Notes: generated by a model from the sequence alone, not told the origin. A stretch of DNA of 64,000 nucleotides from Acidobacteriota bacterium (GCA_965249005.1 CBDFLD010000016.1:342264-406263); one strand, 5' to 3'; numbered from the stretch's first letter, positions 1 through 64,000 are shown. Numbers and translations are program-made.

Positions 1-722
1 TCGTAAACCTCTGGCTTGGCGAAGGCGGCGTCTGCTCGAAAGACGATCTCTTTGCCTTGCTCCTGTTGAAAATCGATCTCCGGCAACAGAAGCTCGTCCC
101 AGTCCTCGGCGCTATGCACGTTACCCGGCCGCAGCTTGGCCGCCAGACAGTCCCCGTGACTATTGAACAGAAACAGCGGATGGTAACACACGGACTCGAA
201 GTGGCCATTGTAGGCGCTGCCTTCCTGCTGACCATGCACCGGACTCTCGCTTGAGTCCATATCCAACACTACGCGATCAGACTTGTCCAGAGCCTCGGCC
301 TGTGCGAGTGTCTCTCGGTTCAGAGCCATCAGCCCGATCAGATTCTCTTCTCGCGTCAGCAGCTCCGTCTCGAACCAGTGTAACGTCGAGGTCAGCGCCG
401 CACCGCGATCCCAGTTTTTCTTCGAGCCGATCAAGCGAAAGGTCGGATCAACTGAGACCCGCGCGGCATCGTTAAGGTCTTCGTAGCCTGCCAGGCGACT
501 ATAGACCGATTGCCGCAGCAGATCGACGAGCGGGAACTGTTTGTTCAAGCCTTGCCGCGTGTCGTTGAGATGCTCGTCTATGAGTCGTCCCATCCCCAGC
601 CGTTCGTCCAACTCGCGGACCAGAATCAGGCCACCCTCGGAGGTGACTCGCGATCCCTGAAAATCAACTTTGAGTAATCCGTTAAAGCTGAGTTGAAACC
701 CCTTTCGTTCTTTTTCACCCAT
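1..722 (-). CDS. IS1380-family DDE transposase, N-terminal part; the gene continues beyond the window start (partial)
   Basis: The minus-strand ORF starts at ATG 722..720 and runs off coordinate 1 with no stop. My translation reads MGEKERKGFQLSFNGLLKVDFQGSRVTSEGGLILVRELDERLG...VLDMDSSESPVHGQQEGSAYNGHFESVCYHPL. This is the characteristic IS1380-type N-terminus (KVDFdGGrlTSdgGllLLRELDERLGL) and first DDE region (D..D.....G.QEG..YNG....CYHPL). Confidence 0.75.
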   Translation of the reverse strand, partial: MGEKERKGFQLSFNGLLKVDFQGSRVTSEGGLILVRELDERLGMGRLIDEHLNDTRQGLNKQFPLVDLLRQSVYSRLAGYEDLNDAARVSVDPTFRLIGSKKNWDRGAALTSTLHWFETELLTREENLIGLMALNRETLAQAEALDKSDRVVLDMDSSESPVHGQQEGSAYNGHFESVCYHPLFLFNSHGDCLAAKLRPGNVHSAEDWDELLLPEIDFQQEQGKEIVFRADAAFAKPEVY

Positions 723-763
723 CGGGTGTTGCCCTCCAATGTGTCCTTATCATTCTCCGACGC

Positions 764-1108
764 TTATAAATAGGGATGCCGAAGGCGGCTGAAAGGTTGA
801 TATATTTCATTCAAATTGGAAATCCGGGCTGAGTCTGTCTGGCAAAAAGTAGCCTGGGGGACGTTTCTTCTTGCAATACGAATCGCCGACTGCGAAATGT
901 CTACCCCCACAACTTCGTGCCCCGCCTCCACGAAATGCCGGGCGGCGGATCCCGTATTGCAGCCAAAATCGAGAATGCGCGCGCTCCGCTTCCCGATTTT
1001 CCTCAATGCGTAGTCGACCCTTGCCCGGAAAGTTGGTTCCGTCTCCAATCCGGGCGAGTTCTCGATTGACGCGTATCGGTCTTGATAGTATTCGATCATC
1101 GAAGACAT
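764..1108 (-). CDS. class I SAM-dependent methyltransferase, short and possibly 3'-truncated by the adjacent IS1380
   Basis: From the internal Met, the ORF reads MSSMIEYYQDR...ILDFGCNTGSAARHFVEAGHEVVGVDIS, with motif I (DFGCNTG) and the acidic post-I (VGVD). At 115 aa it is short for this fold, and its C-terminus runs into AT-rich sequence next to the IS terminus. Confidence 0.5.
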   Translation of the reverse strand: MSSMIEYYQDRYASIENSPGLETEPTFRARVDYALRKIGKRSARILDFGCNTGSAARHFVEAGHEVVGVDISQSAIRIARRNVPQATFCQTDSARISNLNEIYQPFSRLRHPYL

Positions 1109-1110
1109 AT

Positions 1111-2301
1111 TCAGTTCATCCCACCCAGGTGCTGTCTCACGATTAGACGATAGAGATCCGCAAACCCTCGTGCGGCTGCATTTGGGGTAAATGTGGATTC
1201 GACGAGTTCGAGCCCGGCGGCCCCGCGTGTAGACCTTTCCGTTTGGTCTGTCAAAGCTTCTGCAAGTCCACGCTTCATATCGGTTCGGTTCCGGCTTATG
1301 ATCCATCCGGCACCGGCTTTCCGGACCGTCTCCGCAAGGTGTACATGGGTACTAATAAACACGGGCACCGACATCGAAAGCGCTTCGACCGCTGCAAACC
1401 CAAAGTTCTCGTGATGGGACGGGAGTGCCAGTATGGATGCCTCCTGCAATGCCGCCGTCTTTTTTTCTCCGTCCAGCCAGCCGGCAAAAATCACACGATG
1501 CCCGGATCGATGATCATTTGCCATATGCTTCAGCTGTGACACATATCGGGGATCCCCGTCACCTGCGACGAGTAGCCTCCACTGATTGAATTCCGGATGC
1601 TCGGCAAGATCCAGGAAGACTTCGAAAAGCAACTCTAGCCCCTTGACCGGGTGTAGACGAGACATCAACAACACGTACGGCCGCCTCCCCAGCCCGCGGT
1701 AGGCAGCGCGAAATTCCGCACAGGTGCGCGTGTCCGCCCGTTCCTTTGTCGCAATACCGGGCGGGATGACGACACCACGATCAAGGCCGAGTGCCCCTTC
1801 GGCTTGACGTTTTTCCTCTGTGCTCGTGTAATGAACGGCCGCCGCCCCCTCGAGCATTTGCTTGACGCCAAACTGCCAAAGGAATTTCTTCTGGTAGTGC
1901 TTCCTTTTCATACTCCAGTGAGAAAGCGAACCGATCGGCCGAACAACGTAGGGAACGTTCTGCAACCGGCAGAACCTTGCGGCGGCAATGCTCGAGTGAG
2001 AAAAAATTGCATCGATATGGACCAGATCAAAGGCATGGACATTCCCTTTTATCCACTGCGAAAGTTGTCTCGAGTATTTGAACCGTTCACTCCATTCCCG
2101 GCGGAAGAAGATGACTTGTGAACCATTGAACGAAATAGGTCTTCCCAGGTCAACGTCTAGCCTGCCATCGCCGTCCGCATCCGTAGTCGCCACCAGCGTC
2201 TCCACCCCTTGCCTGCCCAGACCTTCGCAGATGTCAAAAACGGCACGACTGGGGCCACCGTATTGCATCGCAACAGCAGGAATGACGTGGAGTACTTTCA
2301 T
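1111..2301 (-). CDS. GT4-family glycosyltransferase
   Basis: 396 aa. The N-terminus is MKVLHVIPA. The C-terminal EX7E motif is LPSHHENFGFAAVEALSMSVPVFIS. Confidence 0.85.
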   Translation of the reverse strand: MKVLHVIPAVAMQYGGPSRAVFDICEGLGRQGVETLVATTDADGDGRLDVDLGRPISFNGSQVIFFRREWSERFKYSRQLSQWIKGNVHAFDLVHIDAIFSHSSIAAARFCRLQNVPYVVRPIGSLSHWSMKRKHYQKKFLWQFGVKQMLEGAAAVHYTSTEEKRQAEGALGLDRGVVIPPGIATKERADTRTCAEFRAAYRGLGRRPYVLLMSRLHPVKGLELLFEVFLDLAEHPEFNQWRLLVAGDGDPRYVSQLKHMANDHRSGHRVIFAGWLDGEKKTAALQEASILALPSHHENFGFAAVEALSMSVPVFISTHVHLAETVRKAGAGWIISRNRTDMKRGLAEALTDQTERSTRGAAGLELVESTFTPNAAARGFADLYRLIVRQHLGGMN

Positions 2302-3176
2302 GATTGAGTTCGGTGCAACTTAGGAACCGGGCGGACGAACTCCCAGCTTCCGCGAGGGTCATAAGCTTTGGGAACATGCTCTAACTCGGACACATCACGG
2401 TTCTTCTCCGCTACCAGGAATATTGTCTTTCTGAACTTCTCTTGGCAGTACCGAAACGGAAGCTTCTCGAGAAGTCCGTACAAGCGAGACCACCCGCTTC
2501 GGTCGTAGACGTCCCAGTAGCCGGCTTCGACAATCCGAAAACCGCATAAGGAAACCAAATCCGTCAGCTCATCCGCGGTGAATAGATAGGAGTGTCTTTC
2601 ATATACGCTGGAACGGTACGCAGGAGTCGGTGAATGGCGATGAAACGGATTGGAAAACTGCGAGCCATTAGGCGTCGTCACCAGTAGCTTGCCGTGCAGA
2701 GGCAACCAGCGGTTGATATTCAGAAACATGACGTGCGGGGAGCGAATCATGTGCTCGATAATTTCACAGGCCAGGACCGTATCCGGCTCGGCATCCACAT
2801 CGAACAGTGTTCTCTCGAGGTTTGCCGAGTAATTGGTGACGGTGCTCTCGTTACCGGCTTCGGTTCGGATCCGATAGCAATGCGATGAGACCTCTATTTC
2901 ATCGGGCCAATCCGTAATCTCCTCCGCGGACACGGTACCGCAGACATCCAGCTCCGGATGATCAATGAGTTTCGACGTCATCGTCCAAGGGTGTGCGCCC
3001 AGTTCCAGGACGTTTCTCGATCCAATCTCGGCCAGCTTTGCCAGTACTGCCTCCATTCGCCTCTCATGATAGAGGGCGTAGGAAGCGAATCCCACCTTGC
3101 GTATGTCAATCAAGGTCTCGTCCGGCTTGGCTGCCGGATCATTCAACAGGGTCGTGGTCGCTGGTTCGGCTTGCAT
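2298..3176 (-). CDS. SAM-dependent methyltransferase (Methyltransf_23-like)
   Basis: 292 aa. NVLELGAHPW is a motif-I-like stretch and ACEIIEHM is motif-II-like. The gene overlaps the downstream glycosyltransferase by 4 bp, which suggests translational coupling. Confidence 0.55.
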   Translation of the reverse strand: MQAEPATTTLLNDPAAKPDETLIDIRKVGFASYALYHERRMEAVLAKLAEIGSRNVLELGAHPWTMTSKLIDHPELDVCGTVSAEEITDWPDEIEVSSHCYRIRTEAGNESTVTNYSANLERTLFDVDAEPDTVLACEIIEHMIRSPHVMFLNINRWLPLHGKLLVTTPNGSQFSNPFHRHSPTPAYRSSVYERHSYLFTADELTDLVSLCGFRIVEAGYWDVYDRSGWSRLYGLLEKLPFRYCQEKFRKTIFLVAEKNRDVSELEHVPKAYDPRGSWEFVRPVPKLHRTQS

Positions 3177-3227
3177 TCGGGTTTAGCTCCAGTCTCATTG
3201 GACCGAGCGAGATCGGTCATGAAGGCG

Positions 3228-4445
3228 TCAAGGGCTCGATGGGGAACGTGTTGTGCGTCCCGTCTTCCCCGACACCGTCTGTTGTAGTTGATCGACTCTA
3301 TTCAATCGAACGTCCGACAGTCCCGGACTCACCTTGATGAGCCGTCGCATTATTTCACTGGCTGTCGAGGTTGATAGTCCGTCCGGCGACACGTAGTTCA
3401 ACCGGATCTGCCCTTCAGACTGGGTTAATTGATAAGCAACCACCTCAGAAAACTCTTTGAGGGAGTGTGCAAAGGCCTCGGAGTGAATCGCACTGCCGTC
3501 CCCGAGCCGGACCACATCATTACAACGTCCGATGACCGAGTCGAATTGCTGGTCGAAGGCTGATTCGTTGGGATCGCACGAGATGAGATCCCCTAGACGA
3601 TATCGAACCAGGGGCACGCAACGAGGATACAGCGTGGTAATGACAATCTCGTGAGCGCCGTCCACTACTTTCGAGGGTTGTCCCTCTACAAAAAAGTGCC
3701 TCCAGAAGACAGCGTACCGCCCGTCGGCTTGCTGGTGCGCAATCGGCCCCGTTTCCATCGAGCCATATTCCATGGCCACCGGGACGCCGAGAACTTCCGA
3801 GATCAACTGTGCACTGTCGGTGCGCGGAAAGGACTCTCCTGTCCCGATCGCGACCTTCAATTGGAGCGCTTCGAAACGTGACTGGAGGTCCCGATTGATC
3901 CTCACCAGCCGGTCGAGAGCCACGGAATAGCCGATCAGAAAAGCCGGCTGGAACTCGAGCAACCTCTCCGCTGCCCCCCTCAGTCCGGGTTCACTAAGGT
4001 CGTAGGCCGAATGGCGATAGTACCCAAGCAGCCGGTCCTTGACGCGACGCTTGAGACTGTTGACTCTTCCCCGAAGCCCGGCGCCCAGAATATGACTGTG
4101 CCCCCAGACTAGGAACAGGCGATCGCTGGGCTCCACCCCGAACCAGCTTCGTCCAAGCCATATATCCTTGGTAGAGAACTCGAGTTCGGAATTCCACGAA
4201 GCTACTTGAACCGGTTGAGCCGTCGAACCTCCAGTGGTGCGAGTAAAGTCATCGGCCCGCGTCTTGTTCCTCAGATCCCCGGACGGATCCTGCAGCGTGC
4301 GTTTATCCATCGTGGGAACCACGGCCTGGAATTCGGACCAATCTGCAAATCGGTCGGGCAGGCGTCGCTCCTTGTGCAATCTGTGGAAATACGGCACCTG
4401 GTTGCGGATCGAGGCCCACTGGACATTGAACTGCTCCAGCGCCAC
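3228..4445 (-). CDS. CapK-like / phenylacetate-CoA-ligase-family adenylate-forming enzyme
   Basis: 405 aa. The TTGGSTAQP motif is P-loop-like for adenylate-forming enzymes, and overall the protein resembles CapK/PaaK (coenzyme F390 synthetase-like) enzymes. Confidence 0.5.
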   Translation of the reverse strand: MALEQFNVQWASIRNQVPYFHRLHKERRLPDRFADWSEFQAVVPTMDKRTLQDPSGDLRNKTRADDFTRTTGGSTAQPVQVASWNSELEFSTKDIWLGRSWFGVEPSDRLFLVWGHSHILGAGLRGRVNSLKRRVKDRLLGYYRHSAYDLSEPGLRGAAERLLEFQPAFLIGYSVALDRLVRINRDLQSRFEALQLKVAIGTGESFPRTDSAQLISEVLGVPVAMEYGSMETGPIAHQQADGRYAVFWRHFFVEGQPSKVVDGAHEIVITTLYPRCVPLVRYRLGDLISCDPNESAFDQQFDSVIGRCNDVVRLGDGSAIHSEAFAHSLKEFSEVVAYQLTQSEGQIRLNYVSPDGLSTSTASEIMRRLIKVSPGLSDVRLNRVDQLQQTVSGKTGRTTRSPSSP

Positions 4446-4546
4446 TCCCGAATCTCGAGCGGAGAGCGCGCCTTCCCGTAGAATAACCGCTGCTCCTCGA
4501 CCAATGGTCGGACTCTAGACGAACGTAGTTTCTCGACTCCTAACAT

Positions 4547-5656
4547 TTACAATACCGTGGAGACTCTTTCCTTGAAGCGCTCCTGAAAATGTCTTGCCGT
4601 AAAGCTCTCATGCAGCCTTCCGAACCCTCTTGCTCCCATCTTGCTGCAGAGGCCAGGATCGTTCAGAAGAGCGTGAAGCACAGAATAGAGCTCTTGCTCA
4701 TCGCTTTGGTCTTTCAACAGAAAGCCCGTTTCACCATGAACGATCACGTCCTCGGCGCCCTGGTCCCAACAGCCGACGCATGCCTTCCCCTCGTTCATCG
4801 CCTCCAGGAATGTTAGCCCGAACCCTTCTTGGGTACTGGGCATCACAAACGCGTAGCACCGTCGATACAATTCCCGCAATACCTCCACCGGAACCCATCC
4901 TGGGAAAAAGACGGATTCGCCGATACCCAGCCGGATGGCTACCCGCCTCAACCGGTCGATGTCTTCTCCCGGGCCGGCAAAGACGACCTGCAGGTGCCCG
5001 AATCCGTTCCGCAGCAAGGGAAGCACGTTCAGTAGTTCCGTATGACCCTTTTGGCGCTCATCGGGATCGATCCTCGCCACGTGCAACAACATTCGATCGC
5101 CGATGGATCTCCGGATCCCATCGGCTGCCTCGAGCGTCAGTTGTCCATCACTCTTGACAGGCAAAGTCGGGTTGAGCTCAAATCCGGGGGACAGCCCAAG
5201 TGGACACGCGTGCCCTTTGAATCTTCCCATTACTTGTTTCATCTTCTTCAAGGTGAATTCCGAATTGGTCAAGCAAAGGTCAGCCTTCCTGAACGACTGC
5301 CGACTCACCTTCCGAATCCTCTTCCAGGCCTCGGATCCATGCGCGAAGATAACTGTCTGAACGAGATTCAGGTTGGCAACTGGCAGAATCGGAAGAGCCA
5401 ATGTCACGTGGTCAAAACAGAAAATAGGCTTCCACGAAAGCGCCTGTATAAGCTTCAGAGAAAACCGCATTTTGTTTCCCTTCATCGCATCGAAGCGAAC
5501 CTGACTAGGAAGAAAGTCCGGACGGTCCGATGCATTCTCCAGCAGACTAATCACCGAGAGCTTCATTCGCCGTTCGGTGGCGAGGTCGTTCAACGCATGG
5601 AGAATATTGAGATTCGTGGTGGCAATACCGCCACACAGTCCTCGTGCGCCGGTCAT
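4547..5656 (-). CDS. GT4-family glycosyltransferase
   Basis: The EX7E motif is MPSTQEGFGLTFLEAMNEGKACVG. The likely start is MTGARGLCGGIATTNLN at 5656; the ORF stays open up to 5779. Confidence 0.8.
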   Translation of the reverse strand: MTGARGLCGGIATTNLNILHALNDLATERRMKLSVISLLENASDRPDFLPSQVRFDAMKGNKMRFSLKLIQALSWKPIFCFDHVTLALPILPVANLNLVQTVIFAHGSEAWKRIRKVSRQSFRKADLCLTNSEFTLKKMKQVMGRFKGHACPLGLSPGFELNPTLPVKSDGQLTLEAADGIRRSIGDRMLLHVARIDPDERQKGHTELLNVLPLLRNGFGHLQVVFAGPGEDIDRLRRVAIRLGIGESVFFPGWVPVEVLRELYRRCYAFVMPSTQEGFGLTFLEAMNEGKACVGCWDQGAEDVIVHGETGFLLKDQSDEQELYSVLHALLNDPGLCSKMGARGFGRLHESFTARHFQERFKERVSTVL

Positions 5657-5688
5657 GGCAAAGACTATTTGGGTGCGGCGGTATCTTT

Positions 5689-7248
5689 TCACAGAGGTTT
5701 CTTGGACTGATGCATGGATAGTACAACCGAATCGCGGCTGACCACTTTCGGGTCTCTTGATATGAACTCCATGAACCACGGCCCGGCGAAATAGATCAGC
5801 AGGATGAATATGATGAATGTTTGCAGGATACCACCGATCATGTAGGCAATCTCACCTTCGAAGCTAATGAAGTGTTGAATGAAGATTACGGTAGCGCTAG
5901 ACATCGCAATCATCGGGACGGGAGAGAATTTGAACAGCGCACCGTAGACCCCGCCGACAAAGGTACCCAGCACCAGGATGCAGAAGAACATCCCTATGAA
6001 ACCGAAGTCTATGTAAAACTGTGCCATGTAAGCGAGACCAACGGAGGTGCCCTCCTCCTCCCCTGCAACGACCGCACCGGCGTATTGGCTAACCAGCCAC
6101 GAATTGGATCCGAGATTGGGCTTTTCGGGAAAGAGAAATCGTGGTTTGGCGACATGCTCGAACACTCGGCCGGTCAGCATCCCACCCTCATGAGGCACGA
6201 CCTCCGGCACCCGATCCAAGACGAGAGAAAAGTAACCAATTCCGGACGACATCCGAGTCACCAGAGCTTCGAAAGCGGAAAACAGATCTAGGTTCTGCAT
6301 TGCTTCCTGAACGATCCCTGCAAACGAACCGACCTTTTCCATGGGCGAGCCAGAAATATCTCCCGACACAACTGCCGGTCTCCAATTCGGCTTGACCCCG
6401 CCTTCCCAGATCAACGCCATGCCGACGAGCAGGATGCACATGATTGCCAACGACGTCATGATGCGCCGGCGGTACTGACGCTCGCCCTTAGACTTCAGAT
6501 GAAGATGCAGGTCGGTCAGAAGCGCGATTACGATATAGAAGAGCAGCTCCTTGAAGTTTGACATGACCGAAGCGAACCGGGGAACCATCGCATAAATGAG
6601 AGCGGCTATCCCGTAGAGGTAGCCTCGCCGGCGGCGAACGATAACAAAGATCAACAGGAAAAGGAGAACCTCTCGAAACGATATCAGGTTGGTGATGATC
6701 TGCGATACGCGAAACGCTATGGCGGCAGGCGTGATTTCAATGAACCAGTTGATGGAGTAGAGCGCAATGACACTCCAGAATAGTCGTTTGACGTTGTACC
6801 GCGGCCCGATAGCCTGCTTGCTGTCCTTGAAGGACGGGCACTTGTTAAAGAACGGGTACAAACCGACTCTCATCCCGACAGCGAGGACAAAGAGTCCCGA
6901 CACAGACAGCAGGACCGCAAAGTCCAGGTTTCCGTAAAAGGGCAACGCAGGGAAGTGGCCTGTGAAATGATTGTACGCATAGCCCAGCACTATGAAGAGC
7001 CACTGATAGGCCATACAGAAAACCAAGACAGGGGGGTTTTCCTTGCGCCAGAGAATGCCCGCAACAGCAAATAGAACGAATACACAAAAACCGAGCACTG
7101 CGGACAGGCTGACGGCTCCCACCGCAACGCCCGCGATTGCCCCGCGCCAGATGAACCTTCGCTCCAACGGATAGTCCTTGAGCTTCTGGGGGCGCGCGCG
7201 GACGTTGAAGCCTTGCTTTGCCGTTGCCTCAGCCACGGAGTAGGACAT
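5689..7248 (-). CDS. Wzy-like O-antigen/EPS polymerase, polytopic membrane protein
   Basis: About 520 aa with at least 10 predicted hydrophobic helices and a large periplasmic loop. It has no soluble-domain motifs, and it sits inside a Wzx/Wza/Wzc locus. Confidence 0.6.
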   Translation of the reverse strand: MSYSVAEATAKQGFNVRARPQKLKDYPLERRFIWRGAIAGVAVGAVSLSAVLGFCVFVLFAVAGILWRKENPPVLVFCMAYQWLFIVLGYAYNHFTGHFPALPFYGNLDFAVLLSVSGLFVLAVGMRVGLYPFFNKCPSFKDSKQAIGPRYNVKRLFWSVIALYSINWFIEITPAAIAFRVSQIITNLISFREVLLFLLIFVIVRRRRGYLYGIAALIYAMVPRFASVMSNFKELLFYIVIALLTDLHLHLKSKGERQYRRRIMTSLAIMCILLVGMALIWEGGVKPNWRPAVVSGDISGSPMEKVGSFAGIVQEAMQNLDLFSAFEALVTRMSSGIGYFSLVLDRVPEVVPHEGGMLTGRVFEHVAKPRFLFPEKPNLGSNSWLVSQYAGAVVAGEEEGTSVGLAYMAQFYIDFGFIGMFFCILVLGTFVGGVYGALFKFSPVPMIAMSSATVIFIQHFISFEGEIAYMIGGILQTFIIFILLIYFAGPWFMEFISRDPKVVSRDSVVLSMHQSKKPL

Positions 7249-8374
7249 CTTCCACCTTTCGGGCGCTTTTGGTGATATCGAACAACTCCAGCGCCCTCTT
7301 CTTCCCCGCATCCCCTAGTCGCTCTCGCAACACGTCATCGTTCGCAAGCCGTGTGATACAGGCGGCCAGCTGATCCGGGCGATGCCTGTCGACCAGGAAA
7401 CCGGTCTCGCCATCGCGAACGATCTCGGGCGTGCCCCCTACCCTAGTTGCAATAACGGGCAGTCCACTGGCCATGGCTTCAATATTGACGTTTGGCGCGG
7501 GATCTTCGTATCGAGACGGAACCACGAGCATATGCAGCTGCGCATAGACCGACTCGATCCTGTCGGTCCAACCGGCAAATCTGACGTATTCCTGCAGATG
7601 ATGCTTCAGAATGAAATCGAACAAGTACTGATGATAGGCAACCTCCTTGTCGAGCTTGCCCACCAATACGAAGCGACACCTCGATGTCGTTGCTGCAACC
7701 ATCTCTGCGGCTAACAAGAAGTCTTCGATCCCCTTCTTTATGCTGAATTGCCCGGCAAAACCCACAAGAACCTCAGCTGTCTCATCTCGCCGCTCCCGGA
7801 TTTTCTCGCTTGATGCCGGGTGAGAGAACTTGTCGAGGTCAACACCGTTGTGCACCACAAGCGTCTTCTCTTCCGAAACCCCCACTCTCAAGAATCCTCT
7901 TTTGACAGCCAGCGAATTCATCACAACCCTAGAACTTGTCCGGTTGATCCATCGGGCCACCCACCGAGAAACGAGGCTGTCATCGGGAATGTCGCCCACA
8001 TAAAAAACAATGGTCCTCCGAAGCACGAACCTCAAGAACAGGATAGCCGGTAAGGCATTGACAAAGGCATGGACGTTCAGAACGAGGACGACCCGGCATC
8101 GCCGTTTGACACAGGTAACGACCACGACCACGTAAAGTATCGGCATCTGTAGAATATTGATGAGCGTCCAGAGGGGATGAGCCCGACCCAGGTACCCGAA
8201 CGATGTCTTCGTGAAAGGAAGATTGTGCCGCGTCAGCAAGCGACTCACAGTCCCATCCTCCCACCTAGAGATCAAGAAAACCGGCCTCACGCGCTTCATG
8301 TGAAGCAAAGATGTGACAGCCCTCGTTTCCCTGCCGAAGGCCTCAGCGCCCATTCCCAATATCAGACTGTTCAC
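7229..8374 (-). CDS. GT4-family glycosyltransferase
   Basis: The EX7E region is VPSRYEDPAPNVNIEAMASGLPVIATRVGGTPEIV...GETGFLV. Confidence 0.85.
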   Translation of the reverse strand: MNSLILGMGAEAFGRETRAVTSLLHMKRVRPVFLISRWEDGTVSRLLTRHNLPFTKTSFGYLGRAHPLWTLINILQMPILYVVVVVTCVKRRCRVVLVLNVHAFVNALPAILFLRFVLRRTIVFYVGDIPDDSLVSRWVARWINRTSSRVVMNSLAVKRGFLRVGVSEEKTLVVHNGVDLDKFSHPASSEKIRERRDETAEVLVGFAGQFSIKKGIEDFLLAAEMVAATTSRCRFVLVGKLDKEVAYHQYLFDFILKHHLQEYVRFAGWTDRIESVYAQLHMLVVPSRYEDPAPNVNIEAMASGLPVIATRVGGTPEIVRDGETGFLVDRHRPDQLAACITRLANDDVLRERLGDAGKKRALELFDITKSARKVEDVLLRG

Positions 8375-8395
8375 GATTCAAGTCACCCAAACACT

Positions 8396-9124
8396 TCAGC
8401 GCCGCGGATGCCGGCAAATGGCCAAAATCTGTCCAAAGGGTCTAGGCGCGGTGCCCTCTCTAAGAAACGGGTTGTGAAAGTGACGTGCCAGAATTCGAAT
8501 GAGTCGCCATCCTACGAGGGTCGAGTACCTGTTGGACCATTCGAGTGGCCAGAAAAACGACAGTTTCACCTCCGAAAAGTGCGGGCTCAGGCTTTCCGCG
8601 AGTTCCTCCGGCTTGTACTCACGGACATGATTGGCGTCCCATCTCCGATCCGGCCGCCACTTGGGAGTCGTGACCATGAAAACGCCATTTGAGGCAATCA
8701 CTCTTCGGACCTCCTGCAGGCACAGATCCGGCTCTTCAAGGTGCTCAATCACATCGGCGAGCAGGATGGTGTCAAAGAAGCCCTCTCTGAATGGAAGGCT
8801 GTAGCAATTTCCCTGTACTACGGAGCAGTTCGTAAAGGGACGCAGCATGTGGCGCGCCAGCTCCACCCCAGATCGGTCCGACTCGACTCCGAAGACCTCG
8901 CGCGATCTCGGGCTCACGCGGCCCATGAGGTAACCGTCGCCGCATCCGACGTCGAGCACCCGGCTCGCATCGGTGATTCTCTTCACCAGCACCTCATACC
9001 TTGCAAACAGCGGCGGGTTGTACAGCCGAGACCGTCGCTCACATTCTTCCCAATGATAGGCACCAGACGCGGCATACTTGCCGAAGGCAACAGCTTGCGG
9101 AACTGCGGGTTGAAGTGCACTCAC
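8396..9124 (-). CDS. class I SAM-dependent methyltransferase (Methyltransf_11/25-like)
   Basis: VLDVGCGDGYL is motif I, followed by FGVESD and ILLADVIEHL. Confidence 0.8.
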   Translation of the reverse strand: MSALQPAVPQAVAFGKYAASGAYHWEECERRSRLYNPPLFARYEVLVKRITDASRVLDVGCGDGYLMGRVSPRSREVFGVESDRSGVELARHMLRPFTNCSVVQGNCYSLPFREGFFDTILLADVIEHLEEPDLCLQEVRRVIASNGVFMVTTPKWRPDRRWDANHVREYKPEELAESLSPHFSEVKLSFFWPLEWSNRYSTLVGWRLIRILARHFHNPFLREGTAPRPFGQILAICRHPRR

Positions 9125-10335
9125 GCTGCGCTCTCCTCTCTAGTATTCAGAACCGTCCCGAGGGCTCTTTCCAGGCCATCGGTGGCCCGCTCCATCGAGT
9201 AGTCGTCCGCTTTTCGCAAGACCGCCGCTCGGGTCGAATCGTTGTTTTGTCGACAAAGTTGGAACAAATCCTTCATCCGGGCCAACAACAAATCCACGCC
9301 GCCCAGAGGAAAAGTGAATCCCGTCCGCCCTTCATCAATGAGGTCCGGGGCACAACCCACGGCATCGCTCACAACAGCCGGCTTGCCGCACGCCATTGAT
9401 TCGTTGATGACAAGACCCCACGTCTCCGCCCCATCCGATGGAAGGACAAGAGCATCGGCCATTTGATAATAGGTGGGAAGATCCGTCTGGTTGCAAAACC
9501 CCGAGAAATGGATCCGTCCATGGAACTCCCGTGCCTTCTCCTTGAGACTCAGGCACAACGGACCGTCCCCGACGAACACCACGTGCACATCCTCGAATGC
9601 GGGGTCGCGAACGAGTTCGATGGCGGCTCGGATCAAGTCGGTGGGGCGCTTCTTCTCGGTCATCTTTCCGACGAAAGCGAAGACAAAACCTTCCTTGGAA
9701 ATTCCGAAGCGGTGTCGAAGAGCATCCGCTGCCCCATTCTCGGCCGCCTTCGCAGCCCGATCTGCAAAGAAGCGATTGTCGACGAAGTGAGGCACGAAAA
9801 ACAACGCGTCGTCCAGCACCCCGTAGTGCTTCAGGTAGTCCCTGTTTCGGAAACCGACGTGAAGATGGGCGCTCAATCGCTGCAAGAACCAGCGATACGG
9901 GAGGTACTTGACCGCAGTGACCCAACGAGCCCGTGGTGTGCACAGCTGTGAATCACTCCGCATCAGGACGGGAACTCCGTGCTTGGAACAAGCCCCGATC
10001 GTCTGGAGCGAACTTTTGTGATTCCACCCCACAACCAAAAATGCGTCAAATTGCCTGGCCTCGATTACATCGTGGATCTCAGGAGTGTCACAGCCTGAGA
10101 AACTCGCCACGCTCGGGTTGTCTGCAACGTTTCGTAGCCACGAGAACCGGTAGCCTTCGAGTAAACCCGGCGTGTCCCACTCGAACTCCACTCCAAAGCC
10201 CGCGCTCTTTTGGCCTTGGGCACTCTGCCGGTGGGCGTAAAAAATCTCCAAATCAAGCCGGGACGCCAAGTGTCGAAACCACGGCGAATAGTATTGAATG
10301 GGATGCGTGATACTGACCCCGACCCGGTAACTCAT
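9121..10335 (-). CDS. GT4-family glycosyltransferase
   Basis: The EX7E motif is LPSDGAETWGLVINESMACGKPAVVS...GRTGFTF. The likely start is MSYRVGVS at 10335; the ORF is open to 10437. Confidence 0.85.
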   Translation of the reverse strand: MSYRVGVSITHPIQYYSPWFRHLASRLDLEIFYAHRQSAQGQKSAGFGVEFEWDTPGLLEGYRFSWLRNVADNPSVASFSGCDTPEIHDVIEARQFDAFLVVGWNHKSSLQTIGACSKHGVPVLMRSDSQLCTPRARWVTAVKYLPYRWFLQRLSAHLHVGFRNRDYLKHYGVLDDALFFVPHFVDNRFFADRAAKAAENGAADALRHRFGISKEGFVFAFVGKMTEKKRPTDLIRAAIELVRDPAFEDVHVVFVGDGPLCLSLKEKAREFHGRIHFSGFCNQTDLPTYYQMADALVLPSDGAETWGLVINESMACGKPAVVSDAVGCAPDLIDEGRTGFTFPLGGVDLLLARMKDLFQLCRQNNDSTRAAVLRKADDYSMERATDGLERALGTVLNTREESAA

Positions 10336-11489
10336 GACGCGTCCACACTCCTGGATAGGATTCCGGCTGCCCTCAAAGCCGGGGATAGAATGCGTGCCAC
10401 CGCGCGGTGAGCTTCCGGCGTCCAGTGGCCGTTCCAACGAAAATAGACCGGCTCGTCGGCACTCATCCGGCCGAAGAGAGCCGGTGTTGTCAGATTGAGG
10501 TACCAGGTCCCTTCCTCGGTCAACCGCCGGGCCAGAAGTTCATGTTGCAGGACGGGCTCTCCGGCTAGCAGCACCAGGAGCTGCGAACCTTCGGCGTTCG
10601 TCTCCCAGCGCAGCTGCTGGAGAAGACGGTTCAAGAGCCGAACCTGTTCTTCACAGCCTATGGGCTTCGAGCGGTCCGCAGCGGAAGACTCATTCGTGAT
10701 TGGGCGAGTGGTGGCCGCGGCCTTCTCCCCTTGCGCCCGCCCTGAGAGTACGGAATAAACCAGCCTCACAAGATCCGAGTTCTTCGAGAACCAGTGGGCC
10801 GTGCGCGAGCGTCGCTCCACTGGAGACTTGAAAAGAGACGTATACGTCGAGGGCACCTCGTTGAGGATGCCGTGGTCCCAGAACGTCTCCTTGCTCACCG
10901 GGATGTTCTGCAATCGCAGATGATCTTCTTCTGCCAGTTCGAAGTAAGGCTTCGCCCGGCCATAACGTACGGAGTACATGTTGTCCCGATAGTCATTTTG
11001 GTAGACCGTCAAGACGATCAGATCGGGTTGATAGGTGCGGACATGGTGTCGGTAGAGCAATAGTTCCTGATCGGTTCCGTATCCCGGGATACCAAAGTTG
11101 AGGCACTCCACGTCCGGGTTGCGTGCCGCGATGAGATTGCTGAATCGTTCACCCTCTCGTACCCCCATTCCCCAGGTAAAGGAGTCTCCGATGAAGGCGG
11201 TGCGCGCTTTTCCGTTCCTCTGGACCTGAAACTCTTCATCCCAGAACCCTTGGGTGTTGCTCCGGACCGCAACTCCTTCCACATCGACCAGGTCCATCAA
11301 TTGTGTGATACCTGGTTTCATTCGCCAGCCAAGGAGACGATCATACTGAAGCACAGAAAACATGGTGTCGGAGTGGCGACCGATCCACACATTCGAAATG
11401 CGGAGAAGGGACTCAGCCACGAGGAGACCTACGGCTGATCCGGCAACAATCAGAGCTATCGAGCTAGCAAGGCTACGCCAACGCATCAT
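10332..11489 (-). CDS. SGNH/GDSL-family hydrolase with N-terminal membrane anchor, a probable polysaccharide acyl-esterase or acyltransferase
   Basis: It has an N-terminal transmembrane helix. AFIGDSFTWG is the GDS(L) block I, and block III/V-like motifs follow downstream. Confidence 0.65.
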   Translation of the reverse strand: MMRWRSLASSIALIVAGSAVGLLVAESLLRISNVWIGRHSDTMFSVLQYDRLLGWRMKPGITQLMDLVDVEGVAVRSNTQGFWDEEFQVQRNGKARTAFIGDSFTWGMGVREGERFSNLIAARNPDVECLNFGIPGYGTDQELLLYRHHVRTYQPDLIVLTVYQNDYRDNMYSVRYGRAKPYFELAEEDHLRLQNIPVSKETFWDHGILNEVPSTYTSLFKSPVERRSRTAHWFSKNSDLVRLVYSVLSGRAQGEKAAATTRPITNESSAADRSKPIGCEEQVRLLNRLLQQLRWETNAEGSQLLVLLAGEPVLQHELLARRLTEEGTWYLNLTTPALFGRMSADEPVYFRWNGHWTPEAHRAVARILSPALRAAGILSRSVDAS

Positions 11490-12207
11490 GATTTCTATCC
11501 TGTTGGGGCCGTACTCCTTCCACGCAGATACCCGCTCCGTTGATTACGCGTGCTTCATCCTCTACCTGCTCGATGGTCGGGATTCGGCTGTCGAGGTAAG
11601 ACTTTTCTTGGACCCGATCAAATCCTGCCTCCTGGAACAGGAGAACGAGGCTCTTGGTATCGTACATCCATTTGTGCGCGTGAAAATTCGTCTGCCTTCG
11701 GTAGAGCCTGTAGAGCCAGGAACCCGCTCCAGGCTCCGAATCCATATGCAGGGACTTCATGAACTCTCTGGCGGGATCGTCTCCTGACTTGGATCCTTCT
11801 TTAGCCTCCAGGTACTGGTTGATGAGATACTCCAGATCGGGGACCACCAGGCGACACACACCGGACGGTCTCAAAACTCGCCGGCATTCCAGCAGCAGAG
11901 ATCGCGCGTGATCACGCGGTAGATGCTCCAGCAAGTGGGATGAATAGATCGCGGCAAAGTGGCGGTCCGGGAACGGTAGGCGCTTTTTGACGTTCAGCCG
12001 CCGGACGTTCCTCGGCCAGGGGATCTGGCTCTGGCGTCTGGGAACGAGGCCGATCAGGCTGAGCAAGTTCCTTACGCGCGGATGTCGTGCCAGAACCACC
12101 TGAAAAGAACCGTCGACGTTGAGCCAGTCGTCCGGCGCCGTCAGTCCGCAGCCAAGGTGTAAACGCTCTACTCTGGACTCACTTATGTGCATATTTTTGA
12201 TTTGCAA
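11473..12207 (-). CDS. class I SAM-dependent methyltransferase
   Basis: RLHLGCG is motif I, followed by YSSHLLEHL and a typical Methyltransf_11 layout. Confidence 0.7.
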   Translation of the reverse strand: MQIKNMHISESRVERLHLGCGLTAPDDWLNVDGSFQVVLARHPRVRNLLSLIGLVPRRQSQIPWPRNVRRLNVKKRLPFPDRHFAAIYSSHLLEHLPRDHARSLLLECRRVLRPSGVCRLVVPDLEYLINQYLEAKEGSKSGDDPAREFMKSLHMDSEPGAGSWLYRLYRRQTNFHAHKWMYDTKSLVLLFQEAGFDRVQEKSYLDSRIPTIEQVEDEARVINGAGICVEGVRPQQDRNHDALA

Positions 12208-13528
12208 CGGCCAGGTTGAAGACCTGGGACAACCGATCCGTCATGGACCGGGCGGTAAAGGGGGCGAACTTCTCCCAGCGGGTTGGCGGTGTATAGCTCG
12301 ATGGAAGCTCCAGAACGTTGGCCAGGCGTCGGTAAACTTCCTGGACCTGATCCGCGACAGGGCGCTCCGGCCCGAAGGTCTCCACAACGCCGGCTCGAGT
12401 ATCCCGCAGGATCGGTACGACGCTGCTCTGCTCGTGAAACACGGCGACGATTGGCCGTTGAGCGAGAATGTACGGAAATATCTTCGAGGCCGTGTAGTGC
12501 GGCTCCTGAGACCCAACGATTAGCAGTGCGTGCGAATCGATGAGGATTTGCAGCGCATCCAGGTAGGCAACTCGGCCGGGATGTTCATCGACATGCTTTT
12601 CGAGGCCGAGCTCTCTTGCGACGGGTAGCACTTGATAGAGTCCATTGGCGTTGGCTGCGTAGGTCGTTCCGATGAAATGAAGGCGCAAGCCCTCGAAAAC
12701 CTGCGGCTTCCGACAAAGACCAAGACGCACCGCTTCGAATACCGTACGGAGGGCCGGGATCATATCGGCTCCCCCTCTGCCAACGTAGCTCACGTGCAGC
12801 AACCCGTCACCGGGCGAAAAAAAACGATTGGAGCGCGGGTTTTGGCGCAGGTATTGAAAGTCCGACGCTTCGCCGCCATATGGGATCTCGGTGGCATCGG
12901 ATTCCTTGAGCCACCCATAGCGCGCGACGATTCCGTCGGTCGTACCCTTGGAGACTCCGATGATGTGCTGCACATTCTTCAGCACGTAGGGTTCCAAAAC
13001 GCTCGATACATGATGTGAGAGGTTGCGCTTCCAGTGCCCCTTTTTTCGCGGTTGATTGCGATAGATCGTGCTCACCCAGGGATCAATGTAATCAATCACG
13101 TAAGGAATTCGAAAGCACTCATGCGCGAGGCGAGCAATGACCGCGGGGATGAATGGCGGCACAGAGACGAAGACAAGATCCACCCGGATCTTGCGACACA
13201 AGCGCCACACCGCATACCAGTGGTTCCAGAAGCTTCGAATACCTATATCACTGAAACCCAGCTGTCTCGTCAATGGTACCGGCAGCGCACCCGTCCGGAT
13301 CACCTGCATGCGTTTTGGCACCAACTCCAGGTTCTCGAGATCGGGCGAACCCTCGAGAAACTTCGTCTTGGTTGCAATGACAGTAGGCTCCCAACCGAAC
13401 TCAGGGAGATGCCTGGCAAACAGTCGAATCCTCAAGGCCGGTGGCAGACTGCTCGGGGTGAAGTCCGGACCGACGATCAGGACTCGCTTGTTGCCGTTAG
13501 GTGTCGGACCGTTCATACCTTTACGCAC
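12179..13528 (-). CDS. glycosyltransferase (GT4-like, WcaI-type)
   Basis: 449 aa. It has the Rossmann-like VLIVGPDF N-terminus and a GT1/GT4 C-terminal fold, but lacks a perfect EX7E motif. Confidence 0.55.
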   Translation of the reverse strand: MRKGMNGPTPNGNKRVLIVGPDFTPSSLPPALRIRLFARHLPEFGWEPTVIATKTKFLEGSPDLENLELVPKRMQVIRTGALPVPLTRQLGFSDIGIRSFWNHWYAVWRLCRKIRVDLVFVSVPPFIPAVIARLAHECFRIPYVIDYIDPWVSTIYRNQPRKKGHWKRNLSHHVSSVLEPYVLKNVQHIIGVSKGTTDGIVARYGWLKESDATEIPYGGEASDFQYLRQNPRSNRFFSPGDGLLHVSYVGRGGADMIPALRTVFEAVRLGLCRKPQVFEGLRLHFIGTTYAANANGLYQVLPVARELGLEKHVDEHPGRVAYLDALQILIDSHALLIVGSQEPHYTASKIFPYILAQRPIVAVFHEQSSVVPILRDTRAGVVETFGPERPVADQVQEVYRRLANVLELPSSYTPPTRWEKFAPFTARSMTDRLSQVFNLAVANQKYAHK

Positions 13529-14743
13529 TCAGTTATCGAGGATCCTCAGGAGCTTGTCTTGTTCCCTGTCCCAGCAATAGGACTCGCGCGCGACCTTCCA
13601 GGATGCACGCTGAGCATCTCTCAGCAAGTCCGGGTTCTCGATGTAGTTCTGGAGGATCCGAGCCAACTCCTCGGGGCGGCCGGACGGATATAGGAAACCG
13701 ACCGACGGAATCCGATTCAGGAGCTCACGCTGGCCCGGTGTGTCGGTTGCCGCAATCGCCAATCCGGCCATGAGATAATTGAATATTTTGTTGGAAATCG
13801 TCCTTCTGCAGTTCTCGTGATCCGACCGCTCCAGTGCCAGCCCGACATCATACCGGTCCATCGTCCTCATCAGTCTTTCCGGCGCAACGAGTGGAGCGAA
13901 ATGGATTTGCGCTTGCACCCCCCGCTCGGCTACAAGCTTCATCAGACCGTCCCGGTAGCTGTCGCCGATGCGGCCGCGGAGATGGAGTTCGGCCTGCGAT
14001 CCCAACTCCGCCATGGACTCGATGGCATCTTCGATTCCTCTTCCGGGTCCAATCGTTTGCCCGAACCAATGGACGCGTAGAGGCAGAGAGAGTGTCCGCT
14101 TCACTGGTTCCTGCAATCCGGCAGACAGCGAGATGGGGAATACGTTGTGAAGTACCACGGGGGAGCAGACGCCGTATCGGGAAACAAGAAAACTCGCAAT
14201 GGCCTCCGATGGCACAGTAATGTAATCACACCGAGCCAGATATGTACTCTCGATGTGCTGTACGATCTTCGGTGGATTACTGTCAGCTTCGGTCAGGAGG
14301 TCTTCGCAATCAAAGCCGAGGCGCCCCCCCCATCGCTTTACTCCCGCCGCGGCGGCAGGAAGCGCACCCTGAGTGTGCGCAATGAACCAATCCGCCGGCT
14401 CCGATCCTGCAATGGAGCAAACGGCCTGCAAGCCTGGCATATAGGCCGATTCCGCCACCCAGGACCATCGAAGGCCGCGATCAAATCCCCACCTTGCTAG
14501 TTTTGTAGCCCCACCCATCCAGAGCCAGCGCCAAGCATGAATTCCGTTTCTTCTCACATCAACCACCTGAAGCCGCCATTTTCTCCCACTCATCAAAGCA
14601 AGATCGAATTGAGTCAACTCAGGATCGCATTGCCGGGACACGACGCGAACATCATGGCCTCTCGCGGAAAGTAGATCGGCTTCCCGGAGGGTCCTCGGCT
14701 GAAACGAAACGTGGTGCGGCGTAATAAGACAAATGCGTGCCAC
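13529..14743 (-). CDS. glycosyltransferase (GT1/GT4 family)
   Basis: 404 aa. The N-terminus MARICLITPHH and the RSDHENCRRTISNKIFNYLMAGLAIAATDTPGQRELL region fit a GT4 C-terminal domain. Confidence 0.6.
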   Translation of the reverse strand: MARICLITPHHVSFQPRTLREADLLSARGHDVRVVSRQCDPELTQFDLALMSGRKWRLQVVDVRRNGIHAWRWLWMGGATKLARWGFDRGLRWSWVAESAYMPGLQAVCSIAGSEPADWFIAHTQGALPAAAAGVKRWGGRLGFDCEDLLTEADSNPPKIVQHIESTYLARCDYITVPSEAIASFLVSRYGVCSPVVLHNVFPISLSAGLQEPVKRTLSLPLRVHWFGQTIGPGRGIEDAIESMAELGSQAELHLRGRIGDSYRDGLMKLVAERGVQAQIHFAPLVAPERLMRTMDRYDVGLALERSDHENCRRTISNKIFNYLMAGLAIAATDTPGQRELLNRIPSVGFLYPSGRPEELARILQNYIENPDLLRDAQRASWKVARESYCWDREQDKLLRILDN

Positions 14744-14758
14744 TTTGGACCTCTCGCA

Positions 14759-15634
14759 TCACCGAGTCTTTCTCAACCAAAGACTCTGGGCCATTCTTCC
14801 TCGCAAGTGCGGAAAATACTCGGCAAACGTCGGCTTGGTTCGCTGGAGATAATGACCGGCCCACAGCACCTCAAAATCGTTTGTCGACATGAGAAGGCAT
14901 TGAACGATGTATTGTTCGGTGTAGCCGGATTTCTCTCCCATTACCCATTTCTTGGGATAGTCATAGGGGAGAAAAATGTCGTGGATGTGAATCAGCACAC
15001 CGGGGGCTAGTTGAGGAATGATATTCAGGAAAAGAAAGACAACGTCGCTGCCGGTCTTGATTTGGTGGCTCGAGTCGATGAAAAGGATGTCATTTGCTTG
15101 CAGACTGGTGAGTAGCGCCTTCGACTGTACCGTCTCAACTCGCTGACTGTAGAATTCGTCCACCAATGGCTTCACATCGTTCCGAGGACTCGGGTCCACC
15201 GAAACCAATCGCGTATCCAAGTTTCCATCCAAGATAGCAAGGCGGGAGACCTTGGTGCTGTTTCCACTCCCGATTTCAACGATGGTACGGGGTCGATGCT
15301 CTCTAACAACGGTGTAGAGGATTTCCGCATCAGGGCTCGTGAACCACACCTGATCGAAACCGTAGGACACCGGGTTGGCAGTCGGCTCTTGTAAATCTTG
15401 AAAACGGTCCCGGTACTTTCCGAGAGCCGCAAAAAGGCAACTGGAACACGCCTGGCTCAGCGGTGGCGGAATCTCAAACTGAGGTTGGTCGAATTGACCC
15501 TGCTGATCCAGCAGCGCGAGTCGATTGTCTTCGATTCTGTCGACGGTCAATGTATCGATCCGAAGATTCAGATGCTTGAGCCAGCAGTTAACATATCGCT
15601 TCGCAGCAGTCGTGATCGCCATGCTACCTCGCAA
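14759..15634 (-). CDS. class I SAM-dependent methyltransferase (FkbM/TylF-like O-methyltransferase)
   Basis: IVEIGSGNSTK is motif I, followed by SVDPSP and LFIDSSH. Confidence 0.6.
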   Translation of the reverse strand: MRGSMAITTAAKRYVNCWLKHLNLRIDTLTVDRIEDNRLALLDQQGQFDQPQFEIPPPLSQACSSCLFAALGKYRDRFQDLQEPTANPVSYGFDQVWFTSPDAEILYTVVREHRPRTIVEIGSGNSTKVSRLAILDGNLDTRLVSVDPSPRNDVKPLVDEFYSQRVETVQSKALLTSLQANDILFIDSSHQIKTGSDVVFLFLNIIPQLAPGVLIHIHDIFLPYDYPKKWVMGEKSGYTEQYIVQCLLMSTNDFEVLWAGHYLQRTKPTFAEYFPHLRGRMAQSLWLRKTR

Positions 15635-17099
15635 GAACCAAAAGACGTGAGAGGTGTTGCCCGCCCGGTACCCAGCGGACCAATTCTGACAAGAGCGACG
15701 AGAACAGCAAGCGAAGGACGATGCAGTAGATCACCGTAAAAGTTAGTCCATAGACGGCTGCGATCGCAAAACTATGCAGATCAAGATCCCACCCGGAGCG
15801 CGCGCCCTCGCACATGACCCAGGAACCCAAGGCGGCGGCAACAGGGGGGATCAGACTGTTGAATATGACCCTGGGGGCAATGGAACGATTACGGCTCAGC
15901 CCATACAAGAGATACAGGTACCCAAATCCCTGCACCACCGTAAGCCCGATAAAGTACGCCGGAATGTTCAAGGGCAAGAACCAGTATAGCGACGCCGACG
16001 TTCCCAACAGAAGAAAGACGTCCACTTGGAGACATTGCTTCTGCTGCTGATTCGCCAGTGCCAGCATATAGACCCCGTGGTAGAGAGCCCAGGAGACCCC
16101 AGCGATGAACGCCCAGGGAAGAAGCGGCACGGCGTCCAGCCAGTTATCACCGTAGATGAGCAAGACCAGCGGCTCTGCGAGAATTGCACATACGACCGCA
16201 AGCGGGATCACTATCCAGGAAACGCTACTGAGCACGAGTCGACAGGCTCGTTCGTACGATGGTGTCTTCGGTTCGATGCGGGTAAGGACGGGATAAAGTG
16301 ATTGCAACAGTAGGAAAGCAAACTTGAAGCAAACGATTTGAGCCAAACCCACGGCCCTCCCGAATATCCCAAAACCCGCAAAGCCGTATATTCGTACGAA
16401 CACCGCACTCTCCAGAAGAGGCCGCCCGTACGTCGCGATCTCACTCAGGATCCGAGTGCGTCCGAACCGTAGTGCTGGTCCGTAATTCTTCGAGCTCCAT
16501 TTCCAGTTTGGTTTCCACTTTTTCACGAAAAACAGATCGTAGACGAACGGCAACGGGACGAGCATCCCCGGAAGGATGAGTGCATAAACGCCCAGCCCGT
16601 TGGCGGCCATCAGGACCGCTACCGAGGCATTCAACACCAGGCCTATCGCTTGCAAGGAACGCAGACGGCCCCAGTTCAAGTTTTTCTCCAGCATCTTTAC
16701 TCTAAACTCGCTGGGCCAGTGAAAAAGGAATATGGGAGACATGACGTGCAGAAAGAAGGCGATTCCACCGTAGGTTTCGTTCGACCACAGCAGTATGGCC
16801 GCCACATTGGTAATGACGAACATCCCCAGATGAATCACGCCCCCCGCGGTAAAATGATCCTGATAGTGGACATCTTTTGTTCCTCGAATCTGCAAGGTAT
16901 GGGCAACAAAGCTACGAAAGGAAAAAACGTAGAGAAAGCCAATGATCCCATTCACGAGTCCATATTGGCCGTAGACATCCGGCGAGAGGTACCTCACCAG
17001 AATCAGCGTAACCCCGAACTGGAGTACATCACGGAACATACTGAAGCTGGTATTCCACAACACGCCGCGCTGAGCTTGCTGAGCCAATGTGCGCATCAA
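15624..17099 (-). CDS. wzx: Wzx-type polysaccharide flippase (MOP superfamily)
   Basis: 491 aa with about 12-14 transmembrane helices. The N-terminus RGVLWNTSFSMFRDVLQFGVTLILVRYLSPDVYG is typical of Wzx/polysaccharide biosynthesis proteins. Confidence 0.8.
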   Translation of the reverse strand: MMRTLAQQAQRGVLWNTSFSMFRDVLQFGVTLILVRYLSPDVYGQYGLVNGIIGFLYVFSFRSFVAHTLQIRGTKDVHYQDHFTAGGVIHLGMFVITNVAAILLWSNETYGGIAFFLHVMSPIFLFHWPSEFRVKMLEKNLNWGRLRSLQAIGLVLNASVAVLMAANGLGVYALILPGMLVPLPFVYDLFFVKKWKPNWKWSSKNYGPALRFGRTRILSEIATYGRPLLESAVFVRIYGFAGFGIFGRAVGLAQIVCFKFAFLLLQSLYPVLTRIEPKTPSYERACRLVLSSVSWIVIPLAVVCAILAEPLVLLIYGDNWLDAVPLLPWAFIAGVSWALYHGVYMLALANQQQKQCLQVDVFLLLGTSASLYWFLPLNIPAYFIGLTVVQGFGYLYLLYGLSRNRSIAPRVIFNSLIPPVAAALGSWVMCEGARSGWDLDLHSFAIAAVYGLTFTVIYCIVLRLLFSSLLSELVRWVPGGQHLSRLLVLAR

Positions 17100-17207
17100 C
17101 TTCCCTGAGGAGAATCAAGAAGCGAAGTCGGAGTAATGTCGCCGGGGCTGAATCCGACTACCAGACCCGGTAAAAAAGCAACAGCAGTCCTGCTTGACCG
17201 CGGAGCC

Positions 17208-18311
17208 CTATTGGGCCCCGATGATGAGTAAGCTTGTAAAGATCCCGGAGATACCGTTGAGCAGGTTCTTGCCGATTCTCTTGGTCGTCGACCCGGGAAC
17301 GATGATCACATCGTTTCGCGCCAGCTCGACGTCGTTGGCCTTTCCCTTCATCACGTCGTTCACGTTGACGGCAATCTGAGTGGCGGATGATCCGTCCGGT
17401 TCGCGACGCATGATGGTGGTTTTGTTGGCGGAGGCAGTGTCGAGCATTCCACCAGCTGTGGCCAAAGCCTTGGAAAGCGTGATCCGTTCGTTCCTCCGGA
17501 TTTGAAACGCTCCCGACTTCTGCACATCTCCCAGGACGTAGTAGTAATGTCCCTCACGCTCGGGGACGGTGATGACGTCCCTGGAGTATATCGGAATGTT
17601 CAATCGATGGTTCCCGACCACGAGCAGGTCCTCCAGATCGACCTCGATGGTTTCCGAGTACCCATTTGGTTCAGAAGAGACCGGGATTCCTGCAGCCTTG
17701 CCATCGTCCGGCTCATCTTCACCTGAAGGAACTCTGTGAATGTACACCCTGGAGTAATCTGCGTCCTTTTCCAGTCCCCCGGCTAGCGATATCGCATCCA
17801 CCAGACTCATTTGGCGTGTCAGCTGGTAAGTGCCGGGCCTCTGGACGGAACCCAGCACATTGAAGAACTGGCTCTTGTATTCCGTTACCTTCACCGTTAC
17901 CTGGGGATCATTCAGTATGGAAGCCTCGAGCAGTGTGGCGATCTTGACCTCCGCATCCCGTGCCGCCAGACCTAGCAGCTGCACTTCATCGATAAAAGGG
18001 AGCAAAATCCGGCCCTTTGAATCCAGCGACAGGCTTTTTTGATTCAGTTCTGGAATCCCGAACACACTCACTTCGACAACATCGCCCGGTCCCAGCAAGT
18101 AATCCTGGGAGTGGCGCGATAGCAAAGCCAGTCTCTTGTTGAGGGACTCGCTATCGGGTTCCGAGGTTGCGTTTACGGCCTGTTGGCTGAGAAGTTGCTC
18201 GATGGAAAGAGGCACATGCTTCCGAGCCGTTTCATCTTCTGACAGATTCTGTGCCTTTACACTGCATGGGATCAGAAACAAAGCAAACATCAGCACCAAT
18301 GAGTTTTTCAT
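17208..18311 (-). CDS. wza: Wza-like polysaccharide export outer-membrane protein (Poly_export plus SLBB domains)
   Basis: It has a signal peptide (MKNSLVLMFALFLIPCSVKA). The Poly_export motif is LGPGDVVEVSVFG, and there are two soluble ligand-binding beta-grasp (SLBB) repeats (YQLTRQMSLVDAISLAGGL... and FQIRRNERITLSKALATAGGM...). Confidence 0.85.
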   Translation of the reverse strand: MKNSLVLMFALFLIPCSVKAQNLSEDETARKHVPLSIEQLLSQQAVNATSEPDSESLNKRLALLSRHSQDYLLGPGDVVEVSVFGIPELNQKSLSLDSKGRILLPFIDEVQLLGLAARDAEVKIATLLEASILNDPQVTVKVTEYKSQFFNVLGSVQRPGTYQLTRQMSLVDAISLAGGLEKDADYSRVYIHRVPSGEDEPDDGKAAGIPVSSEPNGYSETIEVDLEDLLVVGNHRLNIPIYSRDVITVPEREGHYYYVLGDVQKSGAFQIRRNERITLSKALATAGGMLDTASANKTTIMRREPDGSSATQIAVNVNDVMKGKANDVELARNDVIIVPGSTTKRIGKNLLNGISGIFTSLLIIGAQ

Positions 18312-18344
18312 AATACCTTCCTCAAGACTTCTTTCCCTTCACCG

Positions 18345-20771
18345 TTACACGGCGTCCTGAGAATCATGTTGGCCATCCGGGCGCACACCATACCCATATC
18401 CGTAGCCATACTTTTTCCCGTAGCCGTAGTAGTAGTACTTCGAATAGTAGTAGTAATCCGCCGAGTGAACGTTGACGTCGTTCAGGAGTACGCCGATGAT
18501 GTGGGCATGGACATCCTGGAGGAGTCGCTTCGTTCGCTGCACGGCTTCCTTGGGAGTCTCCCCTCCCTTTACGACCAGGATGACACCGTCTGATTTCGTC
18601 GCCAAAATCCGGGCGTCCGTTACCGACAGAATCGGTGGGGAATCGATCACGATGTGGTCAAAATACTCTTCCAGCAACACGATCCCCTGCTCCATTCGAT
18701 GAGAGCCGGCCAGTTCGGCCGGGTTCGGAGGAATCCGGCCCGTAGTCACTGCAAAAAGGTTCGGGATATCTGTTTCCTGGATCAGGGAAGACAAGTCTGT
18801 ATTCCCAGAAAGATAACTGCTCATTCCGATGTTGTTTTCGAGGTTCAGGGCTCGATGCAAACGGGGGTTCCTCATGTCGAGGTCGAGAAGTATGACCTTG
18901 TCACCCGTCTGAGCCAGGGTGATCGCAATGTTGATCGCGGTGGTCGTCTTCCCTTCGCCCATTTGGCTAGAGGTTACGAGCAACGACTTGGGTGGTCGCC
19001 CCTTCCCGGAGGAAAGCAGTATTGAAGTCCTCAAGTTCCGATACGCTTCGGAAATCAACGACTTGGTGTCATTGTACGTGATGAGCTCGACCGAGGTCGG
19101 CCGACCCGGGACTTTCTCCTTGTTGTCTTCCGCGGCGTCGCCCTTCGTGCTGTCCGTCAGTAGTTTTTTCTGAGCAGGAGTCATGAAGGAGCTCAGGGCC
19201 GGAATCACCCCCAAAGAAGGTAACTTGATGTGACGGTCCACATCTTCCGGAGTCTTGACGCTACTATCCAAGTACTCGAGAAAGAAGGCTAGGGCCACGC
19301 CAATCAAGACACCAAAAACAAGCGCTATCATCAAATTGCGCGCCTTGTTCGGCTTGATCGCCCCACCCGGTGCTTCAGCCTCGTCCAATACGTGGATATT
19401 ATTCGATCTCAAACCGGCAGAAACGGTTGCCTCTTCTACCCGTTGGACCAAACCATCGTGTATCTCCTTGACAGTATCGGCTTCTCTCTTGAGTATCCCG
19501 TATTGGATGGAGCTCTGATTGATCTTGTTGGTCTCTGTTTTCTGCGCCTGCAAGGAGCGCTTCAGAAGCCCCTCCCGGTTGAGGGCAGTTCGATAAGCGG
19601 TCCCTATCTCCTGGATCGCCTTCTGTGACTCCTCCCTCAGTTGCTGCTCGGCCTCGGCGAGCTGAGACGCGACCTTCGCCAATTCCGGATAGTTGCCCTT
19701 GAAGACTGCCGACAACCGAGCTTTCTCCTGTCTGAGATCTTGCACCTTCAGCTCGGCGTTTCTCATTTCTCCGGTGCGCAGAACATCAGGGAATTGCTCG
19801 GGCGTGGAGTCCTTTACAATCTGCCAGATCGATTCTCTTTGAATTCGATCAGACTGTGCTGCGGTCAACGCGGCGTTCAAGTCTGAAAGCTTCTGCTGGC
19901 TGACGTTCTCTTCACCGCCGATATTGTAGATGTCATTTTCCTTACTGAATCGCAGCAGTTCTTGCTCCGCTTCCTCGACTTTGCTCCGCAACGTTTCAAT
20001 CTGGTCTTGGAGGAAGTCCTTGCTTTGGTTCGTGGACTCCAACTTGGTTTCGAAGTTCATCTCAATGTACTCGCCCGCCAAGGTATTCACTACCTCGGCG
20101 CCAAGTTGTGGGTCGTGATGCTCGAAACTGAGGTCGACGAGTCGGGTGTTCTTGACCGGGGCCACCGTTAGGTTGGCGACGAGGTATCCGGCCAAGCGAG
20201 AGTATTTCGAGGCATCCCGATCATCGCCCCGTTCCCCCCCGTCTTCCTGCAATTCGCCCAGCAAAGGAACCTGAGCCCCCATGCCGCGCACCCAGCTCAA
20301 CACTCTACTCGTTACGGTCGGATCCTCCGTCAACAAGAAGCGAGGGTCTTCCTCCAGGTTCATGGCAACGATAACCCTATCTGCGAGAGTCTGCGACTCG
20401 AGGATCTTGAATTGAGTCTGCAAGTACTCTTGGCTCTTGGCATAGACGGAGTATGGGTCGTAGGTATTCTGAAAAGGCAGGACATTCGATTGCTCGGCGT
20501 CTATTTGCAACCTCAGGGTCGCCTGGTAGATGGGAGTGGCTTTCCACGACGAGATGACCGACAAGCACGTCGCGGTGAAAACGATGGCCAACACAGTCCA
20601 ACGACGCTTCAAAAGCACACGCCAGTAATCGAGGATATGGATCCGATCGTCCTCTTCCTGTTCGATTTGTTCGTAAAGGTTCGGAGCGTGAGACTGGTAC
20701 TGGACCTCAGGAAGCTGCGATAGCTCGCTTGACCGGACTAGCTTGTTCGGCTCAATGTTGTTCTTGTCCAT
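18345..20771 (-). CDS. wzc: Wzc-like polysaccharide co-polymerase tyrosine autokinase (PCP-2a)
   Basis: 808 aa. It has an N-terminal transmembrane helix, a periplasmic coiled-coil domain and a second transmembrane helix. The Walker A motif is GEGKTTTAINIAITLA, and the C-terminal tyrosine cluster is ADYYYYSKYYYYGYGKKYGYGYGYG. Confidence 0.9.
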   Translation of the reverse strand: MDKNNIEPNKLVRSSELSQLPEVQYQSHAPNLYEQIEQEEDDRIHILDYWRVLLKRRWTVLAIVFTATCLSVISSWKATPIYQATLRLQIDAEQSNVLPFQNTYDPYSVYAKSQEYLQTQFKILESQTLADRVIVAMNLEEDPRFLLTEDPTVTSRVLSWVRGMGAQVPLLGELQEDGGERGDDRDASKYSRLAGYLVANLTVAPVKNTRLVDLSFEHHDPQLGAEVVNTLAGEYIEMNFETKLESTNQSKDFLQDQIETLRSKVEEAEQELLRFSKENDIYNIGGEENVSQQKLSDLNAALTAAQSDRIQRESIWQIVKDSTPEQFPDVLRTGEMRNAELKVQDLRQEKARLSAVFKGNYPELAKVASQLAEAEQQLREESQKAIQEIGTAYRTALNREGLLKRSLQAQKTETNKINQSSIQYGILKREADTVKEIHDGLVQRVEEATVSAGLRSNNIHVLDEAEAPGGAIKPNKARNLMIALVFGVLIGVALAFFLEYLDSSVKTPEDVDRHIKLPSLGVIPALSSFMTPAQKKLLTDSTKGDAAEDNKEKVPGRPTSVELITYNDTKSLISEAYRNLRTSILLSSGKGRPPKSLLVTSSQMGEGKTTTAINIAITLAQTGDKVILLDLDMRNPRLHRALNLENNIGMSSYLSGNTDLSSLIQETDIPNLFAVTTGRIPPNPAELAGSHRMEQGIVLLEEYFDHIVIDSPPILSVTDARILATKSDGVILVVKGGETPKEAVQRTKRLLQDVHAHIIGVLLNDVNVHSADYYYYSKYYYYGYGKKYGYGYGYGVRPDGQHDSQDAV

Positions 20772-21139
20772 TGTTTCTCATTAGGTTGAGGAAGCTCTGC
20801 GAACCGGCTACCTGGATCGGGAACCGACGCGGTGAAAAAGAATCGGCAAGTTGGGCCGGACCCCGATTGATCCAGTTCCCAGCAGTTGTTATCGGCAGCA
20901 AGATGGATCCTTACAGGTTTCTTCTCATCATTTCTGGGGCGATCCGTCACGCGCGTCCTCGAGGGTTCCTTCCGCAAGCCCCGCATCACCGCAGAATTTT
21001 TGTACGAGAAAGCTACCCGTTCATTCTCTAAATAAAAGAGAAAAAAGGATATCGTCACACTTCCGTCCAGCCTCGAACAGTTCCGAATCTGCCGAGCACC
21101 GTCAAGGACACTCATCACAATATGAATAAAATGAATTCT

Positions 21140-21735
21140 AGTGAATTACCCTCGCCTGAAGGCGAGGGCTTCGGTCGTCGGCTGAAGCCGACTAAAGGCC
21201 TCGCCTCATAGAATGGCCTATTCCGTTATCTTAAAGTCCCGGTCCTCCTGGGGCTCGACACCTTGTTGCTCAATGTACTGCTTGATCACTTCGTCCGTCA
21301 CATTTCCTGTCGTACACACAAAGTACCCTCGTGCCCACAGGTGCCGGCCCCAGAACTCCCTTTGCACCGACCTATATTCCCTCATTAGATGGTGACTGCT
21401 CTTCCCCTTCACGGCCTGCATGATTCGGCTCGGCGACACCTGCGGCGGCATGCTCAACATCAAGTGCACATGATCTGGACTCACATTCCCTTTCACAATC
21501 ACCACATCCTCAGATGCACAGATCTCTCGGATCAGCTCTCTTGTCCTTCTGGCTATGTCCCCCTTCAGGACCGGCTTGCGGTACTTCGTGATAAACACAA
21601 AGTGATATTGCAGCTCATAGACTGTGTGCGATCCTTTCCGGTATCTCGGCATGCATCATTGTACCGCAAGCCTCCTAAAGGCTTCGCCTGAAGGCGAGGG
21701 ATTTCACCCATCCCCGAGTGGGACATTAAAAATAT
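21140..21735 (-). mobile_element. IS200/IS605-family insertion sequence, tnpA only, with subterminal hairpins
   Basis: The tnpA ORF is flanked by perfect hairpins: ccctcgcc-tgaa-ggcgaggg (21148-21167) and gtcggc-tgaa-gccgac (21176-21191) on one side, and tcgcc-tgaa-ggcga (21684-21697) on the other. A near-identical direct motif ctaaaggcYtcgcct sits at both ends (21191-21205 and 21675-21689). Confidence 0.75.
21218..21652 (-). CDS. tnpA: IS200/IS605-family Y1 (HUH) transposase TnpA
   Basis: 144 aa. The sequence MPRYRKGSHTVYELQYHFVFITKYRKPVL...SPDHVHLMLSMPP carries the HuH motif (HVHLM) and the catalytic Y near the C-terminus (YIEQQ). Confidence 0.9.
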   Translation of the reverse strand: MPRYRKGSHTVYELQYHFVFITKYRKPVLKGDIARRTRELIREICASEDVVIVKGNVSPDHVHLMLSMPPQVSPSRIMQAVKGKSSHHLMREYRSVQREFWGRHLWARGYFVCTTGNVTDEVIKQYIEQQGVEPQEDRDFKITE

Positions 21736-21845
21736 GTTATCTATGTTTTAATCCTGCAAGCATTCTGGTCCGATTCTTGTTCATAGACCCGTAAAGGCGG
21801 GTTACCGAGCGGCCTGCTGGCCCACAGTATCCTGCGCAAGTCGTC

Positions 21846-22718
21846 ATGCGATTATTCACTGCCGTTACATTCATTCTTCTAAACTTGGCCCCGTCTACCG
21901 GCAAGGTGGTTCTGAAGACCGGTATCGAAGGTGTCCGTTTCTCTCTCGACGGGACTTTCGTATCGACGACCGATGCCGAGGGCAAACTCGTGATGGAGGG
22001 TTTTCCGTCTGGCAGATTCAACTACGCGCTCGAGAAGTCCGGCTTTCGGCCAATTCAGGGGACCTTCGATGTTTCGGTCGACCAAGCAAGCATCATTGAA
22101 GTAAAGATGGTGGCACGGGTCTCGGCACCAAGCGAGAGCAAAGAGAAACCGCGACCGACACCGCGGGCATCTTTGACTTCCCCCAAGGCACACTCCGATC
22201 CCCACCAGACGGCAGACGGCTCGTCTTTGCGACCGGTTCCGGATAACACAAATCTTGCAAATCTTGCAAATCTTGCGGATGTTGGGGATGTCGCGGAAGC
22301 GGTGCATCCCATTGAGGCGCGTCCCTCTTCGGGGGCTCCCAACGTCATCGAACCTACGGAGCAACCTTCCAGCGTGGCCGGGATCTTGCTAGGGCTCCTG
22401 GGGGTGCTCTCACTTGCTGCATTCTTGATTTGGACGCAACGGCAAAAGGCGTCTCATTCTGGTCAGAGAATCGAGCGACTTGCGGCCGCGGTAGATCCGC
22501 TCTCGATTTGTCCGGAGCCGTCGACGGAAGACAAACTCGTTCCGGTCAAAGAAAGACCGGAATTCATTGATCAGATCCGCCGCCGTGAAGAACTCATCAA
22601 GGCCGGATTCGTCGGCGATCAGACCAAGAGCTTTGATCGCGACGAGGCGGCCGAGAGAGAGAAAGAAATCGTGATTGTGCTGCCGAAGGAAGCCTATAGA
22701 TACGAAGAAGAGCTTTAG
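21846..22718 (+). CDS. hypothetical single-pass membrane protein with an N-terminal PEGA-like beta-sandwich domain
   Basis: It has a signal/anchor (MRLFTAVTFILLNLAPSTG). GIEGVRFSLDGTFVSTTDAEGKLVMEGFPSGRFNYALEKSGF fits a PEGA domain. A Pro/Ser-rich linker follows, then a transmembrane helix (VAGILLGLLGVLSLAAFLIW) and a charged cytoplasmic tail. It contains a 9-bp x3 repeat. Confidence 0.45.
   Translation: MRLFTAVTFILLNLAPSTGKVVLKTGIEGVRFSLDGTFVSTTDAEGKLVMEGFPSGRFNYALEKSGFRPIQGTFDVSVDQASIIEVKMVARVSAPSESKEKPRPTPRASLTSPKAHSDPHQTADGSSLRPVPDNTNLANLANLADVGDVAEAVHPIEARPSSGAPNVIEPTEQPSSVAGILLGLLGVLSLAAFLIWTQRQKASHSGQRIERLAAAVDPLSICPEPSTEDKLVPVKERPEFIDQIRRREELIKAGFVGDQTKSFDRDEAAEREKEIVIVLPKEAYRYEEEL
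22251..22277 (+). repeat. 9-bp tandem repeat x3 (aatcttgca) encoding NLANLANLA
   Basis: Direct reading gives aatcttgca aatcttgca aatcttgcg. Confidence 0.8.
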
Positions 22719-22890
22719 GCCGTGCTGGAACACGAAAATGCCTTGGTCGGGCCCAGTTGCCCGCGGACCGTCAATCCACGCAAAAAGGTTGATCCTGGAA
22801 CTCCGAGCCGAAGATCTGGACGAGCCGCAAAAGGAAACGTCATCGAATTTGCGTGAAAAAGTAATGTAACTTTCTAAAAAAAGGCACGAT

Positions 22891-23430
22891 ATGTTCTCCG
22901 GAGATTGGCGCCCCGGCAGTTTTGCTAGAGTCCCCACCAATCTCGTGGATACAGAAGTCCTCATCCGGGGCATGGGACCTCCCAAAATGGACCCTCGAAT
23001 GGTAGACGGACTGCTTCGCTTCATAGAGCTGGAGAATCAGGACAAGAAACTCTTGTGCTGCTCGTATGCCATGGTCGCCGCGGTTCGCTTGGCGTTGTGG
23101 TTGCTACCGTTTCGCACGACCCGGGCACTTCTGGACCGCATCCCCCGAAAACGGGAAGACCGGGCAGTCGCGCCCGAAAGACTGAGCTGGGCTGTCCGGA
23201 CATCAAGCCGTCGAGTATTGGGGGCGTCTTGCCTGACCCAGGCTCTTGCACTTCTCGTACTTTTGTCGCGCCAAGGACAGGTAGCACAGCTACGCTTTGG
23301 CGTCTGCCAGGACAGGACTCAAGGTTTTCGGGCTCACGCTTGGCTGATACTCAAGGGGAAGATCTTGATCGGGGAGGAACTCCTGGATCAATACACACCC
23401 ATCCGCATGCTGGGGAGTGAAGTCCGATGA
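22891..23430 (+). CDS. lasso peptide biosynthesis B2 protein (transglutaminase-like Cys protease, leader peptidase)
   Basis: 179 aa. The Cys...His...Asp arrangement CCSYAMVAAVRLAL...GVCQDRTQGFRAHAWLILKGKIL matches the McjB C-terminal/Transglut_core3 consensus (C..SLAL...L...G....L.IGV......F.AHAWVE..G). Confidence 0.85.
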   Translation: MFSGDWRPGSFARVPTNLVDTEVLIRGMGPPKMDPRMVDGLLRFIELENQDKKLLCCSYAMVAAVRLALWLLPFRTTRALLDRIPRKREDRAVAPERLSWAVRTSSRRVLGASCLTQALALLVLLSRQGQVAQLRFGVCQDRTQGFRAHAWLILKGKILIGEELLDQYTPIRMLGSEVR

Positions 23431-25289
23431 GCGGGATCGCCGGTGTCTTGTCCATGGACGAACCGTCGGTCGACCCCGGCATCGTTGCGGTCATGCTGGA
23501 GAGACTCGCGCGCAGGGGGCCTGACGGCCAAGGGCTCTGGACACAAGGCTCACTGTCGCTCGGGCACCGCATGCTAAAGGTAACTCCGGAATCGATGAAC
23601 GAGCATCTTCCATTGGTCAAAGACGAGATCGTTCTTACCTGCGACGCACGAATCGACAACCGCATCGAGTTGATCCGCGGGCTAAGGCTCCGCTCGGCGC
23701 CTGCCGACAGCGAGCTGATTCTGAGAGCCTATCAGGAGTGGGGAGTTCGTTGCCCAGAGAAGCTCCGGGGAGACTTTGCGTTTGCACTCTGGGACATAAA
23801 GAAGAGATGTTTCTTCGCCGCGCGAGATCGGATTGGGATAAAGCCCCTGTACTACGTATTGAATTCGAAGACCTTCGGCGTGGCCTCCGAAATATCCCCT
23901 TTGTTCGAAATCCCGAACGTTGCAAAAAGGCCCGACGTGGATTCTCTGAACGAATTCCTGGACCTCACGGTTGTGCCGGCGGACCGGACGCTCTATGACG
24001 GATTACGCCGGCTTCCGCCCGGACATACTCTGGTCCTGCAAGGCGGTCGAATGAGGCTGGATCGCTACTGGGCGCCAAATCCTCAGCTGGAGATGCGCCA
24101 GCCCAGCCTGTCGCAACATGCGGAGGAGTTTCGCGATCTCTTCTCAGAGGCAGTTGCGGCACAGATGCGAACATCGTCTGGGGTGGGGTGTCTGCTGAGC
24201 GGAGGTCTCGATTCATCCTCTGTTCTTTGCGTGGCAGCGGATGCGGCACCGGCTTCCGAGGCGCCGGCCGCATTCTCGATGATCTTCGATTCACTCGGCT
24301 GCGACGAGCGGGAGTTCATCCAAGAGGTGACGCGAAAGACCGACGTTCCGAGCTATGCGGCCGCCGTGGACGGGGCCGAGTCGTCGACGCTGCTCCAGAA
24401 ATACTCCTCGATGTGTCCGGACTGGCCTGTTCGCGGATTCTGCCCTACCGCTATCTGGCCGTTGATGGAACTTGCGCGCAAGGGTGGAACACGCGTCATG
24501 CTCACGGGACACGGCGGGGATCATGTCGCGGAAGGCAACCTGTCATCCCTGACGGATCTCATGAGGACAGGTCACGTGTCGGAGCTCTTGAGACAATTGC
24601 AGCCCTTTCGCTACGCACCCTCAGTGTGGATGGAATTCGTCATCAAACCGCTTCTGCCAAGGAGCTTCAAGAACCTGGCTCGGTGGCTGCTTCGCGCCGA
24701 AACAACCACCCTGCGCCAAAGCACCCTGCGTGAAAGCACCCTGCGCCAAAGCACCCTGCGCCAAAGCACCCTGCGCAAAAGATCGAATAGAGCGTTAGAG
24801 GGAGAGCGATCCGATCCATGGACACGGAACGGGAGCCACTTTGCGCACCAAGAGGCCCTGGCCCTGTTGTCGCCGAGTACGAGCCTGTGGCTCGATGGTT
24901 ATTGGGATGTTCTGGGCAGCCTATTTGGGATGGAGTTCCGGCACCCCTTTTTCGACTCTCGACTCATCGAGTACCTCCTGACGATTCCTCCGCAAGAGAA
25001 ACTCTGGGGAGGACAGACCAAGGTCCTCTTGCGAGAAGGAATGGATGGAATTCTCCCCGAACAAGTGCGTAACCGAACCGGAAAAGCGGAATTTTCACCT
25101 CTCGTAGAACACCAGCTCAAGCGCCTACCGTCACCTGCCATACGATCTCTTCGCCTGGCGCAGGACGGCTTTGTCAACCGAGAAAGACTTGCAACACTCA
25201 ACGGCGGATCGAAGCCTGGCCAGAGCAACAGCATCTCGCTATGGCCGGTTCTGTGTTTGGACGCCTGGTATGAAGCCAACTTCAATTGA
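23427..25289 (+). CDS. lasso peptide cyclase C (asparagine synthetase B homolog, macrolactam synthetase)
   Basis: 620 aa. It has an AsnB-like N-terminal domain but starts MSGIAG, with Ser where the glutaminase nucleophile Cys2 would be. The PP-loop is LLSGGLDSSSV. Its ATGA start overlaps the B2 stop. It contains the coding repeat (STLRQ)x5. Confidence 0.85.
   Translation: MSGIAGVLSMDEPSVDPGIVAVMLERLARRGPDGQGLWTQGSLSLGHRMLKVTPESMNEHLPLVKDEIVLTCDARIDNRIELIRGLRLRSAPADSELILRAYQEWGVRCPEKLRGDFAFALWDIKKRCFFAARDRIGIKPLYYVLNSKTFGVASEISPLFEIPNVAKRPDVDSLNEFLDLTVVPADRTLYDGLRRLPPGHTLVLQGGRMRLDRYWAPNPQLEMRQPSLSQHAEEFRDLFSEAVAAQMRTSSGVGCLLSGGLDSSSVLCVAADAAPASEAPAAFSMIFDSLGCDEREFIQEVTRKTDVPSYAAAVDGAESSTLLQKYSSMCPDWPVRGFCPTAIWPLMELARKGGTRVMLTGHGGDHVAEGNLSSLTDLMRTGHVSELLRQLQPFRYAPSVWMEFVIKPLLPRSFKNLARWLLRAETTTLRQSTLRESTLRQSTLRQSTLRKRSNRALEGERSDPWTRNGSHFAHQEALALLSPSTSLWLDGYWDVLGSLFGMEFRHPFFDSRLIEYLLTIPPQEKLWGGQTKVLLREGMDGILPEQVRNRTGKAEFSPLVEHQLKRLPSPAIRSLRLAQDGFVNRERLATLNGGSKPGQSNSISLWPVLCLDAWYEANFN
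24707..24781 (+). repeat. 15-bp tandem repeat x5 (caccctgcgccaaag) inside the cyclase gene, encoding TLRQSTLRESTLRQSTLRQSTLRK
   Basis: There are five consecutive 15-mers with 0-2 mismatches each. The repeat is in frame. Confidence 0.85.
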
Positions 25290-25308
25290 AACAAGGAGCG
25301 AATCACCC

Positions 25309-25488
25309 ATGGAAAAGCAAAACCCTAAGGATATTACGGTAGAGGAACAAGAAAAGACCAGTCCGTCTCAGCAGAAGGAATACACGACTCCACAGCTGAC
25401 AGAATACGGAAAAGTCGCCCAGGTCACCGGTGGACGTCCGGGCACGACGCGTGACTTCGGCGGGACTTCTCCAGCCTTCCCCGGATAG
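25309..25488 (+). CDS. lasso peptide precursor (A): a 41-aa leader plus the 18-aa core GRPGTTRDFGGTSPAFPG
   Basis: 59 aa: MEKQNPKDITVEEQEKTSPSQQKEYTTPQLTEYGKVAQVTG|GRPGTTRDFGGTSPAFPG. The RBS aaggag lies 10 nt upstream. The leader matches the YxxPxLx3Gx5TxG consensus exactly (Y25, P28, L30, G34, T40 at position -2). The core begins with Gly1 and has Asp8 as the ring acceptor, followed by bulky Phe9 and Phe16 as candidate plug residues. Confidence 0.85.
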   Translation: MEKQNPKDITVEEQEKTSPSQQKEYTTPQLTEYGKVAQVTGGRPGTTRDFGGTSPAFPG

Positions 25489-25507
25489 CGCCGGAGTTTG
25501 CCGACAC

Positions 25508-26410
25508 GTGATCGCAAAGCTAATCCGGAAAAAACGCCAGGCGTACTGGGCCTCGCTTGAGAGTGATCTGCCCCTAGGAACCCTTCCCGTTGGAGCCTCT
25601 GATCTGAGCACAACGGTCCGGATCCGAAGAACGGAGCACTCCAGACCGGCCCAAGGCACATTGGACCGCATGGAATGCTTCGTACAAGGGAGGCACCTCC
25701 TCGCCACGGGAAAGAGCGATCGCTGTCTCACAATCGATGGCGTCGGAGAGTTCTTTCTCGGCCAGGGTATGCAAGAGATCCAGTACCGTCACTTCCCGGG
25801 CGGCACCTCCAAGTTGATCGGCTACTGGCTTCTCCACTCCGTTCTACCCTTCCACCTTTTCTCCCAACGTAGTTTGGAGTTTCTTCATGCCAGCGCGGTT
25901 GCGATCGGAAGATTGTCGGCGGCATTCTTGGCGCCCTCTCATGGTGGGAAGTCCACACTTGCGGAGTACTTCGTGCGGAGGGGCCACCCACTAATCACTG
26001 ATGACAAGCTGGGAATACTGCAGTCCAACGGACAGTACCTGGCTGTGCCGGGAGTTCCCTTTCTTCGTCCCTATCGGAGATCCGAGGACCTGGGGTATCG
26101 CATCGAGAACTTTGCACGGGAGCCTCTTCCGCTTGGAACCTTGTACGTACTCCAAGCCAAGGATCCCGAAGCTCCGATCAAGATCAGGGAACATTCCCCT
26201 GCCGAGGCATCATGGGCCTTGACACAAAACTGGGAGTTTCGAATCGCGTCTAGAATCAAGGAGCGTTTCGAATACTTCGCCGACCTGGTGGCATGCACAA
26301 GGGTATGCAGCATCGAAATCCCGCGAGACCCAGCCCGGTTGCCCCAAGTCTACACCGCCGTTTGCCAAGACCTGGACGGATTGAAACAGCCTTCTGCTCA
26401 AGCCATCTGA
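25508..26410 (+). CDS. HPr kinase/phosphorylase C-terminal-domain homolog (lasso-peptide Ser/Thr kinase, PadeK-like)
   Basis: HASAVAIGRLSAAFLAPSHGGKSTLAEYFVRRGHPLITDDKLGIL matches the HprK P-loop block (H.gv.v.G.gvLI.G.SG.GKSetAleLv.RGHrLvaDD). A GTG start at 25508 follows a GGAG; the alternative ATG start is at 25670. Confidence 0.75.
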   Translation: MIAKLIRKKRQAYWASLESDLPLGTLPVGASDLSTTVRIRRTEHSRPAQGTLDRMECFVQGRHLLATGKSDRCLTIDGVGEFFLGQGMQEIQYRHFPGGTSKLIGYWLLHSVLPFHLFSQRSLEFLHASAVAIGRLSAAFLAPSHGGKSTLAEYFVRRGHPLITDDKLGILQSNGQYLAVPGVPFLRPYRRSEDLGYRIENFAREPLPLGTLYVLQAKDPEAPIKIREHSPAEASWALTQNWEFRIASRIKERFEYFADLVACTRVCSIEIPRDPARLPQVYTAVCQDLDGLKQPSAQAI

Positions 26411-26465
26411 GCTCATTTCGTCCAAGAAGGGAATCCTTTACCGTCCACTCTGAACAGGAGCTGCA

Positions 26466-26765
26466 ATGTCACCGAATCTCGAATCCAGAGTTGAAATCGC
26501 ACCGGAGATTGTCTACCAAAAAGTCGGCGAGGAAACCGTATTCCTGAACCTTCACACCGGCTTCTACTACGGTCTCGACTCAGTAGGAAGTCGCTTCTGG
26601 GAATTGCTGTCGGATCAGAGGGCTCCGATGCTGAGCGAGGTTCTCGAGGCAATCACCCGAGAATATGATGCTCCCACCGACAGGATCCAGATGGACATTC
26701 TGGAACTGGTGGAAAACCTTCATGCCAAAGGGCTGGTCACGCTGCCGACAGAGGCCGACTCGTAA
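26466..26765 (+). CDS. lasso peptide biosynthesis B1 protein (PqqD-family RRE, leader-binding)
   Basis: 99 aa. EIVYQKVGEETVFLNLHTGFYYGLDSVGSRFWELLSDQ...EVLEAITREYDAPTDRIQMDILELVENLHAKGLV is a canonical PqqD fold signature. The RBS is aggag. Confidence 0.85.
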   Translation: MSPNLESRVEIAPEIVYQKVGEETVFLNLHTGFYYGLDSVGSRFWELLSDQRAPMLSEVLEAITREYDAPTDRIQMDILELVENLHAKGLVTLPTEADS

Positions 26766-26769
26766 ACAA

Positions 26770-27456
26770 ATGAATATTCTCAATCGCGAAACGGTCCTGA
26801 AGCGCTGCTCAGAGCTGCGTATCCGCCTCGATCCAGGCAACCGCCTTCAAATATCGAACGACCGTCATCGGATCGAATGTCGGGGACAGGGACTTTCGAT
26901 CCTCGAGGTCTTCGCTCACCCGACGAGCGTCGGCGAGGCGATCCAGAAGCTGGGCACGAACCTCCCGGGTAGCCAGGCATTCGTAGACCTTGTCAACATG
27001 ATCATGGAGCTCCACCAGGCCGGAATCCTGGAATCGATCGATGGACGAACTTCGCCCCCGGATCCCGAGCCCGCCGGATTTGGCGCACCGCAGATCCACG
27101 TCCAGATGCTCAACGACCGGGAGCGAACTGCCAAGTACATCCAAGCCATCCGCGAGGTTGTCCGAGAAGGCGATGTCGTGGTCGAGATCGGCACCGGCAC
27201 GGGAGTGCTATCGGTGGCAGCAGCCCAAGCGGGCGCACGGCATGTCTATACAATTGAGGAAACCGGGATCGCAGATGGTGCGGAAGCCGTATTTGCGGCA
27301 AACAATCTGCAGAATCAGATTACGCTGGTACGCGGAAGATCCACCCAGGTACAGATACCCGAACGAGCGGATGTCCTGGTCAGTGAGGTAATCGGAAACG
27401 AGCCTCTGGCTGAAAAGGTCGTCCAGTATACACTGGATGCGCGCACTAGGCCTTAG
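26770..27456 (+). pseudogene. 5' part of an RRE-like/PRMT-like (protein arginine methyltransferase fold) methyltransferase gene, interrupted by an IS1380-like insertion
   Basis: The ATG lies 5 nt after the B1 stop. The N-terminal ~90 aa are PqqD/RRE-like (LRIRLDPGNRLQISNDRHRIECRGQGLSILEVFAHPTSVGEAIQKL). Motif I is VVVEIGTGTGVLSVAAAQAGARHVYTIEE, and the double-E loop is VLVSEVIGNEP. The ORF ends ...DARTRP* exactly where the IS begins. Confidence 0.7.
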
Positions 27457-29302
27457 TCCAGCGTGATTTTTTGCATGAGGAGGAAGAAAAGCCCTGGAAC
27501 GTGCGCCGTTACGGGATAAAATGCGTTTGATATATTTACAAGACATCCCGAAAGGAGCACATTCCAGGTGAATAAAAGAAACCACAGAATCCTCCTCCGA
27601 GACAAGCAAAATCTTACACGCCGGTTGGAAAGAAATCAGTTTGAGGACCGGTCCGATCCTATGTTCAAGGACTCCAACACCTACTACGAGATCGCCGAGA
27701 GAACGCGCGCCATCGGATCTGGTGGTATCGGAGCCATTCACAAGCTCGTGTGTAAGCTTGGATTGGACAAAGATATCAACAGAAACATCGTTTTGCTCAA
27801 GTACCACTTTCCTTACTGGGAATCCGATCATGTACTGAACATCGCATACAACGTCTTGTCGGGTGGAACCTGTCTCGAAGATATCGAGCGGTTGCGCCAG
27901 GATGAGACCTACATGAACGGACTGGGAGCCGAGAGGATTCCGGATCCCACGACGGCTGGAGATTTCCTCCGTCGTTTCGATGAGGATTGGATCTTCGGAC
28001 TTCAGGAAACCATCAATGAAACCCGAACCAAGGTGTGGAAGTTGCAGGATGCTTCCTTCCGGAAGGAGGCCATCATCGACGTGGACGGGACCGTCGCCGG
28101 AACCTTGGGGGAATGCAAGGAAGGAATGGACATTGCCTACAACGGGATCTGGGGTTACGCACCGTTGATCGTGACCTTGGCCAATACGAATGAGGTCCTC
28201 TATCTGATGAATCGGCCGGGCAACCGTCCCTCTTCCGACGGAGCGGCCGAGTGGATGGACCGGGCAATCGATCTGGTGTCGTCGGTGTTTACGAAGGTCT
28301 GGCTTCGGGGCGACACGGATTTCTCGCTGACGAGAAACTTCGATCGCTGGGACGAGCGGGTTGGTTTTGTCTTTGGTTATGACGCCAAGCCGAACCTGGT
28401 CGGGATGGCCGATGCCCTGCCGGAGAGACAATGGAAACCGCTCGAGCGGCCTCCTCGTTATGAGGTCAAGAGCGAAGAACGGCGCCGTCCGGAAAACGTC
28501 AAAGAACAAGTAATCAAGGAGAGAGAATTCAAGAACATCCGCCTGCAGAGCGAGCAGGTCGCCGAGTTTGACTATCGTCCCGGACACTGTAAGAAAACCT
28601 ATCGCATGGTTGTGGTTCGGAAGAACCTCACGATCGAAAAGGGGGAGCACCGGCTGTTTGATGAGGTCCGGTACTTCTTCTACATCACCAACGATCGGGA
28701 GATGACGATGGGAGAAGTGGTCCTTTTTGCCAACGATCGCTGCAACCAGGAAAACGTCATCGGTCAGCTCAAGAGTGGAGTGAACGCCTTGAGGATGCCT
28801 TCGGACAGTCTGGTATCGAACTGGGCCTACATGGTCATCGCATCGCTGGCGTGGAATCTGAAGGCCTGGTATGGCCTGGTGACGCAGGCGCCGACAGTAC
28901 GTCGTGATATCTTGAGGATGGAGTTCAAACGCTTCCTGGTGAACTTTGTGCAAATACCCTGTCAGATTGTAAGAACCGGTCGTCGCCTCGTTTACAGGAT
29001 ATTGGCCTATAGCAAGCATCTCGAAACCTTTTTGGCGACGTTCGACTATATCAGGCAACTCAGGTTTACTTGAAGGCGCCTCGCCGGCGGGTGAGCCCGT
29101 ACCCCCGGCGGAGCAAGAGTGGCGGGCGAAAGGAAGGGCATAACAGAGACAAACAAGATCAAGTGATCCAGACAACCAATGGAAGGTTTGTCTCTTGTGT
29201 TTCTCTTTGCTTTCCCTGTTACGCACAAGGAGCTGAAATCCACGAGATATTCGGAAAAGGCAAACGATTTTCCGAGCGAGCTCATACCTCGCTTATTTTG
29301 GG
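27451..29302 (+). mobile_element. IS1380-like (IS4-superfamily DDE) insertion sequence, about 1.85 kb, inserted into the methyltransferase gene
   Basis: It is flanked by the 6-bp direct repeat ACTAGG (27445-27450 and 29303-29308). Deleting 27451-29308 joins the two methyltransferase fragments in frame. The imperfect terminal inverted repeats start CC (ccttagtccagcg / RC cccaaaataagcg). It contains a single 501-aa transposase ORF. Confidence 0.7.
27568..29073 (+). CDS. IS1380-family DDE transposase (full length)
   Basis: 501 aa. The blocks are DVDGTVAGTLGECKEGMDIAYNGIWGYAPLIV (D...E..YNG.....PL) and the C-terminal NDRCNQENVIGQLKSGVNALRMPSDSLVSNWAYMVIASLAWNL, as in IS1380-type transposases. 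Confidence 0.8.
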   Translation: MNKRNHRILLRDKQNLTRRLERNQFEDRSDPMFKDSNTYYEIAERTRAIGSGGIGAIHKLVCKLGLDKDINRNIVLLKYHFPYWESDHVLNIAYNVLSGGTCLEDIERLRQDETYMNGLGAERIPDPTTAGDFLRRFDEDWIFGLQETINETRTKVWKLQDASFRKEAIIDVDGTVAGTLGECKEGMDIAYNGIWGYAPLIVTLANTNEVLYLMNRPGNRPSSDGAAEWMDRAIDLVSSVFTKVWLRGDTDFSLTRNFDRWDERVGFVFGYDAKPNLVGMADALPERQWKPLERPPRYEVKSEERRRPENVKEQVIKEREFKNIRLQSEQVAEFDYRPGHCKKTYRMVVVRKNLTIEKGEHRLFDEVRYFFYITNDREMTMGEVVLFANDRCNQENVIGQLKSGVNALRMPSDSLVSNWAYMVIASLAWNLKAWYGLVTQAPTVRRDILRMEFKRFLVNFVQIPCQIVRTGRRLVYRILAYSKHLETFLATFDYIRQLRFT

Positions 29303-29836
29303 ACTAGGTTCCTCAGAGACAATGCAAGGTTTGTGCCCAATCGGCTGGACGTTTATGGTTTGCCCGTCGTCGTGACCGAGGAGCAGCTGGCGAGGCACCT
29401 GTTCACGGAGACAACAGCAAAGCAGTGGCAGGATTGGTACGGAATAAGATTCCAGCCACTCACAGAACTCTCCCGAAATTCGCCTCATCCATGTTTCATT
29501 CGGCCACGGGACGCACGCCGATGGCAGAGCCTGAGTGCGCCAATCTTGTTGTCGAGCTATGACCTGGCGGAGACAGCGACTCCAGTCGTCCAGAACTCCG
29601 CCGGCAGCGTTGCCACCGCGCAGGGAGAGTGCAACGGATTGCTCGTGTTCTTCGAAGTACAGCTCGGACCTACAACCCGTCTCTCGACTCACCCGGAACA
29701 CGCCGGGGAAGCCAGTTCGTGGTATTCGCCCCTCTGGACTTTACCCGAGCCCATCTCACTTCACAGAGGAGATCGATTCGAAGTCCTCTACAAACATGAC
29801 GGCGACATGGGCCGTGTATGGGTTCGACGTTCCTAG
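29303..29836 (+). pseudogene. 3' part of the interrupted PRMT-like methyltransferase (C-terminal beta-barrel with THW-like loop)
   Basis: Read in frame from the right-hand ACTAGG: TRFLRDNARFVPNRLDVYGLPVV...SWYSPLWTLPEPISLHRGDRFEV. This parallels PRMT ...[21 protein letters not shown]...[22 protein letters not shown]. Confidence 0.7.
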
Positions 29837-29856
29837 ACACATTGTGCGGGCACTAG

Positions 29857-31059
29857 GTGAGAAACGCGATCTTGCAACCTGAACAAGACGTCCTGCTCTG
29901 CTGCGCACGCAGTGCGCTCGATACGGGGAGCCGATTACGGCTCGCGAGTCTGCTCCGAAATGTAGTGGATTGGGATTATCTATTTCGCACCTCGCAGCGT
30001 CACGGTCTACTTCTATTGCTCCACAAGCATTTGATCGCCTGCGGAAGCACTGCGATTCCACCATCAGTCCTGCAGCGGATCAAAGACCACTTCCACCGAA
30101 ATGCGGCGCGCAACCTTCACATGACAGCCGAGCTATGTCGCGTCTTGGACTACCTGGAAGGCCACGGCGTCAGTGCCCTTCCATGGAAGGGTCCGGCACT
30201 GTCCGCATCCCTGTACGAAGACCTGACCGCACGGCAATATGACGACCTGGACGTACTGATTCGGGTCGAGGAGGTACCACGCGCTTTGCAACTGCTCCAA
30301 CGAATCGGATATCAGCCCCAATTCAGCCTCGGCGGCGCAGAAGAAGAAGCCTATCTCAGATCCAAATGCGAGTACGCGCTGGTGGAGCCACAAAAAGCCG
30401 TGGTTCTGGAAATACACTGGAGGATCGTTCCCAGGTACTTTTCCATCGATCTGGACATCGCTCCCCTCTGGGAACGGACGGACGCAATCACCCTGGGGAA
30501 CTCCAGAGTCCAGACACTCAAGAATGAAGATCTGATGATTCTTCTTGCAATTCACGGCGCATCGCACCTCTGGGATCGAGTTGGCTGGATCTGCGATCTC
30601 TCCGAGCTCCTTGCCCCGGCACACTCGTTGGACTGGGACTGGATTCTAAGGGAAACGAAGCGTCTCGGCTGCCGGCGGATCTTGATGTTGGGACTGAATC
30701 TGGCCAGTCAACTGCTAGGACAACAAATTCCGGACCAAATCGAAGGACATGTTCAGGAGCGATCGGCGACCCGGCTTGCCGAGACCGCCCGGCGTCGTCT
30801 TTTTCGAGACCACTGGGAGCAGCCCGGAATCGTCGAAGTCAACTATTTCCTGGTTCGGTCTCGCGAGCGATGGATGGATCGGGTCTTGTTCTGTATCCGC
30901 CTTGCGACGACAACCTCACCCGAAGACTGGGCCTTCTTGCGGCTCCCGAGGCTCTTGTTCCCCCTCTATGTTTTCGTTCGCCCCTTTCGATTGTGCATCA
31001 AATACTTTTCTTCCTACTGGCGGCAATCCGGATGGGGAACGGACGGTTCGAATGCGTGA
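29857..31059 (+). CDS. NTP_transf_5-type nucleotidyltransferase, an accessory enzyme associated with the lasso cluster
   Basis: 400 aa. VLLCCARSALDTGSRLRLASLLRNVVDWDYLFRTSQRHGLLLLLHKHL...LPWKGPALSASLYEDLTARQYDDLDVLI matches the 'uncharacterised nucleotidyltransferase' family that recurs in lasso BGCs. The stop overlaps the ABC exporter start. Confidence 0.7.
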   Translation: MRNAILQPEQDVLLCCARSALDTGSRLRLASLLRNVVDWDYLFRTSQRHGLLLLLHKHLIACGSTAIPPSVLQRIKDHFHRNAARNLHMTAELCRVLDYLEGHGVSALPWKGPALSASLYEDLTARQYDDLDVLIRVEEVPRALQLLQRIGYQPQFSLGGAEEEAYLRSKCEYALVEPQKAVVLEIHWRIVPRYFSIDLDIAPLWERTDAITLGNSRVQTLKNEDLMILLAIHGASHLWDRVGWICDLSELLAPAHSLDWDWILRETKRLGCRRILMLGLNLASQLLGQQIPDQIEGHVQERSATRLAETARRRLFRDHWEQPGIVEVNYFLVRSRERWMDRVLFCIRLATTTSPEDWAFLRLPRLLFPLYVFVRPFRLCIKYFSSYWRQSGWGTDGSNA

Positions 31060-33013
31060 TCCTCTCTTCGAGAAATATCTTACAGCAGTCGTCGAGATCC
31101 TATCATGGAAGGTGGTGCTCGCCGTCGTATTGATGGGCCTCGTGAGTCTGAGCGAAGGTATAGGCCTCATGCTGCTGATTCCCTTACTGCAGCAGACCGG
31201 ACTCGACGTCTACCAGGGATCCCTGGGGACGGTTGCGCGTTTCTTATCGAGGGCTTTCGAATTCGTGCATCTCGAAGCTCGCTTGCCAACCGTGCTGGGC
31301 TTCTACTTGACGGTCGCGGTCTTGATCGGCTGTCTATCTCGATGGGAATCCATACTCAAGTTTCAACTGGTTTACCGTTTTGTCTCTGCCTTGCGCCTCC
31401 GCCTCTATGACGCCGTTGGCCGAACCAGCTGGGAGTTCTTTGCGCGATTGCGGTCGTCCTCCATCGCGCACGTACTGACCACCGAAGTGGAACGAGTCGG
31501 AGCCGCCACTTTTCATTTGATGCAACTCGTCTCGCTGGCAGCCATTTCCCTGACGTACATCGGTTTTGCCTTTGCGCTATCCTGGGGCATGACCGCAGTG
31601 GTTTTTGTTGCCGGGATTCTCCTGCTATTGGCCCAGAGACGACAGCTTGTCGTCGCACGAGCCGCCGGCAGGGACACGTCCGAGGAAACCAGGGGGCTTT
31701 TCGCCGCGATTTCGGAGCATTTGAGCGGCATGAAGACCGCGAGGTGTCATGGTCTTGATCTCCAGCTGGCTGAGTCCTTTTCAGCGCAGACCTCGAAGGT
31801 GAAGGTAGCATCCCTCCGTTCGGTCTTCAATCAAGCAGATACCAAGTTCCGGTTGGATCTTGGACACACCTTGATTCTGGGTGCAATCCTTTACGCCTCC
31901 ATCGAACTGGTCCAAATTGCAGCCGCGGAAGTCCTTCTGCTGCTATACCTTTACGCACGCCTTATGCCCAGACTGTCCGGAGTTCTTCAAAGCTACCAAG
32001 GCTTTATGAATCTGTTGCCAGCATACGCCGCCGTTTCAGAGCTGGAGGAAGAATGTGTCGCAGCCCCCGTGGTTCGAACGAGTCACGCCCAAGATATCGA
32101 GCTCAGAGAGGGAATTCACTTAAAGGGAGTATCGTTCCAGCATGATCGCCCCGTGCTCGAAGATCTGACCCTGTCCGTCGAGGCAGGCCGAGTGACTGCC
32201 ATCGTGGGACCCTCGGGAGCGGGTAAGAGTACCATTGCCGAGCTCGTAATCGGATTGATCCAACCGCATCGCGGTTCCGTATGGGTCGACAATACCCCTC
32301 TTGCCCCCGAACACTTGTCGAGTTGGCGAAGGCAGATCGGCTATGTTTCCCAGGACGGCTTCCTGTTTCACGATACCGTCCGCGCAAACCTGCTGTGGGC
32401 CAATCCACAGGCTACAGCCGAACAAATCAAGCGTGCGCTGTGCATGGCCTCGGCAGGATTCGTGGAACGACTACCGGAGCGGTTGGACACCATCGTCGGC
32501 GACCGCGGAATCCTACTCTCTGCCGGGGAAAAACAGCGCCTCGCGATAGCGCGTGCCTTGATCCGTGAGCCCTCACTCCTGATCTTGGACGAGGCAACCA
32601 GCCAGCTGGACTCCGAAAACGAAGAGAACGTCCTGAACGCCATGGACCAGCTCCGAGGTTACACAACGATATTGACCATCGGACACCGTCCCAGCACAGT
32701 GCACAGAGCCGACACGATCCATATCCTGGATGCCGGCACCATCATAGAGTCCGGCCCATGGAATGAGCTGACAAAACGGGTTGGTGGCCGCTTCCCGATC
32801 CTCTCCTTGGCCCACGGAGTGGAGGCGGATCTAGACGGCCAAGCGCCACCCGCGCGCAGCGCTTCGGAGATCGAAGGCCACGGTTCAGGACACGGGCCGC
32901 TGACCGGCACTTCCGTTTCGCGACGCCTCGACCCAGTCGCGAATTCCAATGAGGGCCACCGGGATAACGACGGGAAAGGCCAGAAACAGGGTTCGGCCGG
33001 GATTGCCCCATAG
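31052..33013 (+). CDS. ABC exporter (fused TMD-NBD, McjD-like lasso peptide export/immunity protein D)
   Basis: It has six transmembrane helices. Walker A is GPSGAGKST, the signature motif is LSAGEKQRLAIARAL, Walker B is LLILDEAT and the H-loop is TIGHR. The last ~60 aa (a Gly/His-rich tail) may be read-through, because a convergent membrane-protein gene overlaps it. Confidence 0.8.
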   Translation: MRDPLFEKYLTAVVEILSWKVVLAVVLMGLVSLSEGIGLMLLIPLLQQTGLDVYQGSLGTVARFLSRAFEFVHLEARLPTVLGFYLTVAVLIGCLSRWESILKFQLVYRFVSALRLRLYDAVGRTSWEFFARLRSSSIAHVLTTEVERVGAATFHLMQLVSLAAISLTYIGFAFALSWGMTAVVFVAGILLLLAQRRQLVVARAAGRDTSEETRGLFAAISEHLSGMKTARCHGLDLQLAESFSAQTSKVKVASLRSVFNQADTKFRLDLGHTLILGAILYASIELVQIAAAEVLLLLYLYARLMPRLSGVLQSYQGFMNLLPAYAAVSELEEECVAAPVVRTSHAQDIELREGIHLKGVSFQHDRPVLEDLTLSVEAGRVTAIVGPSGAGKSTIAELVIGLIQPHRGSVWVDNTPLAPEHLSSWRRQIGYVSQDGFLFHDTVRANLLWANPQATAEQIKRALCMASAGFVERLPERLDTIVGDRGILLSAGEKQRLAIARALIREPSLLILDEATSQLDSENEENVLNAMDQLRGYTTILTIGHRPSTVHRADTIHILDAGTIIESGPWNELTKRVGGRFPILSLAHGVEADLDGQAPPARSASEIEGHGSGHGPLTGTSVSRRLDPVANSNEGHRDNDGKGQKQGSAGIAP

Positions 33014-33907
33014 GAAGATGACAGACAAGGCCAGAATCACGAGGAGCCAGAGCCAGTTCTTCAAGATCGTCGGCTTTTCGCTGAAAACGATGGCATACAG
33101 AGCAGGAAACCAGAAAAAACCAAATGAGGAGAACCAATCCAGAGCACCGTTGGGTGTCAACATCGATCGGATCTGAGAGAACGCCTGCCCTACCAACGAC
33201 AAATTGAAGAACGTGTCTTCCGAAAAGGGATCGATGACAAAACGGTAGAACAGATAGAGGATCGTTGCGGGAAGGAGCCACACCGAATAGAGCCATTTTC
33301 GCCGAAAGGAAAGCTCGGAGAGCCACAGCAGAGGCCAAAGGAACAGAGCCGTCTCCTTCATCACGAGTCCGACGGCAAAGCAGCCGACCAGGAGCCATGG
33401 GCGGTCCTTCAGGATAGCCAAGGCGCCGAGAAGCAAAAAAAGGAAAGCCGACGGATCCACCATGGGCGCACCCCCCTGCTGGAGTACGACACGACTCGTC
33501 AGGAATATGGTCACGCCGAGCAGAGAAAGCCAGGGAGCCTCAAAGAAGTGAGAAAGGTAGATAAAGAAAACGACGCCCGCCGACGTTAAAAATAATAGGT
33601 TGACGAGGGCAAAATGAATATGAGCACGAACAAACCGTGTGGGTTCTCGCCGCAGAAGACGCTCGATGGAGTCCGGCACCAGCTGAGCCAGCCAAATCGT
33701 GCCCATTCTATATCGTCTCTGGTTCTCAACAGACTCGCCGTAGTAAAGGCTCACATAATCCCTGGCGTCGGAAAGCCCCCCCAGGTTGTCGACGCTGAGG
33801 GTGTTTATGCTCACAAGGACGGTCGAAAGGCTGATATTGAAAGCGAAAACGGCGGCGACAGTGAGCAGGGTCCCTTTCGAGCTCAGCGATCTACGGGATA
33901 TCTTCAT
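32885..33907 (-). CDS. hypothetical polytopic integral membrane protein
   Basis: About 340 aa from MKISRRSLSS, with at least 8 hydrophobic helices and no recognisable catalytic motif. It is convergent with the ABC exporter. Confidence 0.4.
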   Translation of the reverse strand: MKISRRSLSSKGTLLTVAAVFAFNISLSTVLVSINTLSVDNLGGLSDARDYVSLYYGESVENQRRYRMGTIWLAQLVPDSIERLLRREPTRFVRAHIHFALVNLLFLTSAGVVFFIYLSHFFEAPWLSLLGVTIFLTSRVVLQQGGAPMVDPSAFLFLLLGALAILKDRPWLLVGCFAVGLVMKETALFLWPLLWLSELSFRRKWLYSVWLLPATILYLFYRFVIDPFSEDTFFNLSLVGQAFSQIRSMLTPNGALDWFSSFGFFWFPALYAIVFSEKPTILKNWLWLLVILALSVIFLWGNPGRTLFLAFPVVIPVALIGIRDWVEASRNGSAGQRPVS

Positions 33908-33958
33908 AGCGGCATCCTCGCGCTTGGAATGAGGATCGATCCGCAGGGATCGAAGCCA

Positions 33959-35782
33959 ATGACAATATACAAGATCCGGGGTCATCGAGAGAAACTGCTT
34001 TTCCCCATAGCCCGAACACCCCGCGCGAAACTTGCTCGCCGAATAGCAAGATGGATCACGGCGACGTCGGCCGCTGCAACCTTAATGGCTCCGGTTTTAC
34101 CCTCGGCACCCGCAACCCAAGACATCCAAGAAACGCGCCACCGGATTTCGGCCGTGCAGGACGATCAAGTATGGATTGAAGGTGGGTTGCTCGACGGATT
34201 GCGAGAAGGAATGGAGGGCTCCGTATTCTACGAAATACTTGTCTTGGGAAAGAAGAAAAGGATTGTGCCTGCGCAGGTTCAACTCATCCGCGTCGAGGAT
34301 GGACAATCGATCGGTCGCTTGATCGAAACAACGGGAATAGCCAACGTCGGATACCATACCGCCTTCCGCCCTGAGCCGGTTCATGAACTCTTGCCGCTCT
34401 TTCTCGCTCGGGCCACGCGAGCCCTCGAGGCGCGAGAGTACAGGCTGGCCCGTCGCTTCTACTCCCGGATTCTAGAAGCACTTCCAAACGATCCCTACGC
34501 CACCCAAATGATGCAACAAACCCGCGTGCATCTGGAAGAAGAGGCAGCACTGGCCCGGGAGCGAAGAAACGCCCAGTATTACAAACAGGTGGCGCGATCG
34601 TTTTTGGCCTCCAGCAACAGCGACTCCGTCGTGCTGGCCTTGCAGTATCTCGACAAGGTGATTGCGGTGTTACCTGAGGATGCCGAGGCCATACGAATGT
34701 CCCAAGAAGCGCAGGCACTCTTGCGGGATCTTGGCGGCAACACAGCCGAGTCCTCCCCGGGAAATCCACAGATCGAGATCACCGCGGGTCACGAGACCCC
34801 AGATGCCTCGACGATGGGAGCAGCACTCCCCGGTCATCCTCCCGACAAACAGAGTGTGCCGCGCGGAGAACAGACGTTGGGAGCATCCATCCTGGGCGTG
34901 CATACGCTAGCTGATGACAAGACGACCTCCGTCATGCAGAGACAGGCACACACCGGGACCGCGCAGCCGGCCGGCAGGCAAGCAGCGGAAACCCCTTCGG
35001 AAACAGAATTCGACCAAGGGTTGACGACGGAAGTGTCAGCTGCGGCCAAAGAGGGAAGTCGCGAGACGTCCCCGGAAGGGATGGTCTTCATCGACGCTGG
35101 AGACACTCCGATAGGCACGGATCTGAAATCGACTCCGTTCTACAATGAAACCCCACGACAGACGATGTGGCTCGATGCCTTCTACATCGATCGCAACGAG
35201 GTCACAAACGAAGAATACAAGAAGTTTTGCGATGATACGCGTCGAACGCAGCCATCTTACTTTGTCACCGGTAGCTATCCAGCGGGTGCCGCTAAGCTTC
35301 CGGTAGTGATGGTTAGCTGGGTCGATGCAGTCGCGTACGCGCACTGGGTGGGGAAAAGGCTCCCCTCGGAGTTCGAATGGGAAAAGGCCGCAAGCGGCAC
35401 CGAAGGCAGGCGCTGGCCCTGGGGAAGCACCTGGAATCCAACCCGACCGAATACCAGAGAGACCGGTGACCGGGTCCGGGAGGTCGGATCCCGTCCGGGC
35501 GACACGAGCCTGTACGGCTTGACGGATATGGCCGGAAATGTCTCAGAATGGACGGCGGATTCGTACCTACCCTACCCCGGCAATTCGCATCACGAGGAAG
35601 AATATGGCGAAAAATTCAGAGTCTTGCGAGGGGGGTCCGTCAATGTGAGCAAGGAATTTGCTCGTTGTCAATTCCGGGCCCGCCTGCCCGAAGGTTTTCG
35701 CTCCCGCGATCTGGGTTTCCGCTGTGCGCTTTCTGCCACGACCGGAACCACCGAAGCGAAAGACCTGGCTAAGTATCCCTGA
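33959..35782 (+). CDS. FGE-sulfatase/SUMF1-domain protein (formylglycine-generating enzyme superfamily) with an N-terminal TPR-like region
   Basis: The C-terminal ~260 aa read WLDAFYIDRNEVTNEEYKKF...WVGKRLPSEFEWEKAA...GNVSEWTAD...RVLRGGS, which are FGE-domain hallmarks. The likely start is MTIYKIRG at 33959; the ORF is open from 33614. Confidence 0.65.
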   Translation: MTIYKIRGHREKLLFPIARTPRAKLARRIARWITATSAAATLMAPVLPSAPATQDIQETRHRISAVQDDQVWIEGGLLDGLREGMEGSVFYEILVLGKKKRIVPAQVQLIRVEDGQSIGRLIETTGIANVGYHTAFRPEPVHELLPLFLARATRALEAREYRLARRFYSRILEALPNDPYATQMMQQTRVHLEEEAALARERRNAQYYKQVARSFLASSNSDSVVLALQYLDKVIAVLPEDAEAIRMSQEAQALLRDLGGNTAESSPGNPQIEITAGHETPDASTMGAALPGHPPDKQSVPRGEQTLGASILGVHTLADDKTTSVMQRQAHTGTAQPAGRQAAETPSETEFDQGLTTEVSAAAKEGSRETSPEGMVFIDAGDTPIGTDLKSTPFYNETPRQTMWLDAFYIDRNEVTNEEYKKFCDDTRRTQPSYFVTGSYPAGAAKLPVVMVSWVDAVAYAHWVGKRLPSEFEWEKAASGTEGRRWPWGSTWNPTRPNTRETGDRVREVGSRPGDTSLYGLTDMAGNVSEWTADSYLPYPGNSHHEEEYGEKFRVLRGGSVNVSKEFARCQFRARLPEGFRSRDLGFRCALSATTGTTEAKDLAKYP

Positions 35783-35835
35783 CTACCAAGAAACGCTACC
35801 TAAAGTTCTGCAGCATTTTAGTCGATCGAGGAGTT

Positions 35836-37283
35836 ATGGCCGAGTCAATCCCATTTTCAGTTGAAATTGGATAGCGGCTCCCGTGGTATTCACGCAATTC
35901 GTTCCTCCACGGCTTTTGAAAAGCGGGCTTTTAAGGAACGACGTAACCTCGGTAGGTGGCGATAGCCACGGACCTTCCTGAGTCTCGGCTCGATCTCGAG
36001 CAATGCCGTAGCTACCCAACGATGTAATTGGTTGCTGTTTTTCCAGTAATCCACTTTGTCGGTTCTTTGTCCAAGCTGCGCATTGATGGACTCAAGACAA
36101 TTCGTAGTAGAGAAACTTTCCCGGAGTTCCTCAGCCAGGCCCAACCGGTGAAGGGTGAGAGTCTCTTCGAAACCCTCATCCAAGCTGGCTGCCGCTGACT
36201 GGTTCAGCAGCAATAGTTCTTTTCGGACCCTTAGAAGCGCTTTTTCTGCCTCTTTCAGGTTTGGCTTTTGATAGGCATCCTGCAATCGTTTGCGAAAGGT
36301 TCCCTGTTTGCTCTTGGGTAAGTAGCACAATACATTTTCACGCTTGTGCCATCGGCAGCGCTGCACGACCGCCCGGTTGCCGAATACCGCCTGGACGGCT
36401 TTTCGCAATCCTTTGGACCCATCGATAACGCACATCAGGCCCTTGTCATGGCAAAGCCCTCTTTGTATTAGCCCTCGGAGAAAGGCTATACACACTCGTT
36501 CATTTTCGGTACTGGCCTGCAGGAACCCCAAGATGATCTTCTCACCCTCGAGGGTCACTCCCAATCCAATCAGGATTTGCTCCGATGCAAAGCTTTTGCC
36601 GTCCAGAAAGAGAGCAACAAAATCGTATCCTGCAAGAGATCGTTCCTGCAGCTCCTTCAGTTTTCGAGCTGTCACTTGGATGGTACGGCGCGAGATGCTT
36701 GATGCTGACATGCCAAAAGCCTCCGGAACGGCCTCAGCGCACTCCCGATAATTCCGACAGGATAATCCGTTGATCACCTTCTTCAAAAGGCCCTCGTCCA
36801 TATTCCTGGGTTGCTGCAACTGCCTATAGGTTCTCAACGGCGCTTCACGACCTTGGTTTGTGTCCCGGACTCGAGGAACACGGACTGGAATCTTCTGATC
36901 TGTGAGATACACTGAACCCCTTTGCGATCCCCATCGATGAAGGTTGCAATCACCGCCGGCTCGGCTATAACGCTTCCCGGCGAGCTCGTTGACTTCATCT
37001 TCAAGGCTGTCCTGGACGGCTCTCAATCCGAGCGGTATCAATGCTTGGATCAGCTCGATACGTGCATCAAGTTCATTGACCTGATCGTTGATTTCCGGAA
37101 CCCGAGCCCCGCCTGAGGATCGTTTTTGCTTCGATGTGATGCTGTTTGGTAGAATCTTCTTCATAGTGGCTCCTTGAGAATTGGTTGACTTCGTTTTCGC
37201 TAAAAACAAAAATCTACCACTCTTGGAGCCGCTTTCCTTTCATTGAATTTCAACTAACAATAGCACTCACTCGTTATGGCCAT
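35836..37283 (-). mobile_element. IS256-family insertion sequence, about 1.45 kb
   Basis: The imperfect terminal inverted repeats are left atggcc...gttgaaattggatagcggctcc (35836-35881) and right ggagccgc...aatttcaac...ggccat (37225-37283; its reverse complement begins gttgaaatt). It contains a mutator-type transposase. I could not find a clean target-site duplication. Confidence 0.65.
35890..37209 (-). CDS. IS256-family (mutator-type) transposase
   Basis: YDFVALFLDGKSF...ILIGLGVTLEGEKIILGF...ERVCIAFLRGLIQRGL...LMCVIDGSKGLRKAVQAVFGNRAVVQRCRWHKRENVL matches the Transposase_mut DDE consensus. Confidence 0.9.
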   Translation of the reverse strand: MFLAKTKSTNSQGATMKKILPNSITSKQKRSSGGARVPEINDQVNELDARIELIQALIPLGLRAVQDSLEDEVNELAGKRYSRAGGDCNLHRWGSQRGSVYLTDQKIPVRVPRVRDTNQGREAPLRTYRQLQQPRNMDEGLLKKVINGLSCRNYRECAEAVPEAFGMSASSISRRTIQVTARKLKELQERSLAGYDFVALFLDGKSFASEQILIGLGVTLEGEKIILGFLQASTENERVCIAFLRGLIQRGLCHDKGLMCVIDGSKGLRKAVQAVFGNRAVVQRCRWHKRENVLCYLPKSKQGTFRKRLQDAYQKPNLKEAEKALLRVRKELLLLNQSAAASLDEGFEETLTLHRLGLAEELRESFSTTNCLESINAQLGQRTDKVDYWKNSNQLHRWVATALLEIEPRLRKVRGYRHLPRLRRSLKARFSKAVEERIA

Positions 37284-37299
37284 TCTTATAAGGGTATAG

Positions 37300-37845
37300 G
37301 TGTGTAGTATGATTGCGATGCTTCCCCAAGTTGTCTTGATTCTGGTAGCGCTGCTCGGTCCGCAACAATCTCCAAGGGTCGGAGACGCAACTCCATTGTC
37401 GAAGGAAGCTACGGCGCAGCTTGCGACCGTGGCAGTGACAGCGGAACTCGACTGTCTCGGCTTTATTAGCGACACCTTGATGCCGCTGGACATCTATGTC
37501 GCTGGAACGGAGCAGGAAGGCCTGGTGACCGCCCTCATGGAAGGGTCCCTTGTTTACCTCAATGGCTCCGGCTTGAAATCCAAGAGCAAAGGCGACGTCC
37601 TCCGGGTCGTCCGTGCCGAAGGGAAAATCCGCGCCAAGACGAACGCCCTCATCGGCTACTATTATGAAGAACTGGGGAACATTCGGATCGAATCGATTCT
37701 AGACGAGTCGGCAACGGGAACAATCCTGAAGAGTTGCAATGTCATACTCAAAGGAGATCTGTTGCTCTCGCAGAGCGACCGCCAACCCGTGGAATACGTA
37801 GGGAAGGTATCAAACGGGATGACTCCGTTCCCAGACCAGGTCTGA
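37300..37845 (+). CDS. hypothetical secreted protein (first of two similar beta-rich modules), possibly the 5' part of a frameshifted gene
   Basis: It has a signal peptide (MIAMLPQVVLILVALLG). The module GDVLRVVRAEGKIRAKTNALIGYYYEELGNIRIESILDESATGTILKSCNVILKGDLLLS is repeated in the next ORF in another frame. Confidence 0.35.
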   Translation: MCSMIAMLPQVVLILVALLGPQQSPRVGDATPLSKEATAQLATVAVTAELDCLGFISDTLMPLDIYVAGTEQEGLVTALMEGSLVYLNGSGLKSKSKGDVLRVVRAEGKIRAKTNALIGYYYEELGNIRIESILDESATGTILKSCNVILKGDLLLSQSDRQPVEYVGKVSNGMTPFPDQV

Positions 37846-37856
37846 ACAGCTCTATT

Positions 37857-38207
37857 GTGCTGGCAGAGAACGATCTCCAGGAGCTGGCAGCAGGTCACTT
37901 CTGCCACATTGCAGTCGGAGAAGTGGATGGTGTCGAACGCGGAGATCGGTTTACGGTCTACCGAATGCAGCCCCCTTTTGACCCCAAGGACCTGATCGTT
38001 GCAGGAGGTCACAGCGGGGCCAGTTATGAAAAACTACAACGCGGTAGGTATGAGACCGAACTCATCGCAACCCTGAAGCAGAGATTGATCGAGCCTCGAG
38101 TGCTGGGGGATATAGTGGTTGTCGAGGTGGCACGAACGACATCGACCGCGAAGATCATCCACAGCCGCTTCGAGATCCATCTCGGCGACCTCGTCATCAA
38201 GCGATGA
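37857..38207 (+). CDS. hypothetical protein (second module); its similarity to the upstream ORF continues in the -1 frame
   Basis: GDRFTVYRMQPPFDPKDLIVAGG...VLGDIVVVEVARTTSTAKIIHSRFEIHLGDLVIKR. The upstream part of this frame (from 37734) overlaps the tail of the previous ORF. Confidence 0.3.
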   Translation: MLAENDLQELAAGHFCHIAVGEVDGVERGDRFTVYRMQPPFDPKDLIVAGGHSGASYEKLQRGRYETELIATLKQRLIEPRVLGDIVVVEVARTTSTAKIIHSRFEIHLGDLVIKR

Positions 38208-38213
38208 TCTCCA

Positions 38214-38786
38214 CTAGTTCACATCAGCCTCGGAAAAGACCTGGCACGAGAAATACTCGATAAGGGTCGATTCCTCTTCCCACGCCTGCTCGTGCAGCCC
38301 GGCCTTCTTGCAAGTTTGCCGCAGAAACGTATGAGGGTCCCAATCGTGTTCCGTCGCCACCTGCGGCAAGAGCAAACCCTTGTGGCCTTGAGCTGAAACG
38401 ACCAGTCCATGCAGACCCAGTCTTATGTCCTCCATTCGCCTGAGGGGTCTCAGCGTCGATAGCACCGAAATCTCAATGGTCAGGTCCGCAACCTCTTCGT
38501 GCCGAACCGGAGCGAATCTCGAATCCTTAGTGGCCGAGTTGATCACACATTGCTGAACCGTCAGGTATAGTGGATCACTTCGAGCCAGCTGTCCGATACA
38601 GCCGCGCAGCGCGCCCCCTAGACGGAGAGTCACAAAGGCACCGCAGTCCACTTGCAAATGTGAGGAATTTGGCTCATAAGAGCCGATGGAGCCGCAGGAG
38701 AGATACCGTTCGAGCGTTCCTCTGGCTATCTTCAGAAGTTCCGACTTTGCTGCGGAGTCCAGAACGGGAAAGGGCGTGTCCGGCAT
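38214..38786 (-). CDS. AMMECR1-domain protein (AmmeMemoRadiSam system protein A-like)
   Basis: CGAFVTLRLGGALRGCIGQL is the AMMECR1 signature (GvFVTl...LRGCIG). The start MPDTPFPVL is at 38786. Confidence 0.8.
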   Translation of the reverse strand: MPDTPFPVLDSAAKSELLKIARGTLERYLSCGSIGSYEPNSSHLQVDCGAFVTLRLGGALRGCIGQLARSDPLYLTVQQCVINSATKDSRFAPVRHEEVADLTIEISVLSTLRPLRRMEDIRLGLHGLVVSAQGHKGLLLPQVATEHDWDPHTFLRQTCKKAGLHEQAWEEESTLIEYFSCQVFSEADVN

Positions 38787-38829
38787 ATTCCCTGCATAAG
38801 GCGATCTTTCGCCAACCTCATCGTCATCA

Positions 38830-39516
38830 TCACCCGGGATCCTGAACCGAACCGACGGCAGGTGATCCGGATCCGCGTCTCCCTTGAAGCTTGCGTAGTC
38901 TCCGAAGTTCGCGTAGCTCCTCAATGATCATGCGACGGCGTTCGGCAACCGGAACCCGATTTCGATCTTGGTTCTTGACCCGACTGCTGATCTTCGACCA
39001 GAAATTCATGAAGTACTGGGCCATGGACAGCAGTGCGAAAAAAACGACCAGCCAAAGGAGCGCGTTCGCAGTCTCCAGCACCCATCCGCCGCGGCTCCGG
39101 CCCAGAATGAGACCGACGACGGCGGCCACTTGCAGAACCATTTTCCCCTTCCCCAGAGGAGAGGCGTCTATGGTAAACCCCTCCGAGGCTGCGATATTTC
39201 TGAGGGCACTGACCGCAAACTCTCTGCCCACGATGATGACAACCATCCACGCGGGCGCCAGGCCCAACTGAACCAGCGATATCAGGGCAGATGATATAAG
39301 TAATTTATCAGCAATTGGATCGAGCATCCTACCCAGCGTCGTTACCTGTCGTCTCCGGCGGGCCACATAGCCATCCAGAAGATCTGTCAATGCGGCGCAG
39401 AGAAACAAACTGACGCCCCACAGTTCCCAGTTGCTGATCTGCTTGGTGAGCAAGACCACAACCACGATGGGAACCAAGAAAATGCGTGCAATTGTGATAG
39501 AGTTCGGGAGATTCAT
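38830..39516 (-). CDS. pgsA: CDP-diacylglycerol--glycerol-3-phosphate 3-phosphatidyltransferase (CDP-alcohol phosphatidyltransferase family)
   Basis: MNLPNSITIARIFLVPIVVVVLL...DLLDGYVARRRRQVTTLGRMLDPIADKLL carries the D-G-x2-A-R...G-x3-D-x3-D motif. The basic C-terminal tail is long. Confidence 0.8.
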   Translation of the reverse strand: MNLPNSITIARIFLVPIVVVVLLTKQISNWELWGVSLFLCAALTDLLDGYVARRRRQVTTLGRMLDPIADKLLISSALISLVQLGLAPAWMVVIIVGREFAVSALRNIAASEGFTIDASPLGKGKMVLQVAAVVGLILGRSRGGWVLETANALLWLVVFFALLSMAQYFMNFWSKISSRVKNQDRNRVPVAERRRMIIEELRELRRLRKLQGRRGSGSPAVGSVQDPG

Positions 39517-39585
39517 GAGATGATCTTCACAATAAGAATACCATAAAGGGAACCTCACTCCCACACCAAACGACGCCTACAACCC

Positions 39586-40440
39586 TTAGTATTGGAGCAC
39601 AACGGATGAATCGCAATGGGATAAGACCTTCTCGGTCGTACTGCCGAAAATCATCTCCCGGATAGGACTATGCCCATACGCTCCCATCAGGAGAACATCC
39701 AAACCGCTATCTCCCATCAGATCACAGATGGTATCGGCCGCCTGACTTCCCTTCACGACTCGCTTCAGTGGCTCGATTCCGTGATTGAGGAGATACGCTT
39801 CGGCTGGCTCCAGAACCTTCAACCCTGACTCCTCCGACGCCGCTATGTTGACCAAGTGGCATTCGATCTGAGATCGAGATGCCAGGGTCACGGCTGTGGA
39901 TAGCACCCTTGAAGCATGCACGCTCCCATCGTAGGCGATCAGCACGCCCTTGACGCCCTTAAACGTGGTGCTCGGAACCCAGATTGGACGAACGGAGCTT
40001 CGAATAACCGGGGGCAGCAGACTGTCCAGATTATGGAGCGACGCGGTTCGTGCGTGCCCGGCCCGCGCCATGACAACCAAATCGTGGGCGATCGACGCCC
40101 GGGAGATAATCTCACCCGGAACCCCAATCTGCATGTCGGTACTGCAGGGGACTGTCCGCTCTCGGCATCTCTCTGCAAACGACCCCATCTGTCCTTTGAC
40201 CTGAGCGGTCACCTCGCTGAGCAACGCCTGGCTTTCTTCGATGGGAGGAGCCACCACCGAAGGCATGAATCCATCCGGGGTTCCCAAAACCGGCATCTCG
40301 TAGGACTTGATGTCAACGATTGCCAGTGCGTGAATCCGGCAGTTGTAGCTGTTCGCCAACCAAAGGGCGCAGTCGACCGCAGACTCCGGCACAACGTTGT
40401 CCGACAGCGGCAAGAGGATCGATTGAATCATCGTCGCCAC
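39586..40440 (-). CDS. tandem universal stress protein (UspA-family, two USP domains)
   Basis: There are two USP folds. The second ends VLLMGAYGHSPIREMIFGSTTEKVLSHCDSSVVL, which is the G-x2-G-x9-G(S/T) ATP motif. Confidence 0.8.
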   Translation of the reverse strand: MATMIQSILLPLSDNVVPESAVDCALWLANSYNCRIHALAIVDIKSYEMPVLGTPDGFMPSVVAPPIEESQALLSEVTAQVKGQMGSFAERCRERTVPCSTDMQIGVPGEIISRASIAHDLVVMARAGHARTASLHNLDSLLPPVIRSSVRPIWVPSTTFKGVKGVLIAYDGSVHASRVLSTAVTLASRSQIECHLVNIAASEESGLKVLEPAEAYLLNHGIEPLKRVVKGSQAADTICDLMGDSGLDVLLMGAYGHSPIREMIFGSTTEKVLSHCDSSVVLQY

Positions 40441-40458
40441 CCATGCTCACAAGGAGGT

Positions 40459-41646
40459 TTAGGCAACACCGAGGTCGGATTTTATTCTAAAAACGCTCAT
40501 GATGTCACTACGAGAAACGAGCCCAACTAGCCTGCCATCCTCGATAACAGGCATCCGACCCGTATCGGACGCCGTCAGTCGGTTCAGTGCCTCCGCCGCA
40601 TCATCGCTCGGTTTGAGAATCGGCACCTTATCAATCGGTGTCATGATGTCCCGAACTTGCTTGAACGTCCACAGCTCCTTGGGAATCGACTTGACTTGAA
40701 ACAAGGAAACCATCCCCAACAGCTCGTTTTGGTAAAGCACGGGGAAGGTTTTGAACTTTCGTTTGTAGATATAGTCACGAACTAGTTCCTCGACCGAGGT
40801 GAGCCAGTCGACGGTCACAACGTCCGCCGTCATTACCTGGCACACCTTGACCCCGGAGAGCGTCTGCTTCATGACCGTGTCCTGGTAGCTCGCAACGGCG
40901 GACTGTTTCATGACGAACCCAATGAAAGCAAACCAGATACCCGACACGAGGTTCTGGGTGAAAAAGAACTGAAGAGCTCCAACAACCACCAGGAAGATCG
41001 CCACAACATTGCCGAGTTGACTCACCACCTTCGTGGCTCGCTCCAGATCATTCCAATGATCCCACAGAAAAGCTCTCAGGATCCTCCCCCCATCCAGCGG
41101 GAAACCGGGAACAAGATTAAAAAGCGCAAGCATGAGATTCGCCACCGAAACGCTCCCCGCCAACACATACAAGGAGGTCGGTCCCCCAAAAATGTAGACC
41201 GCGCCTGAGGCAGCTGCGCATCCCACGGCCAAGACCATACTGGTAGCCGGACCCGCCAGTGCGATCAGAAACTCGTGCCGCGCCGCGCTTGGTTCAGACT
41301 CGATTTGAGCCACGCCGCCGAAAATGAACAGCCGAATACTGACAACCCGAACACCGTACGCCAACGCAACGAATGAATGGCCAAGCTCATGCAGCAGCAC
41401 CGACACAAAAATGAGAACGGCGGAGGCAAATCCCAAAAGCCAGGAGTCAGCCGCGGAGAATTCGTCATGCTCCTGAGGAAAATAGTTCTGTGCCATCATG
41501 ATGGCAACCAAAAAAAAGACGACGAACCAAGAAATGTCGATGACAATCTGGATGCCGCCGATTCGAAAAACATTTATGCCGCTGGACCGCATGTAAACAT
41601 GATACCGAATGGCCGGAGGCCAAACCAGACGAATCCGCAGCGCCAC
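40459..41646 (-). CDS. site-2 protease (M50 metallopeptidase) with C-terminal CBS pair
   Basis: HExxH is LLHELGHSF, set in a multi-transmembrane core, with the second zinc ligand region NLVPGFPLDGGRIL. Two CBS domains sit at the C-terminus. Confidence 0.85.
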   Translation of the reverse strand: MALRIRLVWPPAIRYHVYMRSSGINVFRIGGIQIVIDISWFVVFFLVAIMMAQNYFPQEHDEFSAADSWLLGFASAVLIFVSVLLHELGHSFVALAYGVRVVSIRLFIFGGVAQIESEPSAARHEFLIALAGPATSMVLAVGCAAASGAVYIFGGPTSLYVLAGSVSVANLMLALFNLVPGFPLDGGRILRAFLWDHWNDLERATKVVSQLGNVVAIFLVVVGALQFFFTQNLVSGIWFAFIGFVMKQSAVASYQDTVMKQTLSGVKVCQVMTADVVTVDWLTSVEELVRDYIYKRKFKTFPVLYQNELLGMVSLFQVKSIPKELWTFKQVRDIMTPIDKVPILKPSDDAAEALNRLTASDTGRMPVIEDGRLVGLVSRSDIMSVFRIKSDLGVA

Positions 41647-41697
41647 GGGGTGAGTTTTTGTACTGCTGCGAAAATGAAAATTGGGCTATGCTAGAGC

Positions 41698-42771
41698 TTG
41701 GAGTTGGCGAATCATGGAGACGGGGAGACTGTGATCAAAGCATTCATACTGGCTGGAGGGAAAGGGGCGCGTCTTCGACCTTTGACACTGCACACTCCAA
41801 AGCCCATCGTGCCGTTGGCCAATATCCCATTTCTCTATTTTCAGATCGATCATGTCAAGCGCGCCCAGATTACCGAGATCATCCTGAGCCTCTCGTATCA
41901 GCCGCGCAAGATCGAAGACATATTCGGGGATGGGTTCAAGTACGGTGTGACCATGAGGTACACACATGAAGACTTGCCGCGCGGCACAGCCGGAGCCCTG
42001 AAGGGCGCAGCCAACTTGATCGAGGACACCACCGTGGTTCTCAATGGGGATGTCCTGACCGATACCGATCTCATGAAGGTGGTTCAATTTCACAAGCAAT
42101 GCGGCGCGGAGGCGACCATCGTCATGGCCCGAGTAATGAGCTCAGCGGGCTACGGTCTCGTCGAAACCGATTCCAACCATCGGGTCATCCGTTTCACGGA
42201 AAAGCCCTCCGAAGACGAAATAACTGGAAATACGATCAACGCCGGTATCTATGTCCTGGAGCGTTCGGTGCTCGACCGGATCTCCGGCGACGGGCCCCAA
42301 AGCTTCGAAAGAGACATTTTCCCAAAACTACTGCAGGACGGAGCCAAGTTCTACGCCTACCTGGCTCGGGGCTATTGGCAAGATATTGGCAGCCCCCAAA
42401 AATACCTGGAGGCGCACTACGGGATTATCTCCGGAAGGATGAAGCTCCCAAGCTATCCTCTGAAATTCAGTCAGCCCAACGCCTGGGATAAGAATCAGGT
42501 CGAAATTGACAATTTCTCGATTCTAGACGGTCGATGCGTCATCAAGCCGGGCGTGATCATCGAGAATTCGGTGCTGGGAGAGGATTGCCGGGTCGAGGAA
42601 GGCGCCATGATCAAGGATTCCGTCGTTTGGACCGGAACGCGCATCCGAGCCAACGCCCGCATCGAAAGAGCCATTGTTGGCCGGCAGTGTCATATCGGCG
42701 AGGGTGCGGTGCTACGGCCCGGGACTGTGGTTGGAGACAAGACGGAGATCACCGATTTCGGCGTGGTCTAG
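41698..42771 (+). CDS. sugar-1-phosphate nucleotidyltransferase (mannose-1-phosphate guanylyltransferase-like; NTP_transferase plus left-handed beta-helix)
   Basis: IKAFILAGGKGARLRPLTLHTPKPIVPLAN is the G-x-G-x-R-L pyrophosphorylase motif, followed by C-terminal hexapeptide repeats. Confidence 0.8.
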   Translation: MELANHGDGETVIKAFILAGGKGARLRPLTLHTPKPIVPLANIPFLYFQIDHVKRAQITEIILSLSYQPRKIEDIFGDGFKYGVTMRYTHEDLPRGTAGALKGAANLIEDTTVVLNGDVLTDTDLMKVVQFHKQCGAEATIVMARVMSSAGYGLVETDSNHRVIRFTEKPSEDEITGNTINAGIYVLERSVLDRISGDGPQSFERDIFPKLLQDGAKFYAYLARGYWQDIGSPQKYLEAHYGIISGRMKLPSYPLKFSQPNAWDKNQVEIDNFSILDGRCVIKPGVIIENSVLGEDCRVEEGAMIKDSVVWTGTRIRANARIERAIVGRQCHIGEGAVLRPGTVVGDKTEITDFGVV

Positions 42772-44596
42772 CCCCGGGGCTGGAGACCTTGAAGTACTCT
42801 GCTATCCTCCCGGCTGCCTTTGGCCCTACGTAAGGAACCAATTCCTCGTAGTGTGCCTTCTTTATGCGCGCGAGGCTCCCGAACGCCTTCAGCAAGACCT
42901 TCTTACGGACCTCTCCGATGCCGGGTATGCCGTCGAGCTCGGAGGATTGGCTTCGGATCTCACGACGCTTCTGGTGATAGGTGATTGCAAACCGGTGAGC
43001 TTCGTCTCTCATGTTCTGAACCAAATGCAGGACAGGAGAATCAAGCGGTAGCACCACCGGGGAGTCTTCCCGGCCGCGTACATAGAGAATCTCCTGCTTC
43101 TTCGCAATCGCGGCCATCGGTTGGCTCTCCAACCCCAAATCCTCCAGCGCCGCAACCGCCGCGGAGAGTTGTCCCTTCCCTCCGTCAATCAGGATCAAAT
43201 CGGGAAGCTTCCCGTCGTCTTCCTCCAAGACATTTTCATAGTGACGGTGTACAACCTCGCGCATCGAGGCGAAATCGTCCGGTCCCTTCACGCTTTCCAC
43301 CATGAACTTTCGGTAGTCCTGCTTTTTCATCTCGCCGTTTTCACACACGACCATGCTGGCAACCGTATCGGTTCCTTGGACGTGCGAGATATCAAAGGTC
43401 TCGATACGGCGAGGCAACATCTCGATTCCAAGGGCCTCCTGAAGGGGTCGGAGCAACTCTTCGCCCCGCGGCTTCAACAGCCGGAAACGCGTTTCGAAGG
43501 ACATTTGTGCATTGCGCGTCACCAAATCGAGGAGCCCGGCCTTGAGCCCGCGCTTGGGCGAGCCGATACAAACCCGGGATCCCTTGGAGTCCGAAAGCCA
43601 TTTCTCCAGGATGTCGGCTTCCTCGATATCTTCGGGGATGAACACGCGTTTCGGTATGAACGTGTTGGAAAGATAGTACTGTTTCAATGCAGAGGAAAGG
43701 AATTCCGGCGGATCGAATGACAACAGATCCTCCCAATAAAACTCCCTTCTGCCCACTACCCTGCCGGCCCTCATGGCAAAGACCGCTAAAGCCAGCTGAC
43801 GCCCTTCCTGATGGTAGCCGAAAAGGTCGGCATCGTCTTGACCTTCCAGGATCATTTTTTGGCGCTCGGAGATTTCTCGAACCATCTTGATCCGGTCACG
43901 GTACAGGGCCGCGGCTTCGTAGTGCAGTGCCTCCGCAGCCTCGTTCATGCGTTGCCGGAGTTTCTCCAGAAGTTCATCGGTTTTCCCTGATAACAGCAGC
44001 TTTACGTCTTCCACCGCCCGATCGTATTGTTCCTTGTCGCACAGTCCCTCTACGCAAGGGCCGAGACATCTTTTCATCTGATAGTCCAGGCATGGTCTAG
44101 GGAGACTTCCATCGATATCAATGTTGCAGGTCCTCAACTTGAAGTACTTGTTGACGAGTTTGATGGTTTGGCGGGCATAGCTTGCCGGTAGAAACGGCCC
44201 GAAATAAAGAGCCCCGTCGTTTTTGACACGGCGCGTGATGAAGATGCGAGGAAATGCTTCCTCGACCGTCAACTTGAGGTAAGGGAAGCTCTTGTCGTCC
44301 TTGAGGTTGACGTTGTAGCGCGGTTGATTTCTCTTTACGAGCGTAGATTCGAGAATAAGAGCTTCCACCTCGTTGTCGGTGACAATGTAGTCGAGGTCGA
44401 CCGTCTCGGAGACCAACCGGTCCGTTTTGGGATCGAAGGCACGAGACTCTTGGAAATAGGAGCGCACTCTACCCCGGAGAGACAACGCCTTGCCCACGTA
44501 GATAATCTTGTTACGGCCGTTCTTGTAGAGATAGACTCCCGGCCCCGGCGGAAGATTGTCGATCTTTGTTCGGAGCTCTGCCGAGATGGGCGGCAT
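42749..44596 (-). CDS. uvrC: excinuclease ABC subunit C
   Basis: The GIY-YIG motif is PGVYLYKNGRNKIIYVGKALSLRGRV. The Cys-rich region is CLDYQMKRCLGPC. The C-terminal RNaseH-like/HhH region is ...GIPGIGEVRKKVLLKAFGSLARI. Confidence 0.9.
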   Translation of the reverse strand: MPPISAELRTKIDNLPPGPGVYLYKNGRNKIIYVGKALSLRGRVRSYFQESRAFDPKTDRLVSETVDLDYIVTDNEVEALILESTLVKRNQPRYNVNLKDDKSFPYLKLTVEEAFPRIFITRRVKNDGALYFGPFLPASYARQTIKLVNKYFKLRTCNIDIDGSLPRPCLDYQMKRCLGPCVEGLCDKEQYDRAVEDVKLLLSGKTDELLEKLRQRMNEAAEALHYEAAALYRDRIKMVREISERQKMILEGQDDADLFGYHQEGRQLALAVFAMRAGRVVGRREFYWEDLLSFDPPEFLSSALKQYYLSNTFIPKRVFIPEDIEEADILEKWLSDSKGSRVCIGSPKRGLKAGLLDLVTRNAQMSFETRFRLLKPRGEELLRPLQEALGIEMLPRRIETFDISHVQGTDTVASMVVCENGEMKKQDYRKFMVESVKGPDDFASMREVVHRHYENVLEEDDGKLPDLILIDGGKGQLSAAVAALEDLGLESQPMAAIAKKQEILYVRGREDSPVVLPLDSPVLHLVQNMRDEAHRFAITYHQKRREIRSQSSELDGIPGIGEVRKKVLLKAFGSLARIKKAHYEELVPYVGPKAAGRIAEYFKVSSPGARPRRNR

Positions 44597-44648
44597 TATT
44601 TCATTCCGTGTTTTCGACAGGCTCGGTCCGTCCTGTCGTCCTCTGGTT

Positions 44649-47192
44649 TCAGGGCTTGACCAGTGGAGGGATAGCAACCATGAAGTCTGAATCGTCGCTT
44701 CCGAAAACCTGGAACACAGAAATAGGGAAACCACTGGTGATGCAGATCGTTCCACCGTTTTGTTGCTGGATCGAGGGGATCAATTCGGGAAGGGTACGGG
44801 ACAATCGATTCCCGCTTTCGAGCCTTACCTTGGTCGAGCCGAGCAACTCTCCTGTGGGCGAGTTCGCTTTGATCTCAATCTCCACAAGCTCTCCACTGGG
44901 GTTGTATATCGCAATCCCTGTAAACAGACTCCTGGGAGGGCTCCCAAAGGCCCCCTGTGCGAAATGGGTAAACTTGAACTCTGTTCCCGTTGTGTCCTGG
45001 AGCGAATACGGAGTGAGGTATCTCCCGTTAGCAGCGTCGCCAAAAAGTAGGTCCGCAACAATGCCAGGAGCGTCCGCGGTCAAAGTGAGACTGCCAACAT
45101 GCAAATCCGGGTCCGTGATTGGATCCGGAAAGCCGAATAGCTCCTCGGGACCCCCAAAGAGTGTTTCATAGGGCTGTAGCGTCTTGACCAGCGGCTGTGC
45201 TCCCGCCGGGATGATCTCGGCATCGTCATCCTCGACAAATGCCGTGATGGTCACCGGGCCCGGCGAAGTGTTAGACACACTGAGGTGGGAGGATATTGGA
45301 GTGTCCAGCAACCCTGCCCCTCCCGTCGCATATTGAACCGAAAAAAAGGACGTACCGGGAAGCCCACGTGGGCTGGCGGGAATCATCGCCAAGGAATCTC
45401 CTTGCCGTACGACGGCAAGTCCCTGTACCGGAAGCGTCGACGTCAGCTCCAAGTACACGCCTTCCTTTGGATAAACGACTTGATTCATCACATCGGACAC
45501 GAGGCTGCGCAGCCGGCTTCTAGGCTCCAGCGTTCGAACCACATGGTTGAGCAGTCTTCCCGGGCCCTCCAGAGTTTCAGCGTACAGACGAAACGTCAGT
45601 TGAGCCACATCCGCATTGGGATTCACGACGATGATTTCCGTCGAAGTCTCGCCGCCGAAGCGCTCTACTTGTTCCGTGATCCGCGAAAAGCCAAGCCTCT
45701 TGCTCACCACGGTTTTTGCCAAGAACCCGTCCAGCTGAGATTGAGAAACCGTACCAGTCAGATACAACACAGAAATATCGTCAGCGAGAGTATAAGCTTC
45801 GATCCAGCCCTCGAGCAGGGCCTCCGGATCAAACCCAAAGACCTGAGCCACCGTGAGCGCCACGTTTTGACCTGCCGGAACCGTCAGCAAGAGTGGGTTC
45901 GTGGCGCCAGGCAGCAACCCTCCTGCGTTTCCTCTCGCGATGAATGCTATGTTCCCCGAATCGGCCCCGAAGTTCGAAGCTGCCAGCCCACTGTAATTGG
46001 ACGCGTCTTGTGTCAGGTGTGGGATGTAAATGGACCGAGGTTCCAGTGCGATGAGACTGACTTCATTGGACCCCAGATCCAAGGAAACAATGACCCCGCC
46101 GGGCTCATTGGCCGTAAGTACAGAAGGTTGCATCCCGACGAAAATGCGGGTTTTTTCCGACATACTCTCCAAATCGAATACGATCACCTCACCCGTCCCG
46201 TACGATGGGATGAATAGGAAACGGCTGTCGCTACTGAATACCGGAATCGAATCCTCGATGAAGTCCAAATCTTCGATGTCGATTTCACCTTCGGGGAGGG
46301 CTTCCGGAAGGCGGAGGATTGCAATTTCCTTGCTCGTGCTATTCATCACGGCGAGACGGCGACCGTCGGCCGACGAAACGACCTTGCTTGGGCCTTTCCC
46401 CTCACTGGAGCGGCTTCCAAGCAATCGACTCCTGAGATCGTAGACTGCGATTCGATCAGAGCCGAACAGAGGCGCAACAATTATGTTGCCGTTATCCGCA
46501 AACGCCACATTGTTGAACGCCGCACCCACGGATCCCGCTATCACGAAAAAATCTGTCACCCCGGCACTCAGAGTATCGATGATATACATACTGGCGGGCG
46601 CGCCGCCTATGGCGCCCGAGCAAAAGACAACAACCTCGCCGGCGGTCGCGAGTGGCGTCATGATATGGGGGCCCTCCCCCACCGGAATCCGACGAAACAG
46701 AGACGCATCCGTCGTAGAAACAACTAGCACCGAATTGGCCCCTGAGTCCGAAATGTAGAGTTGAATCTCATCGAGACTGAAGGCCATACCGCTTCTCTCG
46801 CTGAATCCCGTCGACGCGTAGGTGCTCTCGATAATTATCGACATCGTATCCGTAGCTACCAACGTCAGCTTCTGACTGGTCACTCCCAACGCTGCCAAGG
46901 TCGTGCCCGAGGGGCTCAGGGCAAGAGGCCCGACACCAGGGTCCAGTGCTACCGAGGCCAAGATCTCACCGGTCAAGGTCCGAAACTTCTGCACCAGCCC
47001 GCTTCCAGGATTTGATACATAGCCCACGGATCCCGAACCATCAAAGATGGTGCTCGTGCCAAGACCAAACATGCCCGGGGCCCCGGAAACCCTGGCGAGT
47101 TTCACCTGAGCCTGACCCGGCATGGAAGTTGCGATCAATGCGCAAAGCAGAAAAGAAAGCAAAATCGGAATATTCTTTCTCGAAAGAAACAT
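44649..47192 (-). CDS. secreted beta-propeller repeat protein (YVTN/NHL-like), function unknown
   Basis: It has a signal peptide (MFLSRKNIPILLSFLLCALIATSMPGQA). Repeated ~40-aa Gly/Ser/Val-rich beta-blades run through the ~850 aa. Confidence 0.5.
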   Translation of the reverse strand: MFLSRKNIPILLSFLLCALIATSMPGQAQVKLARVSGAPGMFGLGTSTIFDGSGSVGYVSNPGSGLVQKFRTLTGEILASVALDPGVGPLALSPSGTTLAALGVTSQKLTLVATDTMSIIIESTYASTGFSERSGMAFSLDEIQLYISDSGANSVLVVSTTDASLFRRIPVGEGPHIMTPLATAGEVVVFCSGAIGGAPASMYIIDTLSAGVTDFFVIAGSVGAAFNNVAFADNGNIIVAPLFGSDRIAVYDLRSRLLGSRSSEGKGPSKVVSSADGRRLAVMNSTSKEIAILRLPEALPEGEIDIEDLDFIEDSIPVFSSDSRFLFIPSYGTGEVIVFDLESMSEKTRIFVGMQPSVLTANEPGGVIVSLDLGSNEVSLIALEPRSIYIPHLTQDASNYSGLAASNFGADSGNIAFIARGNAGGLLPGATNPLLLTVPAGQNVALTVAQVFGFDPEALLEGWIEAYTLADDISVLYLTGTVSQSQLDGFLAKTVVSKRLGFSRITEQVERFGGETSTEIIVVNPNADVAQLTFRLYAETLEGPGRLLNHVVRTLEPRSRLRSLVSDVMNQVVYPKEGVYLELTSTLPVQGLAVVRQGDSLAMIPASPRGLPGTSFFSVQYATGGAGLLDTPISSHLSVSNTSPGPVTITAFVEDDDAEIIPAGAQPLVKTLQPYETLFGGPEELFGFPDPITDPDLHVGSLTLTADAPGIVADLLFGDAANGRYLTPYSLQDTTGTEFKFTHFAQGAFGSPPRSLFTGIAIYNPSGELVEIEIKANSPTGELLGSTKVRLESGNRLSRTLPELIPSIQQQNGGTICITSGFPISVFQVFGSDDSDFMVAIPPLVKP

Positions 47193-47257
47193 AGAGACCT
47201 CTGCCTTAGGAGTCACTCAGGATACCTTCCACATTTTACCATCTCATCTCATTCTTT

Positions 47258-47710
47258 TTATGTGCCGCCGAGACGCCTCCGGACTCCCTCGGACACCCTC
47301 TTGCCATCCACCGGTTTTCCAGAAAAGCGTGCCATCGCGGCCTTCATGACCCCACCCATATCTTTTAAGGACTTCGCACCAAGGGATTGTATGGTTTCGT
47401 CGATAACGCTTTCGATCTCCTCTTCCGACACCGCCTCGGGCAGGTACTCGTCGATCACCTCGATCTCATCGGATTCCTTCTTGGCAAGATCTTCTCGATT
47501 CCCCTTCTGGAACTGCTCTATGGACTCACGCCGCTGCTTCACGAGGCCCGACAGGACTCTCAGTATCTCTTCCTTGTCGAGTTCCCCTCGCCGTTCGATT
47601 TCTCGATTCCGGATGGCGCTCTTCATCATACGAAGAACGCCAACCCTTGTGGACTCACGCGCCTTCATCGCTAACAGGAGGTCCTCACTGATCTTCTCTT
47701 TTAGTGACAT
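47258..47710 (-). CDS. GatB/YqeY-domain protein
   Basis: MSLKEKISEDLLLAMKARESTRVGVLRMMKSAIRNREIE... is the typical YqeY N-terminus. Confidence 0.8.
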   Translation of the reverse strand: MSLKEKISEDLLLAMKARESTRVGVLRMMKSAIRNREIERRGELDKEEILRVLSGLVKQRRESIEQFQKGNREDLAKKESDEIEVIDEYLPEAVSEEEIESVIDETIQSLGAKSLKDMGGVMKAAMARFSGKPVDGKRVSEGVRRRLGGT

Positions 47711-47771
47711 TCTTTCACCGCTTGTTGGGCCTGATGCCCGTACTTTCGAGCTCGTAAGCCTGGACAGAAAC

Positions 47772-48578
47772 TCAAGCCGGGCCCGGAACCAGGACGGAGA
47801 GCATTTCTTGGTGGATTCTTCCGTTGCTGGCCACAGATTGCCGATCATAAACAGAACCGCGCTCCCCTCGGAAATTCGTCACGGTTCCCCCTGCCTCCCG
47901 CACCATGAGATACCCGGCGGCGCAGTCCCAGGGGCGGAGTTTGAGCTCCCAGAAACCGTCAAATCGGCCAGCTGCAACGTAGCACAGATCCAACGCCGCC
48001 GAACCGGCTCGCCGGATGGCGCGCGAGCGGTAGGCAAAGTCACGAAAATGATCGAGGTTGTTATCCTCACTTTCTCTCAGGTCATAAGGAAACCCCGTTG
48101 CCAGCAGACTCTCACCGAGTTGATTGGAAGAGGATACGTGAATCGCTTTCCCGTTGAGTTTCGCACCCCGATCTCGCTGCGCTATAAATACTTCGTCGAG
48201 CACTGGATTGTAAACAATTCCCCACGCGAGTTCCCGATCGATTTCGAGTCCGATGGAGACGCAGAACACCGGGAAGCCGTGAGCATAGTTCGTCGTTCCA
48301 TCCAGCGGATCGATAATCCAGGTGAAAGCTCCACGTTCAGCCTCGGGAAGACTTTCCTCCGAAACAATCGCGTGCTCCGGGAACGCCTTTCGAATACGCG
48401 AGAGGATAAGCGCCTCGGCCTTGTGGTCCACCTCCGTGACAAGGTCGATCTCACCCTTGTTGAAGATAGAGATCTCCGTTCCGAAATGCTCCATCAGAAT
48501 CCCGCCCGCCTTCACGGCAGCGTCAGTTCCCACCTCCACGAACCGCTCGATGTCGGTCGTCGGTCTAGTCTCTTTCAT
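47772..48578 (-). CDS. inositol monophosphatase-family protein (SuhB-like)
   Basis: WIIDPLDGTTNYAHGFP is the IMPase motif, with the second motif WDCAAGYLMVREAGG. Confidence 0.85.
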   Translation of the reverse strand: MKETRPTTDIERFVEVGTDAAVKAGGILMEHFGTEISIFNKGEIDLVTEVDHKAEALILSRIRKAFPEHAIVSEESLPEAERGAFTWIIDPLDGTTNYAHGFPVFCVSIGLEIDRELAWGIVYNPVLDEVFIAQRDRGAKLNGKAIHVSSSNQLGESLLATGFPYDLRESEDNNLDHFRDFAYRSRAIRRAGSAALDLCYVAAGRFDGFWELKLRPWDCAAGYLMVREAGGTVTNFRGERGSVYDRQSVASNGRIHQEMLSVLVPGPA

Positions 48579-49236
48579 CGATGTGAATCACCTCGACCCC
48601 CTTCGGGGGCTTGAACCTGAACTGCTTGTTGCTCAACTTCACGTTCGTCTTCAGATGCGAGAAGACAAACTCCGAGAAGTTGCCTGTGAGCTCTCGAATG
48701 ATAATCCGTCGAAGCTCGATGGTCTCTGCGTCACACTCGACAACCACGTACTCGTAGTCAGATTGAGCTTCCGTGGAAACAAGTCGAAGCATCACCGCAC
48801 CCTCCTGAGTCGGTGTAAACTCCGTCTCGGTCACTGCGCGAAACACGCTGGACAGCTCATCTTCTCCTAGTAGGATTTGCAGTGGAGTCCCCCGGAGGTC
48901 GGCAGGTACTACCGGGTGGACCATGACTTGACGGTCCGCAGGCGTATAGAGATATGTATTTCTGCCGTCGGCAACGAAGAGCTTGGACTCGGGCAGGCGA
49001 TACTCCCATCTCATGAGTCCAGGCTTCTTCATAAAAAACACACCGGATTCGACCTGCTCTATTCCCGGAGCGCTGTAAGACTGACGGAATTGCCCCGAAA
49101 CAGTCTCAGCAGACCCATAGCGCTGCTGGAGTTGACCCAGGACATCACGAAACTCGACCGTCTGAGCAGAGCCCAAAGACAAACCAAACAACAAAAGACA
49201 ACAGGGGGCGAACCGGTTCATTGCAAAGAGGCTCAA
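48565..49236 (-). CDS. LolA-like outer-membrane lipoprotein carrier protein
   Basis: It has a signal peptide. ...FRQSYSAPGIEQVESGVFFMKKPGLMRWEY... is the LolA-family fold signature. Confidence 0.65.
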   Translation of the reverse strand: MSLFAMNRFAPCCLLLFGLSLGSAQTVEFRDVLGQLQQRYGSAETVSGQFRQSYSAPGIEQVESGVFFMKKPGLMRWEYRLPESKLFVADGRNTYLYTPADRQVMVHPVVPADLRGTPLQILLGEDELSSVFRAVTETEFTPTQEGAVMLRLVSTEAQSDYEYVVVECDAETIELRRIIIRELTGNFSEFVFSHLKTNVKLSNKQFRFKPPKGVEVIHIDERD

Positions 49237-49721
49237 GATTTACGTGGCTCTTCCGCTTCCGGATTCTTGGCGGTGTCGACCAGAAGGAGACCGATCCCGA
49301 CAGTGATGGCACTGTCGGCCACGTTGAAGGTCGGCCAATAGAAGAAGTCCTTCAGGTGAAACTCCAAGAAGTCAATCACGGAACCATCGATCATCCTATC
49401 GGCAAAATTTCCAAGAATTCCGCCCAGAGTGATGGCCAGGGCAACCTGCAACAAGGTGCGGTTCAATGACATGCGAGTGCTATAGATAACGATGACCACG
49501 ACCGCCAGAGCCGCCATGGCCGAAAGCAAGTAGGGTTTCCAGACCGATTCAATATTCTGAAAGAGTCCAAAGGCCACTCCAGAGTTCTCGACATACGCGA
49601 GACGGAAATAGTCGGGAATGATTTCGATCGGAAGTAACTCTATGCTGGAGTGAATGAGCCACTTGGTCAGACAATCCAGCGAGAATACACCCAGCGCTAT
49701 GAGGTAAAAGCCAACTCTCAT
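49233..49721 (-). CDS. lspA: lipoprotein signal peptidase II
   Basis: 162 aa with four transmembrane helices. The conserved blocks are NSGVAFGLF and FNVADSAITVG. Confidence 0.9.
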   Translation of the reverse strand: MRVGFYLIALGVFSLDCLTKWLIHSSIELLPIEIIPDYFRLAYVENSGVAFGLFQNIESVWKPYLLSAMAALAVVVIVIYSTRMSLNRTLLQVALAITLGGILGNFADRMIDGSVIDFLEFHLKDFFYWPTFNVADSAITVGIGLLLVDTAKNPEAEEPRKS

Positions 49722-49770
49722 TTCCGGATCCGAGAGAATTCATCCCAGATGAGTAATAGAATCAAAGATC

Positions 49771-52584
49771 TCAAAGACTCCCGTTGACGGTTCGGACGAC
49801 CGGAGCACAACGCTCACACAGGGAGGAAAAATCATTGTCCGCACCAACCTTCGTGGAATAGTTCCAGCACCGGTCACATTTCTGACCGTCCGCCGGATTC
49901 ACTTCAATTCGGAGGCCGGAATCGTCGGTCGCGATCAACTCGACCTGAGAAACAATGAAGATATATCGAAGGTCTTCCAGATGTCGCTCGAGCAGGGGGC
50001 GAACGGACGAGCCGGCATGAATAATCAGCTTCGCTTCCAGAGGACTCCCGATGAGACCCGTCTTGCGTGCTTCCTCCAACTCCTTCAGAGCGATTTCCCG
50101 CACGTCACGAATCTTCTCCCATTCGCCAAGCAAGTCGCTGTCGGCCAGTTGCGCATCAACCTGGGGAAAAAGCTGCGCATGGACCGATTCCTTCTCGTCC
50201 CCTTCACGCATGACCGTCCAGACTTCCTCGGCTGTAAAAGGCAACATCGGTGCCATCAGGCGAGTCACGGCATCCAGTATGTAGTGCAGCGCCGTCTGAG
50301 CCGAACGACGGGAAGGTGATCGGGTCGCGTGCGTATACAGACGGTCCTTCAAGATGTCAAAGTAGAAGCTCGACATCTCCACCGTGCAAAAGTAGTACAG
50401 CGCACTGTACGCCTGGTGAAACTGAAAGTCTTCGTAACTCTTGAGGCATCGCTGGATGAGGATCGCCGTTCTCGCCAGGGCCCAACGATCTATTTCGAGC
50501 ATTTCGTCGTAGGCAACTTGATCCGCTGCCGGATCGAAGCGAGGATTCGACTTATCCAATTGGTTGCTGAGATTCCCCAGCACGAAACGGCAGGTATTCC
50601 GTATCTTCTTGTAAGCTTCGCTCAATCGATCCAGGAGTTCATCGAAGATCCGCACATCCTCGACGTAGCTGACGGAGCTCACCAAAAGTCTGGCTACCTC
50701 TGCCCCCCTCTCTTGCACAAGGGTGTTCGGATCTATGCCGATGCCCTTGGACTTGGACATGGCGCGTCCTTGCTCGTCCAACGTCCAGCCGTGTGTAATC
50801 GTGATCCGATAGGGAGCACGCTCCCGCAGGGCGACACCGATCAACAGCGAGCTCTGGAACCAACCTCGGTATTGATCCCCTCCCTCGATGTACAAATCCG
50901 CTGGCCATGGAAGATCCTCTCGGTCACCCAGCGTGGCAAGATGGCTGCTCCCTGAATCGAACCAGACGTCAAGGATGTCGAATTCCTTACGAAAACCGGT
51001 CCCGTGGCACTTGGCACAAAAAGCTCCCGCCGGGATCAATGCGCTTGCCTCTTTCGCATACCACGCATCGGCGCCCTCCGCCTCGAAGATGGTAGCCACA
51101 TGGTCGATGACGCTCTCATCCAACAGAACTTCGCCGCACGCAGTGCAATAAAACGCAACGATTGGAACTCCCCAGTCACGCTGTCTCGAGATGCACCAGT
51201 CTGGCCGGTCTTTCACCATGTGACCAATGCGTTCTTCCCCCCACTTCGGGATCCAACGGACGTCCTTGATCGCACCGAGCACTCTTTCCCGATATCCATC
51301 GTGATCCAGCGCCACAAACCACTGGGGCGTCGCTCTAAACAGGATCGGATTGTGGCAGCGCCAGCAATGGGGATATTGATGGTGAAAATCCTCGAAGTGA
51401 AGCAGCGCACCGTTGCGCCTCAAATCCTCCACGATTTTCGGATTTGACTCGCGTACATGCTGCCCGGCATAGCGATCCACCGAATTCACGAAGCGGCCCT
51501 CGTCGTCTACCGGACACAGAATATCCAGGCCATACTGGACTCCCGTCAGATAATCATCGTAGCCATGTCCGGGCGCGGTGTGAACGCAGCCCGTTCCCTG
51601 TTCCAAGGTAACGTAATTCCCCATCACCATCGTGGACTTGCGATCAATCAGAGGATGTGCGGCTTCCAGCCTGTCGAGCACTCGACCAGGGAATCGAGCC
51701 ACAACTTTTGGATCCGTCCAACCGAGCAATTGCGAGACCCGCTCGAGCAGATCCGATGCAATGATGTAACCTCGCCCTCCCACACGCACAGCGGCATAGT
51801 TGAGATCAGGGTGAAAGGCGACGGCAAGGTTCGCTGGAAGGGTCCAGGGCGTGGTCGTCCATATCACAACATACCAATCCTGACCGGCCAGCGCCGGATC
51901 GACCACCGACAAATCCGAACGAACCGGGAACGCAACGTAGATGGAGGGACTCGTATGCTGTTCGTACTCGACCTCGGCCTCCGCCAGGGCCGTCTTGCAA
52001 GAAGCACACCAATGGACCGGTTTCATGCCACGGTACACCAACCCCTTGCCGACCATCGCACCAAAAGCCCGCACTATCTCCGCCTGGTACGAGTGGTTCA
52101 TGGTCAAATAGGGATTGTCCCACTCCCCGAAAATCCCAAGACGTTTAAACCCCTCGCGCTGAACGGAGATAAAACGTTCAGCATATTTCCGGCAGGCCTT
52201 CCGGATCGCCACCTTGTCCATCCCCGCTTTCCGCTCCCCGAGATTCTCCTCGACTTTGATCTCAATCGGGAGACCATGGCAGTCCCAGCCGGGAACGTAA
52301 GGAGTGTCATAACCCATCATGGAGCGTGACTTCACAATGAGATCCTTGATGATCTTGTTGATCGCGGTCCCCATATGAATGGCGCCATTGGCATAGGGAG
52401 GTCCATCGTGGAGCACGAAAACGGGTTTTCCTTTGCGTGCCGCCCGGATCTGCCCATAAACATCCCCGTCGGTCCACCGCTTCAGCATCTTTGGCTCTCT
52501 TTGCGGTAGGTTCGCCTTCATGGCAAACGCCGTCCTGGGCAAATTGAGTGTGTTCTTGATCTGCAGGGTCTCCGGCACGCTCAT
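49771..52584 (-). CDS. ileS: isoleucine--tRNA ligase
   Basis: The HIGH motif is PPYANGAIHMGTAINK, the KMSKS motif is KMSKSKGIG, and the C-terminal Zn-finger is CDRCWN...CERC. The start MSVPETLQIKNTLNLPRTAF is at 52584. Confidence 0.95.
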   Translation of the reverse strand: MSVPETLQIKNTLNLPRTAFAMKANLPQREPKMLKRWTDGDVYGQIRAARKGKPVFVLHDGPPYANGAIHMGTAINKIIKDLIVKSRSMMGYDTPYVPGWDCHGLPIEIKVEENLGERKAGMDKVAIRKACRKYAERFISVQREGFKRLGIFGEWDNPYLTMNHSYQAEIVRAFGAMVGKGLVYRGMKPVHWCASCKTALAEAEVEYEQHTSPSIYVAFPVRSDLSVVDPALAGQDWYVVIWTTTPWTLPANLAVAFHPDLNYAAVRVGGRGYIIASDLLERVSQLLGWTDPKVVARFPGRVLDRLEAAHPLIDRKSTMVMGNYVTLEQGTGCVHTAPGHGYDDYLTGVQYGLDILCPVDDEGRFVNSVDRYAGQHVRESNPKIVEDLRRNGALLHFEDFHHQYPHCWRCHNPILFRATPQWFVALDHDGYRERVLGAIKDVRWIPKWGEERIGHMVKDRPDWCISRQRDWGVPIVAFYCTACGEVLLDESVIDHVATIFEAEGADAWYAKEASALIPAGAFCAKCHGTGFRKEFDILDVWFDSGSSHLATLGDREDLPWPADLYIEGGDQYRGWFQSSLLIGVALRERAPYRITITHGWTLDEQGRAMSKSKGIGIDPNTLVQERGAEVARLLVSSVSYVEDVRIFDELLDRLSEAYKKIRNTCRFVLGNLSNQLDKSNPRFDPAADQVAYDEMLEIDRWALARTAILIQRCLKSYEDFQFHQAYSALYYFCTVEMSSFYFDILKDRLYTHATRSPSRRSAQTALHYILDAVTRLMAPMLPFTAEEVWTVMREGDEKESVHAQLFPQVDAQLADSDLLGEWEKIRDVREIALKELEEARKTGLIGSPLEAKLIIHAGSSVRPLLERHLEDLRYIFIVSQVELIATDDSGLRIEVNPADGQKCDRCWNYSTKVGADNDFSSLCERCAPVVRTVNGSL

Positions 52585-52836
52585 ACTCCCATTTGTGCTT
52601 CGCTCCACGACAGCGAAAACGTATGATAGCAATTACTCTGCCAGCACAAAACACCAAAAGATAACATTTTCATGCGGTTGCGTCGATCCACGAGCCGTAC
52701 CGCAGCCCGGGAGCGTTGCACAATCGGTGGAACTCACTCCAGCGGAACTAAATCGCAATTCGTCAGGGAATGCTCGATCGGAGAGCTGCTTGGAAATGGC
52801 AAAGAGCGCAGGAATGCCAGGGTTGCGTGCCGGGAG

Positions 52837-53682
52837 TCAATACAGACGAAAGGACACCTCGATATTGGCACGGACGTCCACGGGCTGCCCGTTGTACGTG
52901 CCGGGCTTGAATCTCCATTTCGTTGCAATCGTGTTGATAGCGGATTCGTCCAGTCCGTAACCCAATCCCCGAATGACTTTGAAACCGTCCACCGTCCCAT
53001 CTTTTCGAACGATCGCCTGCAGCACCACCAGTCCCTCAACCCGCGCCTTGCGCGCCTGTTCCGTATACAAAGGAAGCGGTTGAACCAAAGGAACCGGCGG
53101 CCGGACTCCTCCGCCAACGTCGAGCACTCCGTCTTCGGGACCCCCAGGGCCTCTGCCGGCACCCGAGCCACTTCCGGCGCCCCCCGAACCCGGGGGGCCG
53201 GTGATCTCACCAATATGGAACTCCGCGCCAATCTGAGCAATGATCGCGGGCGTAGGATCCAGAACTACCTCATACAAGGGCTCCGGATCGTCGGGGGTGG
53301 GGTCCGGAAAAGGAATCGGCTTCGGTTTGGGCTTCGGAACCTCGATCTTCTTCGGCTGCTTGGGCTTGCCGCCACCGGCTCTCTTCGGTGGTCCCGCCAG
53401 AGGCCGCAGCGTCACGATGTTTTTCTGATCCGGCTGAAAGACGATGTCTCCAGCGGCAAACCGGACCACAAAGATGAGAAGGTGAAACAGCAAGGCGATA
53501 AACAGCGCTGCCCGCAACGCCCTCCTGTCATCGGCATCGCCGCCGTAGGCGTAGATATTGTATGGATCGGCGGTTCGGGGGGCCGTGTTATACGCGCGCA
53601 GCCCGACGAACTTGAGAAAAGCGTCCTGGTACTGGAGCCAGGTCTCCTTGAAACGCACTGAACTCACCAAGACAATCCTCAT
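52837..53682 (-). CDS. tonB: energy transducer TonB
   Basis: It has an N-terminal transmembrane helix, a Pro/Lys-rich spacer (KPKQPKKIEVPKPKPKPIPFPDPTP) and the TonB C-terminal domain ...ARKARVEGLVVLQAIVRKDGTVDGFKVIRGLGYGLDESAINTIATKWRFKPG. Confidence 0.8.
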   Translation of the reverse strand: MRIVLVSSVRFKETWLQYQDAFLKFVGLRAYNTAPRTADPYNIYAYGGDADDRRALRAALFIALLFHLLIFVVRFAAGDIVFQPDQKNIVTLRPLAGPPKRAGGGKPKQPKKIEVPKPKPKPIPFPDPTPDDPEPLYEVVLDPTPAIIAQIGAEFHIGEITGPPGSGGAGSGSGAGRGPGGPEDGVLDVGGGVRPPVPLVQPLPLYTEQARKARVEGLVVLQAIVRKDGTVDGFKVIRGLGYGLDESAINTIATKWRFKPGTYNGQPVDVRANIEVSFRLY

Positions 53683-53783
53683 AATATTTATAGCATACTA
53701 GCAAGAGTCCAAGCGACTTTCGTCAATGTAGACGCCGCCGCCGGAGAAATGTTTCATCCCTGCTGCCCTGACCCGATCGATTT

Positions 53784-55430
53784 CTACAAACCGAAGTCCC
53801 CACCAGCCCTTTCACGAAGGAGGTACTTTTGGATCTTTCCGCTCGCGGTCAGGGGGAATTCTTCCACGAATTTCAGGTATTTGGGGATCTTGAACTTGGA
53901 TATGTTGCCACGACAGTATTCCTTCAGCTCCTCCGCTTGGCAGTCACCGCCTGGCTTGAGTTTGACAGCTGCAGCCACTTCTTCACCGTACTTCTGACTT
54001 GCCACACCATAGACAGCTACGTCACTGACCGCCGGATGAGTGCGAAGATACTCTTCGATTTCCTTGGGATAGATGTTCTCCCCCCCCCGAATGATCATGT
54101 CCTTGATTCGACCCGTAATGACGACATAGCCTTCTGCGTCCATCGAGGCCAGGTCGCCGGTGTGAAGCCAGCCCTCCTCCGAAACAGCTTTCTTTGTCGC
54201 CTTTTCGTCACGGTAGTAGCCTTTCATCACATGGTATCCACGGGTAATGAGCTCCCCCTGAACTCCGGGAGGTTGCGCTTGCCCGGTTGACGGATCGACA
54301 ATTTGAACCTCGACTTCCGGCAAGGGAGTTCCGACCGTTGTGGTTCGCCGTTCCAGGGAATCATCGATCGATGTCATCGTCACACCTGGCGAGGCTTCCG
54401 TCAGCCCATAGACAATCGTCAGCTCCTTGAGGTACATACGATCGATGGCCTGCTTCATCAGTTCCCGCGGGCAGAGAGATCCTGCCATGATACCGGTACG
54501 CAAGCTCGTCAGATCGTAACGGCCGAATTCCTCATGCTCGAGCTCGGCAATGAACATCGTCGGGACGCCGTACAGTACCGTGCAGCGTTCGGTGTGAACG
54601 GCCTCCAACACCTGCTGCGCCTCGAAGGACTCCAGCGAAACCAAGGTCGTGCCATGTGTATAGGCTCCAAGGACTCCAAGCACACATCCGAAACAATGAA
54701 ACAGAGGCACAGTGAGGCACAGCCGATCTTGCGGGGCAAAGCGCAGCCCGTCGCCGATATGCGACCCGTTGTTGAGGATGTTGCGGTGACTGAGCATGAC
54801 GCCTTTTGGAAAGCCGGTCGTCCCCGAGGTATATTGCATGTTGATGACGTCGTCCAAGTCGAGGCTGCGCTCGCGCTCTGCGAGCGTTTCCAGGGAAACG
54901 GTTTCCGACGTGGCCAGGACATTTGGATAAGGCACCGTTCCCGCGGGCGCCTCTTGCCCCAGATAGATGATCCCGTGAAGATCGGGCAATTTCTTCGACT
55001 GCCACCGGGCCGTCCCGGCAGAGGACAGCTCGGGCACGATCGCTTGAATGTGAGACACGTAGTCGACGTCCCTGAAGCCCGGCGCCATAACCAAAGTGCT
55101 CGTTTCCGATTGACGGAGGAGATATTCGACTTCCTTTCGTCCCAGGGCCGTGTTCACCGTCACCAGAACGGCGCCGATCTTTGCGAGGGCAAACTGGAAG
55201 ACGATCCACTCCGGAACGTTTGGAGCCCAAACGGCCACGCGGTCCCCTTTGTGGATCCCGAGCGCCAGCAGTCCCCTGGCCAGCTGGACCGATTCCTTCT
55301 CCAGATCCAAGAAGGTCCACCGAAGGTTACAAGCCGGATGCACCAGGGCTTCGTGATCTCCAAGCCGGGCGGAAAGATCTGTCAGAAGGCGACCCAGAGT
55401 GCAGTCTTTGTAGGAGATTACTTCATTCAT
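53784..55430 (-). CDS. AMP-dependent acyl-CoA synthetase/ligase
   Basis: The AMP-binding motif is [18 protein letters not shown]. Further motifs are GYGLTE and ...TGDLA...[14 protein letters not shown]. Confidence 0.9.
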
Positions 55431-55522
55431 GTTCGAATTGGATCCTCCGGGTTGGGCGCATCTGGGTTAACGCCACTCAAAAACCACGCCTCATCGGCCC
55501 CGGCTTCCCCCAATAGTCACCG

Positions 55523-57508
55523 CTACTCCCGCTTGGCGTTTTTCATCGGCACATGGATGAGCGCGTACATCAAAATGAAGAAAATCACAATCCCCAACCA
55601 GGGCGAATTGAACGGCGACAGCGCGCCCAGAGTGAACGTGCTTTCGGACAAGTTCAAACCCAGAACCACGAAAGCGAGCACGACGGCCATCAGGGACTCT
55701 CCGGCTATGAGCCCGGACGCAACGAGCACACCGGCATTGTCGGCCCTGGTTGTCTCAGCTTCGTTCAGCTTCGCTTTCTTCATCCGGTTGGTCACGATGG
55801 CCTTGATGATACCACCGACGAAAATAGCCGCAGTGGAATGAAACGGAAGGTACATCCCGACCGCGATCAACATTGGTGACGGGGAATTGATCAAGATGAG
55901 GCCCACGGCGAGAAAGATCCCTACAACAACCAAAGGCCAGGCCATTTCGCCACCCACTATTCCCTTGGACATCAATGCCATGAGCCCTGCCTGTGGAGCG
56001 GGCAGGGCCTCACTCCCGATCTTGTATACGGAATCCATGACGCCGATAAAGACCATCATGACCAGGCCGGCAATGACAACGCCGATCAGTTCCCCGACCT
56101 GCATGCGCCACGGCGTTCCTCCCAAAATGTGACCGACTTTTAGATCCTGTGTCATGTCTCCAGCAATGGCCGCCGCGCAGCAGATCACGCCTGCCACCGC
56201 AAGTACGGCCGCCACACCTTTCGGGCCCGTCACCCCGATCCCGACCATGAGAAGCGCCGAGATCAAGAGCGTGCTCAAAGTCAGCCCGCTGATCGGATTG
56301 TTGGAGCTACCGATCAGTCCGACCAGATACCCGGCCACCGCCGAGAAAAGAAACCCGATCACCAGCAGCACGACGGTGAGGAGAACCGAGCCCAAAAAGG
56401 AACCGCTGAAGAACTGATAGAGCAGAAATTGTGGAATCGCCAGGATCGCGATTGCCAGGATGATCTTCTTGAAATCCAGGTCTACGTCCAACCGGGAAAC
56501 GGGGCCCGCATGCGCTTTAAGCTTCTGCAGATCCTTGAGAGCCTTGCCGATCCCCTGAAAAAGCGAGTTTCGAAGGCCGTAGAGAGTATGGAATGCTGCC
56601 ACGATCATGGTCCCCACCGCCAACGGCCTTATCTGATTTCTCCAGACCGATCCGCTGATCTCCTTCCATCCACCCTCGGGACCGACAAGGTCCTTGAGAG
56701 AAGGATCCAAAAAAAGTGCGAGTGGAACGAGTAGCAAGTGACCCATTACAGCCCCTGCAAACAGCACGGACGCTATGCGAAACCCGACGATGTATCCCAC
56801 CCCAACCAAGGCCGGCGAGGCTGCCGGAGTTTCCAGTAGTATCCCTCCCGAAAAAACCTTGTCTACATCCAGAATCTTGATTTTCGATTGAGCAAAGTTG
56901 AAGAAACGGTTCGCGTAGTCCTGGACAATGTGGATCCCGTTGCTGTTTTTGAAGAACTCGATTGCACCAGCCAGAGCCATGGCTCCAAAAACGTAGCCGG
57001 CTCCGCCGGTACCCTCTTGCCCGGCCTTTACAATCTCGCCGGTGGCGACGCTCTCGGGAAAGGGTAACTCTGCCTCCTCGACCATTGTCCGTCTTAGGAG
57101 AATCACGAAAAGGACCCCCAGCACGCCGCCGATCAGCATGATGGCGGCGCCTTGGAGCAAATAACGCGGTTCAAGCAGGGAACTCCACAAAGGCTCGCCG
57201 TCGAATTGCACGAGCACGAAGGCGGGGATCGTGAATATGGCGCCGGCGACGAGGGCTTCCCCAACGGACGCTGTTGTTCGCGCAATATTCTCTTCGAGAA
57301 CGGTCCCTTTAAATACCCGAAGCACTGCCATCGCGACGACAGCAGCAGGAAACGTAGCCGCGACGGTCAGGCCCGCTTTCATCCCAAGGTAGGCATTTGC
57401 GGCACCAAGAACTACAGCCATCAGAACGCCAATCACAACCGCGCGAACCGTCAGTTCCTTCATTTTTGTCTCGGCCGGCACGTAGGGCTTGAATTCAGAC
57501 TTGTTCAT
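55523..57508 (-). CDS. OPT-family oligopeptide transporter
   Basis: 661 aa with about 16 transmembrane helices. The N-terminus reads ...FKPYVPAETKMKELTVRAVVIGVLMAVVLGAANAYLGMKAGLTV. Confidence 0.8.
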   Translation of the reverse strand: MNKSEFKPYVPAETKMKELTVRAVVIGVLMAVVLGAANAYLGMKAGLTVAATFPAAVVAMAVLRVFKGTVLEENIARTTASVGEALVAGAIFTIPAFVLVQFDGEPLWSSLLEPRYLLQGAAIMLIGGVLGVLFVILLRRTMVEEAELPFPESVATGEIVKAGQEGTGGAGYVFGAMALAGAIEFFKNSNGIHIVQDYANRFFNFAQSKIKILDVDKVFSGGILLETPAASPALVGVGYIVGFRIASVLFAGAVMGHLLLVPLALFLDPSLKDLVGPEGGWKEISGSVWRNQIRPLAVGTMIVAAFHTLYGLRNSLFQGIGKALKDLQKLKAHAGPVSRLDVDLDFKKIILAIAILAIPQFLLYQFFSGSFLGSVLLTVVLLVIGFLFSAVAGYLVGLIGSSNNPISGLTLSTLLISALLMVGIGVTGPKGVAAVLAVAGVICCAAAIAGDMTQDLKVGHILGGTPWRMQVGELIGVVIAGLVMMVFIGVMDSVYKIGSEALPAPQAGLMALMSKGIVGGEMAWPLVVVGIFLAVGLILINSPSPMLIAVGMYLPFHSTAAIFVGGIIKAIVTNRMKKAKLNEAETTRADNAGVLVASGLIAGESLMAVVLAFVVLGLNLSESTFTLGALSPFNSPWLGIVIFFILMYALIHVPMKNAKRE

Positions 57509-57916
57509 TGTTCTGTGTCCCCCTGGCCAAGGCCCACGAGATTGCTCATCTGGAAGGGCCTGGCCCGAAGCGGCTGGATCGAGTCCTTGTTCATCTAACC
57601 AGATTCGTATCGCCGCCAGATCCGCGTCTTTTTGATCGGGCTATCGATTCAATCAAAAGAAGATACTACTAACGGTGCCTCTCCGCAAGTGCAAACGGAC
57701 ATGTAACTTCCGGCCCCTTTGGCGCCATGACAGCAACCGGATAAAAGCCGGCGCTGCCCCGCCGGTGGATCGAAGGATCTACACAAAGTCAGTTTGGAGG
57801 CTCGAACCGTTGCTCCACAAAGAAGATAACGTAACGCTAATTTTATCCATACTTTAACGGAACTCCCAGACGCCAGCTGAGACACGAAAAAATTCCGCAT
57901 TATCCGAGCGCCTTAT

Positions 57917-57945
57917 TTGACATAGTCACACTAAGATTTTATTAT
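57917..57945 (+). promoter_or_regulatory. sigma70-like promoter upstream of hsp20 (TTGACA-N17-TATTAT)
   Basis: Exact -35 TTGACA (57917-57922), a 17-nt spacer, and TATTAT (57940-57945), in an AT-rich intergenic region about 140 nt upstream of the hsp20 ATG. Confidence 0.5.
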
Positions 57946-58088
57946 ATTGTTGTACTGAGATTCATGATTCAACTCGTAAATAGTTGCAAATAGATGAGAT
58001 AAATATCAGTTTCATTTACCGGATTGAGGCAATGGAGCACCGAAATCAGCGGATTACCCCAAAAAGACAAAAAACGGAGGACAAACCA

Positions 58089-58544
58089 ATGAGATGGCTA
58101 CCAACAGTTAGGAGAACTGAAGGATTACCCGACCGATTCTGGCCGGAGTCTTCCCTTCTGGATGATTTCTTCGGCGATTTTGCTTTCGCGCCTGCTCTTT
58201 CGCAAACAGCGAGGAACTTTCGCCCGACGGTCGATATATTTGAAAAGGAGGGAAACCTCGTTCTCAGCGTAGAGCTGCCGGGAATAAGCGAAAAGGAGAT
58301 CGACCTCAGCCTGGACGGAAACGTTCTGAACATCCGAGGGGGGCGTGAGTACGAAAACAAGGAGGATTCCAAGACCTACCACAGGCAGGAGTCGTTCCAT
58401 GGAAGATTCAACCGGTCCTTTGCCTTGCCGCAAACGATTGATCCTGAGGGGATAACGGCTGATTACAAGAACGGTGTCCTCACGATCACGATCCCGCACA
58501 AGCCTGAAGCCAAGCCCCGCGAGATTCCGGTAAGTGTACACTGA
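58089..58544 (+). CDS. Hsp20/alpha-crystallin-family small heat-shock protein
   Basis: The alpha-crystallin domain is PTVDIFEKEGNLVLSVELPGISEKEIDLSLDGNVLNIRG...GRFNRSFALP...ITADYKNGVLTITIPH. The RBS is ggagga. Confidence 0.9.
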   Translation: MRWLPTVRRTEGLPDRFWPESSLLDDFFGDFAFAPALSQTARNFRPTVDIFEKEGNLVLSVELPGISEKEIDLSLDGNVLNIRGGREYENKEDSKTYHRQESFHGRFNRSFALPQTIDPEGITADYKNGVLTITIPHKPEAKPREIPVSVH

Positions 58545-58563
58545 CCCAGACTGCATCCACAAA

Positions 58564-58588
58564 GAGGCGCGAGCCCCGGGGCGGCTCG
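58564..58588 (+). terminator. GC-rich hairpin after hsp20 (gcgcgagcc-ccgg-ggctcgcgc)
   Basis: A 9-bp perfect stem is visible. It lacks a clear T-tract, so it is at best a weak intrinsic terminator or attenuator. Confidence 0.3.
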
Positions 58589-58638
58589 CGCCAACTCTGA
58601 ACCAATGGGTTCATCTTTTTAGAAGATAAGAGACGAAA

Positions 58639-61260
58639 ATGCGACTCGATAAGTTGACCTTGAAGGCACAGGAGGCTGTCCGTGGGGCACAGTCTCGCGC
58701 GGAGACACTCGAACACGCTCAGATGGAGCCGGCGCACGTCCTCGACGAACTTCTCAAACAAGAAGATGGGATTGTCGCCCCGCTGCTGAAGAAGCTCGGG
58801 GCCAGCCCTGAGGCGCTACAAAAGGAGCTCGAAGATCATTTCGCAGGACAACCCACAGTTTCTGGAGCAAGAGTATCGTTTTCCCCCTCCACTGAGAACT
58901 TGCTTCGACAAGCACAAAAGGAAGCCGACGGGTTCAAAGACGAGTACATCTCCACCGAGCATCTCCTGCTGAGCATTTCGAGTCTCAACGCGAGTTTCGC
59001 CGCGCAACTCCTCCGCCGCCATGGAGCCGATCACTCGACGATACTGAAAGTTCTTGCGGCGATTCGAGGCTCCCAGCGCGTTACCGATCCAAACGCCGAG
59101 GATAAGTACCAAGCTCTGAAGCGCTATGCGCACGACCTGACCGAACTTGCACGGCTTGGAAAACTGGACCCAGTTATCGGGAGGGATGAAGAAATCCGGC
59201 GCGTCGTTCAAGTACTTTCCAGAAGAACCAAAAACAATCCGGTTCTGATCGGAGAACCAGGAGTAGGGAAAACCGCAATCGTCGAAGGATTGGCCCGAAG
59301 AATTGTCGCAGGTGACGTACCGGAATCCCTGAAGAAAAAAAAGATGGTCTCCTTGGACCTCGGATCCATGCTCGCGGGCGCCAAGTATCGGGGAGAATTC
59401 GAGGACCGACTCAAAGCCGTACTGAGAGAGATCGAGGATGCCACTGGCTCGGTGGTGTTGTTTATCGATGAGCTGCACACGCTGGTCGGTGCCGGAGCCG
59501 CCGAGGGTGCCATCGACGCTTCGAATATGCTCAAACCGGCCCTCGCCCGGGGAGAGCTTCGATGTGTTGGAGCGACAACACTGAACGAATACAAGAAGTA
59601 CATCGAGAAGGACGCGGCCTTGGAGCGCCGTTTTCAGCCGGTCCTTGTCGCCGAGCCCAGTGTCGATGACACGATTGCAATCCTGCGTGGCCTGAAAGAA
59701 AAGTACGAGGTCCATCACGGCGTCCGCATTACCGACGGCGCGCTAATCGCAGCCGCAACTCTGTCGCAACGGTACATATCGGATCGGTTCCTGCCAGACA
59801 AGGCCGTCGACCTGATAGACGAATCGGCATCCGGACTTCGAATCGAAATCGACAGTATGCCGGTGGAAATCGACGAAGTCGAAAGGCGCGTGACGCAGCT
59901 CGAGATCGAGAAGCAAGCCCTCTCCAAGGAGAAGGGCCCTTCGTCCAGGGAGCGCTTGGAGACGCTTCAGACGGAACTAAGCGGCCTACGTGAGAAGAGC
60001 GCGCAAATGAAGCTCCATTGGCAGCAGGAACGGGAAGTGATTCACTCGATCCAGACAATCAAGGAACACGTAGAGTCGGTCAGGACCGAAGAGCAGCAAG
60101 CGGAGCGCCAGGGGGACCTGGGAAGAGCTGCGGAACTGCGCTATGGAACCTTGGTTGAGCTCGAGCGGCGCATTCTATCTGAGAATGATCGTCTTTCAGA
60201 GCTGCAGGCGGGCAAGAAGATGTTGAAGGAGGAAGTGGACGAGGAGGATATTGCCGGAGTCGTGGCGAAGTGGACCGGCATCCCGGTCAACAAGATGCTG
60301 GAAGGGGAGATCGACAAACTCGTGCATATGGAGGATCGTCTTCGTCGGCGTGTGCTGGGCCAAGATGGAGCGCTGGAGGCCGTGGCGAACGCGATCCGGC
60401 GCGCGCGAGCCGGGCTGCAGGATATGAGCCAGCCCACTGGCTCTTTCATCTTTCTCGGCCCCACCGGGGTTGGCAAGACAGAACTGGCTCGAGTACTCGC
60501 TGAGTTTCTATTTGATGATGATCGTGCCATGGTTCGCATCGATATGTCTGAGTTCATGGAAAAACACTCCGTCGCACGCATGATCGGCGCACCCCCTGGA
60601 TATGTGGGGCATGAGGAGGGCGGCCAGTTGACGGAGGCCGTTCGCCGGAGACCCTACGCTGTTATTCTGCTCGACGAAATCGAAAAGGCCCATCCGGATG
60701 TGTTCAACGTCCTGCTGCAGGTACTCGACGACGGCCGGCTCACCGATGGAAAGGGCAGAACCGTCGATTTCAAGAACACCGTGATTATCATGACGTCCAA
60801 CATCGGGAGCGAATGGATCAGCGAGACGTCCGAGGATCTGGATGCCGCAATGCCGCAAGTTCAAGAGAGTCTTCGAGGGACCTTCGGGCCCGAGTTCCTC
60901 AATCGTGTGGATGATGTGATTGTTTTTCACCGGCTGACACCGGAGTTGCTGCAAGGAATCGTACGGTTGCAGGTCGAGGCACTCGAACAGATCCTTGCCC
61001 AGAAATCCCTGAAGCTAACCGTCTCCGATCGTGCAGTGGAGCAGCTCGCACAAGAGGGGTTCGACCCGGTGTACGGAGCTCGTCCACTGAAGAGACTCAT
61101 ACAAAAGAAGATACAGGATGGACTCGCTCTGATGCTGCTCAATGGGGAAATCGGACCCGGGGACACCGTCAGGGCGGACTTCGAGTTACCGCCCGGCAAC
61201 TGGCAGCTTAGCCGCGTGGAGACCGGCGAGACCGAGACTGTTCCCTCAGCCTCGCTCTGA
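58639..61260 (+). CDS. clpB: ATP-dependent chaperone ClpB
   Basis: 873 aa with two AAA+ modules (GEPGVGKT and GPTGVGKT), a middle coiled-coil, and the N-terminus [13 protein letters not shown]. Confidence 0.95.
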
Positions 61261-61449
61261 TCGGCGGCGGCTGTCAACCATCTGTTTCCATTGTCACCCT
61301 GGCTTCGATGGGTTCGAGCTCGCCGCCTTTGCTTGTCGTAGTTGGGTTGCGGCAGTACTATATCGGTTCAACCGAGAATCCGGGAGGCGGACGGCTGCCG
61401 AGGACATCCAGACAGCTTTCTTGCCCGAACGAAACGTTGGGTGGGCCAG

Positions 61450-62070
61450 ATGACACAGAAAGACAGCGAATCCAGAGAAACTCAGGCGAGTAGTCACGCT
61501 TCTGAAGATACCGAAGGGCAGTTTCGCGTCGTGGACAAACGCCAATTCCTGAATTCCGAATCGGACTCCGATGACCAGCAGGTCCTCGAAGAACCTCGTT
61601 ATCCTACGTTCGTTGAGGAGCTTCGGGCTCGGCTCGCAGAAACCGAGCGGAAATTCGAGGAGAAAAAAAAGCAAATGCAGGACGAGATCGAGAAGACCAA
61701 GTCACGTCTCAGTGCCGAATTCGAGCGCCGCTTCGCAAAGGAAAAACAGGAAGCCCTGCTTCCCTTTCTGGAGATCCTCGACAATCTGGAACGAGCCTTG
61801 GACGTTGCAAAGAACGATAGTTCCAAGGGACTGGTGGAAGGCATCGAGATGACGGCAAATCTCTTCCGGGCGAAACTGCAACAGAACGAGATCGAGTCTA
61901 TTGCCGTTCTCGATCAGCCGTTTGATCCCAACCTGGCGACGGCGGTCGGTATCGTCGAGGTAGAGGACACAAACCGCGACGGCATCGTCCTGGAAGAAGT
62001 ACAGCGGGGCTATCTGATGGGGTCCCAGCTCATGCGGGCCGCCCAAGTCCGTGTAGGAAAACTGGTCTAG
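61450..62070 (+). CDS. grpE: nucleotide exchange factor GrpE
   Basis: A coiled-coil N-terminus is followed by ...LDNLERAL...FDPNLATAVGIVE...GYLMGSQLMRAAQV, the GrpE C-terminal beta-domain. Confidence 0.85.
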   Translation: MTQKDSESRETQASSHASEDTEGQFRVVDKRQFLNSESDSDDQQVLEEPRYPTFVEELRARLAETERKFEEKKKQMQDEIEKTKSRLSAEFERRFAKEKQEALLPFLEILDNLERALDVAKNDSSKGLVEGIEMTANLFRAKLQQNEIESIAVLDQPFDPNLATAVGIVEVEDTNRDGIVLEEVQRGYLMGSQLMRAAQVRVGKLV

Positions 62071-62113
62071 AACGTGGATATCGCCGGCACGCTCCCGTTG
62101 CATCCCCCGCGAG

Positions 62114-63271
62114 CTATTTCTTTATGACAAAGACTTTGTCGTTCCAATAAACGATAACCCCCGCAACAGGGGGCCGCAACTCGTCAATGCGAGGAAACTG
62201 CTCTAGGATCTTTCCGTATTCGGAACTCTGAGTGTCGATCGAGTGGAACTGGTCGCCCCTGCTGCCGGCACATCGCTCATCAATCCAATAACCCAGCAAA
62301 TGATGAAACGGACGTCCATTCAGGACCACAGGGGTTGGCACAGATGATGCCGACGCCACACGTCGCTTCATGGACTGAACTTGTTTCTGAGCGACCGCCT
62401 CCTGCGTGCGACTCTCCATCAACCGGCGGTCCAGTTCAGCCACCACAGCGCTCGGCGAAACAAAGGAACCGGCGGTGGCGGCTGATGGCATCGCGGCCGG
62501 TTCGGCTGTTATTCTGGCGGGCCGTCTCTGTCCCTCGAACGTTGCCGTCTTTTCTTCAACAGATGCTCCTCGGTCTTCGTCGGCCACAGCGGTCGGCTCG
62601 GCGGCCGGCCTTGCAGCCGTCACATCCCTGCGTTCCGTCGGCGCGCGATAGTGTTCTTCCTCGACGGAATCTGTGAGGGACAGGGACCGCTCGTCGTTCG
62701 GGAAAGTGTTCTCCTCAGGCGCGAGCGCGCCTTGTTCCCGAAGGAAAGCCTGTTGATCCCTCTCCGGGTCTTTCGACCGCACGCTCTTGTCAATCCGGGC
62801 AGCCGACCGCATCTCGGACTCGAGTTTCCTCTTCGGGGAAATATCGGACGATTGGCGTGCCGCCGCCTCCGTTGACTCTTTGGCCTCCTCGGGTTGCACA
62901 GGTCCGGGCGGAAGAGACTCCCTCAGCCGGGGAACGATGAGACCGAGTATCACTGCGGCTACGAAGAGGCTCGCGGCCAGCGAAAGAGTTGTTCGTGAAG
63001 GAACCCAGCGGGAGATCGAGACGGGGGATTCGCGCTCGGACGCCCGGACGCTGTCGTCGGTTTGCAGAGAAGCGTGCAGCACCTGCTGGCAATCGGCGCA
63101 GCGAGACAGATGCTTCTCCACCGGAGTGCGCTCGGCCTGCGAAAGTCCGTTGTCCAGATACGCGGCCATTGTATCGTCGTCCGGGCACGCTCCTGTTCCT
63201 CTACGGACGAAAATTCGCAATGCCCCGCGCAATGCACCGTCACTGGCACCTGTGCTTCTCGCTCTCGTCAT
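62114..63271 (-). CDS. anti-sigma factor (zf-HC2 zinc-finger, single transmembrane helix, long Pro/Ala/Glu-rich periplasmic region)
   Basis: CPDDDTMAAYLDNGLSQAERTPVEKHLSRCADCQQ is the zf-HC2 motif. The transmembrane helix is LAASLFVAAVILGLIV. The gene sits directly downstream of an ECF sigma factor gene. Confidence 0.7.
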   Translation of the reverse strand: MTRARSTGASDGALRGALRIFVRRGTGACPDDDTMAAYLDNGLSQAERTPVEKHLSRCADCQQVLHASLQTDDSVRASERESPVSISRWVPSRTTLSLAASLFVAAVILGLIVPRLRESLPPGPVQPEEAKESTEAAARQSSDISPKRKLESEMRSAARIDKSVRSKDPERDQQAFLREQGALAPEENTFPNDERSLSLTDSVEEEHYRAPTERRDVTAARPAAEPTAVADEDRGASVEEKTATFEGQRRPARITAEPAAMPSAATAGSFVSPSAVVAELDRRLMESRTQEAVAQKQVQSMKRRVASASSVPTPVVLNGRPFHHLLGYWIDERCAGSRGDQFHSIDTQSSEYGKILEQFPRIDELRPPVAGVIVYWNDKVFVIKK

Positions 63272-63341
63272 GGCAATCGTTCTTTCAATCGGTCTCCCCT
63301 TCTACAATGACGCGACTCGCGACCGATCTTGCGTCAAAATC

Positions 63342-63998
63342 CTATTCTGCCAGAAGTTTCTCCAGGGAGAGTCGATTCTCCTCGGCTACCCATCTCCAGA
63401 GGGACTGAACCTCCCGGGATCTCAGACCATGCTCGTGCTTCATCGCCCATTCCACGTTCTTGCGAATCCGTTTCCTCAACTGACCCAACCATCGCGAAAC
63501 AGTGGCTTCGTGCACGTTGAAATGGCTCGCAATCACCCTCAACGGTGTCCCGCGGAGGTAGTAAAGCCCCAGGATGAGCCGGTCACGATTCGACAACCCC
63601 GCAAGTTGCACCTGGAGCAAATCGGCCAGGATGGGTCCCCACCGCGAATCCAGTTGATCCAAGCTGTCCTGCACGCTGTCGCGCGCGGCTACGGATACCT
63701 CTTCCAGAGGGAGCTGTTTTCGCGTTCTTCGGAACCGGTCGATCGAAGCCCGCGTAACGGTTACACGTAGCCAACTAGCAAGCGAACCTTTCCCGCTGTA
63801 GCCGGATATCCGGTTCACGCCTTCTTGTGTTCCCGAAAAAAATGCCGCCATGAGCTCTTGCGCCAGATCCTCCGCATCCACGAGGTTCCGAAGTGACGTC
63901 ACAGCCCATCGCCGCACCGGATCGAAATAGGTCTCTGCAAAGGAGTCCCAGGCAAGCCGGTCGCCGTCCGCGCAGGCTGTCGCCAGAAAGAGGTCCAC
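63342..63998 (-). CDS. ECF-type RNA polymerase sigma-70-family factor; the N-terminus may extend past the window end
   Basis: Region 2 is DAEDLAQELMAAFF. The region 4 helix-turn-helix is LSNRDRLILGLYYLRGTPLRVIASHFNVHEATVSRWL. A GTG start candidate lies at 63998, 2 nt from the window edge. Confidence 0.75.
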   Translation of the reverse strand: MDLFLATACADGDRLAWDSFAETYFDPVRRWAVTSLRNLVDAEDLAQELMAAFFSGTQEGVNRISGYSGKGSLASWLRVTVTRASIDRFRRTRKQLPLEEVSVAARDSVQDSLDQLDSRWGPILADLLQVQLAGLSNRDRLILGLYYLRGTPLRVIASHFNVHEATVSRWLGQLRKRIRKNVEWAMKHEHGLRSREVQSLWRWVAEENRLSLEKLLAE

Positions 63999-64000
63999 GT

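Follow-up and report, generated by a model that had tools for sequence, protein, structure and literature searches.

A kinase-linked class II lasso peptide cluster from an Acidobacteriota bacterium whose precursor core ends in glycine rather than serine

The window analyzed here, a 64,000-nucleotide stretch of an Acidobacteriota genome assembly, contains on its plus strand (22891–33013) what its gene content identifies as a complete class II lasso peptide cluster, with the topology of the product predicted. The gene set comprises a leader peptidase (B2), a cyclase (C), a precursor peptide, an HprK-like kinase, a PqqD-family RiPP recognition element (RRE; lasso B1), a PRMT-type methyltransferase, an NTP_transf_5 protein (N), and an ABC exporter. 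The B2 gene (22891–23430) encodes a transglutaminase-like Cys protease (Pfam Transglut_core3, 75.1 bits; NCBIfam lasso_biosyn_B2, 85.1 bits against a cut-off of 33); these coordinates describe the maximal ORF, and translation may in fact begin at an internal ATG (22972–22999). The asparagine-synthetase-like cyclase (23427–25289) matches Pfam Asn_synthase (175.9 bits) and GATase_7, and scores 452.6 bits against the NCBIfam lasso cyclase model NF033535, under its strict cut-off of 525 bits; the gene carries an in-frame tandem repeat of 15 nt, in five copies, at 24707–24781. The PqqD/B1 gene (26466–26765; Pfam PqqD, 56.6 bits) reaches 45.1 bits against NCBIfam lasso_PqqD_Bac, under the model cut-off. 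The exporter (31052–33013), an MsbA/HepA-like protein with fused permease and ATPase (Pfam ABC_tran, 113.2 bits; ABC_membrane, 49 bits), shares the first 8 nt of its gene with the end of the NTP_transf_5 gene. A scan for promoters and terminators returned nothing exceeding shuffled expectation.

The precursor gene (25309–25488; NCBIfam lasso_leader_L3, 19.2 bits against a cut-off of 19) encodes 59 residues. The protein reads MEKQ...YTTPQLTEYGKVAQVTG through the leader (25309–25431), followed across the leader/core border by the core GRPGTTRDFGGTSPAFPG (25432–25485) and a TAG stop codon (25486–25488). Class II leader features are present in the YxxPxL motif at −17 to −12 (YTTPQL) and in Thr at −2, which precedes Gly at −1; within the core, the small residue Gly1 and the acidic Asp8, the latter within the expected positions 7–9, are the ring-forming residues. 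The leader also contains a K-T-S-P-S stretch, and T-S-P occurs in both leader and core, which by a rough estimate is consistent with chance.

Core position 3 is Pro, and the core ends ...TSPAFPG, as the initial annotation had read it, leaving no C-terminal Ser to phosphorylate; the last residue, Gly18, is encoded by GGA directly before TAG. This C-terminal Gly is genuine, because the core is identical in three assemblies (P0246, P0247, P0248), although the leaders of the other two differ at 5–6 positions. Sequencing error or truncation, which did occur in the PsmA precursor (PMC6993621), was rejected, as no single-base change turns GGA into a Ser codon and the identical core in two other assemblies also rules it out. 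A terminal Ser hidden by read-through or frameshift was likewise rejected, as neither creates one. A motif scan of the whole 64-kb window on both strands gave one leader-bearing ORF and no second, Ser-ending precursor.

The kinase gene (25508–26410) begins with a GTG 19 nt past the precursor stop and is followed by the discrete RRE; its 300-residue product is identical to database protein P0001. The start was placed at 25508 because the N-terminus aligns with relatives only from there. A start at ATG 25670 was rejected: relatives align from approximately residue 10 of the 25508-start protein, and confident strands in the structure model lie N-terminal of the alternative. The motifs that the initial annotation had called clear are all found in this ORF, namely the P-loop APSHGGKST (residues 142–150; nt 25931–25957), RRGH (157–160), and TDD (164–166; Asp165/Asp166 at 26000–26005), along with LHASAV (126–131). 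The product is a true HprK/PEPCK-fold P-loop protein, with kinase activity on a peptide predicted; its full-length fold similarity is highest to PEPCK. Compared with the BsfK set H148-G163-G166-G168-K169-S170-D186-D187, the window kinase keeps His127, Gly147, Lys148, Ser149, Asp165, and Asp166, and has Ala142 and His145 at the equivalents of G163 and G166. Mutagenesis of BsfK showed that H148, K169, S170, D186, and D187 matter; G166A was neutral, and substitution of G163 lowered activity (PMC10368454). Ala at the first Walker position is common to all members of the window kinase clade, and a literature search found no characterized member of that clade.

The NTP_transf_5 gene (29857–31059) encodes a 400-residue nucleotidyltransferase-fold protein of the PsmN/PbaN/BsfN type, and the initial annotation's recognition of this fold is borne out by a Pfam PF14907 score of 196.4 bits against a cut-off of 31.2. 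By BLASTP it is homologous to PbaN (27.5% identity over 356 aa, E=6.5e-26) and BsfN (27% over 191 aa, E=3.4e-6), the N-protein reference sequences being machine-read and possibly containing errors. Its motifs include WKG at residue 110 and DDLDVLI at 129–135; the latter holds an acidic DxD metal-binding pair at a position that, by inspection, is comparable to PsmN D134/D136.

The span 25508–31059 also contains two genes that the initial annotation did not mention: that for PqqD/B1, and one for a PRMT-type methyltransferase, which an insertion sequence interrupts. The 5' part of the latter (26722–27450; SAM-binding domain; Pfam PrmA, 40.6 bits) corresponds to the 244-aa database protein P0272 and aligns to the methyltransferase of cluster L002 up to residue 124; the 3' part (29309–29836) encodes the beta-barrel/oligomerization domain (Pfam PRMT5_C, 30.8 bits; PRMT_C, 21.1 bits). 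Between them lies an IS1380-family element together with one copy of its ACTAGG direct repeat (27451–29308; NCBIfam transpos_IS1380, 297.5 bits against a cut-off of 180). The transposase ORF occupies 27568–29073, with an identical transposase found on 18 contigs, and the 6-bp repeat copies are at 27445–27450 and 29303–29308. Deleting the 1858 bp of 27451–29308 restores exactly the intact 418-aa protein P0271 of another assembly, which matches PRMT7, PRMT6, CARM1, and PRMT1 structures (E=1e-23 to 1e-17; for PRMT7, E=1.5e-23 across residues 126–367 of the intact allele). The ORF is not intact in the window, where the element splits the catalytic from the beta-barrel part, and to judge from this arrangement a recent IS1380 insertion has left this genome without a working methyltransferase; since IS-free alleles exist, the event appears recent and strain-specific. 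Methylation of Arg2/Arg7 by this enzyme is a possibility. A literature search found no earlier case of PRMT-type tailoring of a lasso peptide.

From their domain families, the PqqD/B1 protein would be expected to bind the YxxPxL leader, B2 to cleave after Thr(−2)-Gly(−1), C to link Gly1 to Asp8, and the ABC pump to export the product. By homology to PadeK, PsmK, BsfK, and LppK, the kinase would transfer phosphate from ATP to a Ser/Thr hydroxyl while the precursor is still linear and carries its leader, and the NTP_transf_5 protein would then extend the phosphate, much as PsmN adds hexose to a peptide phosphate (PMC6993621). The whole would be a class II lasso pathway in which three enzymes tailor the peptide. 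We regard the general model, in which an internal hydroxyl of the precursor is the kinase target, as having an even chance of being correct; the replacement of Walker-A glycines by Ala142 and His145 counts against it, given the effect of the G163 substitution in BsfK.

The initial annotation had assumed that known lasso kinases act on a C-terminal Ser only, a premise that is now outdated: in the bsf cluster of Bradymonas sediminis, the core terminates in Asp and BsfK modifies it internally, placing the phosphate on Ser3 (Duan et al. 2023, PMC10368454), and Ser3 is likewise the LppK target (2026) in a related RiPP that is linear (PMC13381572). Its proposal of a new regiochemistry consequently stands in part. 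Internal phosphorylation has been published; however, neither documented site exists in the window core, which lacks both a C-terminal Ser and Ser3, and the target must therefore be another hydroxyl. With Pro at position 3 and Gly at the end, phosphorylation at T5, T6, T12, or S13 would be a third positional variant.

Relatives of the kinase bear on which hydroxyl this may be. A neighbor-joining tree, whose low resolution makes its sister groups a rough guide only, places the window kinase with two of them. Kinases of radical-SAM clusters are its closest relatives overall (40% identity over 301 aa), and the cores in these clusters retain one Ser followed by 2–6 residues to the end; in AGVVGFVPSIVIQ, that Ser is the sole hydroxyl. 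The sister group in Campylobacterota lasso clusters (31% identity over 292 aa, E=4e-48) has precursors with a terminal Ser in all four cases (...NGSSLVPS, ...LLGDILS, ...GGAGGGS, ...GWAHAS). Since its nearest lasso relatives end in Ser and its radical-SAM relatives keep a Ser 2–6 residues from the end, the window peptide, as judged by these alignments, deviates from its own kinase clade, of which roughly 800 members were found.

Such a deviation could reflect a kinase left without a substrate, the ancestral C-terminal Ser having been lost from a cluster now decaying. The nearest lasso-type relatives do all have the C-terminal Ser that the window peptide lacks, the P-loop (A-P-S-H-G-G-K-S-T) is non-canonical, and an insertion sequence interrupts the methyltransferase. 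However, the kinase ORF is intact, and its counterpart in a second assembly (P0125) is 96% identical, with mostly conservative changes and the same P-loop; the core is unvarying in three assemblies beside a variable leader. These data suggest that selection, rather than decay, acts on kinase and core. The remaining signs of decay are also answered, in that IS-free methyltransferase alleles mark the insertion as recent and strain-specific and the first-Walker-position Ala is clade-wide, and we consider loss of the substrate improbable.

Because both kinase sister groups keep a Ser at the C-terminus or 2–6 residues from it, we tentatively favor Ser13 or the adjacent Thr12 as the target, a possible assignment that falls well short of an even chance. 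Ser13 is the core hydroxyl nearest the C-terminus, five residues from the end. A near-C-terminal site also has a parallel in a class more distant from the window kinase: in Acidobacteriota and Cyanobacteria, hundreds of kinase-linked precursors lack a terminal Ser. They have a conserved [KR]-T close to the C-terminus in its place, which in 69 precursors lies 0–3 residues from the end. Among the kinase-linked lasso clusters of these phyla, non-Ser ends are the rule, not the exception.

Against Ser13, the only two mapped non-C-terminal sites (BsfK, LppK) are at leader-adjacent core position 3, which favors Thr5/Thr6, and the cores of clusters L092–L094 (e.g., GSGTMMMDGAIIMVQI) have hydroxyls solely in the ring; the kinases of these clusters are 27–29% identical to that of the window, and their genes show the same kinase-then-PqqD order. 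The same pathway might operate with Thr5 or Thr6, in the ring, as the phosphorylated residue; the leader, held by the RRE, would present the leader-proximal part of the core to the kinase, as for Ser3 with BsfK and LppK. Both published non-C-terminal sites being Ser3 (PMC10368454; PMC13381572), this reading also draws on the acceleration of BsfK by B1 (PMC10368454). In L092–L094 and L097 (GSGTMMMD..., GSGGTNFD...), the ring holds all or most of the core hydroxyls, frequently in a Gly-Thr pair like G4-T5 of the window, and the L003 core (AAGATNTD...) also has Thr5. Yet the Campylobacterota and radical-SAM relatives conserve a C-terminal or near-C-terminal Ser rather than one in the ring, ring Ser/Thr is generally common in lasso cores, and the similarity of BsfK to the window kinase is confined to 76 residues (38% identity). 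Paeninodin (AGPGTSTPD...) has a ring very similar to that of the window core, yet its C-terminal Ser is phosphorylated. We therefore regard a target at Thr5 or Thr6 as unlikely.

A further alternative is that the kinase-like protein performs other chemistry, whether forming an acyl-phosphate on Asp8 or the C-terminal carboxylate, phosphorylating Ser/Thr in the leader, or serving as a ScmC-like non-catalytic scaffold. Its relatives carry the tag of Pfam PF27840 (ScmC), a family with no assigned function that occurs with radical-SAM/SPASM enzymes; its best full-length fold match, PEPCK, acts on a substrate that bears a carboxylate; and the leader offers the K-T-S-P-S stretch. However, all characterized RiPP-associated HprK-like proteins (PadeK, ThcoK, PsmK, BsfK, LppK) are Ser O-kinases, the catalytic His/Lys/Ser/Asp-Asp set is kept, and phospho-Ser is an established substrate of the partner N enzyme. 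We thus find such chemistry hard to credit.

In a bolder reading, the clade formed by the window, Campylobacterota, and radical-SAM members would have shifted its acceptor, in the lineage of the window, from the C-terminal Ser to Ser13/Thr12, with a bulky phospho-glycosyl plug below the ring and PRMT methylation in intact strains; this composite proposal is doubtful as a whole. If true, the NTP_transf_5 protein would build that group in mid-tail, where its bulk would block the space directly beneath the ring, and the PRMT-type enzyme would also methylate the peptide in strains with an intact gene, the first PRMT-type lasso tailoring found. Phosphorylation and phospho-glycosylation are rare RiPP modifications whose documented acceptors are only the C-terminal Ser and Ser3. 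Because the peptide offers neither and no characterized member of the kinase clade was found, the cluster provides a compact test case for site choice by leader-guided kinases. The same kinase type also serves radical-SAM RiPP clusters that have no cyclase. These findings extend a known theme and do not overturn current understanding; as a lead to a modification site that has shifted, the cluster is credible but not without precedent.

For comparison with known systems, the sequences of PbaK, LppK, and BsfK, taken from paper text or supplements, stand in for PadeK, ThcoK, and PsmK. In clusters of the paeninodin/pseudomycoidin type (PadeK, ThcoK, PsmK with PsmN, PbaK/PbaN), as in the window, B1 and B2 are split, a cyclase and an ABC exporter are encoded, the HprK-like kinase gene adjoins that of the precursor, and NTP_transf_5 is represented; the PRMT-type methyltransferase is extra in the window. 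The kinase DD pair falls at 165/166 in the window versus 158/159 in PsmK (PMC6993621). In paeninodin-type precursors, (poly)phosphorylation of a conserved terminal Ser is followed by hexosylation (PMC6993621); this acceptor is absent from the Gly-ending window core. The match to PbaK, whose machine-read sequence may contain errors, covers only ~98 residues (30%, E=6e-8); relative to PbaK, the window kinase lacks a ~25-residue loop after the DD strand and has APSxGGKST in place of GxSGxGKST.

The bsf cluster likewise has kinase, N, B1, B2, C, and D genes, and its precursor resembles that of the window in having no terminal Ser and a Gly1-Asp8 ring. Its kinase targets an internal residue, aided by B1, and the catalytic H...GKS...DD set is common to both kinases. 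The systems differ at the BsfK/LppK acceptor position (Ser3 in bsf, Pro3 in the window), at leader position −2 (Ile in Bsf, the canonical Thr in the window), and in the methyltransferase, which bsf lacks. LPP peptides of Bacillota (LppK/LppN/LppB) share the HprK-like kinase, discrete RRE, NTP transferase, and MsbA-like exporter, and a similar leader motif, [Y/W]xxPx[L/V]; they have no cyclase or B2, with a signal-peptidase-like protease instead (PMC13381572). LppK, also machine-read and subject to the same errors, matches the window kinase marginally (E=0.13).

The uncharacterized lasso clusters of Acidobacteriota and Cyanobacteria that include a kinase (PqqD-C-A-K-PRMT-like MT-...-NTP_transf_5-ABC) differ in gene order, with K followed by PqqD in the window; their kinases are ~26% identical to that of the window over 242 aa, and the window core lacks their [KR]-T. 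For lasso genome mining, the "C-terminal Ser" rule fails in most kinase-linked clusters outside Bacillota and Campylobacterota, where [KR]-T replaces it. The gene set is nevertheless the same as in the window, including both the PRMT-type methyltransferase and N: among 83 such loci, C is present in 81, the methyltransferase in 50, and N in 45, making the PRMT-type methyltransferase a frequent and previously undescribed partner of the kinase.

The lasso gene set occupies 22891-33013 on the forward strand, where co-directional, tightly packed genes encode a B2 leader peptidase (22891-23430), a cyclase (C; 23427-25289), a 59-aa precursor (A; 25309-25488), a 300-aa kinase-like protein (K; 25508-26410) starting at a GTG 19 nt past the precursor stop codon, a PqqD/B1 protein (26466-26765), a methyltransferase in two pieces (26722-27450 and 29309-29836) with an IS1380 element between them, an NTP_transf_5 protein (N; 29857-31059), and an ABC exporter (31052-33013) whose gene overlaps that of the NTP_transf_5 protein by 8 nt. 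The initial annotation described a kinase and an NTP_transf_5 protein together with a core ending in Gly, an observation correct in every particular. The cyclase gene also contains a 15-nt in-frame tandem repeat in five copies (24707-24781), encoding (S/T)TLR(Q/E) five times, which a homologue in another assembly (99% identical) has kept.

The precursor leader carries YTTPQL at positions -17 to -12 and Thr at -2, and the core, GRPGTTRDFGGTSPAFPG, has Gly at position 1, Asp at position 8, and Gly at its C-terminus. The final codon is GGA, followed by TAG; Ser is unreachable from GGA by one substitution. Three assemblies have a gene call for the precursor; across them the 18-residue core is identical and the leaders vary at 5-6 positions, and a motif scan across the whole window returned no second precursor. 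The C-terminal Gly of the core is therefore real.

Pfam by itself would not call the window kinase an HprK relative, since Hpr_kinase_C scores 16.7 bits against a gathering score of 33.3 bits; a single-sequence phmmer search of the PDB reached only E=0.008. A profile of seven relatives matches L. casei HprK/P over the P-loop-to-DD segment (E=2.8e-9). Mutagenesis of BsfK, the lasso kinase of Bradymonas sediminis, identified H148, G163, K169, S170, D186, and D187 as important (PMC10368454); compared with BsfK, the window kinase retains His127, Lys148, Ser149, and Asp165/Asp166. Its P-loop reads A142-P-S-H145-G-G-K-S-T, with two Walker glycines substituted; Ala142 is common to the whole clade, and the P-loop is unchanged in a 96%-identical homologue from another assembly. 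Judged by the profile match and the retained residues, the window kinase is a real HprK relative, as originally proposed.

PadeK, ThcoK, and PsmK act on the linear precursor, whose C-terminal Ser they (poly)phosphorylate, and PsmN then places one or two hexoses on the phosphate (PMC6993621; PMC9266682). The BsfK core, GTSGNEVDGSTPADRGNNPGD, ends in Asp and is phosphorylated at Ser3, a reaction that B1 speeds up; its cluster also has a nucleotidyltransferase (PMC10368454). In 2026, Ser3 was also mapped as the site of LppK, which serves a family of linear RiPPs that shares the kinase-RRE-NTP-transferase-exporter module (PMC13381572). Internal phosphorylation, which the initial annotation presented as new, had thus been published since 2023 (BsfK, Ser3).

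A profile search recovered more than 3,157 homologues among 8,000 candidates scored, and scanning GTDB species genomes gave at least 439 confirmed loci, 80 of which, mostly from Acidobacteriota and Cyanobacteria, were fetched. The usual order in these 80 is PqqD-C-A-K, in many cases with a PRMT-like methyltransferase after K and NTP_transf_5 and ABC exporter genes farther on; tblastn across 83 loci found C in 81, the methyltransferase in 50, and N in 45. Three of the 92 candidate precursor ORFs in the fetched loci (mostly Acidobacteriota and Cyanobacteria) end in Ser, while 69 precursors have [KR]-T with the Thr 0-3 residues from the C-terminus (for example, the core NAGPKGNLDGGGGAAAGPKTGT) and a few cyanobacterial ones have [KR]-S. 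The C-terminal Ser rule therefore belongs to one branch and not to the family. The [KR]-T ORFs (loci L004-L083) lie just upstream of the kinase, at about 7500-7900 in most loci. Nine cores contain no Ser/Thr other than this Thr, which makes it the obvious predicted phosphorylation site; we found no description of this precursor class in the literature.

The window kinase shares 26% identity over 242 aa with the [KR]-T branch, 30% over 98 aa with the paeninodin-type kinase PbaK, and 38% over 76 aa with BsfK, and matches LppK at E=0.13; PbaK is closer to the [KR]-T branch (29% over 208 aa). These comparisons place the window kinase outside the [KR]-T branch and not close to PbaK, BsfK, or LppK. 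Its relatives form two groups. The closest are kinases of radical-SAM/SPASM clusters (L001, 6303-9230; L084; L085, 7082-10200; L100, 4642-7741; L101), with 40% identity over 301 aa and the order B2-A-K-radical-SAM/SPASM-PqqD. A lasso cyclase is absent from these clusters, and in L085 from the 8 kb either side of the kinase. Their leaders are lasso-like (YxxPxL, with Val at -2), and their cores (including SGVVGSAPSIVIQ, AGVVGFVPSIVIQ, AGVVGSAPSIMGIGG, SGVVGSAVSSV, and SGVLGDGPSSV) are short and Gly/Val-rich, [SA]GVVG..PSI..., keeping one Ser followed by 2-6 residues; these clusters may form a RiPP class of their own, related to the 'SynChlorMet' ScmC/D/E cassette. The second, large group comprises lasso clusters of Campylobacterota (Sulfurovum, Sulfurimonas, Thiomicrolovo; 31% over 292 aa, E=4e-48), arranged ABC-B2-K-C-A-PqqD without an N gene (L098, 5811-11332; L102; L103, 2741-9664; L104). 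All four of their readable precursors end in Ser, though the cores are unrelated. APSxGGKST is common to the window kinase and both groups, and all three are without a ~25-residue loop that other branches have after the DD strand. Given the terminal Ser in Campylobacterota and the conserved Ser of the radical-SAM group, the window peptide does stand apart from the other lasso members of its clade whose precursors could be read. The anomaly originally sensed thus holds within the clade, but Ser-less ends are widespread elsewhere.

Whether the kinase acts on an internal hydroxyl of the window core is, in our estimate, evenly balanced. A conserved hydroxyl at the C-terminus or a few residues from it occurs in the two sister groups as well as in the distant [KR]-T class, which points to Ser13 or Thr12, and Ser13 is followed by five residues, like ...PSIVIQ and ...PSIMGIGG of the radical-SAM group; within the internal-hydroxyl model, this pair would be the leading, still tentative candidate. 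Thr5 or Thr6 would agree with the experimentally mapped internal sites, both leader-proximal (Ser3), and with four loci (L092-L094, L097) that share the kinase-then-PqqD order, have kinases 27-29% identical to that of the window, and encode cores (GSGTMMMDGAIIMVQI, GSGGTNFDGGASRTLR) in which all or most hydroxyls belong to the ring; we consider these residues an unlikely target. The remaining probability falls to an absence of kinase activity or to some other chemistry.

At 196 bits, the NTP_transf_5 protein clearly belongs to PF14907, and it is homologous to the paeninodin-type PbaN over nearly its full length (E=6.5e-26). Its acidic motif DDLDVLI (residues 129-135) lies at a position comparable to PsmN D134/D136, which are essential (PMC6993621). 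By analogy, this protein would decorate the peptide phosphate.

The 5' part of the methyltransferase gene can be aligned to the methyltransferase of locus L002 until residue 124, the alignment ending at 27450. The IS1380-family element that follows (27451-29308, forward strand; transposase 27568-29073, 297.5 bits) is flanked by the 6-bp direct repeat ACTAGG (27445-27450 and 29303-29308). In-silico removal of 27451-29308 yields an in-frame protein that equals P0271, an intact 418-aa methyltransferase from another assembly, save for the 16-residue earlier called start of P0271. Since 18 contigs carry an identical transposase, the element is active in the lineage; given the IS-free P0271 allele, the insertion is recent and strain-specific. 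The intact enzyme is PRMT-like in its catalytic as well as its beta-barrel domain (PRMT7, E=1.5e-23; PRMT6, CARM1, and PRMT1 also matched), and in 50 of 83 loci (L002, L005-L083) the kinase gene is followed directly by such a methyltransferase gene. We found no paper tying PRMT-type enzymes to lasso peptides. Many of the adjoining cores have no Arg (as in NAGPKGNLDGGGGAAAGPKTGT), and some have neither Arg nor Lys (GSGTMMMDGAIIMVQI in L093). At its N-terminus the window methyltransferase is extended by ~100 residues (26770-27050) with no Pfam hit, and the L002 homologue is extended at its C-terminus instead; either extension could be a peptide-recognition domain. L002 also contains a precursor-like ORF (2225-2344) that overlaps the 3' end of the cyclase gene and has a good leader, YQCPQLRVYGDVRELTL; its core, NNPRGTGHIE, has only ~10 residues, too few to form a threaded lasso.

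The initial interpretation is partly supported. We found no characterised member of the clade of the window kinase, and the core offers neither documented acceptor position. The cluster is a reasonable experimental lead. It is less surprising than first suggested, because internal phosphorylation was already in the literature and Ser-less precursor ends are widespread. It fits best as a variant of the known theme of phosphorylated or phospho-glycosylated lasso peptides.
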